DNA of 64,000 nt from Anolis carolinensis (Eukaryota). Shown here one piece after another: positions 1-64,000 of this stretch. The stretch spans positions 10,093,190 through 10,157,189 of the forward strand of contig NC_085846.1 of NCBI RefSeq assembly GCF_035594765.1, written 5' to 3'. The first letter of the stretch is position 1, and every line of letters begins with the position of its first letter. The position numbers were made by a program, and so were the translations under genes. The notes under the pieces were generated by a model. That model was not told where the DNA came from. It worked only from the letters and a program-made list of their open reading frames with translations, and did no database searches.

Positions 1-137
1 TCACTAATAGGGTTCATTCCACAGAGTAGTCCAATATCAGTTTTTAAAAGACAGGATTGTGATATCTCATGCCAGAAATGTTTGAGCATAGGAAATAAAA
101 TATTTTGGAGCTAACAACAGAGCAAGTAGGATGAATG

Positions 138-1051
138 TTAGATTTTAGAATTATGTTTTCTCCTTATTAGATGCATCCTGTTGTTCAAATTGGACCTCAA
201 CAATATAATGTAACATTTGGGGGAGAAAATGCAACCCAATATCCCGGCCCCGGAGGACAAAATGGAAAAGACTTCCACGGCTACCATATATTTCCCTTTG
301 GTGCTGAGGTACGTTGGGACAAAGGACACCCAAACACTGCAGAAGACCAACATGCTGAAGGTGATGAACTTGGCTTCATTGAAACTGTCAGGCAACTTCC
401 TGGCCAGGAAAGCCACCGTGAAGCTGACGAAGGAAAGGAAGCCCATGTAGCTCAAGACGCAGTAGAACATGGTGACGGAGCCTTCGTTACACTCCACAAC
501 GATTTCCTCTGTGATCAAATGTTTGTTGAAGTCTGGGAAGGGAGGGGAATACGCCAACCAAGCAGCACAAATGCTGACCTGAACAAGGGAACATCCCAAG
601 ACCACAGAATATGCCATTCTTTTCCCAATCCATTTGCGGAAAATGTTCCTTGACTGGGAACCCATGAAAGCCACAACCACGACCGTCGTTTTGGCCAGAA
701 CAGAAGACACCGCAATGGAGAAGACAATGCCAAATGCCATTTGACGTAGGAGGCAAGTCAAGTGATTGGGCTTTCCAATGAATAGCAAGGAGCTAAGGAA
801 GCAAAGACACAGAGATGTGAGGAGTAAGTAGCTAAGGCCCCGGTTGTTGGCTTTGACGATGGGAGTGTGTTGTTGCTTAATGAAGATGGCAAGCACGAAT
901 GCCGTCAACACAGAAAGGAAAAGAGACAACGAAGCTAAAGTGAGGCCCAATGATTCCTCAATGGAAAGGAAAGTCTGAACTTTGGGAATACAATGGTCTC
1001 TCCCACGATTTGGATAGTCATCTTCTGGGCAGCTGATGCAATAGTCCCTGT
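138..1051 (-). CDS. V2R-1 exon 6 (end of Cys-rich domain + 7TM)
   Basis: Acceptor tctacag|AC; [13 protein letters not shown]...TPIVKANN...[12 protein letters not shown]...KHNSKI*. Confidence 0.95.
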
Positions 1052-3475
1052 CTGTAGAAAGAAAAGATGTGAATGTTACCTTCCAGAGCTACAATGCCAC
1101 TTGAGCTCCTGAGTAGCTGACAGTACTTTGGGTCTAAAAAAGGAAATGTGTTAATGTTGAAGCTATGAGAATAGTTTTAAATATACTTTTAAAAAATCAG
1201 CTTTACTTTGATTTTTTTAATATCAAAACACATTTAATACTGAATGCAATTAAGGATATGTCTTGTAATGAAAAAGGAACACATTTGAGAATGGGAACAA
1301 CATCCTGCGGTTGGTGGGAGTAGACCGGAATAAACCTAGGAAAATACAAACACTATTTGGAGATAGAAATAGGACTAGATAGACTCATAGATAGATAGCT
1401 GAACTATAGCAGTGAATACTTCAGCCTCCCAACAAATTTACCCCTGTTGACCAATCTGTGATCAATGAATACAGTAGAGTCTCATTTATCCAACATTCGC
1501 TTATCCAATGTTCTGGATTATCCAACACATTTTTGTAGTCAATGTTTTCAATACATCGTGATATTTTGGTGCTAAATTAGTAAATGCAGTAATTACTACA
1601 TAGCATTACTGCGTTTTGAACTACTTTTTCTGCCAAATTTGTTGTATAACATGATGTTTTGGTGCTTAATTTGTAAAATCATAACCTAATTTGATGTTTA
1701 ATAGACTTTTCCTTGATCCCTCCTTATTATCCAACATATTCGCTTATCCAATGTTCTGCCGGCCCATTTATGTTGGATAAGTGAGACTCTACTATATCTC
1801 CTATTTCAGCCTGGTAAACGCTCTGTGATGTCTCCAATGCATAATTTTGCTCAGAGTCTTCACTATTCTTAAACTGAAAAAATCTAGGGAGTGTACATAC
1901 AATAAACATATGGCATAACCCCTTCAGTGCAATTCTCAAGGACTCTTGTCCATCAATTGCAGGCATGTACGTTTTGGCTTGCAATTCATGCGAGAAGTCT
2001 CTTATTGGTGTCTTAATAAGTTATCAGTTTCCTTAGCATGGGAGAACATGCCTCCTACCTGTCTGTTCTGCAACCTTCCCTTCAGGACATGGAGCACAAT
2101 CATAGCAACAGAAGGCCATCCCTTCCTTCTTTTTCTTGCTGTAGCCAGGAGAACACTTGGCATTACACAGTGAGGAAGGAGGCACCTATTCTTAAACAGA
2201 GACAATTCATTAGCACTGAAAAGATATCAAGGGGAAGACGGCATTAGAAATTATCTACTATGAAGTAAAGGAAGTGTTGACACTGAGAAATAATACTGAT
2301 GATTCTCAGCCAGTTCATTTTCTCAGTTTTCATGTTGCCCAGGGGACGCACGGATGTTTTGATGTTTCTACCATCCTTGTGGGAGGCTTCTCTCATGTCC
2401 CCGCATGGAGCTGGAGCTGATAGAGGGAGCTCATCCGCACTCTCCCCGGGTGGGATTCGAACGTGGCAGCTTTCAGGTCAGCAACCCGGCCTTCAAGTCA
2501 CAAGGCTTTAGTCCACTACGCCATTGGGGGCTCCTTCACAACACATGAGGACTTGTGGTGAGTATTCTGAGTTTTCTTCTCTTAACCCAACTTTGTTCTT
2601 TTTAAGGCAAGGTTGAAGAATACTCCAGAGTTTTAAAGCAAACTTATCCTGGGGTTTTCCAGCTGCCTGGACCAGTTCAGTTTCAAACTGGATAAACTGT
2701 CCAAAAGGACTCTGGAATCATCATCCCTGTGTCACTGCCACTGTTCCTTGTTGGCCATGGAGCTACCTGGCCATTGTGACATGTCTGCTGATGTCAGAAT
2801 GGGACGTCTAGGCAACCAACAAAAAATGACATCAGCAGACATGACAAGTGATGGCCAGGTGCCTGCAAGAGCTCTGTGGCTGACAAGTCATAGTGATACT
2901 GCTGATACATGGTCAAAGGGCAGAAATACCCCTGAGTAACCTGCCCTGCGTACATGCGACCTCCTAGCTCATGAGATCATAACCAAGTATATCACGTGAG
3001 AAGTCATTTTACTACCTGAACGAAACCTTTATGCCACTGGATTCTCTCCTCATTGATGGCGAACTCTTTGCCAGGAGGAGCATGTGGATCCAGGCTTCCC
3101 ACCATGTTGCCAACATAGGAGTTGTTGGGGAAAGTGACTAAGTTTGTAATAGCAAACCCAGCTGCTAATTCTCCGTGTCCATTAAAAGTAACTTCATCTC
3201 CAGCATTATTGTTGAATGAAATCCCTTGAATCAAAGAGTGAAGCTAAGTGGAAACAGAAAGCGATTCACACAACTTAAATTAGAAGGGCTTTGGAGTCAT
3301 TATGCTAAATTTCGATGCCTATTTTCCTAGGGTCCCATTCTGAAGTGCAATGACAACTGCATTTCAGTAAACCACATTACCACAATGTGGATTGTCTGGC
3401 TACTTAGACGGGTAGAATATATATACTTGGTTAAGTATAAAATATAAAATGAGACATTTACAATACATTGTTAGA

Positions 3476-3509
<34 letters not shown>

Positions 3510-6500
3510 TACAACATTGCTAAAGCACATAATCAAAACACATAGTCATTTTAAACTACTCTATAGAATACACATGTTAAAACATTTTCATAAACGACAT
3601 ATTAAAATATACGGAAAAAAAGCTAGATATAGAGTGGAAGTTTAAAATTCATTATTAAAACTTTCTGAGTAGGCCTGCCGGAAAAGCTAGGTCTTCACTG
3701 GAGCCCTACTGGCAGGTCATTCCACAGTTGTGGGGCGGCCGATGAAAAGGTCCTCTGGGTGGTGGTTGTCAGTCGGGTTCTGACAGGCTGGTGCACTCCC
3801 CCCCCCCTTCAAGAGGATCTCAGAGTTTGTGCTTTACTTTTCGTCCTTCCTGTTTCATTCCCTGAGGGTCTCTGTATACCAGGGAGCCTGTTTTGTCATG
3901 GGTTGGAAAGGATGTTTGGGAGCAATCACGTCAATAGCCCTGGTTACATTTTGATTCCACTTATTGACGAAGGATTCAACAGCATAATCGGTGATGCCAG
4001 TGATAAACCCCTCTAAGACAGTTGTTCTCAATCTGTGGGTCCCCAGATGTTTTGGGCTTCAGCTTCTAGACATCCTAACAGCTGGTAAACTGACTGGGAT
4101 TTCTGGGAGTGGTTGGCCAAAACACCTGGGAACACACAGGTTGAGAACCTCTGCTCCAAGGCTTCTTTGAATCTCAAAGCATCAATTACAAAATGCATCA
4201 GAGTTGGAACTGATACATTTTGACTAACTCTGACTCCATGACTTTGGAAGCACATCTTGGGTCACAAGAAGCCTAAAATGACTACATTGCAGCTACTCTG
4301 CTCTGCATATCTTGTGGTTGACATGCATTATGAAAAAGCTGATTACACCATGTACCACATTTTTGTTCCTGGGTTATAAGTGTAATTCCCTGATTGGTTC
4401 TATCATACCAACATGGAAAAATGTTATTAAATTGCAAAAACATTGTTTTTGCAGGACATCCTGCAGAATATTTTGCTATACTTTTTCAATGAATATCACA
4501 TAAACTCTGTACCAATTCAGCATATTTTGTAGCAGCCACAAAAACAAAGTTTCTGGAGATTAACAATTACAGTAGAGTCTCACTTATCCAACATAAAAGG
4601 GCCGGCAGAACGTTGGATAATTGAATATGTTGGATAATAAGGAGAGATTAAGAAAAAGCCTATTAAACATCAAAATAGGTTATGATTTTACAAATTAAGC
4701 ACCAAAACATCATGTTATACAACAAAGTTGACAGAAAAAGTAGTTCATTACACATTAATGCTATGTAGTAATTACTGTATTTACGAATTAAGCACCAAAA
4801 TATCAGAATGCATTGAAAACATTGACTACAAAAATGTGTTGAATAATCCAGAACATTGGATAAGTGAGACTCTACTGTATTTTCAAAGTAAGGATTACAT
4901 AATTAAACAAGAAATAACAAAATCGGTTTTTCAGTAAGCTATTACCTTCCAAACCTGCAGGTGAGAGGCCAATATGCTTGGATTTTCCTTTGCTCTGGCA
5001 TGAAGTCTTAGTCTAGATGAAGCCATGATATGGAAGGCATGCGCAAGAGCATACACAGCGTTATAGATGCTGTAGCTGTGGCCAGTCATTCTCATTTCAA
5101 AAAAGGGAGCCGGAAGGCTCTCTAGTTTCTCCTCCCTGGTGCAGGGTCCGAGGAATCCTGTTGGATCACCGTATGGTGGAATGAAACAGTCAAAGCTTTG
5201 TTCCCAGAACTCTTTAATGAAACCGTTTCCTTCTTCATCAGAAGGGTGGATAGCCTGAAGGTATTCCTGGAAACCTTCAATGTCCCTTGACTGCAGCGCA
5301 AAAGAGATGGCACCATGGATTGCTTGCATATTGAACGCCTTTTGAATGATGCTTAAAGCAACATCAATTTGTGCGGTCATGATCCACACTTTCACAGCAA
5401 AGCTCATGTCATCTACATCAAGGAACACATTTGCAGAGACAAAAAAGGTCAGCCATGCGAACGATCCCACTTCCCCATATACAATCATCACGTTTTCTTT
5501 GCCTTTCAAGAAGGTGTCTACATTACTGAAGAAACCTTCAAGCATGTCATGTAAACCTATATCTTTTGGAAGAATGACTTTAGAAGAAATGCAGATTCCG
5601 TTCTGCGAAAACATCGGCTCCAGAGTTGACAAGAAATGCTCCCCGCTTTTTGTTTCCTTTGTAATGATCCCTACCCATTTCCATTCAAAATGCAGAAGGA
5701 GTTGGACAATTCCCCAGATCTGGAAATCCTCGTTGGGGACCATGCGGTAAAAGAAAGGGGCATCTGTTTGATCAACCGTCCTTGGCTCAAATGAACCATA
5801 AGAAACCTACAAGAATAAATAAAGAAATAGTGCCGACGATGGAACAAGGGTACTCATTTACTTCCTTTTTACTTTTTTCTACCTTTTCAACCAGAAGGAT
5901 TCCAATAGCTGCCTATTAGATAATGCGGCATAGTTTTGTAATATAGTTTATCTTGTTAAGCATTAACTTTCAATAACAATATTAATAAAACAATATTTAT
6001 ACTAGCCAGGAGGAGGGCGGTGACTGAGAGTTTTCTGTAGGTCTCTCAGCCTCTGTGTGCCTTCCTCGAGCCATCCTTCTGGCATTAGGATGGGGCTGCT
6101 TACACTGTCCTTAAGCCAGGAGGAGGGCGAGACACACGGTGGCTGAGAGCGCTCCAGAGGACTTTCAGCTGCTGCATCCCTTCCTCCCTCATCTTTTGAG
6201 CATTAGGGTGTGGTGGGCCACTATGTCCTTATTCCAAAAGAACAAGGAAAATAAGGAGGGCCTGAAGTAAGCACCCCGGTGGCTACATCTGGCCCCTGGG
6301 CCTTAGTTTGCCCATGCATGGTATAAAGGATTGAAGTGGAGCGGAGAGGCTAGAAGTTATTCCTTCAGGCAGGGGGAATCTTTTTTATATCCCACCGCTG
6401 CCACCAATATAAAGAAGGCACTGACAACAAATATATTGGACACCTCTCCACTCTACTCACTCACACGCAAGCACACGTATGTGAGAGGTGAGGATATACC

Positions 6501-9500
6501 ATTTTCTTTTTAAATGGTAGCTGTCACCAACCTAAATGATTTTAGGATTTTTGTTGTTAAATGTGTCTGAGGCAAACTTCTCCCATTCCCTGCCCACACT
6601 GTTTCTACCCCTGGCTCCCAAACTGATGTTCACTATGAGGCTTTTCTGTGGTATTTTATTGTTGTATTGCTTGATGGAAATATACACTGTGGAGGCTCTT
6701 GAAAGTGGAAAATAGAATAAAAATTTATTTTCTTAAAAACAGGCAAATGATTACTTCAGAGAGGTACATTAGCATAAACGGTTACAGACGATCTTCAGCT
6801 TAACTTAGTAGTATGTTTCAGATTACTTCACTTAGTTTCAAACAGTTCCAACCAACCAATCTATCTATTGGTCACAAAAACCCTTGCTCTATTTGCTGAG
6901 AATAGTCATGAGTTCCCCTGGGTTGTTAACTAACTCTAACCTAGAGTCCTTCTATTAACCAGCCCAGTAGTGAGAGTCAATCCCTTGAGTTATCTTCCCC
7001 TCAAGAGATCCAAACTGCCTGACCTAGCCTGTCAGTTTTCACAGCTTTCAGTTCTCTCACACACACACTCTCCCAACTCCAAAACCAAACTGCTCTCTTC
7101 AAACCCTAAAACAGAACTCCCTGGAGCTCTTTTTTCCCCTCTGCACTCTAAGACTTGGCTCCTCCCATCTGCTCTGGCTGGCCAATCCTAGGAGTCTCTC
7201 TCTAAGCTCCTCCCCCTTTCTAACCACACTCAAGATGGCTGCCTGGCATTCCTCAACAGAATGGAGGCCTGCCTCACTCACTGTTACCAGGCTTCATTCT
7301 TGGCCTAATAGGTAAGGTTCACTACACCTGGTATGTAAGGAATTTAGAGATATTCCTTCTTCTGCCCCTAGGTCCATTTAGCTCTTTGGTAAGTGAAAGA
7401 AAAAGAGAGTTCCAGGTATATACCCTAGCGTATATATACTTTCTTTCTGTCTTCCTTCTTTCCTTACTTACCGTATATACTCGAGTATAAGCCAACCCGA
7501 ATATAAGCTGAGGCACCTAATTTTTCCACAAAAAGCTGGGATAACTTATTGACTTAAGTATAAGCTGAGGGTGGAAAATGCAGCAGCTACCGGTAAATTT
7601 CAAAATAAAAATAGATACCAATAAAATTTCATTAATCCAGGCATCAGTAGATTAAATGTTTTTGAATATTTACCATATTTCAAAGAAAAACAAACTAGCT
7701 CTATAAGTGGAAAAGTAGGGGCAACAAAAACAATATGGTATCAACAATAACCTAATAATAATAATAATAACAACTTCAATTGGATCCCACCCTATCTCCT
7801 CATGGGGACTCAGGCCAGCTTCCAACATAGTAACAGACAAACATTCAATGCTTATATAAACAATGCAGAGCTAGATATAGATCTATAATTATATATACTA
7901 ATTTCACATATGCATTTTCCCCAAAACATTTGCAAATCCCCCTTTCTCTATGTATGTGTGTGTGTATTTCCCCTACAATATTTGAAAGCCATATATATAT
8001 ATATAGACATGTCTATATATATTTGTGTGTTCATTTCCCCCCTGTAATATTTGCAAGCCCTATATATAGGTAGGTAAGAATATCTTCATATCTATCCAGA
8101 CATCTCTCTTTTTATAGATAATTATATCTATATAGAATTTGCAGAGACTTGCAAACATATGAGGGTAAATTCATATATAAAAATAATGTATATGTATGGC
8201 CAAAGATACACAGGTACATGGATCTATATGTATAAAGGATTTGCAAAGACCTACAAACATATGAGGGGAAAATTCATATATAAAATTAATGTATATAGAT
8301 AGATACAAATATAAAGGTACATAGAGATTGCAAAAGCTTGCAAGGGGTTAATGCCTATATATCTGTAGGAGAGTTTAACAAATATTTCAGGGGAAAATGC
8401 TTTCATAAGATTATATATTTTTCTTCTTCCTGACTTGCAAGGGCATCTTTCTCTTTTCAAAACATTCCCTTGATTAAGAGCGAGGGAGGCTTTGCAAAAG
8501 AAAACACACTGAGGAGAAGAGAGAAATAGATCACATATTGCAAGCAATAGCCTGCAGGCTCCATTGCAGGCCTTGACCTTGACCCAATTGTTCTGTCACA
8601 CGCTGGGCCTGTGACTGACTGTCTGTTATATAGGACATACGCTTTACGCCCAGCGGGAAGCCAGGGACCTAAAGAAGGGTCGTTGAGGAATTTTCCTGAA
8701 AAGATGGCCTTGAAGTCTTTAAAGAAATAACAAAGTCTTTATTGATGAACAAATAATAAATCTTCAAGGAGTCTTGTCCCACAGGACAGGCGATTGGCTT
8801 TGAATAACTGTGGAAACCCTCTTATAACCCCTCCCAGGCTATCTGTTATCTGGGCCTAGCTAGTCTGGGACCCACTGCCAACTCCAAGTGCGTCTGAGTG
8901 GACCTACCAGCCAATGACTTGCAGATGTTTCTGTGCTGTTGTTCTGTATCCCTGGACAGTCAATATCCCTGGGGTTCTTTAACCTTGGTGCTCTTTATCC
9001 CCGGTGGTCCTTTATCCCTGGTGGTCTTGAAATAGGAAGCCTTTTACAGGACGAGCTGGTCTATGTCCTACAGCTGAACTTCCCAAGAGAGACTAACTTA
9101 AAAATGGCTCCTTCCCTCCCAGAGCCCTGAACAGGGGGCGGAACCAAACTTAATGGTGATTGACAGGTGGCCTGTCCTATGGCTGCAAACATTTGCAGCA
9201 AGAAAGTAAAATAGAAGGTTCTGGTACAGCTGTACCAGCACACCGATTATAAGCCGGGGGAGGCTTTTTCAGCTCATAAAAAGGGCTGACAAACTTGGTG
9301 TATCTTCGAGTATATACGGTACTATTTTCTTTGCCTTCCTTCCTTTCCTCCTTTGCCTTTCTTCCCCCTCCTTTCCGTCTTTCCTCCCTTTCCCTCATGT
9401 CAACATTTTCTCCAAGTGGAAGGTGGAAAGTGGTACGTTCCAAAATAAAACCTTTAGGGTTAGCATTCTATAATGAGGTCACGATGACAGAGATGACATT

Positions 9501-11352
9501 TGCCCCATCATGCTTCTTCCTCCCCTCAGAAGGTGGGAACATGGCAGAAGATCTTATGAGTTGTTGTCATGTATCTTGTTTGGGGATTTCCAAGGCTAAG
9601 AGTGTTGTCACCCAATACTCAAACTACTACCCCATACTGGTTGTGAAACGAATACGATTATCATGTTGCTAAAGTTAAACTAGATAATCAGATCACTGTT
9701 CAAAGCAAAAGCTATGTTAGAAGTGGAGAGGTTCCCATACCCACAATCTTGGAGAGTTACTTCCCAATGTATTCCTCCTCCCCATCATAATCTTTGGAGC
9801 AATACTTCTTTCCACCAAATCTAACCACTCCACAGCTTCACTCACACTCCGTGTATATAACATTTACCCCTCAAATCAGGAAGCTACTAGCAGTTGAACA
9901 CGGAACAAAGAGCTACTTCTGGGATTTAGAAAATCTGCAGAACCCCCCAAGATTAAATCCTACCTGTGGGATCTTGTAAATGCCCAGGATGTCTGCCATA
10001 TATGAGGAGGTTTCCGAATCAAACCCTCCAGTCACTCCTATGACATTGTTCTGGAGGCCACACTTGTAGTTGGGAATAAATGCTTGGGATTTGCAGAGCA
10101 TGTCCAGAGTGACTCGGTAGGTCAGGCTTGCACTAGAGTAGCTGTCATAGATGTGGAAACCAAGAGTGACATTGGGCAAGATCTTGGGGTCCTTGTTGAT
10201 CTCATTAATGGCAAACACCAAGGCCAGGATGTGTTGGTAGTACTTCACCATCACTCTGTAAAGTTATATCAGTTTGTTAGAAAAGGACTCTGGAGCACTT
10301 CTGGAATAACTTTTATCACAATATTTGTGCAACTCTCATTTGAGATTAAAATACTTCTGCAGCAAACTGCTCCCACTAACTGAAATTGAAATGCTTAAAA
10401 GCATGATATTAATTAAAACATTAATTTTGAAATAGTTATTTAAACCAAATGCAGCCAACCATCCGCAGCCTATGTGAATGATTCAAACAATCTCAGACTG
10501 GAATAATAAAAGAATCATCAAACAGGAACAAAAACAACTTTAGAATTTCCTGAATAGCCAACAATGGAAAAACTGCTATGGGTTTCTATATGAATAGAGA
10601 CAGTGTAGGTTTCAAAGGATAAAATCAGCATCTTCCATTGGGTTCATCTATACTGTAGAAATTATGCAGTTTGGCATTACTTCACCTGCCAAGGCTCAAT
10701 GCTGTAGAATCCTGGGATTTGTAGTTTGGTGAGACACCAACATTCCTTGTCAGAGAAGGCCTTTGTAAATCTACAGCTTCCATTATTGCGTAGCATTGAG
10801 CAATGACAGTTAGTGATGCCAAATTGCTTTAATTCCACAGTGCAGATGCACATTTGGTTTGTCTCTAAGTAGACAGGTAGAAAATTACACCGTTGAGATA
10901 CTCTACATACTGACAATGTACATTATCAGGAGGAATTCCTTCCCAACCTTTTCCCATCAGCTATTGGAAAAAAAGGGATAATTTCTTGCTCAGATCAAGC
11001 AGAAGCAATCAGTAACATTCTCCAAATGTTGTATTTCTTTATACATTTCCCCATGATAGAATCAGTGAAGTTTGCCAACATACAAATTAAAATTCTATTA
11101 AAAAATATTATGGATGAAATACAAATATGTTCCTTACGCTGGCACATCATATGACTCCTGAGAAGGATGTCTTCGGAATGAAATTTGGGGTTCCATCAGA
11201 TGGATATGAGATGCAATCCCACCAATGAGGACTTCATTAGGCTGGTGCCATTCATGCGGAATAGGAAGAGGATCCATTGGTGTGCATTTCATAGTATGCA
11301 CTTTGCATATGGCATGAGTGGCCAGGAAAACCGGCAGCACTAAGATCCACAT
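138..11352 (-). CDS. Vomeronasal type-2 receptor V2R-1 (class C GPCR), 6 exons, 878 aa, apparently intact
   Basis: complement(join(138..1051,2059..2185,3016..3243,4946..5806,9964..10255,11138..11352)); exon lengths 215/292/861/228/127/914 = 2637 nt, in frame, all GT-AG. Signal peptide, Venus-flytrap exons, Cys-rich [11 protein letters not shown], 7TM with [20 protein letters not shown]. Confidence 0.93.
1472..1794. mobile_element. Tc1/mariner (pogo/Tigger-like) MITE, V2R-1 intron 5
   Basis: TIR CAGTAGAGTCTCA(C/T)TTATCCAAC at both ends, TA TSD; paralogs show the empty site tgaaTAtctcc (~16695, ~31240). Confidence 0.9.
2059..2185 (-). CDS. V2R-1 exon 5 (Cys-rich domain)
   Basis: aatag|GTGCCT...ACAG|gtagga; [42 protein letters not shown]. 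Confidence 0.93.
2333..2534 (-). mobile_element. Sauria-type tRNA-derived SINE, 3'-truncated
   Basis: Reverse strand GGAGCCCCC..TGGCGTAGTGG (A box)..GTTCGAATCCC (B box)..GAGCTCCCTCTATCAGCTCCAGCTCC; family recognised from memory. Confidence 0.75.
3016..3243 (-). CDS. V2R-1 exon 4
   Basis: 228 nt; cacttag|CTTCAC...CAG|gtagta; [14 protein letters not shown]...INEERIQWH. Confidence 0.93.
3479..3790 (-). mobile_element. L2 LINE 3' remnant with (TAA)n tail, shared with V2R-2 intron 3
   Basis: Aligns with 18745-19100; ggcaggtcattccacag motif encoding the reverse-strand LWNDLP end of L2 ORF2. Confidence 0.7.
4019..4153. mobile_element. hAT-type hairpin MITE
   Basis: TIR CAGT(G/T)GTTCTCAA...TTGAGAACC(A/T)CTG; degenerate 8-bp TSD ctctaaga/ctccaagg; second copy at 61709. 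Confidence 0.75.
4570..4877. mobile_element. Tc1/mariner MITE (CAGTAGAGTCTCAC family) nested in an older TIR element
   Basis: TIRs at both ends, TA TSD; the host element (~4343-4920) is paralogous to 35731-36027. Confidence 0.9.
4946..5806 (-). CDS. V2R-1 exon 3 (Venus flytrap domain)
   Basis: 861 nt; ttgtag|GTTTCT...AAG|gtaata; FYRMVPNE...[10 protein letters not shown]...[16 protein letters not shown]. Confidence 0.93.
6432..7326 (-). mobile_element. LTR-like interspersed repeat, copy A
   Basis: Aligns over ~900 bp with 11833-12782; ends ...ggttcactaca; left boundary approximate. Confidence 0.6.
7471..9319. mobile_element. Non-autonomous Tc2/pogo-like DNA transposon
   Basis: TIR CCGTATATACTCGAG...TCGAGTATATACGG, TA TSD; empty site ttactTActattt in V2R-3 at ~48495. 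Confidence 0.85.
8589..9242. mobile_element. Solo LTR nested in the Tc2-like element
   Basis: TGTTCTG...CAGCACA termini; 5-bp TSD ccaat/ccgat. Confidence 0.7.
9964..10255 (-). CDS. V2R-1 exon 2
   Basis: 292 nt; [33 protein letters not shown]...YKIPQ|gtag. Confidence 0.93.
10641..10851. mobile_element. Palindromic MITE (PIF/Harbinger-like) in intron 1, shared by V2R-1/2/3 (also ~24747-24958, ~49840-50050)
   Basis: catcta(c/t)actgtagaa...ttccacagtg(c/t)agatgca terminal inverted repeats; same position in all three paralogs; partial copy at ~53250-53460. Confidence 0.7.
11138..11352 (-). CDS. V2R-1 exon 1 (signal peptide)
   Basis: ATG at 11352; [16 protein letters not shown]...LIGGI; phase-2 donor GC|gtaagg. 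Confidence 0.88.
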
Positions 11353-11360
11353 CAAACATC

Positions 11361-11830
11361 TGAATGCAATGCTTCCCTCTAAAGGTGGACTTTTCTTAGT
11401 TTTCCTACAATGTTACTGCTAGTGTCAGTCTTACTAGAAAAAGCTGAGTTCCAAGATTCTGATGTCTTCTGGCTTACCAATAGCATATTCAACTGTTCAG
11501 GTTGTTGTAACTCTTGTCTGCTTTTAATATCTAATTTTATCTTTTAACAGAGTACTCGAGTATTTATCACCTTTTCAGATTTTCTTTGTTATGTCCTCTG
11601 GAAAAGCCACTGTGGCCTTGATGATGACTTGATTACAATGATTTCGATAATGAGAGGCAGAGAACTACTTCTGCGTTTTTGCTGGGTTTTTTTTTTGTCT
11701 CTTCAACAACTTGATAACTCAAACATGTTTTTAAGATTTCAACTTCTGATTCAAGGATGGAAACAGAAAATTAAGCAATCAATGTGGAATCTAGCAAATT
11801 CGTTAACAGAAATGCAAGTGATAGAATAGG
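11361..11830 (-). promoter_or_regulatory. Conserved 5' flank / candidate promoter-5'UTR block of V2R-1/2/3 (also ~25461-25925, ~50570-51025)
   Basis: Visibly better conserved among the paralogs than the introns; invariant core ttgattacaatgatttcgaTAATGAgaggcagagaactacttctg. Confidence 0.4.
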
Positions 11831-11832
11831 CA

Positions 11833-12782
11833 TGTATAACAGACACCACTCACTCTACACTCTTCACACACGCAAGCACCCTTATGTGAGAAGCGAGGGA
11901 TGTCAGTTTGATTTTAGATTTTCTTTTAAAATGGTAGCTGCCACCAACCTAAAATGTTTTTAGGATTTTTGTTTTTACATGTACTTCAGATAAATTTATC
12001 CCATTCCCTGCCCACACTGTTTAAACCCCCTTGCTCCCAAACTGATGTTTACTATGAGGCTTTTCTGTGGTATTTAATTGTTGTATTGCTGGAACTATTA
12101 TAAAGCCTTCTTAATAGAAAGATATACTGTTGAGGCTTTTGAAAATTGAAAATAGAATAAAAATTATTTTCTTAAAACAGGCAAATAATTACTTCAGAGA
12201 GGTATATAAGCGTAAACGGTTACAGAAGTTCTTCAGCTTAACTTAGTTGTATGTTTCAGATTACTTCACTTAGTTTCAAACAGTTCCAATCAAACCAAAC
12301 TATCTATTGGTCACAGAAACCCTCTCTCTATTTGCTGAGAATAGTCATGAGTTCAGCTAACCTAATCTAGATAGCCCCCTGGATTGTTAACTAACTCTAA
12401 CCTTGGGTCCTTTTATTAACCAGCCCAGTAGTGAGAGTCATTTTCTTGAATTATCTCCCCCCAAGAGATCCAAACTGCCTGACTTATCCTGTCAGTTTCA
12501 CAGCTCTCAGTTCTCTCACACACAACCAAAACTCCAAACTGCTCTTTCCTCTCCAAAACCCCAAACCAAACTGTCTTGGAGCTTTCCCCCCCCCCCCCTC
12601 TCCACTCTAAGACTTGGCTCCTCCCATCTGCTCTGGCCAATCCTAGGATTCTCTCTCTAAGCTCCTCCCTCTTTCTAACCACACTCAAGATGGCTGCCTG
12701 GCATTCCTCTACAAAATGGAGGCCTGCCTCACTCACTGTTACCCAGGCTTCATTCCCGGTCTAATAGGTAAGGTTCACTACA
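11833..12782 (-). mobile_element. Solo-LTR-like insertion upstream of V2R-1, copy B
   Basis: TG...CA termini; gca(t) duplicated; paralogs are empty (gaataggcatgccattg at ~51017). Confidence 0.7.
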
Positions 12783-12829
12783 GCATGCCATTGTTCTGAG
12801 ACAAGAGCCCACAATCCTAAATCCTCCTT

Positions 12830-12950
12830 ATTGTTGTGTGCCTACAACTTACGTCTGACTTATGGTGATCCTAAGGTGACGCTATAATGGGGTTTTCTTG
12901 GCAAGATTTGTTCCATAGGGGCTTGCCTTTGCCTTCCTTTGAGCCTCAGA
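12830..12950 (-). mobile_element. Old SINE 3' part with RTE-like tail, shared upstream of V2R-1/2/3; same family in + orientation at ~62800-62995
   Basis: ttgttgtgtgcct...ggttttcttggcaaga, the reverse complement of 62920-62995. Confidence 0.5.
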
Positions 12951-13023
12951 AAGTGTGACAAAGGCTGGATCTACACTTCTACATAATGCAGTTTGGAACT
13001 GCATTGTATGCTCAGTGTATACA

Positions 13024-13384
13024 CATGAGGAGTTTCCAAATTAAGGCCCACGGGCTGAATTCAGCCCTCCAAGGTCTTTATCTCCGACCTCACTGCTACT
13101 GCCACATGCGCATGCATGTATGTTTGGCATATGCATGTGTGAGTGGTGATGGCGGGTATGGAATCAGTATAAGTGACAGTGGCGGGTATGTGGTGACAAT
13201 ATTGGTGGCGACTGAGTGTTTGTGACAGTGGATAGAGGGCATGGCAGGCACATGTCGTATACACACATGTCCAACAAACGCATGCATGCACAATGCACAC
13301 ATCCACACACAATTAAAATCTGGCCTCACAACTGTCTGACAGTCCATGAAATGGTCCTCCACTTAAAAAGTTTGGGGACCCTTC
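13024..13384. mobile_element. Decayed hAT element shared upstream of V2R-1/2/3 (also from ~26106 and ~51221)
   Basis: ccaaattaaggccc left end; aaaagtttggggaccc right end; TG-rich interior. Confidence 0.6.
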
Positions 13385-13394
13385 ATGTAGACCC

Positions 13395-13985
13395 AATAAT
13401 AGTAATAATAGCAATAATAGTAATAATAAATATTATTTTATTTCTTATCCATTTCTCCTTCTGGCTTGAGTTGGGTTGCAACATAGTTAAAACTCATAAC
13501 CATTGTTAAGATCCTATAAATACATATATTAAATGTATGTCTATAAAAGATACATATTAAAACTTTCTATAAAGTACATGTTAAAATACACAGAACAAAG
13601 ATTAAAACAGGATACAAGCTTAAAATTCAGGATTAAAATTGGCTGGACAGGCTTGCCGGAAAGGATAGTTCTTTAGATGTTTTAAATTTCAACAGGTCAT
13701 TTAGCTGTTGGAGCTCTTCCGGGAGGTTGTTCCACAGTCTTGTGATGGTTGATGAAAAGTGATGGTTTTCAGTTTGTTTCTGGCTGTTTGGAGTAGACGT
13801 TGCCCAGAGGACCTAGGCATTAAGACTATGGGAGAAAGTGATCCTTTAGGAATCTGGACCCAAACCATGTATGGCCTTAAAGGTCAAAACCAACACCTTA
13901 TACTTTGCCCAGAAACTAATCGGCAGTCTGTGGAGTGACTTTAGTATGGGTTCAATATGCTCACTGAAAATATCTCCTGTCTCTA
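13395..13985 (-). mobile_element. L2 LINE 3' fragment (paralogous to 51485-52360)
   Basis: AT-rich tail plus decayed ORF2 C-terminus (ttccacag, ggccttaaaggtcaaaacc motifs). Confidence 0.7.
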
Positions 13986-14479
13986 GCCAATGTTTGGAAC
14001 AGATCTGGGAAATTTCAATATCTCACGACAACTTCAGCAAAAACGATCATATCATTATTTTTGTGGCTGAGAGTGGTTAACAACAGCAGCAGTATTTATT
14101 TGTTACCCACCTCTTCTTATGACTTCAGTTAGGGCACAACATAGTTAAATACATAAATACAACAGTAGACCATTAAAATACATATATTAAAAATAAAAAC
14201 AACCCAGATGAACAGAGAGTTTCTGAAGGGTGAAAAATGACCAGCAGGCAGAAATGTGAAACAGAGGTACTCTTCAAAAAGTTATCTTCATTAAAACCTG
14301 ATAAATGCGTTGTTTTTTGTCAATCTCATCGACTTCTCTGATTGTGCATGGACTTCTCTTCCAGGTTTTATGCCTTCTGAACTCCAGCTCCTCCTTTTGA
14401 ACAGCTTGGGTTGCTGGATGCAAATAAGAAAGATGCCAAGTGAAACTGCCTCAGATTTTAATGTGCCAAGAAAACGATT

Positions 14480-14750
14480 GTCATTTGACCGGTGTGTGCC
14501 CGAACAGGGGGTTATGCTTAATTTTTTAATGTAAGATGTAAATTAATTGGTAGGTTATGTCATTATTTATGTTATAATTTTGTTGTAGTTGTTGCTTCTT
14601 TTTGGATCTGATTGGTTTGTTTCTGTATTTGTAATTATGTATGCATTTGTCTTTGAATGCTTGCCATTTTTTTGTTGTAACCTGCCCTGGGTCCCCTCAG
14701 GGAGAGAGGGTGGAATACAAATTAATAATAATAATAATAATAATAATAAT
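14480..14750 (+). mobile_element. L2 3' tail with (TAA)n
   Basis: T-rich 3'UTR, ccctgggtcccctcagggagagagggtgg stem, then (taa)n. Confidence 0.6.
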
Positions 14751-14904
14751 CCTCTACCCTGGATAAAGGCAACCTGTTACTCCACCATTTTACCATACCC
14801 TACCTGAAGTATTTTAGATTTTTTGATGAGAGATACTCAAATTGTAATGGAATACTTAGTAGTATATTAAAATCCATTAATCTAAATATGTGAACAGAGT
14901 TGTT

Positions 14905-15085
14905 AGGTAAGAACTGTTTGTCAGTGGAATTCACTGCCCCAGAATGTAGTGGCTTCTCTTTATTTGGAGGTTTTAAAAAAGAGGCTGGATGGCCATCTGC
15001 TGGGAATGGTTAGATTGTGGGTTCCTGCAGAATAGGGTTGAAATGGGTGGTCTTCAGGGGTTTCTTCCAACTCTATGATCTACGA
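14905..15085 (+). mobile_element. Old CR1 3' fragment
   Basis: cagtggaattcactgccc...gaggctggatggccatctg...ttccaactctatgat resembles the 3' end of the young CR1 in this window. Confidence 0.75.
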
Positions 15086-15219
15086 CTTCAGAGAAGTCAC
15101 TAATGGGAATCTTTCCATGGAGTAGTCTAAGAAAGGATTGTGATATCTCATGCCAGAAATGTTTGAACATATGAAAAAAAAATACTTTGGAGCTAACAAC
15201 AGAGCAAGTAGGATGAATG

Positions 15220-16133
15220 TTAGATGTTAGAATTTTGTTTCCTTCTTATTAGCTGCTCCCTGTTGTTCAAATCGGACTTCAACAATATAATGTAGCATTT
15301 GGGGGAGAAAATGCAAACCAACAGTCCAGCCCCAGAAGACAAAATGGAAAAGACTTCCACGGCTACCATATATTTCCCTTTGGTGCTGAGGTAAGTTGGG
15401 ACAAAGGACACCCAAACACTGCAGAAGACCAACATGCTGAAGGTGATGAACTTGGCTTCATTGAAACTGTCAGGCAACTTCCTGGCCAGGAAAGCCACCG
15501 TGAAGCTGACGAAGGAAAGGAAGCCCATGTAGCTCAAGACGCAGTAGAACATGGTGACGGAGCCTTCGTTACACTCCACAACAATTTCCTCTGTGATCAA
15601 ATGTTTGTTGAAGTCTGGGAAGGGAGGGGAATACGCCAACCAAGCAGCACAAATGCCGACCTGAACAAGGGAACATCCCAAGACCACAGAATATGCCATT
15701 CTTTTCCCAATCCATTTGCGGAAAATGTTCCTTGACTGGGAACCCATGAAAGCCACAACCACGACCGTGGTTTTGGCCAGAACAGAAGACACCGCAATGG
15801 AGAAGATGATGCCAAATGCCATTTGACGTAGGAGGCAAGTCAAGTGATTGGGCTTTCCAATGAATAGCAAGGAGCTAAGGAAGCAAAGACACAGAGATGT
15901 GAGGAGTAAGTAGCTAAGGCCCCGGTTGTTGGCTTTGACGATGGGAGTGTGTCGTTGCTTAATGAAGATGGCAAGCACGAATGCCGTCAACACAGAAAGG
16001 AAAAGAGACAACGAAGCTAAAGTGAGGCCCAATGATTCCTCAATGGAAAGGAAAGTCTGAACTTTGGGAATACAATGGTCTCTCCCACGATTTGGATAGT
16101 CATCTTCTGGGCAGCTGATGCAATAGTCCCTGT
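15220..16133 (-). CDS. V2R-2 exon 6 (7TM)
   Basis: Paralog of 138..1051; ORF 15220..16032 extended to the AG acceptor at 16134-16135. Confidence 0.95.
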
Positions 16134-19100
16134 CTGTAGAAAGAAAAGATGTGAATGTTACCTTCCAGAGCTACAATGCCACTTGAGCTCCTGAGTAGCT
16201 GACAGTACTTTGGGTCTAAAAAAGGAAATGTGTTGATGTTGAAGCTATGAGAATAGTTTTGAAATGTAATTTCCGATAATCAGCTTTACTTTGATCTTTT
16301 TTTGTACCAAAACACATTTAATATTGAATGCAATAAAGATATGTCTTGTAATGAAAAAGGAACACATTTGAGCGTGGGAACAACATCCTGCGGCCGGCGG
16401 GGGTTGGCCAGAAAATAACCTAGGAAAATACAAACATCATTTGGAGATAGATGGATGGATGGATAGATAAATGAACTAATTTTGCTCAGAGTCTTCACTT
16501 TTCCTAAACGGAAGAAATCTAGGAACCAGTAGGGGTTGGCCAGAAAAGAATCTAGGAAAATACAAACACTATTTGGAGATAGATAGAGATAGGACTTGAT
16601 AGATTCATAGATAAATAGACAGATAGATGAACTATAGCAGTGAATGCTCCAACCACCCAACAAATTTACCCCTGTGAACCATTCCGTGATCACTGAATAT
16701 CTCCTATTGAAGCCTGGCAAGAACTCTCTGATGTCTCCAAGCATCATTTTGCTCAGTCTTCATTATTCCTAAACTGAAAAAATCTAGGGAGTGTACAATA
16801 AACATATGGCACAATCCTTTCAGTGCAATTCTCAAGGACTCTTGTCCACCAATTGCAGGCATGTATGTTTTGGACTGCCTCCTACCTGTCTGTTTTGCAA
16901 CCTTCCCTTCAGGACATGGAGCACAATCATAGCAACAGAAGGCCATCCCTTCCTTCTTTTTCTTGCTGTAGCCAGGAGAACACTTGGCATTACACAGAGA
17001 GGAAGGAGGCACCTATTCTTAAACAGAGACAATACATTAGCACTGAAAAGATATCAAGAAAAAGACTTCAGTTCATGTTCTTAGGTTTTCATGTTAGGGT
17101 TGACGTATTCAGTATTTGTTCTCTCTACATTCAACAAAATGGATCAAGATATGAGCATTTTTTTTAGATGTCGGGGTGTTTTTGAATATTATGACCTCAT
17201 CACAGAAGGCCCTGGCTCCAGGTAGGGCATTTCCGGGATGGAGCCAGGATGAATCTTGCTGGGGCCCATCATACAATACAGGGATACTTCTGGTGGGGCT
17301 CTATGTAGTCCAACTACATCCTGAAGGACACAACAATGAAAGTTGTTGTTTGAAGTGAGATTACATAACTGCACACAGTCTGGAATAAGTAGCATTCACT
17401 GGTTCTGCTTTCTGCAATAGGCTAGAATATGCACCCAGGTGGCATCCACATGACTCAGCCTCATCCAAAATTGGAAGTAAAACTGTCCTAATAACATATT
17501 TAATTTGGTTGCAATGAGTGTATTAGTTAGCACAGAGCATACTTAACAACATATGAGTCTCATCTGCAATAAATCAGCTTTCAATGTTTATACAAGCCCC
17601 CCTATTTCTGGAAGAAAGTTGAAACATTGACCTTCTCTTGTAAATGTATTCATTAACTGAGCAACTTGAGAAATGTCTACTGTTTTTTGCTAGTTATATT
17701 GGGTTCTCCCTCAAATGCCAATGTTATTAATAAGTAATAACTTGAATCCTTGAATCCAGCACAGGCTGTTTTCACAACACATGAGGACTTTTGGTGAGTA
17801 TTCTGGGTTTCCTGCTCTTAACCCAACTTTGTTCTTTTTAAGGCAAGGCTGAGGAATACATCTGGATTATCCTGGGGTTTTCTGGTTGCCTGGACCAGTT
17901 CAGTTTTAGACTGCTCAACTGTCTAAATTGATTCTGTTGGCATCACCCTTTCTCTGTGCTGATCATGCCTGTGTCGCTGCCACCGCTCCTTGTTGGCCAT
18001 GGAGCTACCTGGCCATTGTGATAATGTCTGCTGACATCAGAATGGAAGATCTATGCCACCAACAAAAAAGTGACATCAGTAGACATGAGAAGTGATGGCC
18101 AGGTGCCTGCAAGGACCTCTGTGGCTGACAAGTCATAGTGGTGCTGATACATGAATAAAGGCATCAGCTGGATCTGGAATACCTCCGACTAACCTGCCCT
18201 GTGTACATGCGACCTCCTAGCTCATGAGATTACAACAAAGTATATCATGTGAGAAGTCATTTCATTACCTGAACGAAACCTTTATGCCACTGGATTCTCT
18301 CCTCATTGATGGCGAACTCTTTGCCAGGAGGAGCATGTGGATCCAGGCTTCCCACCATGTTGCCAACATAGGAGTTGTTGGGGAAAGAGACTAAGTTTGT
18401 AATAGCAAACCCAGCTGCTAATTCTCCGTGTCCATTAAAAGTAACTTCATCTCCAGCATTATTGTTGAATGAAATCCTTTGAATCAAAGAGTGAAGCTAA
18501 GTGGAAAGAGAAAGCGATTCACACAACTCACATTAGAAGGGCTTTGGAGTCATTATGATAAATTTTGACGACTCTGTTTTTCTGTGGTCCCATTCTGAAG
18601 TGCAATGACAACTGCATTTCAGTAAACCACATTACCACAGCGTGGATTGTTAGCCTACTCAGACTGGTAGAACTTCAAATATATGTACTTGGTTAAGTAT
18701 AAAATATAAGTATAAAATGAGACATTTACAATACATAGTTAGAAAATAATAATGATAATAAAAATAATAATAAGGGTTACAACATTGCTAAAACACATAA
18801 TCAAAAGACATAATCATTTAAAAACACTCTATAGAATACACATATTAAAGCATATTTCCATAAAACACATATTAAAATATATTAAACAAAAGCTAGACAT
18901 AGAGTGGAAGTTTAAAATTCGTTATTAAAACTTTCTGGGTAGAACTGCCGGAAGAGATAGATTTTCACTTGTGTCTTGAATTCTGACAGCTGATTTAGCT
19001 GTTGGAGCCCTGCAGGCAGGTCATTCCACAGTTGTGGGGTGGCAGATGAAAAGGTCCTCTGGGTGATGGTTGTCATTCGGGTTCTAACAGGCTGGAGCAC

Positions 19101-22100
19101 ATGCCCCCCCGCTGACCTCAGTGTTTGGCACAGATTGTATGGTAGAAGGCAAACATGTAGATAACCTGGAACCAAAACATCTAGGGCTTTAAAGTTCAAT
19201 ACCAACACCATATACTTTGCCCGGAAACCCATTGATAGCCAGTGGGATGACTTTGGGATAGGTGTAATATGCTCATTCCTAGATGTTCCTGTAATCAGTC
19301 TGGCTGCTGTATTTTGAACCAACTGGAGTTTCCAAACTTGATGCAAGGGTAGCCCAAGGTAAAGTGCATTGCAGAAGTCCAACCTTGAGGTTACCAGCAA
19401 ATGCACTACCATCTTCAGGTCCTCCAAATCTAGGAAGAGGTGCAGCTGGTGTAGCAGCCGAAGCTGGTAGTAAGCACTCCTGACCGTCACATCTACCTGA
19501 GCTAACATTTGGAGAGATGGATCCAGGAGCACTCCCAAGCTGTGAATACAGCCTTTCAGGGGGAGTGTGTCCAGTTCCACATCAGAAACAGCCTTAGACA
19601 CAAGTGAAAGCAAATAAAAAAGGCTTTACTTCAGCTGAAATAAAGATAATGCAATTAGAGAAACAGAAAGTACACTCTTGACGATAATGCACAGTCTTCA
19701 AGCAAACGTAAAACAGAAGTCTTCACATCAGACAGCAAATAAAGTCTTTGATATACAGGCTTATGAGTTGCAAACGACAGGAGCCTTTAGAGATCCGATG
19801 CTGGACATGATGCTGGTAACAGACTGCTGCTGCTCAGTCGTTTAGTCATCTCCGACTCTTTGTGACCTCATGGACCTGGTAACAGACACTCCTCCAAAAA
19901 TGTCAGTTGCAGCCAGCACTGGTCCCTGACTTTGCTGCTAATTTATAGCCCCGAGTTTCCCAGCAGAGCTGACCCTAGGCCCTGGTCTGATTGCTCAGCA
20001 TTTTCTCTGCTAGCCTAGCTGATGTCCTTTTAACTTTTTTCTCCATTCGACATTCCAGAAAGGTAGGGATTTCTGATATGTCTGCCACCTCTCCTCCTCC
20101 TTCTTCACCACTTAACCCCAAATCCCCAAGTGCTGCTTCGTCAACCACCTGTCCTCCTTCTCCCTCAGAATCAGAAGAGCAATCCACAACAGAGTGTAAC
20201 CCCATCTAGAACTGGTTGATACACCTCCACCCCCAGATTAGGACCCTTGATAGCAAGCACTTCTGTTTTGTCTGGATTCAGTTTTCATGAATCAGTTTGT
20301 CTGGATTTGTTTTTCCTCATCCAACCCATTACCTTCTCCAGGCATTCATTCAGAGGAGACACACTATTCTTAGCTGAAGTTTTTGAAGGCATCGAGAAAT
20401 CAGCAAAATGATAACACCCTGCTCCATGCCTATGGATGAGCTCTCCCAGTGACTTCAAGTAAATATTATAGAGCATTGGGGATAGAAAGGCACCTTGTGA
20501 GACACCACATCATAGCTCCTTTTTTGAGGAGCAGCTATCCCAAGCACCACTATCTGGAACCTGCCTGAGAGGTATGACTAGAACCATTGCAGCACAGTGC
20601 CTCCAATTCCCAGCCCTCCAGGCTTTCCAGAAGGATACCATGGTTGATGGTATCAAAGGCCGCTGAGAGATGTAGAAGCACCAACAGGGACACGCTTCCC
20701 CTGTCGGTGTTGAGACGGAGATCATCCACTAAGGTGACCAGAACATTTTGCTATAATTTTTCAATGAATATAACAAACTCTCTACCAATTCAACATAGCT
20801 TGTGGCACTCACAAAAACAAAGTTTCTGGAGATTAACAACTACAGTAGAGTTTCACTTATCCAACATTCACTTATCCAACGTTCTGGATTATCCAATGCA
20901 TTTTTGTAGTCAATGTTTTCAATACATCATGATATTTTGGTGCTATATTTGTAAATACAGTAATTACTACATAGCATTACTGCGTATTGAACCTAATTTG
21001 ATGTTTAACAGGCTTTTCCTTAATGCCTCCTTATTATCCAACATATTTGCATATCCAATGTTCTGCTGGCCTGTTTATGTTGAATAAGTGAGACTCTACT
21101 GTACTTTCAAAGCACAATTAAACAGGTAATAACACTTTCAAACCAGGAATAGAACATTTTCCAATTTTGTTACATAGTGTTATCCTTAGTAAAGTTGAAG
21201 GCGACAGGAAAAGAAAATACAGTAGAGTCTCACTTATCCAAGCCTCGCTTATCCAAGCCTCTGGATAATCCAAGCCATTTTTGTAATCAATGTTTTCAAT
21301 ATATCGTGATATTTTGGTGCTAAATTTGTAAATACTGTAATTACTACATAGTATTACTGTGTATTGAACTACTTTTTCTGTCAAATTTGTTGTATAACAT
21401 GATGTTTTGGAGCTTACTTTGTAAAACCATAACCTAATTTGATGTTTAATAGGCTTTTCCGTAATCCCTCCTTATTATCCAACATATTCGCTTATCCAAG
21501 CTTTTGCCGGCCTGTTTAGCTTGGATAAGCTAAACAGGCCGGCAAAAGCTTGGATAAGTGAGACTCTACTGTATACAGTAAAGTTACGATATTGTGTTTG
21601 CAAGATTTGGAAAGGAATGGAAGATGTTGAAATAAGACAAGGGCACCAATTACACAGCCATATAATGGTCAGTGTAGACTCATATAATGAAGTTTATCTT
21701 CATTAAACTGTATTTTATGAGTCCATATTGATCATCCAATGCAGTTTCAAACTGTATTGTATGGCAGTGTAGATGGCCCCAAAATTATGCTGACGTCTTA
21801 GAGAACTTTGGAAGCAAATAAATTAATTACCACTACATATGGAACATTGGTTTTGATAACAGATTTTTTTCAGTAAGCTATTACCTTCCAAATCTGCAGG
21901 TGAGGGGCCAATATGCTTGGATTTTCCTTTGCTCTGGCATGAAGTCTTAGTTTAGATGAAGCCATGATATGGAAGGCATGCGCAAGAGCATACACAGCGT
22001 TATAGATGCTGTAGCTGTGGCCAGTCATTCTCATTTCAAAAAAGGGAGCCGGAAGGCTCTCTAGTTTCTCCTCCCTGGTGCAGGGTCCGAGGAATCCTGT

Positions 22101-25100
22101 TGGATCACCGTATGGTGGAATGAAACAGTCAAAGCTTTGTTCCCAGAACTCTTTAATGAAACCGTTTCCTTCTTCATCAGAAGGGTGGATAGCCTGAAGG
22201 TATTCCTGGAAACCTTCAATGTCCCTTGACTGCAGCGCAAAAGAGATGGCACCATGGATTGCTTGCATATTGAACGCCTTTTGAATGATGTGTAAAGCAA
22301 CATCAATTTGTGCGGTCATGATCCACACTTTCACAGCAAAGCTCATGTCATCTACATCAAGGAACACATTTGCAGAGACAAAAAAGGTCAGCCATGCGAA
22401 CGATCCCACTTCCCCATATAGGATTGTCACGTTTTCTTTGCCTTTCATAAAGGCCTCTACATTATTGAAGAAACCTTCAAGCATGTCATATATACCTATA
22501 TTTTTTGGAAGAATGACTTTAGAAGAAATGCAGATTCCATTCTGCAAAAACATTGGCTCCAGAGTTGACAAGAAATGCTCCCCACTTTTTGTTTCCTTTG
22601 TAATGAGCCCTACCCATTTCCATTCAAAATGCAGAAGGAGTTGGACAATTCCCCAGATCTGGAAATCCTCGTTGGGGACCATGCGATAAAAGAAAGGGGC
22701 ATCTGTTTGATCAATTGTCCTTGGCTCAAATGATCCATAAGAAATCTACAAGAATAAATAAAGAAATAGTGCAGACGATGGAACAAGGGTACTCACTTCT
22801 TTTTAAAATTTTCCTACCTTTTCATCCAGAAGGATTCCAATATCTGCCTTTGAGGTAATGCAGTATATTTGTATTATATAGTTTATCTTGTTAAGCACTA
22901 ATACTTTCCATTACAATGTTAATAAATCTATATAAGCATATATACCCCCTTTTATTTCTTTTCTCCCTTTCCCTCATGTCACCTTTCTCTCCAAGTGATG
23001 GGTGAGGGCCACCTAACCCAGAAACAACCTTTGTGGTACAAATAGACATATACAGATGGACACACACACACACACAATATCTGTCTTTCCTCCATACATT
23101 TTAAATTACTATATATAGTTGTGAAAGCTGGACACTGAAGGAACCTAAAGGAAGAAATCAAGTCTTTCGAAAGGTACAGTTAATTCTCTACATTCACTTG
23201 GATTGGAGCACAAGACCCCCATGAAAAATGAAAAAAGAAATTGCTGTTTGTTTAATCTGAGAGAACAATGGGACTTTATCCAAAATTGACTTACAGAAGT
23301 GAATCTGATTATTTTAAACAGAACTACTAATTAAACTTATATTGTATGGTATAAATCAGGTTTTCTTTGGCCTGGAACAGAAGGTAGAGCAAGATAAGTT
23401 CCAAAATAAAACCTTTAGTGTTAGCATCCTATAATAAGGTCACCTTGACAGAGATGACACATGCTCCAGCATGCTCTTTCCTCCCCTCGGAAAGTGGGGA
23501 CATGGCAGAAGATCTTATGTGTTGTTGTCATGTATCTTCAAGTTGTTTGGGGATTTCCGAGGCTGAGAGTGACCCACCAAAGCTTCCCTTGTGGGCTCTA
23601 TGGTCAAATAGGGAATTGAACCATGGTCTCTAAAGTTGTAGCACAATACTTTAAAAACTATACCCGATACTGGCTAAGTGGCTATGAAATGAATAAGCAT
23701 ACCATTTAAGATAATCAGGTATCTCTATTCAAAGCAAAGTTAGAAGAAAACATTTGTAGGGTGAATTGGAAACTGTAGGATCAAGCTCAGAAAGATGACG
23801 TGGAGAAGTTCCCCTACTCACAATCTTGGACAGTAATACTTCCCCATGAATTGGTCCTCCCCACCATGATCTTTGGAGCACTACTTCATTCTCCAACAGA
23901 CACAAAATCTCACTACTCCACAGCTTCACTTACACTCCATCTGTATCACATTCATCCCTCAAATCAGGAAACTACTAGCAGTTGAACAAGGAACAAAGAG
24001 ATTTAGAAAATCTGCAGAACCCCCCAAGATTAAATCCTACCTGTGGGACCTTGTAAATGCCCAGGATGTCTGCCATATATGAGGAGGTTTCCGAATCAAA
24101 CCCTCCAATCACTCCTATGACATTGTTTTGGAGGCCACACTTGTAGTTGGGAATAAATGCTTGGGATTTGCAGAGCATGTCCAGAGTGACTCGGTAGGCC
24201 AGGCTTGGACTAGAATGGCTGTCATAGATGTGGAAACCAAGAGTGACGTTGGGCAAGATCTTGGGGTCCTTGTTGATCTCATTAATGGCAAACACCAAGG
24301 CCAGGATGTGTTGGTAGTACTTCACCATCACTCTGTAAAGTTATATCAGCCTGTTAGAAGAGGATTCTGTTGCACTTCTGGAATAATCACAATATTAGTT
24401 CAGCTCTCATTTAGTGTATAGGATTCTAGCTGGGAGATTGAAATTCTTCCTTCTGGAGCCTACTGCTCCCACCAGCTGGTTTATACAAAATTGAAATGCT
24501 TCAAAGCATGATGTTAATTAAATCATTAATTTTAAAATAGCTATTTAAACCAAACACAGCGAACCATCTACAGCCTACGTGAATAATTCAAACAAGCTCA
24601 GATTGGAATAATAACAGATTCATCAAACAGGAACAAAAATCTTTAGAATTTCCTAAAGAGCCAACAATGGAAAAACTGCTATGGGTTTCCATATGAATAG
24701 TTTTAAAATGATAAAATCAGGATGCTCCGTTGGGTATGCCTATCTAAGGGCTTATCTACACTGTAGAATTAATGCAATTTGGCACCACTTTACCTGCCAA
24801 GGCTCAATGCTGTTGAATCGAGGTTTGTAGTTTGATGAGATACCAGGATTCTTTGGCAGAGAAGGCTCTTGTAAACCTACAGCTCCCATGATTCTATAAC
24901 ACTGAGCAATGATAGTTAGTGGTACTAAATTGCATTAATTCCACAGTGTAGATGCATCTTTGATTTGTCTCTAAGTAGACAGGCAGAGAACTGCATCGCT
25001 GAAATATTCTACATATTGACAATCTACATTATCAGGAGGAATTTCTTCCCATCCTGTCCTTATCAGCTATTGAAAAAAAAAGAGCATTTCTTTGTCAGAT

Positions 25101-25452
25101 CAAGCAGAAGCAATCAGTAAAAATTCTTTACACATTTTCCCATTATAGAATCAGTGAAGTTTGCCTACATACATGTTAAAGTATTTCAAACAATATTAAA
25201 CCACGGGCGATGGATTAAATACAAATATGTTCCTTACGCTGCCAGCTCATATGGATCCTGAGATGGACGACTTCGGAATGAAATGTAGGGTTCCAATTGA
25301 TGGATATGAGATGCAATCCCACCAACGAGGACTTCATTAGGCTGGTGCCATTCATGTGGAATAGGAAGGAGATCCGTTGGTGTGCATTTCATAGTATGCA
25401 CTTTGCATATGGCATGAATGGCCAGGAAAATCGGCAGCACTAAGATCCACAT
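15220..25452 (-). CDS. Vomeronasal type-2 receptor V2R-2, 6 exons, 878 aa, apparently intact
   Basis: complement(join(15220..16133,16886..17012,18269..18496,21885..22745,24041..24332,25238..25452)); exon sizes and splice sites match V2R-1. Confidence 0.93.
16886..17012 (-). CDS. V2R-2 exon 5
   Basis: 127 nt; [13 protein letters not shown]...[17 protein letters not shown]; GT-AG. Confidence 0.93.
18269..18496 (-). CDS. V2R-2 exon 4
   Basis: 228 nt; [14 protein letters not shown]; GT-AG. Confidence 0.93.
19568..20191 (-). mobile_element. Solo LTR inside the L2
   Basis: TG...CA termini; perfect 5-bp TSD gagtg (19563-19567 / 20192-20196); TATA-like gctataaat on the minus strand. Confidence 0.8.
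19825..19875 (-). mobile_element. 51-bp RTE/Bov-B-type LINE 3' tail inside the LTR
   Basis: Reverse strand gtccatgaggtcacaaagagtcggagatgactaaacgactgagcagcagca; 12-bp TSD ctggtaacagac. Confidence 0.8.
20843..21101. mobile_element. Tc1/mariner MITE (CAGTAGAGTCTCAC family), internally deleted
   Basis: TIRs plus TA TSD; lacks ~70 bp relative to 1472-1794. Confidence 0.88.
21220..21571. mobile_element. Tc1/mariner MITE (CAGTAGAGTCTCAC family) containing an inverted duplication
   Basis: TIRs plus TA TSD; empty site aaaaTAtacagc in V2R-3 at ~36130. Confidence 0.9.
21885..22745 (-). CDS. V2R-2 exon 3
   Basis: 861 nt; ORF 21870..22682 plus upstream codons to the acceptor. Confidence 0.93.
24041..24332 (-). 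CDS. V2R-2 exon 2
   Basis: 292 nt; [15 protein letters not shown]...YKVPQ|gtag. Confidence 0.93.
25238..25452 (-). CDS. V2R-2 exon 1
   Basis: ATG at 25452; [16 protein letters not shown]; donor GC|gtaagg. Confidence 0.88.
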
Positions 25453-26820
25453 CAAGGCGTCTGACTTAAATGCTTCCCTCTAAAGGTGGACTTTTCTTAG
25501 TCTTCCTACAATGTGACTGTAGTGTCAGTCTTGCTATTAAAAGCTGAGTTCCAAGATTCTAATGTCTTCTGGCTTACCAACAGTATATTCAACTCTTCAG
25601 GTTGTTGTAACTCTGTCTGCCTCCAATATCTAATTTTAGCTTTCAACAGTGTACTCGAGTATTTATCATCTTTTCAGATTTTCTTTGTTATGTCCCCTGG
25701 AAAAGCCACTGTGGCCTCAATGATGACTTGATTACAATGATTTCGATAATGAGAGGCAGAGAACTACTTCTGTGATTTTTCTGTTTTCTGTCCCTTCAAC
25801 AACTTGATAACACAAACATGTTTTTAAGATTTCAACTTCTGATTCAAGGATGGCAACTAAAAATTAAGCCATAAATGTGGAATTTAGCAAATTTGGGAAC
25901 AGAAATACAAGTGCTAGAATAGGCAAGCCATTGTCCTGAGACAAAAGAACCCACGATCTTAAATCCACTTTGTTGATGTGTGTCTACAACTTGTTTATGA
26001 TATGGCGATCCTAAGGTGACCCTATAATGGAGTTTTCTTATATACAGCTGGATCTATACTGCTGTATAATATTGTTTGGAGCTGCATTATATGCTCAGTA
26101 TAGACCAAAGGTTCCCAAATTAAGGCCCGTGGACCGAATCCAGACCTCCAAGGTCTTTTTCCTGGAGCTCACTGCTACTGCCATATGCGCACGCATGCAT
26201 GTTTGGAATATGAATGTGACAGTGCATGTGTGTGGTGGCAGTTTGGGCAAGTGAGTGTGAGTGGTGGCAGCGGGTATGGAGTCAGTGTAAGTGACAGTGG
26301 CGGGTATGTGATGACAATGTTGGCGGCGACTGTGTGTTTGTGGCAGTGGATAGATGGCATGGCAGGCACATGCTGCATGCACCAACACACACATGCATGC
26401 AGCAAGGGTGAGTGAGTGTTTGTGGTGGTGGCATATGTGTGTGAGTGTGTAGCATGGCAGACACAAGAGGCATGCACCCACATGCACCTGCTCAACACAT
26501 GCACTATGCAGTTATTTCTTACCTGCCTCTCCTCATGGCTCGAGGCAGGTTGCAACATAGTTAAAACACATAGTCATTTTAAAGATTATATAAATATACA
26601 TATTAGATCATATTCCTATAAAATACATATTAAAACAGAGAGGCTGTAGTAATCCAATCAAACACTAAGTGCCGCTTTAGTGTGTCCTTTCCAATAGACC
26701 AGGGGTCCCCAAACTAAGGCCCGGGGGCCACATGCGGCCCATCAAAGCCATTTATCCGGCCCCCACAGCACAAAGGCAGAAGGGGGTTGGGCTAAATGAC
26801 CCAAGGGTTCTCCTCTTCTC

Positions 26821-26871
<51 letters not shown>

Positions 26872-27401
26872 GACACAACGACATTGTATGACACAGCAAA
26901 CAAGATAGATATGCTGGATTTCGTTTCACAAAATCACAAGTCGAACACTCCCCAAGTGTCTAGGACTGTGTGATGTATTTTCGGATGATGCATGCAGATC
27001 CCAGTAAGGTGGCCTTTTGCAGTTGGCAGATCATAATTTTGTCAATGTCTATTGTTTCCAAATGCCGGCTGAGATCTTTTGGCACGGCACCCAGTGTGCC
27101 CATCACCACAGGGACCACCTGCACTGGTTTCTGCCAGAGTCTTTGAAGTTCAATCTTGAGGTCCTGATAGCGGCTGAGTTTTTCCTGTTGTTTTTCTTCA
27201 ATGCGACTGTCACCTGGGATGGCAACATCAATGATCCAAACCTTGTTCTTTTCCACAACTGTGATGTCTGGTGTGTTGTGTTCCAGAACTTTGTCAGTCT
27301 GGCTTTGGAAGTCCCACAGTATCTTTGCGTGTTCATTTTCCACAACCTTTGCAGGTTTGTGATCCCACCAGTTCTTAACTGCAGGGAGGTGATACTTGAG
27401 G

Positions 27402-27402
<1 letters not shown>
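26872..27402 (-). mobile_element. R4/Dong-clade non-LTR retrotransposon 3' fragment (restriction-like endonuclease)
   Basis: ORF 26960..27343 KILWDF..TD..LEHNTPDI..IIDVAIP..EK..Y.DLK.E; (TAA)n on both sides. Confidence 0.85.
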
Positions 27403-27452
<50 letters not shown>

Positions 27453-27462
27453 CATTATTATT

Positions 27463-27704
27463 AACATTGAGGCGGGGAGGCCATTTGTCAGGGGTGCTTT
27501 GCTTGTGCTTTTGGTGCAAAAAGGCAGAAGGGGGTTGGACTCAATGGCCCAAAGGGTCTCTTCCAACCCTCTTTATTATTGTTATTATTATTATTAACAT
27601 TGAGGTGGGGAGGCCATCTGTCAGGGGTGCTTTGCTTGTGCTTTTGGTGCACAAAGGCAGAAGGGTGTTGGACTAAATGGCCCAAAGGGTCTCTTCCAAC
27701 CCTC

Positions 27705-27755
<51 letters not shown>

Positions 27756-27859
27756 ATTGAGGCGGGGAGGCCATCTGTCAGCGGTGCTTTGCTTGTGCTT
27801 TTGGTGCACAAAGGCAGAAGGGGGTTGGACTCAATGGCCCAAAGGGTCTCTTCCAACCC

Positions 27860-27914
<55 letters not shown>

Positions 27915-27915
27915 G
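27463..27915 (+). repeat. Minisatellite: 3 units of ~130-160 bp, each a CR1-3'-end-like core plus (TTA)n
   Basis: Units start aacattgagg at ~27463, ~27595 and ~27753; a partial unit lies at ~26768-26871. Confidence 0.9.
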
Positions 27916-28309
27916 CTTGGTGGCCAACTATAGTCCGGCCCTCCAATGTTCTAAAGGATCATGAACTGGCCCCCTGTTTAAAAAGTTTGGGGACCCCTGC
28001 AATAGACCTTATAAACTATACTAATCCAATCAAACAGCAGGTGTCAGTATAGTATGCCTTTTCCAATAGACCAGACAAGCTTTTAGCTAGCAGATAGTTC
28101 CTAGGCGCAGTAGTCAATAGGAAATTTGATAAATAAATCTGGCAAGCAAGGTCAAATCTTTCTCTGGCAACAACTCTGGAAACAGTACTTTTAACCCTTC
28201 AGGCCAGTTTAATTTTTGAAGTCCCATTTCTTAAGGATGATTAGTTATAAAGTTTTAAAGAGCGATCACATGGGCTCTGGAACCTTGCCTTTCCTGGCTT
28301 TTCAAACTT

Positions 28310-29085
28310 GCCAGTGGGGGGTTGGCCAAGTGGTTTACGAGGATTATCAATGCCTCGCTGGAGCAGGGACAAATACCACCTAGCTTTGAAAAAGCAATTG
28401 TAAGATCAATTTTAAAGAAGTCATCCCTCAGTGTTAAATAACTACCGACTCATTTCAAATCTCCCTTTTCTGTGCAAGGTTCTAGAGCCAGTGGTGACTT
28501 CTCAGCTCCAGAGATTCTTGGATGAAACCTATTCTCTTGATCTCTCACAGTCTGGTTTTAGGCCTGGTCATGGAACGGAGACAGCTTTGGTCACCTTGGT
28601 GGATGACCTCCGCAGAGAACTAGAAAGGGGGAGTGGATCCCTGCTGGATCCCTTGGATCTCTCAGCGGCTTTGGATGCCATCAACCATGGTCTCCTTCTG
28701 GGTTGGCTCTCCGGAATGGGACTTGGGTGCACTGCCTTGAAATGGCTCCGCTCCTTCCTGGAGGATCCTACCCAGATGGTGATGCTGGGGGATACCTGCT
28801 CGGACCCCTGGCCATTGACCTGTGGGCTCCTGTGAGGTTCTATTCTTTCCCCTATGCTTTTCAACATCTACATGAAACCGCTGGGTGAAGTCATTTAGAG
28901 TTTTGGAGCTAGGTGTCATCTCTACTCTACTACTCTTTTCCACCTCATTCCAAGGAAGCTCCCCAGATCCTGGACCAGTGCCTGGCAACTGTGATGGACT
29001 GGCTGAGGGCCAATAAGATGAGGCTTAATCCAGACTAGACAGAGCTCCTCCTGATCAGTTGTGAGGCTGATCAGGGTATAGGGTG
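28310..29085 (+). mobile_element. L2 LINE RT fragment (decayed)
   Basis: NYRLISNLPFLCKVLE...QSGFRPGHGTETAL...LDLSAA.D.I.H. Confidence 0.85.
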
Positions 29086-29569
29086 GTATAACACACAGCT
29101 GACACCAATTATAACACACCGTGACACACATACAACACGGAGGCACAGGAGAGGGGTATGTGTTAGAGAGACGTGACCCTGCTGGTCTTTAAAACTTTCT
29201 TTTTAAAATGAAAGCTGCCACCAACCTAAGATGTTTAGGATTTTTGTTTTAAAATTATTTGAGGTAAACTTCTCCCACTTCTGCTAACACTGCTGTTACC
29301 CCTGGCTCCCAAACAACTGTTTATTACAAGGCTTTTCTGTAGTACCAGGATGTTAAAATGTGCACCTTGCTTATCCACTATTTTTTAAAATTGTTTTTAA
29401 TTTGATGTTTTAATTCTGTGTTGTGTTTTTTCACCTATTGTGTATATTTTATTATTGGTGTTGTTTTTGTCCTTTGAAGTTTTATATTTTATCATTGCTT
29501 GTATTTTGATTTTGCTGTAAGCCACCCCGAGTCCCCTTTGGGGGAGATGGAGGCGGGATATAAATAAAC

Positions 29570-29630
<61 letters not shown>

Positions 29631-29800
29631 AAGGTTGGAACTATCACACAGGCTTGATGATGGAATGAGGCACTGTAGAGACGTTTTGAAAGTTAAATCG
29701 ATCAGGATTTATTTTCTTTAAAACAGACAACTAAATACTTCTGAGAGGTACAAAAAACGTGACTTGTTACATTCTTCAGCTTGACTTGGTTGTTTGTTCA
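29084..29800 (-). mobile_element. LTR-like repeat copy C (older), interrupted by an L2 3' tail and (TTA)n at ~29345-29628
   Basis: aagctgccaccaacctaa and ctggctcccaaac motifs shared with copies A and B. Confidence 0.55.
29570..29628 (+). repeat. (TTA)n microsatellite; similar tracts at 3479, 14723, 26822, 27403, 27706, 27860, 54878
   Basis: Direct reading; most are tails of L2 or R4 elements. Confidence 0.95.
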
Positions 29801-29963
29801 GTTCTAACTCTAGGATCCTATGATCTAATACTTCAGAGAAGTCACTAGTGGGGATCTTTCCATGGAGTAGTCTAAGAAAGGATTGTGATATCTCATGCCA
29901 GAAATGTTTGAACATACGAAATAAAATATTTGGGAGCTAAAAACAGAGCAAGCAGAACGAATG

Positions 29964-30877
29964 TTAGATTTTAGAATTCTGTCTCCTTCTTATTAGCTGC
30001 TCCCTGTTGTTCAAATTGGACTTCAACAATATAATGTAGCATTTGGGGGAGAAAATGCAACCCAATATCCCGGCTCCGGAGGACAAAATAGAAAAGACTT
30101 CTACGGCTACCATATATTTCCCTTTGGTGCTGAGGTACGTTGGGACAAAGGACACCCAAACACTGCAGAAGACCAACATGCTGAAGGTGATGAACTTGGC
30201 TTCATTGAAACTGTCAGGCAACTTCCTGGCCAGGAAAGCCACCGTGAAGCTGACGAAGGAGAGGAAGCCCATGTAGCTCAAGACGCAGTAGAACATGGTG
30301 ACGGAGCCTTCGTTACACTCGACAACAATTTCCTCTGTGATCAAATGTTTGTTGAAGTCTGGGAAGGGAGGGGAATACGCCAACCAAGCAGCACAAATGC
30401 TGACCTGAACAAGGGAACATCCCAAGACCACAGAATATGCCATTCTTTTCCCAATCCATTTGCGGAAAATGTTCCTTGACTGGGAACCCATGAAAGCCAC
30501 AACCACGACCGTGGTTTTGGCCAGAACAGAAGACACCGCAATGGAGAAGACAATGCCAAATGCCATTTGGCGTAGGAGGCAAGTCAAGTGATTGGGCTTT
30601 CCAATGAATAGCAAGGAGCTAAGGAAGCAAAGACACAGAGATGTGAGGAGTAAGTAGCTAAGGCCCCGGTTGTTGGCTTTGACGATGGGAGTGTGTCGTT
30701 GCTTAATGAAGATGGCAAGCATGAATGCCGTCAACATAGAAAGGAAAAGAGACAACGAAGCTAAAGTGATACCCAATGATTCCTCAATGGAAAGGAAAGT
30801 CTGAACTTTGGGAATACAATGGTCTCTCCCATGGTTTGGATAGTCGTCTTCTGGGCAGCTGATGCAATAGTCCCTGT
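29964..30877 (-). CDS. V2R-3 exon 6 (7TM)
   Basis: Acceptor tccacag|AC; within ORF 29964..30926. Confidence 0.95.
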
Positions 30878-33800
30878 CTGTGGAAAGAAAAAATGCGAAT
30901 GTTACCTCCCAGAGATACAATGCCACTTGATATCCTGAGTGGGTGATATAATAATTTTGGTCTAAACAAGGATATGCACTAATATTGAAGCTATGAGCAT
31001 GGTTTTGAAATGTACTTTTTGAGACTCAGCTTCACTCTGATTTTTTTTGCATTGAATGTAATTAAAGAGATTGAGAACAATATCCTGCGGCTGGTGGGGA
31101 TTTGCCAGAAAATAACCTAGGACAATACAAACAACATTTGGAGATATATAGATAGAGATAGAACTTGATAGATGAACCACAGCAATGAACGCTCCAACCT
31201 CCCGATCCCAACAAATTTAGCCCTGTGGACTATAATCACTGAATATCTCCTGTTCCAGCCTGGCAAGAGCTCTCTGATGTCTCCAATGCATCATTTTGCT
31301 CAGAGTCTTCACTATTCCTAAACTGAAAAAATCTAGGAAGTGTACAATAAACATATGGCATAACTCTTTCAGTGCAATTCTCAAGGACATTTGTCCATCA
31401 ATTGCAGGCATATATGTTTTGTGAGAAATCATGTGAGAAGTGTCTTACTGGTGTTATCTGTTTCCTTAGCATGGGAGAACATGCCTCCTACCTGTCTGTT
31501 CTGCAACCTTCCCTTCAGGACATGGAGCACAATCATAGCAACAGAAGGCCATCCCTTCCTTCTTTTTCTTGCTGTAGCCAGGAGAACACTTGGCATTACA
31601 GAGAGAGGAAGGAGGCATCTATTCTTAAACAGAGACAATACATTAGCACTGAAAAGATATCAAGGGGAAGACGGCATTAGAAAGGATGTATTAAGAAATA
31701 AAGGAAGTGAGAAATAATACTGATTATTCTCAGCCAGTTCATGTTGTTAATCAATTGGTGAAATTATAGGCCAGGAAGAAATCATCCCCAAGACATGTGC
31801 CTGGTAGCATGGGTAACTAAAGAGTTAAAATCACTCAGTGCCTAGAGAGTCCAGACCAGGGATACCATATCTAGCTGGGTAACTGTGACCAGCCCAGATG
31901 TCATGACTATGGATCTCATAAGAGAAAAGCAATGATTCTAAGCGCTGACCATGAGTTTGAGCCCTCTCTTCTGCTGTGACTGTCTCTGAGTGCTAATCTG
32001 TGTGAGTAACTGTAAATATTCAAGATTGGAACCAAAATAAACAGTGTGCCACCAAGGGCTCTTGGCATAAATATAGAGTTCCAGTATGCTTGATTTAAGA
32101 AGCACAGAGGCAGGGGGAAGCAGGTTAGCACAGTGAAGCGTGCATGTTGTAGATATCGCTCCTGTCTGTGACTGCAAATCCAGGAGACAGCTTGAACCCC
32201 AAATGCCTTTTTTGGGGACCCCTGACACATGTTCTCAGTTTTTCATGTTAGGGTAGATGTATTCAGAAGTCATTCTTTCTACATTCAACAAAATGGATCA
32301 AGATGTGATCACTTCTTTAGATGTTGGGGGTGTTTTTGAATATTGTGAATATCATTGCAGGAGATCTTGACTACATCCTAGGGCGCTTCCTGGATGGAGC
32401 CAGGATGGATCTTGCCAGAGCCCATCATACGATGCAGGGCTCCTTCAGGTGGGGATCCATCCTGGCTCCATCCTGGAAGAGTCTTAGGATGGAACCCTGA
32501 GAACACGGGAGGCTTCCGGTGTTCTCATTGAGTTGAACGGGGCAAGTGTGGAGAGAAGCCAGGCAGTGTTCCCTTCCCCCGTGGGATGGGAAAAGTACCA
32601 ATGTGGGTGATGCGGGGCGTGGGGTGACAGTTTCCTCTGCTGCCCCATGAATTTGCCAGACTGCCTGGAGAATCCCCCTGCTGTCTCTTACGTTTTTGAC
32701 CTCAATGTGATGAAATCCTTTGACTGGGCCTTGTAAATCCTGGGAGGGTGAGACATATTGTTGGGAAAGGGTTTCTGTATTGTTCACATGTGATTCACAA
32801 CTGACTGGCAAATTTTAGAAAGCTGATATTATCTCTAATTTGCCAACGTGACAAACCAAACTTCTTAAAATGATTTATCTTGCCAACATGGCCACAGCCC
32901 CTTCTGGTAGACAATCTAGAGCAGGTGAAAGAACCACCAAACTGTCAGTTGGTAATGTGGCTAAAACTATAACTTCAACTTGGCTCATGTGTCAACTAAT
33001 ATTTCAGTGGTGTCTACAAGTTTCAAGCTTCTACCACTGCAAAGATTGTTGGATCGACACCAGTGATTCCTGATAATAGATTCACGATGTTGTGGACTCA
33101 TGCCACTCTTTAACATTGACTATGTAGTCCAACCACATCCTGAAGGATACAACAATGAAGGTTGGTGGTTGAAGTGAGGAAATTACATAACTGCACATAG
33201 TCTGGATTAAGTAGCATTCACTGGTTCTGCTCTCAGTCCAAAGTAGGCTAGAATATGGACCCAGGTGATGTGGCATCAACATGACTCAGCCTCATCCAAA
33301 ATTGGAAGTAAAACTGTCCTAATAAGAACATATTTAATTTGGTTGCAATGACCATAATAGCACAGAGCGTACTTAACAACATAAGTCTCATCTGAAATAA
33401 ATCAACTTTCAATATTCACACTAGCACCCTTATTCTCTGAAGAAAGTTGAAACATATTTGACTTTGTCCTATAAATATATTCATTAACTGAACATATTGA
33501 GAAATGTCTACTGTTTTCTGCTAGTTATATTGGGTGCTCCCTGACATATCAATGTTATGAATAACATTGGCATTTCTGCTTAAAGCTAAACTCTCCTTGA
33601 ATCCAGCACTGGCTGTTTTCACAACACATGAGGAATTGTGGTGAGTATTTTGGGTTTTCTGCACTTAACCCAACTTTCTTTTTTAGGCAAGATTGAGGAA
33701 TACTCCAGAGTTTGCAGCAAACTCTGGAGTAACCTGGGGTTTTGTGGCTGCCTGCATCAGTTCAGTTTCAGACTGAGCAGCTGTCCAAATGGACTCTGCT

Positions 33801-36800
33801 GGAATCATCCTTTCCCTGTGCTGATCATCCCTGTGTCACTGCCAACACTCTTTGTTGTCCATGGAGTTCCCTGGCCATTGTGATCATGCCCAGTGTACAT
33901 GTGACCTAAGCCCCCTAGCTCATGAGCTCATAATAAAGTATATCACGTGAGAAGTCATTTCACTACCTGAACAAAACTTTTATGCCACTGGATTATCTCC
34001 TCATTAATGGTGAACTCTTTGCCAGGAGGAGCATGTGGATCCAGGCTTCCCACCTTGTTGCCAATATAGGAGTTGTTGGGGAAAGTGACTAAGTTTGTAA
34101 TAGCAAACCCAGCTGCTAATTCTCCATGTTCATTAAAAGTAACTTCATCTCCAGCATTATTGTTGAATGAAATCCTTTGAATCAATGAGTGAAGCTAAGT
34201 GGAAAGAGAAAGCAATTCACACAACTTACATTAGAAGGGCTTTGGAGTCATTATGCTAAATTTCGATGCCTATTTTCCTAGGGTCCCATTCTGAAGTGCA
34301 ATAACAATTGTATTTCAGTAAACCACATTATCACAATCTGGGTTGTCTGGTGTCTTACAACCTCATTATACGGGGCTAAAATTGGTGGCATATGCCAATC
34401 TAGCCCTGGTTACCGATGGAGCCAGCTGGCTCCCTTCAGACAACATTGTGCCGGCTCCGTGGGTGAAGGAAGGTGGAACTAGTGTGCTGCTGCCACTGCA
34501 GCAACACAGAAAGCTTCCTGAGTTGCTGTTGACTTTAATAGGGGAAAGCTGCGCACTCCAGTCATTCATCACATTTTCTCCATGGAATCAGCTGCTGGAG
34601 GAGCAAGGTGATGCGGGGCATGGGGTGGCAGCTTCCACATGCCCTATGGCAAAATGGAATGACGTGGGACACTTTTGGTGGCCATGTGACAATGTTCTAA
34701 GACTGGTAGAACTTCAAATAAACAAGGCTTATCTGAAAAGTAAGGTTACGAGGCACGTACCCTCATGGGCAATTTTCGCGGGAAGGTTGGTATCACCACC
34801 GTGTAGTGGGAAGCCAGTGGAAGTAAATGAGCAGTGCCAGTTGTCAGTGGCTCATCATCTGGCATTGTAGTGAAGGTAAGAGATGAGTGTCCTCATTCCG
34901 TTTTCCTCCAAGTGCGAAGTTCACGCTGTTATATACTACCTAAATGCTAAGGACATGAATGCTGTTAAGATTCATTGCGAAATCGTTTCAGTTTATGGAG
35001 AGGATGTAATGTCAAGACAGTATGTGCAAAATGTGTACGGAATTTCAATTTCGGAAGGACGGAAAATCATGATGAAGACAGAAGTGGACGACTGTCCATT
35101 GTGACTGATGATGTGGTGCAGAAAATTGACGAAAATCTCTCTGATTGCCATTCAACAATTGATGACCTGCGTGAACTTTGTCCAAACATTTCAGGAACTG
35201 TTCTTCATGAAATTGTAACTAATCGACTGAAATATTGAAGATTTTCTTCAATTTTCTGCACCATGTCAGAATTTCGCAATGAATCGCAGCGGCATTCATG
35301 CTTTTATCATTTAGGTAGCATATTATAGCGCGAACTTCATGCTTGGAGGGAAACAGAATGAGGACGCTCATCTCTAACCTTCACCACAATGCCGGTCAAT
35401 GAGCTACTGACGGTTAACACTGCTTGTTCGCTAACGCTGGCTTCCCGCTACATGAAAGTGATACCAACTTCCCCTGTGAAAATTCCCTATGTGCGCTACC
35501 TTACTTTTCGGATAACCATTGTATTTACTTGATTAAGTATAAAATGAGATACTTACAGTAATTGTTAGAATATTATAAAATATATCAGAGTTGGAACTGA
35601 TATATTTTGAGTAACTTTGACTCCATTACTTTGGCACCACATCCTGGGTTATAAGAAGACTAATTGACTACATTAAAGCTACTCTGTTCTGAATATCTTG
35701 TGGTTGACATGCATTGCTGAAAAAGCTGATTACACTATGTAACACAATTATTGTTCCTGAGTTACAAATGTAATTTCCTAATTGATTCTTTCATAAACAC
35801 ATGGAAAAATGTTATTAAACTGCAAAAACGTTGTTTTTGAGGGGAAATTATGCAGCACATTTAGCTATAACTTTTCCATGAATATCACATAGACTCTCAG
35901 TCTCTATCAATTCAACATAGTTTGTGCAGCCACAAAAACAAAGTCTCTGGTGTATAACAGCTACTGATAAAATAAGGACCACACAATTAAACAGAAAATT
36001 ACATTTTCAAGTTGTGTTACACAGTATTATTCTTGGTAAAGCTGAAAGTGACAGGAAAAGAGGAAGACATTAAAATGGCTCAAATTCATAAAAGAAGCGA
36101 TACAAAACTTCCACAAAGGTCCTTAAAGAAAATATACAGCAAAGTTACGATATCATGGTTGCAATATCTTGAAAGTTATGGAAGATGATGAGACAAGACA
36201 ATGGCACCATTTACACAGCCATATAACGGTCAGTATAGACTCCTATAAAGTTATCTTCATTAAACTGTATTTGATGAGTCCATACTGATCATCTAATGCA
36301 GTTTCAAACTGTATTGCATGGCAGTGTAGATGGGCCCAAAATTATGCTGACGTCTTAGAGAATTACGGAGGCAAATATTTTGATGACCACTACATATCAA
36401 ACATCAAATGGAACATAAGTTTTGGCAACAGATGTTTTCAGTAAACTATTACCTTCCAAATCTGCAGGTGAGGGGCCAATATGCTTGGATTTTCCTTTGC
36501 TCTGGCATGAAGTCTTAGTTTAGATGAAGCCATGATATGGAAGGCATGCGCAAGAGCATACACAGCGTTATAGATGCTGTAGCTGTGGCCAGTCATTCTC
36601 ATTTCAAAAAAGGGAGCCGGAAGGCTCTCTAGTTTCTCCTCCCTGGTGCAGGGTCCGAGGAATCCTGTTGGATCACCGTATGGTGGAATGAAACAGTCAA
36701 AGCTTTGTTCCCAGAACTCTTTAATGAAACCGTTTCCTTCTTCATCAGAAGGGTGGATAGCCTGAAGGTATTCCTGGAAACCTTCAATGTCCCTTGACTG

Positions 36801-39800
36801 CAGCGCAAAAGAGATGGCACCATGGATTGCTTGCATATTGAACGCCTTTTGAATGATGTGTAAAGCAACATCAATTTGTGCGGTCATGATCCACACTTTC
36901 ACAGCAAAGCTCATGTCATCTACAGCAATGAACATATTTGCAGAGAGAAAAAAGGTCAGCCATGTGAACAATCCCACTTCCCCATATAGGATCATCACGT
37001 TTTCTTTGCCATTCACGAAGGTATCTACATTATTGAAGAAACCTTCAAACATTTCATGAAAACCTATATTTTTTGGAAAAATGACTTTAGAAGCAATACA
37101 GATTCCATTCTGCAAAAACATTGGCTCCAGAGTTGACAAGAAATGCTCCCCGCTTTTTGTTTCCTTTGTAATGATCCCTACCCATTTCCATTCAAAATAC
37201 AGAAGGAGTTGGACAATTCCCCAGATCTGATAATCCTCGTTGGGGACCATGCGATAAAAGAAAGGGTCATCTGTTTGGTCAATCGTCCTTGGCTCAAATG
37301 AACCATAAGAAACCTACATGAATAAATAAAGAAATAGTGCAGACAATGGAACAAGGGTACTCATTTACTTCCTTTTTTGTTTTTCCTACCTTTTATTCCA
37401 GAATGATTCCAATATCGGCCTATTAGTTAATGCGGTATAGCTGTATAATATAGTTCATCTTCTAAGCACTAAAACTTTCCATTACAATGTTAATAAAGCA
37501 ATATATAAACTTGTGTATACACCCAGTGCTGCCCGGGTTTCCTTCCCCCTTTCAGGCACTGCCTGACTTACCGGGCGGAGAGGTTGTGGCATCTGGGCGC
37601 CCTCCTGGCCGTCATGGCACCAGAGGGGGCTCCTTCTTCCCAGAAGCCCCCTCAGTGGCAGAAGAATTTCCTGCCGGCTACACGGCAGGCAAACCAGAGG
37701 CAGCCCCTGCTCGCTCCCTAATTGGCAGGGCCAGGCTGTCCCTTGCAAGTTCAGGCAGCCTTAAAATGCTGCGAAAGGCCACTCCTGGCAGCGCAGCTTT
37801 CCTGTGTGTCGAGGAGGATCAGGGCAGCAGCAACCAGCGGCAAGCACTGGCAGCAGGGTGAAGTAGGCCTACTGTCTCCCACGAGTGACTCCCCCTCCCC
37901 CTCCTCTCTATCCAGGGCCAGTTTCTTTGCAGTCGCGCCACTTCTTCTTCAAGCGGCTCCATTTCTCCCTTCCCCCCTGCCAGGGCAGGTTACGTCACAG
38001 GGGCCTGTTACTTTGTGGCCTTGCCACTTTTTCCTTCACTGTCTTTTCTATTTAGGGTCTGTCCTTTGTGGCCGACACCCTCCCGCTTCCCTGGGCCTTG
38101 TCCTGGATTCAGCCTCATAGAATCATAGAATCATAGAATAGTAGAGTTGGAAGAGACCACATGGGCCATCCAGTCCAACCCCCTGCCAAGAAGCAGGAAA
38201 TCGCATTCAAAGCACCCCCAACAGATGGCCATCCAGCCGCTGCTTAAAAGCCTCCAAGGAAGGAGCCTCCACCACGGCCCCGGGGAGAGAGTTCCACTGT
38301 CGAACAGCTCTCACAGTAGAATCATAGAATCATAGAATCATAGAATAGTAGAGTTGGAAGAGACCTCAAGGGCCATCTAGTCCAACCCCCCGCTAAGAAG
38401 CAGGAAATCGCATTCAAAGCACCCCCGACAGATGGCCATCCAGCCTCTGCTTAAAAGCCTCCAAAGAAGGAGCCTCCACCACGGCCCGGGGGAGAGAGTT
38501 CCACTGCCGAACAGCCCTCACAGTGAGGAAGTTCTTCCTGATGTTCAGGTGGAATCTCCTTTCCTGTAGTTTGAAGCCATTGTTCCATGTCCTAGTCTGC
38601 AGGGCAGCAGAAAATAAGCTTGCTCCCTCCTCCCTATGACTTCCCCTCACATATTTGTACATGGCTATCATGTCTCCTCTCAGCCTTCTCTTCTGCAGGC
38701 TAAACATGCCCAGCTCTTTAAGCCTCTCCTCATAGGGCTTGTTCTCCAGACCCTTAATCATTTTAGTTGCCCTCCTCTGGACGCTTTCCAGCTTGTCAGC
38801 ATCTCCCTTCATCTGCGGTGCCCAAAACTGGACACAGTATTCCAGGTGTGGTCTGACCAAGGCAGAATAGAGGGGGAGCATGACTTCCCTGGATCTAGAC
38901 GTTATTCCCCTATTGATGCAGGCCAAAATCCCATTGGCTTTTTTAGCTGCCGCATCACATTGTTGGCTCATGTTTAACTTGTTGTCCACTAGGACTCCAA
39001 GATCTTTTTCGCACACACTGCTGTCAAGCCAGGCGTCCCCCATTCTGTATCTTTGATTTCCATTTTTTCTGCCGAAGTGAAGTATCTTGCATTTGTCCCT
39101 GTTGAACTTCATTTTGTTAGTTTCGGCCCATCTCTCTAGTCTGTCAAGATCGTTTTGAATTCTGCTCCTGTCTTCTGGAGTGTTAGCTATCCCTCCGAGT
39201 TTGGTGTCATCTGCAAACTTGATGATCGTGCCTTCTAACCCTTCGTCTAAGTCGTTAATAAAGATGTTGAACAGAACCGGGCCCAGGACGGAGCCCTGCG
39301 GCACTCCACTTGTCACTTCTTTCCATGATGAAGACGACGCATTGGTGAGCACCCTTTGGGTTCGTTCGCTTAGCCAATTACAGATCCACCTAACCGTAGT
39401 TTTGTCTAGCCCACATTTTACTAGTTTGTTTGCCAGAAGGTCGTGGGGGACTTTGTCGAAGGCCTTACTGAAATCTAGATATGCTACATCCACGGCATTC
39501 CCTGTATCGACCCAACTCGTAACTCTATCGAAAAAAGAGATCAGATTAGTCTGGCATGACTTGTTTTTGGTAAATCCGTGTTGACTATTAGCAATGACCG
39601 CATTTGTTTCTAAGTGTTTGCAGACCACTTCCTTAATGATCTTTTCCAGAATCTTGCCTGGTATTGATGTGAGGCTGACCGGACGGTAATTGTTTGGGTC
39701 GTTCTTTTTTCCCTTCTTGAAGATAGGGACCACATTCGCCCTCCTCCAATCTGCTGGGACTTCTCCTGTTCTCCAAGAACTCTCGAAGATGATTGCCAGT

Positions 39801-42800
39801 GGTTCTGAAATAACTTCCGCTAGTTCCTTCAATACTCTTGGATGTAGCTGATCTGGCCCTGGGGACTTGAATTCGTTTAGAGTGGCCAGGTGTTCCTGGA
39901 CAACTTGGTTCCCTATTTGGGGTTGGATTTCCCCCAATCCTTTGTCCATTCCATGTTGCTGAGGTTGAAGATGGCTTTCTTTTTGTGAGAAGACCGAGGC
40001 AAAGAAGGCATTAAGCAGTTCTGCCTTTTCCCTATCCCCTGTCACCATCACCCCATCTACTCCTTGCAGTGGCCCTATCGCCTCCTTTTTCTTCCTTTTT
40101 CTACCAACATAAGCAAAAAAACCTTTTTTGTTGTTTTTTATGTCCCTGGCAAGCCTGAGCTCATTTTGCGCTTTAGCCTTGCGAACCTTTTCCCTACACG
40201 AGTTGGCTATACGTTTGAATTCTTCTTTGGTGATTTCTCCCCTTTTCCACTTCTTGTGCATGTCACTTTTGAGCTTTAGCTCAGTTAGAAGTTCTTTGGA
40301 CATCCATTCTGGCTTCTTTGCACTTGTCTTATTTTTCTTCTTTGTTGGCACTGTTTGCATTTGCGCCTTGAGTATTTCACTTTTGAAAAACTCCCATCCA
40401 TCCTTAACTCCCTTGTTTTTTAATATCGGCGTCCATGGAATGCCGCTCAGTAATTCCTTCATTTTTTGGAAGTCAGCTCTCTTAAAGTCCAGAATGCGTG
40501 TTTGACTTGTCTTAGTTTCAGCATTCCTTTGTATTGCAAACTGCAGGAGCACATGGTCACTTGCCCCTAAGGATCCAACCACTTCAACTGTATTGATCAG
40601 GTCTTCCACATTTGTTAAGATTAGATCAAGAGTTGCTGATCCCCTTGTTGCCTCTTCTACCTTCTGGACCATAAAATTATCTGCAAGGCAAGTGAGGAAT
40701 TTGTTGGACTTTGTACTCTTGGCTGAGTTTGTTTTCCAGCAGATATCGGGATAATTGAAATCGCCCATGACTACTATATCTCTTCTTTGTGCCTGTTTGG
40801 TCAGCTGTTGACAGAAGGCTTCATCAAGTCCTTCATCCTGACTCGGAGGTCTGTAGTAGACACCCACGACAAGATCTTTTTGAGTCCCGGTTCCCTTGAT
40901 TCTTATCCAGATGCTTTCAAGCTGGTTTCCCGGATTACAGTCTTGCATTTCTTCTGCAACGTAACTGTTTTTGACATATAAAGCTACTCCCCCTCCTCTC
41001 CCCTTTGTTCTATTTATGTGAAAGAGGTTATAGCCCTCAATGGTTAAATTCCAGTGATGGGAGTCATCCCACCAGGTTTCAGTGATGCCTATGACATCGT
41101 ATGTGTGGTGCTGTGCTAGGAGTTGGAGTTCGTCTTGCTTATTTCCCATGCTCTGAGCATTAGTGTAAAGACATGTAAGCCCCTGTGACCTCCCCTCGAA
41201 CTGTTTATTTGGGATTATTGTGCTCTCTGTACTTGGTCCTTGCTGTGTTTGTGCAGCCCTCCGTTTAGCCTTACGGCGGTTCCCTGTGGTCGTGGGTAAT
41301 ATAGTGTTCGCCAGGCTGTTGTTCCCCTCCCCCAGTGGATTTAGTTTAAAGTGCGCCTGATGAGGTTTGTGAGTCTGTGTGCAAAAAGATGTTTTCCTAC
41401 TTGTGTGAGATGCACCCCATCGCTTGCCAGTAGTCCATCCTCTTGGAAGAGTAGACCATGGTCAAGGAAGCCAAAATGCTCCTCTTGACACCATTTTCTG
41501 AGCCAGTTATTGACCTGTACTATTTTTCCGGCCCTTGTAGAGCCATGTCCTACAACGGGGAGGAGGGATGAAAAGATCACATGTACATTATACAGTTTTA
41601 GCTTTGTTCCCAGAGCTCGAAAATCATTTGTGATCTTTTGAAAAGTATGCCTAGCGGTGTCATTGGTACCTACATGAATCAACATAAGGTGGGGAGGGTG
41701 ATGGGGCTTTAGGAGCCTGCTGAGCCTCTGAGTGATATGGTGTATTTTTGCCCCCGGGAGGCAGCATGTTTCTCGAGCCATCCCATCCGGTCTGGAAATG
41801 ATGGCTTCCGTTCCTCTAAGGAGGGAGTCCCCTACTACCAAGACCTGTTTCCTTTGAGGATTGACAGGGTCCCTTTTGTGCAAGACAGTGTGTATGTCCC
41901 CTGAAGAGTGTTCCTGTTGAAGTGAATCATGTAGGTGTAAAGTGTTGTCCTCCTCCTCAACATCCCCAGTGCATTCATCAATGACAATCCATTGAGATAC
42001 ATCCGAGAGCCCATTACTCTCCCAAGGATGTTCCTGTTGCTCCTGGTCTATGATTGGGGATGGAGCATTTGCATGATTACATAAGTGTGACTGTGGTGAT
42101 GCACTGTCCCCGTCAGGGCTATCCCCTGCGCATTGATCCAGGATGGTCCACTGAGTGGTATCTAAGAAACTGTGGTCCTCCACAAGATGTGTTTCCTGAT
42201 TGTATGTTAATGATGTAAGAATTTCAAATCTGTTGTGTAAATGCAGCTGAGCAGAGGAGTTCTGCGGAGGCTGCCTGGTCCTGCGTCTCCTTCTATGGGT
42301 GACCTCCTTCCAAGCCTGAGGGTTGTCTACCTTTGAGTTGATCTCCCCATAAGGTTCCTGATCATGGTCTTGGTGGTGTTGGTGTGATGCAGGCTGCTGA
42401 TCTACAGCAGCGTGTTGTGCAGTGTCCAAGAAGAGCTCGAGTGCCTGAATGTCCTTAAGGGTCTTAATACGGTGCTCGAGCTGTTGGATCCTCTGCTCCA
42501 TCAGAGTCATCTGTTTGCATTTGGAGCAGATGTAGTTGTCTAGTTTTTGTGTGAAAAAGCGGAACATGCCACAGCTGGTGCATGTGATGGGAATGTTTTG
42601 CTTTTGTTGCATCTCTTGGTGAGCGTGGTGGCCAAGTGGGATCTTTGTACAGTTAAGTAATATGCACGCACTTTATGTGCAGACTGCAACAAACCACGTC
42701 TTTGTGTATTTGTTTATGTTGCTTTGTTTCCTGTATGTACTGCAAAGGATAGTTAGTAAGTTCAGTGAGGAAGTTCTTCCTGATGTTCAGGTGGAATCTC

Positions 42801-45800
42801 CTTTCCTGTAGTTTGAAGCCATTGTTCCGTGTCCTAGTCTGCAGGGCAGCAGAAAACAAGCTTGCTCCCTCTTCCCTATGACTTCCCTTCACGTATTTGT
42901 ACATGGCTATCATGTCTCCTCTCAGCCTTCTCTTCTGCAGGCTAAACATGCCCAGCTCTTTAAGCCGCTCCTCATAGGGCTTGTTCTCCAGACCCTTAAT
43001 CATTTTAGTCGCCCTCCTCTGGACGCTTTCCAGCTTGTCAACATCTCCCTTCAACTGTGGTGCCCAAAATTGGACACAGTATTCCAGGTGTGGTCTGACC
43101 AAGGCAGAATAGAGGGGGAGCATAACTTCCCTGGATCTAGACGCTATTCCCCTATTGATGCAGGCCAGAATCCCATTGGCTTTTTTAGCAGCTGCATCAC
43201 ATTGTTGGCTCATGTTTAACTTGTTGTCCACGAGGACTCCAAGGTCTTTTTCGCACACACTGCTGTCAAGCCAGGCGTCCCCCATTCTGTATCTTTGATT
43301 TCCATTTTTTCTGCCGAAGTGAAGTATCTTGCATTTGTCCCTGTTGAACTTCATTTTGTTAGTTTTGGCCCATCTCTCTAGTCTGTCAAGATCGTTTTGA
43401 ATTCTGCTCCTGTCTTCTGGACTGTTAGCTATCCCTCCCAGTTTTGTGTCGTCTGCAAACTTGATGATCGTGCCTTCTAACCCTTCGTCTAAGTCGTTAA
43501 TAAAGATGTTGAACAGAACCGGGCCCAGGACGGAGCCCTGCGGCACTCCACTTGTCACTTCTTTCCATGATGAAGACGACGCATTGGTGAGCACCCTTTG
43601 GGTTCGTTCGCTTAGCCAATTACAGTTCCACCTAACCGTAGTTTTGTCTAGCCCACATTTTACTAGTTTGTTTGCCAGAAGGTCGTGGGGGACTTTGTCG
43701 AAGGCCTTACTGAAATCCAGGTACGCTACATCCACAGCATTCCCTGTATCGACCCAACTCGTAACTCTATCGAAAAAAGAGATCAGATTACTCTGGCATG
43801 ACTTGTTTTTGGTAAATCCGTGTTGACTATTAGCAATGACCGCATTTGTTTCTAAGTGTTCGCAGACCACTTCCTTAATGATCTTTTCCAGAATTTTGCC
43901 TGGTATTGATGTGAGGCTGACCGGACGGTAATTGTTTGGGTCGTTCTTTTTTCCCTTCTTGAAGATAGGGACCACATTCGCCCTCCTCCAATCTGCTGGG
44001 ACTTCTCCCGTTCTCCAAGAACTCTCGAAGATAATTGCCAGTGGTTCTGAAATAACTTCCGCTAGTTCCTTCAGTACTCTTGGGTGTAGCTGATCTGGCC
44101 CTGGGGACTTGAATTCGTTTAGAGAGCCCAAGTGTTCCTGGACAACTTGTTTCCCTATTTGGGGTTGGATTTCCCCCAATCCTTCGTCCATTCCGTGTTG
44201 CTGAGGTTGAAGATGGCTTTCTTTTTCTGAGAAGACCGAGGCAAAGAAGGCATTAAGTAGTTCTGCCTTTTCCCTGTCCCCTGTCGCCATCACCCCATCT
44301 TCTCCCTGCAATGGCCCTATCGCCTCCTTTTTCTTCCTTTTTCTACCAACGTAAGCAAAAAAGCCTTTTTTTGTTGTTTTTTATGTCCCTGGCAAGCCTG
44401 AGCTCATTTTGCGCTTTAGCCTTGTGAACCTTTTCCCTACACGAGTTGGCTATACGTTTGAATTCTTCTTTGGTGATTTCTCCCCTTTTCCACTTCTTGT
44501 GCATGTCACTTTTGAGCTTTAGCTCAGTTAGAAGTTCTTTGGACATCCATTCTGGCTTCTTTGCACTTGTCTTATTTTTCTTCTTTGTTGGCACTGTTTG
44601 CATTTGCGCCTTGAGTATTTCACTTTTGAAAAACTCCCATCCATCCTTAACTCCCTTGTTTTTTAATATCGGCGTCCATGGAATGCCGCTCAGTAATTCC
44701 TTCATTTTTTGGAAGTCAGCTCTCTTAAAGTCCAGAATGCGTGTTTGACTTGTCTTAGTTTCAGCATTCCTTTGTATTGCAAACTGCAGGAGCACATGGT
44801 CACTTGCCCCTAAGGATCCAACCACTTCAACTGTATTGATCAGGTCTTCCACATTTGTTAAGATTAGATCAAGAGTTGCTGATCCCCTTGTTGCCTCTTC
44901 TACCTTCTGGACCATAAAATTATCTGCAAGGCAAGTGAGGAATTTGTTGGACTTTGTACTCTTGGCTGAGTTTGCTTTCCAGTCCTCCGGTCGGTCCTGG
45001 CAGTCCATGGCCAGGGCTTGCTGCTTCCTCTTCCCACACAGCCTGGCTGCCTCTCTAGGCCTCACCTAGCTCTCAGGCCCTTTTTCTGGAAGGCATTCAT
45101 AACTTCTGGGTCTGAAAGGGCTGTGAGGCACCTGGCTGCTTACCACAATTCATGTTAATGTGGCCTCCAGCACAGTACTCGCACGCATGGTTATACCGGC
45201 AGTGGGCACGCTGGTATTTCCCCATGTTGTACTCTCAGTACGCAGTGCGCCTTGTCTTCTTTCTGCCCCACCCTCGTTCTGAGTGCCCTTTACCTTTTAT
45301 GCTGGGCCCCACCGCAATGAGCCAGATGTTATGGTTGGTGAGGTCTCACCTGGCCCTGGTGCTCTGTGATGACCTTTTGCAAAAGGCTGTGTCATAGGCA
45401 ATGACAGCTGCCTCACCTGCTAGTTTCCTGGCCTTCATGATGTAAATGAGGTGGTTGGCGAGGTGCCAACCTCACTCGCCACCACCCCCATGAAGACTGA
45501 GTAACCAGCCATCCAGTTAACAAAGGTTTGCTCAGCGGGCTTGCTGCTGTTCCCAGCCCGGCTCCAAATAGGAAGCAGGTTCGCCAACAGAGCCGCTGCA
45601 GGTGTGGGTAAGCGAGCCTCCAGCCAGCCATCTTTCCCTTGCCCTCACCCCAGTCAAGCTGCCTCCTGGCTCAAGGCCTACCCTGTCAAGGTGGCAACTA
45701 CCTTCCTGCAGAAAGGCTTCTCTTCAGGCTTCCATATTCCTGTAGTGGGACCCCTGCAGGGCCTTTGTTTTGGGCAATTTAAAATTGGCCGCTCAGTTAC

Positions 45801-48800
45801 CTGAGGTTCTTAGCAGTAAAATTACCAAGGAATTAGCAGCGGGGAGAATTGCTGGTCCTTTCCTAAGCCCACCCTCGGAAAATTTCAGGGTGTCCCCCTG
45901 GGGTTTGTTCCCCAAAAAGCACCAGAGGAGGACTGTCTTATCCATCACCTGTTTTACCCAAAGGGGGCTTCAGTCAATGATTCCATTCCATCTGAGCTCT
46001 GCTCCGTGAAATATGCCTCTTTTGATCATGCAATCAGATTGGCACAGGCCGAAGGCACATATGCCCTTATGGCTAAGTGTGACATCAATCAGCCTTCAGG
46101 CTGCTGCCTGTACACCCAGCAGCTTTGAACCTCCTAGGGTTCAAGTTCAACAGTCATTGGTACTATGATAAGACCATGCCCATGGGCTGCATGGTCAGCT
46201 GCGTGGCCTTCAAGACCTTCAGCACATTCCTGGAGTGGGTAGTCAGAACCTTATCATGATACAAGTCCATCACCACTACCTGGATGATTTACTTTTTGTT
46301 GGAAAGAAGGACAGTGGGGACTGTTCTCACCTGCTCATCACTTTCATGGTCATGGCTTTCATTTTCAGACTCCCTTTGGCTCAGGAAAAAACAGAGAGCC
46401 CCTCTACTTCCATTATCTACTTGGGAATCACGCTTGACTCGGTGTGGGGGGTAACATTAAAGGAACTGCAGACCCTTTTGGGGCATTTCAATTTTGCCTG
46501 CAGGGTGGCGTCCCCAGGTATGCCCTTCTGTGCCTACCTAGCTCAGGCCAGAAAGGATAACCTGCTATGCAACCTCACATTCTTGGAGTTCTTCCCCATA
46601 CTCATAGCAGTGCGCATTTGGACGAGCATCTTTAAGGACAAGAGAGTGCGCTTCTGGTGTGACAACTAGGCAGTGGTCAGGATGGTCAACAGGCAATCTT
46701 CTAAATCAACCAGGGTCATGAAACTTGTCAGGCAGTTCATGTTAATTTGCTTGGAGTCTAACATCACTTTCCCAGCACAGTATAGTCCAGGTCTCAGCAA
46801 CAAAGTAGCAGATGCACTGTCCTGTTTCCAGGAGGACAGGTTCTGGTCCCTGGTGCCAGATGTGGATATCCTGATCAGCAGCCCTCTGGAAGACCTATGG
46901 AACCTTGGAGGTTAGAGGCTTGGCAAGAAGCCATGAAAGCCATCGTTCCTCTGACCCTGAAGGCCTACTGCTCAGCCACAGCCAAGTTCACCAGATTCAG
47001 GCATGATGTTGGTTACGGTAGTAGGTGGCCTGTGTCTGAATACGAGGTGCTGCAGTTCATGATACAGCAGAGGAGGTCCAAGGTGTCTGCACATGCCATA
47101 CGGCTTCATCTGGTGGTGATTGTCTTTTTCAGCAAGGTGGCTGGCTTCAGGGATCCTTGCCTGAGATTCAGGATCAGGAAATACCTAAAGGATTGGAGCA
47201 GGCAGTCACCAAGGCAGCTGGATAATATACAGCCCCTATAGTACAACCCTCAGGTGGATCAGCATAGCGCTCTGGAGGATCTGCTCATTGCACTATGAGG
47301 TTAAGTTGTTTTTTGTGGCATTAACTACTGCCTTCTTCAGGGCCCTTAAGCTGGGGAAAGTGGTGGCCAGCTCCAAATCAGATACATCAGGGGCGGGGCA
47401 TTGCAGCTCAGGAATGTAACTATTCGGGGTAGCTCCCTGAACATTTGGATCCGTCAATCGAAAACAGAGCAGGGAGGAAAAGGGGTTTCCCTCACCATCC
47501 ACAGGTTGAGGTTGGGTCAGCTGTGCCTAGTCCGGTCTCTGGCTAGGTTTGTGCGCTCACAAAGCCCAGCACCGGGCTTACCCTCTCACCAGGTACCAGT
47601 TCATGGCTATCTTCCGCAGATTCCTTGTGGACCTGGGCCTTCTGTATGCTGGGTTTGGGGGGCATCCCTTCAGAATCGAGGCAGCCACCTCGGCAGCTGT
47701 AGGTGGAGTTCCGGCAGATGTCATTAAGTCCATGGGAAGCTGGAAGACGTCAGCCTATGCCTCCTACATTCATCTGGGCCTCCTCCTCAAAGGAAGGGGC
47801 ATTGCCAGGTACTCTCTCGTTTACCCCAACAGGGCTATTGAACCAGGCAGAAAGGTGGAGTAGTGGCAGAAGATGAAGAACTCGCATGGACACGGAGTGC
47901 GGATTGCTGGGCGGCATACACGGAAGCACACGGTGGATTTCAGACTATTTGCCCAGAACATGGAATCACACAGTGGACTTGGGGGCTGCGGGATGCCACA
48001 GTGGTACTGGACTCTCTGGGGACAGTTGGGGACTTCGTTGCTAAGGCCACTTTTAGGAATATTGGGAACAAGGAGAGTTGGTTGCAGATGAGCAGGGTTG
48101 GCAGCGGGGGATTGGGGGCTACCACTCTCCTTTTTGTGGCATGCGGCATGTGACCTGGATCTGGCTTGCCTATCCCCCCCCCCCATTGGAGGCAGGGGGA
48201 GATCCGGTGGTTCTCCAGGGGTGCAACAGTGTTGGAATCACGGTAATGTGCCAGTCAGTAACAGCAGCACTCCCTGGAGTTGTTAAGAGGTATCGAACAG
48301 CAGCGGGCTGCCCGATCCCAGATCCAGGACCCATGTAGGAATGCCAACCTTGTTTCTCTGCTATAAGCAATAAACAAGCTGTGGCCATTTGTTATCCCAA
48401 CACAGTGTGTGTCTCATTTTTTGGTTAGTTGGCGGGAGGCTGTAGATGCTCATGCCCACGCAATTTCTTTCTGTCTTCCTCCTTCTTTCCTTACTTACTA
48501 TTTTCTTTGCCTTCCTTCCTTTCCTCTTAGCCATGAGCAAAATAAGTTCCAAATGAACACCTTTAGTGTTAGCATCCTATAATAAGGTCACCTTGACAGA
48601 GACGACATTTGCTCTAGCATGCTCCTTTCCTTCCCTCAGAAGGTGGGAACATGGCAAAAGATCTTATGTGTTGTTGTCATGTATCTTCAAGTTGTTTGGG
48701 GACTTTCAAGGCTAAGAATGTTTGACTCACCAATGGTTCCCTTGTGGGCTCCATGGACCAATGAAGATTTGAACCGTGGTCTCGAAAGTTATTGCCCAAT

Positions 48801-50557
48801 TCTAAACTATCCCATATTGGCTTTCAAATGAATAAGCATATCTTGTTGCTAAAGATACATTAGATAATCAGAGATCTTGGACATGCTTAAAATTTTATAT
48901 AATGTGATTTTATTTTGTAATGGTATCTGTTTTATATGAATTGTTGTTTTGAAGATTGTTTTATATGAATGGTTGTTTTTACATTGTTTTTAGGCATTGA
49001 ATTTTTGCCTATTTACTGTAAGTTGCTTTGAGTCCCCTCGGAGAGAAAGGCGGGGTAAAAGTGATGTAAATAAATAAAATAAATAAATCTCTGTTCAAAC
49101 AAAAGCTAAGTTAGAAGAAAACATCTGTAGGATAAATCGGAAACTGTAGGATTAAGCTCAGAGAGATGGAGTAGAAGAATTCCCATACCCACAATCTTGG
49201 ACAGTAATACTTCCCCACGCATTCGTCCTCCACACCATGATCTTTGGAGCAATACTTCTTTCTCCAACAGACACAAAATCTAATCACTTCACAGCTTCAC
49301 TCACACTCAGTGAATTAGAAAATCTGCAGAAACCCCCCCCAGATCAAATCCTACCTGTGGGACCTTGTAAATGCCCAGGATGTCTGCCATATATGAGGAG
49401 GTTTCCGAATCAAACCCTCCAATCACTCCTATCACATTGTTCTGGAGGCCACACTTGTAGTTGGGAATAAATGCTTGGGATTTGCAGAGTATATCCAAAG
49501 TGACTCGGTAGGTCAGGCTTGCAGTAGAGTAGCTGTCATAGATGTGGAAACCAAGAGTGATGTTGGGCAAAATTTTGGGGTCCCGATTGATCTCATTAAT
49601 GGCAAACACCAAGGCCAGGATGTGTTGGTAGTATTTCACCAGCACTCTGTAAAGTTATATCAATATGTTAGAAGAGAATTCTGGAATAACAGTTATCACA
49701 ATATTTGTTCAACTCTCAGTAATAACAGATTCATCAAACATGAACAAAAATGACTTTAGAATTTCCTGAAGAGCCAACAATGGAAAAACTGCTATGGGTT
49801 TCTGTATGAATAGAGACTGTAGGTTTCAAAGGATTAAATCAGCATCTACTCTGTAGAATTAATGCAGTTTGGCACCACTTTACCTGCCAAGGCTCAATGC
49901 TGTAGAATCCTGGGGTTTGTAGTTTGGTGAGACACCAGCATTCTTTGTTAGAGAAGGCCCTTGTAAACCTACTGCTCCCATGATTGCGTAGCATTGAGCA
50001 ATGACAGTTATTGATGCCAAATTGCTTTAATTCCACAGTGTAGATGCACATTTGGTTTGTCTCTACGTAGACAGGTAGAGAATTGTTGAGATATTTTGCA
50101 TATTGACAATCTACATTATCAGGAGGAATTTCTTCTCAACCTTTTTACATCATCTATTGAAAAAGAAAGGAATATGTCTTGCTCAGATGAAGCAGAAGCA
50201 ATCAGTAAAATTCTCCAAATGTTGGATTTCTTTACACATTTTCCCATGATAGAATAAGTGAAGGTTGCCAACATACACGTTAAAGTTATTTCAAACAATA
50301 TTAACCCATGGGTGATGGATGAAATACAAATATGTTCCTTACCCTGGCAGGTCATATGACTCCTGAGAAGGATGCCTTCGGAATGAAATTTGAGGGTCCA
50401 TCAGATGGATATGAGATGCAATCCCACCAATGAGGACTTCATTAGGCTGGTGCCATTCATGCATAATAGGAAGGGGATCCATTGGTGTGCATTTCATAGT
50501 ATGCATTTTGCATATGGCACGAATGGCCAGGAAAACTGGCAGCACTAAAATCAACAT
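29964..50557 (-). CDS. Vomeronasal type-2 receptor V2R-3, 6 exons, 878 aa, intact ORF; intron 2 expanded to ~12 kb by TEs
   Basis: complement(join(29964..30877,31492..31618,33967..34194,36453..37313,49355..49646,50343..50557)); all GT-AG and in frame. Confidence 0.92.
31492..31618 (-). CDS. V2R-3 exon 5
   Basis: 127 nt; [14 protein letters not shown]...[11 protein letters not shown]. Confidence 0.93.
31745..32227 (+). mobile_element. Solo LTR, V2R-3 intron 4
   Basis: TGTT...GACA termini; perfect 5-bp TSD catgt; AATAAA at ~32036; empty site cagttcatgttct in V2R-2. Confidence 0.85.
33967..34194 (-). CDS. V2R-3 exon 4
   Basis: 228 nt; [17 protein letters not shown]. Confidence 0.93.
34723..35521. 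mobile_element. Mariner-derived fold-back element with a transposase N-terminal remnant
   Basis: TIR ttatc(c/t)gaaaagtaaggt; ORF 34883.. EVHAVIYYL.....[18 protein letters not shown] (mariner HTH-like); right part is an inverted copy of the left end. Confidence 0.8.
35731..36027. mobile_element. Old Tc1-like TIR element shared by intron 3 of the three paralogs
   Basis: tacactatgtaacac...gtgttacacagta inverted ends; homologs at ~4343-4920 and ~20741-21181. Confidence 0.6.
36453..37313 (-). CDS. V2R-3 exon 3
   Basis: 861 nt; ORF 36438..37250 plus upstream codons to the acceptor. Confidence 0.93.
38414..41149 (-). CDS. CR1 ORF2: APE endonuclease + reverse transcriptase (911 aa from the first ATG; frame open upstream to ~41461)
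   Basis: GITETWW, YYRPP, MGDFN, LDLIL, SDH (endonuclease); [31 protein letters not shown] (RT). Confidence 0.95.
41341..42612 (-). CDS. CR1 ORF1: zinc finger/coiled coil + SGNH (GDSL) esterase, 423 aa
   Basis: CTSC...CSKC, heptad stretch [16 protein letters not shown], esterase blocks VVGDS, CLPGA, HVGTND, DGVHL. Confidence 0.92.
48880..49087 (+). mobile_element. L2 3' tail
   Basis: ggcattgaattttt...tgagtcccctcggagagaaaggcgggg...(taaa)n; absent from the paralogous introns. Confidence 0.7.
49355..49646 (-). CDS. V2R-3 exon 2
   Basis: 292 nt; [22 protein letters not shown]...YKVPQ|gtag. Confidence 0.93.
50343..50557 (-). CDS. V2R-3 exon 1
   Basis: ATG at 50557; [16 protein letters not shown]; donor GG|gtaagg. 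Confidence 0.88.
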
Positions 50558-51484
50558 GAAGGCGTCTGAATGCAATGCTTCCCTCTAAAGGTGGACTTTT
50601 CTTAGTCTTCCTACGATCTGGCTGCTAGTGTCAGTCTTGCTATTAAAAGCTGAGTTCCAAGATTCTAATGTCTTCTGGCTTACCAACAGTATATTCAACT
50701 CTCCAGGTTGTTGTAACTCTGTCTGCCTCCAATATCTATCTTTCAACAGTGTACTCGAGTATTTATCATCTTTTCAGATTTTCTTTATCGCGTCCTCTGG
50801 AAAAGCCACTGTGGCCTTGATGATGACTTGATTACAATGATTTCGATAATGAGAGGCAGAGAACTACTTCTGTGATTTTTCTGTTTTTTGTCTCTTCAAC
50901 AACTTGATAACACAAACATGTTTTTAAGATTTCAACTTCTGATTAAAAGATGGCAACTGAAAATTAAGCAAGCAATGTGGAATTTAGCAAATTTTGGAAC
51001 AGAAATGGAAGTGCTAGAATAGGCATGCCATTGTCCTGAGACAAAAGAGCCTCCAATCCTAAATCCTCCTTGTTGTTGTGTGCCTACAATTTGTGTCTGA
51101 CTTATAGTGAGTCTAAGGTGACCCTATAATAGGGTTTTCTTGGCAAGGGAGCATGACAAAGTCTGGATCTACACTGCCATATAATGCAGTTTGGTACTGC
51201 ATTACAAGCTCAGTGTAGACCATCAGTTCCCAAATTAAGGCCCGCGGACCGAATCCAGACCTCCAAGGTCTTTTTCCCGGATCCCGCAGCTACTGCTACA
51301 TGCAAATACATCAATGTTTGGCATATGTGTGTGGCGGTGCATGTATGTGGCAGCAGCAAGGGCGAGTGAGTGTAAGTAGTGGCAGAGAATTTGTGGCAGT
51401 GGCATGTGTGTGTGTGGTGGGAGTGTGGCATCACAGACACGTGAGGCATGCACCTACATGCACCCGCCCAACACACACACGATG

Positions 51485-52360
51485 CATTACTTCTTATCTG
51501 CTTCTCCTCCTGGCTCAAGGCAGGTTACAACATACCGTAGCTAAAACACATAGTCATTGTAAAGATACACATATTAAAATGTATTTCCATAAAATACACA
51601 TTAAAATATAAAGAACAAAGATTGAAACACAGGACATGCATTTAAAATGAATGATTAAAACTGGCTTGGTAGGGCTGCTTGAAGATATAGGTCTTTAGAT
51701 GGGTTTCAAATTCTGACAGCTCATTAAGCTGTTGGAGCTCTTCTGGCAGGTCGTGCCACAGTCCTTAGGTGGCCGATGAAAAGGTCCTCTGGCTGACAGT
51801 TGCCAGTTGGTCTCTGGCTGGTTGGAGTAGCCACCCCCAGAGGACCTAAATGTCCAGGGAGGTTTATGTGGGAGAAGGCGATTCTGGCCTGCAGCCAAAC
51901 CATGTAGGGCTTTAAAGGTCAAATCCAACACCTTGTACTTTGCTGGAAATTAATTGGCAGCCAGTGGAATGGCTTTATATGGGTAAAATATGTTCACTCC
52001 TGGATGTTCCTGTAAACCAGTGATTCCCAAAGTGGGTTCTACCGCCCCCTGGTGGGCGCTGCAGCAATCCAGGGGAGCGGTGATGGCCAGAGGTACATAT
52101 ATCTTTCTGTTTAATTGCTATTAATTTCCAGGGCACTGAGTAATATATTTTCTGGAAAGGGGGCGGTAGGCCAAATAAGTTTGGGAACCACTGCTGTAAA
52201 CAGTCTGGGTGCTGTATTTTCCGAACTCCAACCTTGAAGTTGCCAGCTTGTGCACTACCATCTTTAGATCTTCCAAATCTAGGAAGTGGTGCAGCTGGCA
52301 TATAAGCCAAAGCTCTTAGTAAGCACTCATGACTGTCACATCTAGCTGGGCTGACATTTG
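51485..52360 (-). mobile_element. L2 LINE 3' fragment
   Basis: LDLTFKALHGL remnant; paralogous to 13395-13985. Confidence 0.75.
52018..52193. mobile_element. hAT MITE nested in the L2
   Basis: TIR CAGTG(A/G)TTCCCAAA; perfect 8-bp TSD ctgtaaac. Confidence 0.9.
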
Positions 52361-53919
52361 GCGAGTTCAGTGCAGTTAAAATGCATTATATGGATCTACA
52401 CTGATTATTTTGAATCTGCATTATTTGGCACTGTAAATCCAACCTTGCCCAAAGTCCACCCAATGGGTTTCAATTCCCAAGACATGATTCAAACCCTGGT
52501 CTCCAGAGCTGTAACACTTGAATTTCTATACCATGCTAACTCTCTCCCAAATTCTCAGCACCTATTAAATCCTAATCCCATTTTATACTGGAATTAATTG
52601 TGCTGATGGGTTTGCAGATGAAAGGTGACCAGAGGCACTATTACAGATATGAGTCCACCCTACTATGTGAAAAAGCAGGTGAAGGCTTTCCTGGAATACA
52701 GAAGATGGGTATTAGAACGGGTTTTGGGCACTGGGATTATACTGTCATTCCATGACTGCAATGGTGCCAATCTCAGTGTACAGCCACCAATCCAAAGTGA
52801 CCATGCAGGTGAACCTTGATTTCTGGATAGGAACTAAGGCTTTGCTCCTCAACCATCGAAATAACGGGTCAACACAATAGTGTGTGTTAAACTATGGGCA
52901 ACTTTTATTAACGTTACCAAACAACCTCTATATAACCTGCCAACCAATTTAAAGGGCATGAACTTGGTGTGTGGAATAAACTGAGGCAGTGGCCATCCAA
53001 GACCTACTCTTCAGCTAAGATGGGCGAGACACCTGGGTCCCCGGATGCGACAAACTTGATTCCAGAGTGATGGCTCTGGGAAATGGAACAAGAATTGAGA
53101 GGACGGCAGGGTCATGTGACCATGCTGGCCCCACCCCAATAAAGTCCTGGCCGGGATTATATTCTTACTCTCCCTTTGCTGGAAGAGAGCAAAGAACTCT
53201 CTTCCACTTAGTTTTTTTTTTTTGGAGGGGGGGGGGGGGGAAGGAAGCAAGCATCTCCACTTCTATGATTCCATAGCACTTGAACTTCCATGGCCCAATG
53301 CTTTGGAATGATAGGGATTCTAGTTTTACAAGTTCTTTAATTTTCTCTGCCAAAAGAGTGCTAGTGCCGCACCACACTCCCAATCCCTGGATTCCATAGC
53401 ATTGAGCCATAGCAGTTAAAGTCATATCAGAGTACATTCACTCTACAGCATAGATGCATCCTAAGTCTGCTTGGAGTGAACTTTTAAGGTATATACTGTA
53501 TTTGTGAATAGCCATTTAAATGCAAGTTATCTGCTATTATGGGTTAATCTGTAATATCCTAGATTTTATTTTGTATCAATAATAATGCCTGCAAAACATT
53601 GGCTTCTCTGTAATTAAATGTTAAGGAATCCAAGTACATCTACTTCCATTGGGGCTCTGTGGCAAAAGGGAAGACGAACCAGTATACACCGCCATGGCAG
53701 CAACATAGGAGGCTTCTCATAGCATTAGGATCAACAAGGGAAGTCGGGTCGCAGACACCCCCTCCCACCCGGGGTGGGGTAAGGGAGAAGCCAGGCTATG
53801 TGGGGTATGGGGTGACGGGTTCCCGACACCCCAATGGATTTACCATGAATCCCTATGTTAACGTGATAAGGTTTCTAGTCTCTAGGGTACATGATACAAT
53901 ACATCATGTTGGTGTATCA

Positions 53920-54878
53920 GTTTGTGGGATTTCAACCTGTGTTGGATCAAGTCACATTCGCACCGAAGACACAGGTTCACAGGACTCATGTGATCCTGGA
54001 CTCATTGCTGACCCTGGAACCCCAGGTGTCGGTGGTGGCCAGGAGCACCTTCGCACAGCTAAAACTTGTGTGCCAGCTGCACCTGTACCTTGAGACACCA
54101 GACTTGGCCACCCCTAAGTCACATCCCGACTGGACTACTGCAATGCTCTCTATGTGGGGCTGCCTTTGAGGATAGTTCAGAAGTTGCAATTAGTGCAGAG
54201 ATCGGTGGCTAGATTGTTAACTGCAGTGCCGTATTGTGAGAGGATGACTCCCATGTTGCGGCAGGCTATTTGTCTAATTGCATCTCCCTATGCAGACCAT
54301 CCTGTGCACTGCCATCAGCGGAGGAGGCCCTCCTCTCGGTCCCACCCCCATCACAAGCTCGGTTGGTGGGAATGAGAGAGAGGCCTTCTCCATGATCGCT
54401 GCCCGTCTCTCGAACTCCCTCTCTAAAGAAATAAAAATGGCCCCCAACTTCCTCTCCTTTAAGAAACTTTTGAAACGCACCTGTGCACTTTAGCATATGG
54501 AGAAGAGGAGGACTAGGACACTTTATCCCATTGGAACGCTGGCTAACCCACTTGTATTATATGGCTGCTATGATATATCTTAAATAAACACCAGTGTTAG
54601 CCATTTATAATGTAATTGTATTTTAATTGCTTTTAGGGTATAAGTAATAATGTTTACTTGTGTTTAATTTGTCTTATTGGATTATTTTTTTATTTTCATT
54701 TTGATGTTTAATTCTTTTGTTGTAAGTTTACTGTTGTTACTGTGCACTATCTTGTATTATTTTTGATGTGTTTGTACTCATTTGAGGCATTAAATGTTCA
54801 CCTTTTTGTTTTGTGTGTGTGTAAACTGCCCTGAGTCCCTTTGAGGAGAGAGGGTGCCCTAGAAATAAAGTTTTATTA

Positions 54879-54925
<47 letters not shown>
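53920..54925 (+). mobile_element. L2 LINE 3' portion with tail and (TTA)n
   Basis: VILDSLLTLEPQVSVVARSTFAQLKLV; GLPLRIVQKLQLVQRSVARLL; ccctgagtccc stem. Confidence 0.8.
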
Positions 54926-54926
<1 letters not shown>

Positions 54927-55143
54927 GATGTCAGTTTTCACTATAAAGACCTTTAGAAGAAGTGTAGAAAAGCATCCATCCATGTGCTGCCATGTGCTGA
55001 ATAATTTTATAAGGTATGGAGTTTGGATTTTCAAATGAAACCTATGAATTAAAATAAGGACACAGCTACATATGGCATTATAAGTCATATGAATCCAGTA
55101 TAATTTTGTCTTCAAAGAAATAGACTTGCAGCACCTGTACATT

Positions 55144-55368
55144 TATACGGCCGGGCTGTGGCGCAGGCTGTTGAGCAACCAGCTGCAACAAATCACTCTG
55201 ACCAAGAGGTCATGAGTTCGAGGCCAGCTCGGAGCCCTGTGTTTGTCTTGTCTTTATTCTATGTTAAGGCATTGAATGTTTGCCTTATATGTGTAATGTG
55301 ATCCGCCCTGAGTCCCCTTCGGGGTGAGAAGGGCGGAATATAAATACTGTAAATAAATAAATAAATAA
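55144..55368 (+). mobile_element. Young tRNA-derived SINE with L2-type 3' tail (Anolis SINE2-like)
   Basis: GGCCGGGCTGTGGCGCAGG (A box), GAGTTCGAGGCC (B box), L2-like ccgccctgagtccccttcggggtgagaagggcgg stem, (TAAA)n; flanked by a 57-bp direct repeat. Confidence 0.88.
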
Positions 55369-55697
55369 ATATGAATCCAGTATAATTTTGTCTTCAAAGA
55401 AATAGACTTGCAGCACCTGTACATTAGACATATCCATTCATGTGAATTCAAAACGGATAAAACAACAAACAAAATATTCTGCTTTAATCAGAGAATTAAG
55501 CCAAATTTCATGGAATCAAAGTATTTTTATTTTAAGAAAGGGAATTTGGAGGGTAGGAAAAATAATCTCCAAATACATCACCTTTGAATCAGGTAAAATA
55601 TAACATATTTAGGCAGATGTTTTAAAAAGTTATGCAAATCAAAATATGGTAAAGTCCATTAAAATCATAATCCATTTTTTAAGCAGATATGCTTGTT

Positions 55698-56599
55698 TTA
55701 ATTATTTTTCCTTTTTAGTTGATTCCTACTGTTCAGTTGAGGCCTCAGGACAATTATATAGCATTTAGGAGAAAAGATAAAGCCCAGTATAGCAGCACTG
55801 GAGGTCAACATAGAGAAGATCTCCACGGCCACCATGTACTTCCCTTTGGTGCTGAGATAACTTGGAGCAAATGACACCCAAACACTGCAAAACACCAACA
55901 TGCTGAAAGTGATAAATTTGGCTTCATTAAATGTATCAGGCAGCTTCCGAGCAAAAAAGGCCACAATGAAGCTGACAAAAGCCAGGAAAGCCATGTAACC
56001 AAGAATTAAGTAGAACATATTGGCCGAGCCTTCATTGCATCGCACTACTATTTCTTTGGGCAAAGCGTTCATCTCCAGACTCGGGAAAGGAGGACTGGTA
56101 CATAACCATATTGAGCAAAGGATTATCTGAATGGATGAACAAGAAAGAACGACAGAAGTTGCCAACTTTGTCCCCACCCATTTACTCAGTTTGGATCCTG
56201 GCTTAGTGATCATGAAAGCCAGAACAACTGTGGTGGTTTTGGCCAAAACTGATGAAACGGCCACAGAGAAAACGATGCCAAAAGCAGTTTGTCGTAGTTG
56301 GCAAGTCAATACATTGGGATGACCAATGAACAATAAGGAGCAGAGGAAGCAGAGGAAAAGCGAGATGAGCAGAGTATAACTTAGGTTCCGGTTGTTGGCT
56401 CTTACAATAGCAGTATTACGATGCTTAACAAAAATTCCAAAAACACAGACTGTGATCACAGAAAATGACAGAGCTAGAATGGCCAAAACAATACCCAATG
56501 GTTGATCATAAGATAAGAAGTTTAGATTTTTTGGAAGACACCCATTTCTTTCCTTGTTTGGATAATGATCTTCAGGGCACGCGAAACAGTCATTCATAT
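55698..56599 (-). CDS. V2R-4 exon 6 (7TM)
   Basis: aaaag|AT ATG; [11 protein letters not shown]...[19 protein letters not shown]. Confidence 0.95.
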
Positions 56600-59500
56600 C
56601 TTTTGAAGAAAAAAAAATTGAAAAGATAAAAATATTCTATTTTAGATATACCATCATATGGTCTATTAAAAATAGGTTTCACTTCTATAGATGACCCGCA
56701 TGCTTATAGGTTAGGATAGGAATTTATAGTTGTACAATGATTCTAGAATAGACCAACAAATCTATTTTCAACCCATCACTTTCATGTAATCATTAGCCTT
56801 GTGCTTTTGTATAGAATCGCTATCTGTTTCTGTTTGTTTCATTTGTATGGTCCCGTTTTCATTTTCGAGCTCTGCTTCCGAAAATGTGACCTGTCCGAAT
56901 GAGCTGTTTCATTCTTCCATCTGAATGAATGAAAATTTTCGTCTCATTGGCCAACATGGAAGGGTTTCCCACACTCCCCTTCTCCTCAGTTTTAGGGCTA
57001 GAGGGTCTCACCATTTCACTGATCCTCAGGCTCTCTCCAGCATTCATTTGAGTTGTTAGGGTTAGTGGGATAAATCCCTGTCTCTGAATCCAGATAGGCA
57101 AAATGCAGTCTGTGGCTCATTGATGCTGGGTTTGTTTGTTTTTTGCAACCCTTGGCTCTTTTTCAGGCTCCATTATCTTTTTAAATGGTTAGCAAAGCCC
57201 CCCTGTGTTTTTCAACACACAGTAACTTGGAAAGAGACTCTCTCTAAGAGAATGTGTGTGTGGCCTGCAGGCCCAAAGTGCCTGTGACTGCCAGGGCTTG
57301 CAGCTGAGCACCAAGCACAAAGTGCCGAGCGGAGCACACAGCACTTCTTACTAGGCACTTGGCACTTGGTGCTCAGCTGCAAGCTGATTGTGTGTGTGGC
57401 CTGTATTAAAAACTGTATTTATACCCCGCCTTTCTCACCAAGGGGACTCAAGGCAGCTAAAAATTACACACTTTGATCAATTTTAAACAAAGTGAATACA
57501 TTTTTTTAAAAAAAAATTAAAGTGTTGTGCTTGGTTAAAAATATAATTAAAACAAGAAATACAATTAAATGCATTTTAAAACACATATTTCCCCCCCTCC
57601 AAATCCCACCCACAATCTCCCAAGCAGTGTGCTCCTTATCCTTCTCCAAATGCCTGCTGGCAGAGAAAGGCCTTGAACTGCTTATAGCGTAGTTATAACA
57701 AAATAATATATAATGGATGAAAAGCAAAACCCACACATTTGGTGGAGGGTTGACTGTTTTTCATTCTAAAAGTAACTCTTCCAGCTCTACATGAATAGAC
57801 TTAATGTACTTTATCATACAACATTTCCTACCTTTCTTATCTGAAATTTCCCCTTCTGGACATGGATTACAATTGTAGCAGCAAAAGGGCATGTTCTCCT
57901 TTCTCTCTCTGCTGAAACCTGGATAACAGCGGTCATTACACAAAGCAATAGGCACTGTCTATTTAAGCCAAAAGAGAGGAAGCATTGATAGATTTGTTTT
58001 CTTATAGTTACCAACCAAAATAAATAAATAAATAAATGTTTTTAATTATACTAAAATATTTTCCCTCTGATGAATACCCTTTGATTACTCTATGCGAGAC
58101 TCAGTTTTTACCAATTTCTTTTATTTTAAATTAGTGCAATTTGATTGGTGCTTTTAGACATGTGGGGATTTTGATGTCAGGTATGCACTGTAGTTATCAC
58201 CACTGATCATTTGGGATCATGTTTCTGTTTTGACTTAGTTGTTTGTTTATTCACCTGGATGGCAACCCAGACTGAATTTTCATGGTAAAAATGAAAGACC
58301 AAAATTTTTTGAAAATTCATCTGATTTTCTGGGGTACCTAAGGGAAAAAGTTAATCCAAGCTTGATGGCTTGAAATACTTTAAGAAGAGGGATACCTATC
58401 TGTCCCAAGTGTTTGTGATTAAATTTCAATGTTTAAATTTTGTTTATTGTCTTCACTGCCATAGAAGGAGGCACAACATAAGAGATAAATGTGTGCTTAT
58501 CTTAATAGCACAAAATATCATAACCTACTGTTATTTTGATCAGAGGGATTCGAGAATAGAATATAAGAGGTTCTTAATAATGATGCAGTGGTCTGAGACC
58601 TCAATGTTCTCCATTTTGCTGGAAAGAAAACGATCAAAAATTCATCCAGCTTTCTACCTGTGGTTTTCAGTTGGTTCTCTTCCTCCTCCTACCACAAAGT
58701 AGGTTTCAGGACATGTAAAATTTTAGGACTGCTAGACAACCCATTAAAGGGGCCATTGAGAAGTGAACAAAGAATGATTTGCTATCTCTACTGTCCACTT
58801 TAAATATAAAAATGCTGTTGAGTAGAATAATTCTTTTCAAAGTTATGAGGGCACTAAAAATAAATCAGTCTGTTCATACCTGGTTAAATTGGTTTTGCCA
58901 TGTAATTGTGGTCTCATTAATGGAGAAATATCTTTCCAATGATGCCTGAGGATCTATACTTCCCACCTTCACTTTTGAGAAAGATTGATTGGGGAAAGTA
59001 ACCCAGTTGATGATATCAAATCCATTAATCAGGTCACCTTTCTTATCAAAGGACACTTTATCTCCAGCACTGTTGTTAAATGAGATGCTTGCTAAAAAAG
59101 TGTGAAGCTAGAATGAAAAACATTTAGACAAGTTTTATAAAAGTGGTGGCAGGAGATGGTAATATTTGGCTTGTGGTCCTTCACAAAAGGGTCTAAACAT
59201 CTTAAGGCACCTCATCCCATCTGATCTTAGAAGGTAGTCTTAGAAGCTTCATGGGCAGATAAGATAGGAGTCTTCCAAGAAGTACCAGGTAACATGACCT
59301 ATATTTCACCTCAGATTGATCCTTGTTTGAGGGGTCACCTTAGGTGGGCAGGCGACATGATGGCACACGTACACACATCTTCTCGCTGGGGTAGAAATAT
59401 GCTATTGGGCAAATTTTTTGATTTATTTCAACACTTCCCATCTCTTGTAAGCAAAACGCATGGTGCTGAGTCATATTTGAGTAAATAAATATCCTAGGTC

Positions 59501-62500
59501 TGAAATCCTAGGTCCTCAGAGGAGGTCTTTCTCATGATTCCACTATTGTCACAGGTCCATCTACTCAGGACACATGTGAGGACCTTCTTAGTAGTTGCTT
59601 CTAGACTAGTGTTTCCCAAACCTTGGTCTCCCATTTGTTTTGTATCTCACATCCCAGGACTCCTAACTGTTGGCCAAGGTGTGTATGGCTGTCAGTTGAA
59701 GTCCAAAATACCTGGAGGACTAAAGTTTGGGGAAAACTAATCTAGATGATCTTCTTCAACAAGCTGAAGCAAATGTTCACAGATCAATACTGTTGATGAA
59801 AACTCTGGGCTCTAGGAAAGCACACAGTGTGAACACGTGGTCATCTTTTTGGCTTTCTTCAAAGACCAGCAAACCCTCTGACACAAACATGTAGTCTGCA
59901 TGTGCTATTGCAAAAAAACAAAAACAAACAAACAACCCCCCCAAAACACAGAACTCAGCACATGAAATTAAAACGTTATGCCGTATTTATTCTCTTCATT
60001 AAACATTGTACTGTACTTTTCTTTAAAATGACACCTGGGTGTGTTTTGCACATTACTGAACAATGCACATTGGTGTGGGATATACATCACATACTGATAT
60101 ATATTGTGCATCTTACTAACTTTGCTTCATAGTAACAATACTGTAATTTTCTACTGGATATGGATGTTATGCAACTGTGCAATTTTGATTTCTACAGGTG
60201 TACATTTGCTTCTGAAAACATAGAGACCCAACAGGATTCTGGCCACAATCATCAATGATATTAATCTCTATTTTTTTAAAAACAAAATCAAGATTCATTT
60301 TCCATGTAATAATTACCTGGAAATGTTGCAACTTTGATGTTATCATATGGTCTCTGCCTCTTATTGCAGACTGTTTAGTTCTTGATGAATGCATGGCATG
60401 CAGAGCATGTGCAATTGCATAGACACCATTGTAGATGCTGTAGCTTTGACCGGTCATACTCATTTCAAAAAACATCGCAGGAAGGTTTTCCAACATCTCC
60501 TCCCCAGTGCAGCTTCCCCCATGCTCCTCACTTACACCACTAGTTGGGAATAAGCAATGGAATGCCTGTTCCCAGAACACCCTGATAAAGCCATCTCTGT
60601 CAGAGGAGGGTTTCTGAGCACGAAGGAACTGTTGGAATCCAGGGACCCGAGAGGAATGGATTGCAAAGGACAAGGCTCCATGGAAGACCTCTGCATTCAT
60701 GTACTGGAAATATGGCTCCATGGAAAAATCCCAGTGAGCTGTCAAAATCCATACCTTGTTTAAAGGAATCGTACGTTCGGATGCAACCAGATTGAGCCCC
60801 GTCTGCAAATCTAACATCATATGGGGATCAGCACTTATGACCCAAACATTAACTTTTGCTTCAATTAGCAACATTGCTATACTCTTGAACACATCGTAAA
60901 AGTTAACAATGCCCAAAATGTTGCTCTGTATTGGCATTCTTCCCAAGAAGGCAACACATATGCCACTTTGAGGAAACATGTCTTCCAAAGTCTCCACAAA
61001 CTTTTCACCTTTGTCGTCATCCATGGCCAGGAGTCCAATCCACTTCCATTGAAAATGAAGAAGCAACTTGACAATTCCAGTGTACTGATGTGCTTCACCA
61101 GGGACCACACGGTAGAAGATGGAACGCTGAGTCACATCATTCAATGGTGGTGCATATAGACAATACATGAGCTGAGAAAGAAAGAAAAACACCTAAAATT
61201 CTTAGAAATATGTGAAACATTTGAAAAAAACCCCAATACATATTTCTACATGGATACAGCTTGCATTCAGGAACCATAGATCCAAAAAAACACATTGATT
61301 TTGTGGGACAGAGGAATAAAAAAAAAGTATGTTTCTGATCAGGGCTTTTTAAACATTTCCACATGTCTCCTTTTGGTCTGAAAAATCTTTATGCGACCCT
61401 GGGTATACAATAATACAAAATTGGTAAAAAAAACAAAACAAAACACCAAACACATATTGATAACAATTCAACATTTGCAAAGTTTGCTAAACAGGCTGAT
61501 TTTCCTTTTTATGAAGTACAGAGGAAACATCTTCTGCAGTGTAAACACTGCACAACAGATTCCTCTAAAGGTCTAAACATTCAGAAAACTGTTACTGTCG
61601 CCAAATTTTCGAGATCCCAACATTGAGCTATGGGAACCCCAATTGGAGTCGGGACCCACAGTTTAAGAAGCCTTGTTTTAGGGGATGGATTTCACATATA
61701 TTTAAGAGCAATGGTTCTAAACCTGCAGTTCCCAGATGTTTTTGGCCTACAACTCCCAGAAATCCCAGCCAGTTTACCAGCTGCTAGGATTTCTGGGAGT
61801 TGAAGGACAAAACATCTGAGGGTCCTATGTTGAGAACCACTGCTTTAAGAGACTGAGTACCCAATCCTCAATTCAAAACCAACCATAAGGCAAATGGGCA
61901 AGAGGGGAGAGCGAGCAGGCGAGTGAATGAGTGAGCGAGTAGGCGAGTGGGGGGCAGAAGCGGGCAAGATACAGGCACACCACCACTGTTTTAGAAGATG
62001 AATGCTAAATTTCTTCTGGCTAAGCAATGTTTTTGCAGTAATAATGCAAAAAGATATACATACATTTTAAAAGATATTATGTACAGGAGGGAATAAAATA
62101 CACGACATTTCTAGGTACACACATACATTTAGAAAGGCATCTTCAAATCCTTTTCCCCTAGAAAAAATCAGAAGTCAACCTTACCTTACCTGTGGTATCT
62201 TATAGAGGCTCAGGATGGTGGCTATGTGGAAGGAGGTATCAGAGTCAAGGCCTCCAATGACAGCTATTGGGTTCTTCTTCATATCACAGTTATAGTTGAC
62301 AACAGCCTTCTTCTGATTAAAGAGAAGATTCAAGGTGTTCCGATAAGTGATCTGAGCATCATAGTGGCTGTCATAGATGTAGAACCCCAAAGTGAAGTTG
62401 GGTAAAAGCTTAGGGTTGTCATTGATCTCTTTCACAGCATATACCAAAGAGAGGACATGCTGGTATTTTTTCAGCAGTACACTAAAGGAGAAGACACATC

Positions 62501-63958
62501 ATATGTGAGAAACTATATTATACGCAGACACATATAAATATAAATCTGGAAATTTGAGCCATGAATCAAACTTTTGTACTGCAAATGATAGTTGAAGTCT
62601 TAATTTCCTTTATTTCCACAAGTATTTACAACTTTTCTCATGATGCAATGAAGAAAAAATAAATTTGTAAGCCACTTACTAAAAAACCAATGCATGGTCT
62701 CCGGATTACATATGATATGTATACACACACGTGTGTGTGTGTGTGTGTCTATACACACACATATCTATCCATCAATCCATATCCATATTTATAAACAGCA
62801 TGGTATATTGGTTTGATTGTTGGACTATAATGCCTTTGGGCCATGGTGAGCTACTGTGTGACTTAAGTAAGTTTCTTTGTCAACCTTAGAAGAAGGCAAA
62901 GGCAACCTTTCTCTGAAAAAATCTTGTCAAGAAAACCCAGTGATAGGTTCACCTTAGGATGGCTATAACTTGGAAATGACTTGAAGGCACACAAGGATGA
63001 TAAACAACCACAGCCATTATGTTTTGCATTACATTATAATAGTGCCCACTTGTGTGCCATGTTTCTTTAGAATTGCCTGTGTGGATGAAACATGGTTATA
63101 TGTAATCTAAAATGCTACTCACCAAAGATCTAGATGTGTCTGATCCCTTCCAACATAAGTATTGAAGTTATATCTGGCATATCTGGTGCACAATTCATTA
63201 ATTCATGTATTTACTTTATTTATACCCTGGTTTTCTCCCCATTCAAGGTGACTAACAACCCCACACTTTGGTCATAGTTTAAAAAAGCACAATACAAAAG
63301 TTAAAAAACATTAAATATTACAGTGTGGATTAAGCTGAAAAACAGATTAAAATATAATAAATACACATGGAATAAGCATGGAAAACAACCCTTTAACATT
63401 ATCCATGTTATGTAATACCAACCATTTTATCTTCCGAGCAAGGATTGATCCAAGGCTCTCCCTTATTGGTTATTTTGACCCTTTGTGATAGCATATAGGA
63501 ACTGTGCAGGCAATGTTTATGCTGCTTTAAAAGAAGGAGATAGAGAAGAAGCTTGAAGAGATATATTGGAGCTCAGCACCATTCCTTAAAGTATTAGAAA
63601 TAAACTGTTGAAGCAACTAGAGCAATGAAACTGGGTGCAATCATTTCCCCCCTCCCCACAAAGCCTAACTACAAGAATATACATTTTCCTAAATCAGCAA
63701 TATATAAGTTATAGAAATCAATATAACGAATTCTTACAGAGGCACAACTTCCCAATATGGCGCAGGGTGCATTGTGAAATCTATTCCTTCATTAAAGGAG
63801 AAGAACTGAGAAGTAATCCCACCAATGAGGAGGTCTCCTGGTTTATAATATTGGTATTGCAGATGCTTGGGATCATTCATGGCGCACATCATCTTGCAGT
63901 CTGTTCGAGGCAGCAACAGAAATACCAGAAGGCGCAAAAGCAGGAAGTATTTTGTCAT
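55698..63958 (-). CDS. Vomeronasal type-2 receptor V2R-4 (divergent from V2R-1/2/3), 6 exons, 874 aa, apparently intact
   Basis: complement(join(55698..56599,57832..57958,58880..59107,60317..61171,62190..62481,63738..63958)); 221/292/855/228/127/902 = 2625 nt in frame; GT-AG. Confidence 0.93.
57410..57690 (-). mobile_element. Old L2 3' tail
   Basis: tatttataccccgcctttctc..ggggactcaaggcagct, the reverse L2 terminal stem. Confidence 0.6.
57832..57958 (-). CDS. V2R-4 exon 5
   Basis: 127 nt; [14 protein letters not shown]...[17 protein letters not shown]. Confidence 0.93.
58880..59107 (-). CDS. V2R-4 exon 4
   Basis: 228 nt; [21 protein letters not shown]...[10 protein letters not shown]. Confidence 0.93.
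59200..59292 (+). mobile_element. Possible decayed 5S rRNA-derived SINE head
   Basis: gcacctcatcccatctgatcttagaag resembles 5S gcgcccgatctcgtctgatctcggaag; heavily diverged. Confidence 0.35.
59607..59740. mobile_element. Old hAT-type MITE
   Basis: tagtgtttcccaaac...gtttggggaaaacta inverted ends; tctaga on both flanks. Confidence 0.55.
60317..61171 (-). CDS. V2R-4 exon 3
   Basis: 855 nt; tctcag|CTCATG...CAG|gtaatt; [11 protein letters not shown]...[16 protein letters not shown]. Confidence 0.93.
61709..61843. mobile_element. hAT-type hairpin MITE (same family as 4019-4153)
   Basis: caatggttctaaacc...gttgagaaccactg; tttaagag on both flanks. Confidence 0.8.
62190..62481 (-). CDS. V2R-4 exon 2
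   Basis: 292 nt; [28 protein letters not shown]...YKIPQ|gtaagg. Confidence 0.93.
63738..63958 (-). CDS. V2R-4 exon 1 (signal peptide)
   Basis: [21 protein letters not shown]...[12 protein letters not shown]; phase-2 donor CT|gtaaga. Confidence 0.9.
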
Positions 63959-64000
63959 GCAGAAGGGAAGGCTTTCTTCCCTTGGTTGAGAATCCGTGGT

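Follow-up and report, generated by a model that had tools for sequence, protein, structure and literature searches.

A conserved candidate −1 ribosomal frameshift signal at the ORF1/ORF2 junction of tetrapod CR1 LINEs

The CR1 element and its host locus

CR1 LINEs are the dominant transposons of birds and reptiles. The window, the whole 64,000-nucleotide stretch of Anolis carolinensis DNA that was analysed and to whose positions all coordinates refer, carries an intact 4.4-kb CR1 LINE on the minus strand. It runs from 42762 to 38318 (about 4445 nt) and comprises a 5'UTR, ORF1, a linker, ORF2 and a 3'UTR. The 3'UTR terminates in (ATTCTATG)n, with ATTCTATG repeats at 38318–38350 and the tail end near 38318. 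Three features of the CR1 clade are present: an 8-nt microsatellite, (ATTCTRTG)n, replaces the poly(A) at the 3' end, ORF2 combines an N-terminal APE-type endonuclease with a reverse transcriptase, and ORF1 encodes an SGNH esterase. The element is inserted into an older, 5'-truncated CR1 copy (42763..44982, minus strand), which is interrupted at 42763/42762 and picks up again at 38317, with CTG on both sides of the insertion; the last 203 nt of this host copy are found at 38317–38115. The older copy is 97.6% identical to positions 38521–40739 of the intact CR1 and the (ATTCTATG) repeats recur at its 3' end. It does not contain the ORF1/ORF2 junction and lies outside the signal described below.

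ORF1 (41341..42612, minus strand) encodes a 423-aa protein whose C-terminal part is an esterase domain of the SGNH/GDSL type (Pfam Lipase_GDSL_2, E 1.6e-10). It matches the ZfL2-1 ORF1p esterase (4c1b, E 2e-22) and shows 100% identity with a UniRef protein from Anolis carolinensis.

The ORF1/ORF2 junction

The 3' end of ORF1 reads ...CGC ACT TTA AAC TAA and, because the terminus is ACT TTA AAC TAA, a slippery heptamer U_UUA_AAC (41344..41350, minus strand) stands in the X_XXY_YYZ phase of ORF1 directly 5' of the UAA stop (41341..41343, minus strand). A direct reading of the minus strand agrees with the original prediction on the heptamer, its phase and the adjoining stop, whose position is kept in all lineages compared and whose identity is TAA, TAG or TGA. 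U_UUA_AAC ranks among the shiftiest heptamers on mammalian ribosomes (PMC5009743). It is the only canonical heptamer found in phase among the 424 codons of ORF1, and, given the codon usage of ORF1, the probability that some canonical heptamer closes the ORF by chance is about 0.2% per lineage and that TTTAAAC does so is about 1e-4.

ORF2 lies in the −1 frame with respect to ORF1; the frame is open from 41461 through 38417 with the stop at 38416–38414, so the reading agrees with the claim that no stop occurs between about 41461 and the first ATG at 41149. The −1 reading that begins with the final C of the heptamer comprises 976 codons plus the stop (38414..41344, minus strand), and a shifted product would have 1399 aa since the 423 aa of ORF1 would be followed by these 976 codons. 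The first 53 codons of this reading (41186..41344, minus strand) form a linker that contains neither an in-frame AUG nor a stop and is predicted to be disordered (pLDDT below 50 for residues 1–53 of the AlphaFold model). It is followed by the APE-type endonuclease domain (40517..41185, minus strand; model residues 54–276; Pfam Exo_endo_phos), the model of which structurally matches TRAS1, R1, L1 EN and APE1 with Z of about 20, and by the reverse transcriptase domain (39065..39709, minus strand; Pfam RVT_1, E 1e-34; residues 585–799 of the translation from 41461).

The first AUG of the ORF2 frame (41147..41149, minus strand) is located 3' of strand β1, four residues past the predicted catalytic Asn codon (41161–41159, minus strand; N62 in the model, assigned from the ExoIII alignment and the structural matches), and the motif CLYTNAQS sits 5' of it. 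In the ExoIII alignment the first Met pairs with ExoIII L11, which brings the Asn of YTN opposite ExoIII N7, and in the AlphaFold model β1 spans residues 55–63 with the first Met at residue 66. Structural alignments place the beginning of the endonuclease fold at model residues 51–56 (L1 EN 3–238, Z 19.9; TRAS1 EN, Z 21.8; APE1 from residue 58; Bacillus subtilis ExoA from residue 1) and, by offset, N62 falls opposite L1 N14, APE1 N68 and ExoA N7. Initiation at the first anole AUG would, on this model, delete β1 and the catalytic Asn. The proposal that a start at the first ATG truncates the endonuclease is borne out by the ExoIII alignment, the AlphaFold model and the structural alignments alike, and the downstream ORF is in the −1 frame, open across the heptamer and devoid of a usable start of its own.

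Conservation of heptamer, phase and frame

Alignment of reptile and bird CR1 junctions had been suggested as a check on the heptamer and its phase, and the outcome was positive in squamates, turtles, alligator, birds and frog. The set comprised 15 lineage representatives: three lizards (Anolis, Zootoca and Varanus), a squamate-like ENA sample, two turtle lineages (Pelodiscus and Chrysemys), Alligator, the ostrich (Struthio), bird-type families from metagenomes and a poison frog (Dendrobates). TTA AAC followed by a stop forms the ORF1 terminus in 15/15 representatives; it follows a T in 14 of these and a G in the remaining one (L089, in which GAG gives G_UUA_AAC). All other conserved degenerate codon columns of ORF1 (23/23) are polymorphic and the last two codons alone are invariant; likewise, in the rest of the ORF1 C-domain 15 of 252 Leu codons (6%) are TTA, compared with 15/15 at the junction. 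Low divergence alone does not explain this pattern because the ORF1 stop codon itself varies. Site and phase are conserved phylogenetically with suppression of synonymous variation, and the heptamer is under strong purifying selection at the nucleotide level. ORF1 homologues end exactly in ...LN in about 45 of 63 cases, from frogs to birds.

The frame relationship follows the same pattern: ORF2 is in the −1 frame at every junction free of indel disruption, and 38 of the 43 metagenome copies with the exact heptamer have it in the right phase. Turtles and alligator show a stop in the −1 frame 8 codons 5' of the heptamer, therefore any shift would be confined to the end of ORF1. Old dead copies carry ordinary point mutations in the heptamer (e.g., TTTAAAG, TTCAAAC and CTCTAAAC), hence the heptamer is no mutational cold spot. 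Three sister anole copies have TAG instead of TAA as the stop, and the four copies compared are too alike to inform.

The linkers vary between 37 and 96 codons across lineages, and no conserved AUG was found in them among the lineages compared. An in-frame AUG 5' of the catalytic Asn is absent from Anolis, Dendrobates and bird-type families A and C. In one bird-type family a Met is found just 5' of β1.

Sequences downstream of the heptamer

Efficient −1 frameshifting usually requires a stimulatory hairpin or pseudoknot. The original prediction had seen no convincing structure of this kind 3' of the heptamer, and minimum free energy (MFE) folding and a pseudoknot scan lead to the same view. MFE z-scores of the 120 nt 3' of the heptamer in six species (-0.9, +2.2, +0.1, -2.0, +1.2 and +1.4) gave no indication of a conserved or unusually stable structure, and MFE folding of 90 nt from 13 lineages yielded no shared one. 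The scan for hairpins and H-type pseudoknots, a home-made and crude procedure using contiguous stems and summed hairpin energies, returned background values against mononucleotide shuffles except in Varanus and bird-type family C. In all, no conserved or significantly stable stimulatory hairpin or pseudoknot was found 5–9 nt downstream among the local structures of 12–13 lineages. No Rfam family matched the element or the junction region, a single sub-threshold lncRNA match being attributable to chance. In Varanus, a G7/C6 hairpin lies 6 nt 3' of the heptamer.

The only conserved downstream element at the junction is a G-run, GGGGGAGGGG in the anole (41324..41333, minus strand), which begins 10 nt 3' of the heptamer and is a candidate stimulator. 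It is present 6–11 nt 3' of the heptamer in most lineages (mostly 9–11 nt, 6 nt in Varanus); the exceptions are the frog, with a weaker GGG, and the alligator copy, with a displaced G7 at 17 nt.

Proposed translation of ORF2

Conservation of UUUAAAC and the adjoining stop from lizards to frog makes it probable that CR1 produces its endonuclease and reverse transcriptase by −1 frameshifting. On the comparative evidence we consider it fairly probable that the anole junction is a programmed −1 ribosomal frameshift signal, conserved across tetrapod CR1, that gives a roughly 1399-aa ORF1–ORF2 fusion. For the majority of ribosomes translation would finish at the ORF1 stop, yielding the esterase-type ORF1 protein. 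A minority would move one base backwards, either while the Leu and Asn tRNAs occupy U_UUA_AAC or on A_AAC when the stop codon is already in the A site. Shifted ribosomes would read the 53-residue disordered linker in the −1 frame and continue into the endonuclease and reverse transcriptase, producing a roughly 1399-aa ORF1–linker–EN–RT fusion that would be the LINE counterpart of Gag-Pol. With shifting at low efficiency the ORF2:ORF1 ratio would stay low, and as part of the fusion ORF2 would be physically attached to ORF1 multimers on its own encoding RNA. The G-run would act perhaps through a bound protein or a G-quadruplex-like form and not as a hairpin or pseudoknot. A more specific version, to which we are evenly disposed, is that frameshifting on U_UUA_AAC plus the stop predates the split of amniotes and frogs in tetrapod CR1 and is stimulated jointly by the adjacent stop and by the linear G-run some 10 nt further on, the latter by way of a G-quadruplex or a protein bound to it. 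G-rich stimulators in natural frameshifting were anticipated, with no known case, by a 2016 review (PMC5009743).

The original prediction of an ORF1(esterase)–EN–RT fusion made by a −1 shift gains from the conservation of the junction and the synonymous freeze, while slippage itself, as opposed to termination and restart, its efficiency and any stimulatory role of the adjacent stop and the G-run are what we infer. Several observations weigh against frameshifting, among them the lack of a conserved stimulatory structure. The stop always adjoins the heptamer, as termination-coupled restart would also need, and neither a protease nor a 2A motif is present that could free ORF2 from the fusion; the NPGP of the 2A/StopGo motif D(V/I)ExNPGP occurs in 0 of the 29 linkers listed. 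In addition, retrotransposition of the zebrafish L2 element ZfL2-1 reportedly depends little on ORF1p (cited in PMC13343379).

Alternative explanations

Termination-coupled reinitiation would have a fraction of the ribosomes restart a few nt 3' of the ORF1 stop, using either AUG or a near-cognate codon, which in the anole is CUG. This would produce a separate ORF2 protein that starts in the linker, a mechanism proposed for L1 (AUG-independent) and shown for SART1 (UAAUG), and the heptamer would be kept for another reason, for instance as part of the restart context. Restart mechanisms are known or thought to operate in other LINEs (PMC3708506; PMC5009743), no frameshift-stimulating structure was found in the junction folds and scans, and the invariant stop is placed 5 nt 5' of ATG in the ostrich, CTG in the anole, GTG in Zootoca, ACG in Pelodiscus, TTG in the alligator and AAG in bird-type families A and B. 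However, bird-type family C has TCA and the frog CAT at the position of the putative restart codon, which is therefore not conserved, and any single change of an ancestral ATG is near-cognate by definition. A restart codon 8 nt past the heptamer, as suggested by the five amniote copies with ATG, CTG, GTG, ACG or TTG, was rejected as not general in view of these codons and of the AAG in families A and B. The arrangement is not of the UAAUG type either: the anole has UAA, 5 nt and CUG, and an AUG is found in the ostrich copy only. Reinitiation also finds no conserved UGGGA-type upstream motif, as no invariant UGGGA (18S-complementary, TURBS type) is present in the last 26 codons of ORF1 (about 80 nt); in the catalytic block D-G-x-H only the Asp-Gly codon pair (GAT GGN) is a candidate, and its Gly codon is GGG, GGA or GGT. 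Restart would impose no −1 frame on ORF2 and leaves unexplained the synonymous freeze of exactly the seven slip-site bases in the correct phase, and we regard it as rather unlikely.

A further explanation, which we hold to be improbable, is that the heptamer is kept for a reason unrelated to ORF2 (e.g., the C-terminal Ala-Leu-Asn of the esterase together with a packaging, transcription or processing signal) and that ORF2 is expressed in some other way, for example from an internal entry site, by leaky scanning to a codon further downstream, or from a subgenomic or spliced RNA. The terminal residues of ORF1 could matter for the protein because the C-terminal helix of ORF1 aligns with the last part of the ZfL2-1 esterase structure, and the Met right before β1 in one bird-type family also speaks for this explanation. 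Nevertheless, protein constraint cannot fix TTA over the five other Leu codons in 15/15 representatives, nor the third-base T of Ala/Thr in 14/15. As for the other routes, the linkers, of 37–96 codons, differ too much in length and sequence to hold a conserved entry site, the region has no Rfam match, and neither the anole nor the frog nor two of the bird-type families has an AUG that would yield a complete endonuclease. Finally, the idea of a chance coincidence in a single anole family, for which it could be said that the four copies of that family are too similar to be informative, is refuted by conservation across five tetrapod classes with saturated synonymous divergence elsewhere, given a chance of about 0.2% per lineage for a canonical heptamer closing the ORF.

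Comparison with known systems

The frameshift proposed for CR1 resembles the −1 frameshifting of Gag-Pol in retroviruses, LTR retrotransposons and domesticated genes (HIV-1, RSV and PEG10) in that an upstream 'structural' ORF finishes with the heptamer, a polymerase ORF that has no start codon of its own follows in the −1 frame, and a predicted minor fusion product would set the stoichiometry. Unlike Gag-Pol, CR1 is a non-LTR element, its ORF1 is an esterase and not Gag, it has no protease, no hairpin or pseudoknot was detected at its junction and the stop abuts the heptamer. The heptamer is identical to the U_UUA_AAC of the ORF1a/1b site of the coronavirus IBV. The ORF1a/1b frameshift site of equine arteritis virus is G_UUA_AAC, and the CR1 variant G_UUA_AAC found in L089 equals this arterivirus variant. 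These coronavirus and arterivirus sites rely on a pseudoknot 5–7 nt downstream, whereas no conserved one was found in CR1.

Arterivirus nsp2TF and cardiovirus 2A share with CR1 a downstream element at a long spacer. In this trans-activated frameshifting the spacer is 11–14 nt (PMC5009743), compared with about 10 nt in CR1 to a linear G-run for which no intramolecular structure is required. The nsp2TF site is recognized by nsp1β with PCBP on a C-rich linear motif, whereas the CR1 G-run has no known binding protein; in addition, the nsp2TF and cardiovirus 2A systems belong to RNA viruses and make −2/−1 shifts on G_GUU_UUU, unlike CR1. In barley yellow dwarf virus (BYDV), dianthoviruses and potato virus M (A_AAA_UGA) the shift site is directly followed by a stop. 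These plant-virus sites are like CR1 in having the 0-frame stop immediately 3' of the slippery sequence, where it may aid shifting, and BYDV frameshifting additionally requires a long-distance RNA interaction (PMC5009743).

Other LINEs share with CR1 a bicistronic RNA and low, non-canonical expression of ORF2, the strategies described being unconventional AUG-independent translation in L1, UAAUG coupling in SART1 and, in invertebrate members of the CR1 clade, 2A-like peptides at the N-terminus of ORF2 (PMC3708506; PMC5009743). None of these strategies involves a slippery heptamer and, conversely, none of the CR1 linkers examined has a UAAUG or an NPGP, and the frame relation is fixed at −1. 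A database 'fusion' protein (P0076, 455 aa) that runs from ORF1 into the linker frame derives from a copy with an upstream indel and not from the heptamer.

Novelty and significance

How ORF2 is translated from a bicistronic LINE RNA is a long-standing question. A 2013 paper on recoding in the CR1 clade described the mechanism of ORF2 translation as "not clear" (PMC3708506), and the only non-LTR elements mentioned in a 2016 review of frameshifting are HeT-A, TART and L1 (PMC5009743). A full-text literature search found no published report of CR1 frameshifting, the primary CR1 descriptions, which lay outside the search, being a place where the junction may be mentioned.

If the proposed frameshift is real, CR1 would provide the first case of a vertebrate non-LTR polymerase expressed by frameshifting, and a Gag-Pol-like fusion, with no need of a protease, would account for the dosage of ORF2 and for the way it is coupled to the RNA that encodes it. 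The frameshift would also add a structure-independent, G-run-associated case to the eukaryotic frameshift sites. The annotation of CR1 ORF2 would change, since present gene models begin at an AUG that truncates the endonuclease. Moreover, an intact heptamer with an open −1 frame would provide a simple criterion for potentially active CR1 copies in birds and reptiles. Intact elements in three species retain this arrangement, with the −1 frame open for 976 codons in Anolis, 976 in Zootoca and 971 in Dendrobates.

The CR1 element and its insertion site

The CR1 LINE is a full-length element of about 4445 nt on the minus strand (42762 to 38318) that interrupts an older, 5'-truncated CR1 copy (minus strand, 44982-42763, continuing at 38317-38115) to which it is 97.6% identical. 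The insertion point leaves 203 nt of the older copy on its 3' side, CTG flanks the insertion on either side and each copy terminates in (ATTCTATG)n. ORF1 (42612-41341, minus strand) encodes 423 aa with a SGNH/GDSL esterase domain (Pfam, E 1.6e-10) and matches the solved structure of the ZfL2-1 ORF1p esterase (4c1b, E 2e-22); a UniRef Anolis protein is 100% identical to it, in a 90% cluster of 71 members. ORF2 comprises an APE-type endonuclease and a reverse transcriptase. Because the intact element inserted into the older one, the ORF predicted at 42653-44311 is a chimera of old-copy ORF2 and the 5'UTR of the new element.

The ORF1-ORF2 junction in Anolis

ORF1 ends ...CGC ACT TTA AAC TAA, and the original prediction of a slippery heptamer T_TTA_AAC in X_XXY_YYZ phase (41350-41344, minus strand) directly before the stop (TAA, 41343-41341, minus strand) was confirmed by the sequence. 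Reading-frame analysis likewise placed ORF2 in the -1 frame relative to ORF1, open on the minus strand from 41461 past the heptamer to a stop at 38416-38414. Counted from the heptamer's last base, 976 codons precede this stop, so a shifted product would have 1399 residues, in agreement with the fusion of roughly 1400 aa that had been proposed. Among the 424 codons of ORF1 this is the one in-phase canonical heptamer, and the chance of finding one at the ORF end, given ORF1 codon usage, is about 0.2%.

It had also been claimed that a start at the first ORF2 ATG would truncate the endonuclease, and three approaches agree on this. In an alignment with ExoIII, the first ORF2 Met falls at L11, and the Asn of the YTN motif at N7. 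The 315 residues that follow the heptamer were modelled with AlphaFold on the basis of an 11-sequence alignment (pLDDT 70 overall, 80-90 within the endonuclease domain); in the model, residues 1-53 are disordered, strand beta-1 spans 55-63 and the first Met is at residue 66. Structural alignment sets the beginning of the endonuclease fold at model residues 51-56, with matches to the TRAS1 endonuclease (Z 21.8, 206 aligned, rmsd 2.8) and the L1 endonuclease (its residues 3-238, Z 19.9); APE1 matches from its residue 58 and Bacillus subtilis ExoA from its residue 1, and model N62 stands, by offset, opposite L1 N14, APE1 N68 and ExoA N7. According to the model, the first AUG of anole ORF2 cannot give a complete endonuclease, and together these placements imply that ORF2 decoding must begin upstream of it.

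Conservation of heptamer, stop and frame

The junction was compared in three sister anole copies, Zootoca vivipara, Varanus komodoensis, a squamate-like ENA contig, Pelodiscus sinensis, a divergent Chrysemys lineage, Alligator mississippiensis, Struthio camelus, Dendrobates tinctorius and 80 metagenome loci (L009-L088), nearly all from one sample, JGI Ga0065711. Copies were compared unaltered, without consensus or sequence repair. Over 500 CR1 endonuclease matches came from sample Ga0065711, the largest of their contigs measuring 77 kb. The CR1 ORF1s of this sample are nearest to penguin and pelican proteins, hence its host DNA is bird-type; the metagenome loci group into at least three families. 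None of the contigs resembled human DNA.

Alignment of these reptile, bird and frog junctions bore out conservation of heptamer and phase: TTA AAC plus a stop forms the ORF1 end in 15 of 15 lineage representatives, and ORF2 is in the -1 frame in every copy without indel damage. The preceding codon is GCT or ACT in 14 of the 15 and GAG in one (G_UUA_AAC); the stop itself varies among TAA, TAG and TGA. TTA accounts for 15 of 252 Leu codons in the rest of the ORF1 C-domain, where all 23 of the other well-conserved degenerate columns use two to five synonymous codons. With its codons frozen amid such variable columns, the heptamer is under selection at the level of its seven nucleotides, beyond selection on the protein. 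About 45 of 63 ORF1 homologues have ...LN as their exact C-terminal end. The exact heptamer occurs in 43 metagenome copies, 38 of them in phase with the endonuclease; the rest of the metagenome copies are 5'-truncated within the linker or carry single-base heptamer changes, as expected of dead copies. In turtles and alligator a block in the -1 frame 8 codons before the heptamer leaves the very end of ORF1 as the one place for a shift.

The G_UUA_AAC variant (GAG TTA AAC TGA, 1631-1640 of L089, the contig from ENA sample ERZ27276729) retains both the G-run, at 10 nt downstream, and the -1 frame of ORF2. As two different database proteins (P0006 and P0007) both end in ...RRELN, this natural slip-site variant seems to characterise a family and not to be an isolated mutation.

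Linker and downstream elements

A poorly conserved linker of 37-96 codons separates the heptamer from the catalytic Asn, its conserved features being limited to a leading G-run and the endonuclease start. No conserved AUG was found in it among the compared lineages, and it lacks any AUG in Anolis, Dendrobates and bird-type families A and C. The original prediction had seen no convincing stimulatory structure, and foldings and scan point the same way: no conserved downstream hairpin or pseudoknot was found in the compared lineages, MFE z-scores scatter around zero in six species, predicted structures are dissimilar among 13 lineages and a crude hairpin/pseudoknot scan rose above background only in Varanus and one bird-type family. 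A textbook-like stimulator is present in one lineage only, Varanus komodoensis, where G7 followed by C6 (L091, 9609-9632) could fold into a strong hairpin that begins 6 nt past the heptamer (z about -2.7).

A run of at least five G is conserved downstream, at a distance of about 10 nt from the heptamer (6-11 nt for the majority of lineages); exceptions are the frog (GGG repeats only) and the alligator copy (G7 displaced to 17 nt). Since the run also codes for Gly-Glu-Gly in the -1 frame, its conservation can be read as an RNA signal or as a protein signal. Protein-activated frameshift sites have spacers of 11-14 nt, and G-quadruplex stimulators are effective in synthetic constructs and not yet known in nature (Atkins et al., PMC5009743).

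Frameshift or restart

The -1 frameshift signature is present, with a top-ranked in-phase heptamer, a startless -1 polymerase ORF and deep conservation with frozen synonymous sites, but the expected RNA stimulator is missing; a frameshift-made ORF1-ORF2 fusion is for this reason rated, from sequence, as somewhat probable. It could arise by tandem slippage on U_UUA_AAC or by P-site slippage on A_AAC with the stop in the A site, and both routes would be compatible with a stop that is invariably adjacent. As the main rival, ribosomes would terminate and then restart at a non-AUG codon close by, a mechanism put forward for L1, which would account for the invariant stop position and for the near-cognate codons present in several copies: the codon 8 nt after the heptamer (41335-41333) is ATG in ostrich and CTG, GTG, ACG, TTG or AAG in several lineages. 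Restart, rated as rather unlikely, leaves unexplained the frozen heptamer, the fixed -1 frame relation and the two lineages with TCA or CAT at the putative restart codon. This codon may be a remnant of an ORF2 start that was used in an ancestor and later became dispensable.

The literature searched, which stopped short of the original CR1 descriptions, yielded no account of frameshifting at this junction in CR1. It is unmentioned in a 2026 survey of CR1-group elements (PMC13343379), the esterase structure paper, the amniote CR1 phylogeny and the ORF1 modularity paper; the ORF2 translation mechanism is "not clear" according to Odon et al. (2013) (PMC3708506), and the non-LTR elements in a frameshifting review are HeT-A, TART and L1 only (PMC5009743).

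Intact copies and misnamed proteins

Three elements are intact through ORF2, those of Anolis (976 open codons), Zootoca (976) and Dendrobates (971). The apparently intact Zootoca vivipara (L004, from 6038 on) and Dendrobates tinctorius (L008, from 5960 on) elements are candidates for current CR1 activity, one in a lacertid, the other in a poison frog. Five Varanus komodoensis GenBank proteins (P0027, P0033, P0042, P0046 and P0052) match the CR1 ORF1 esterase, and three of the five end in ...TLN; their names, respectively 'HAUS augmin-like complex subunit 7', 'Beta-parvin', 'Replicase polyprotein 1a', 'Platelet-activating factor acetylhydrolase IB subunit gamma' and 'Polyribonucleotide nucleotidyltransferase', look like annotation errors.
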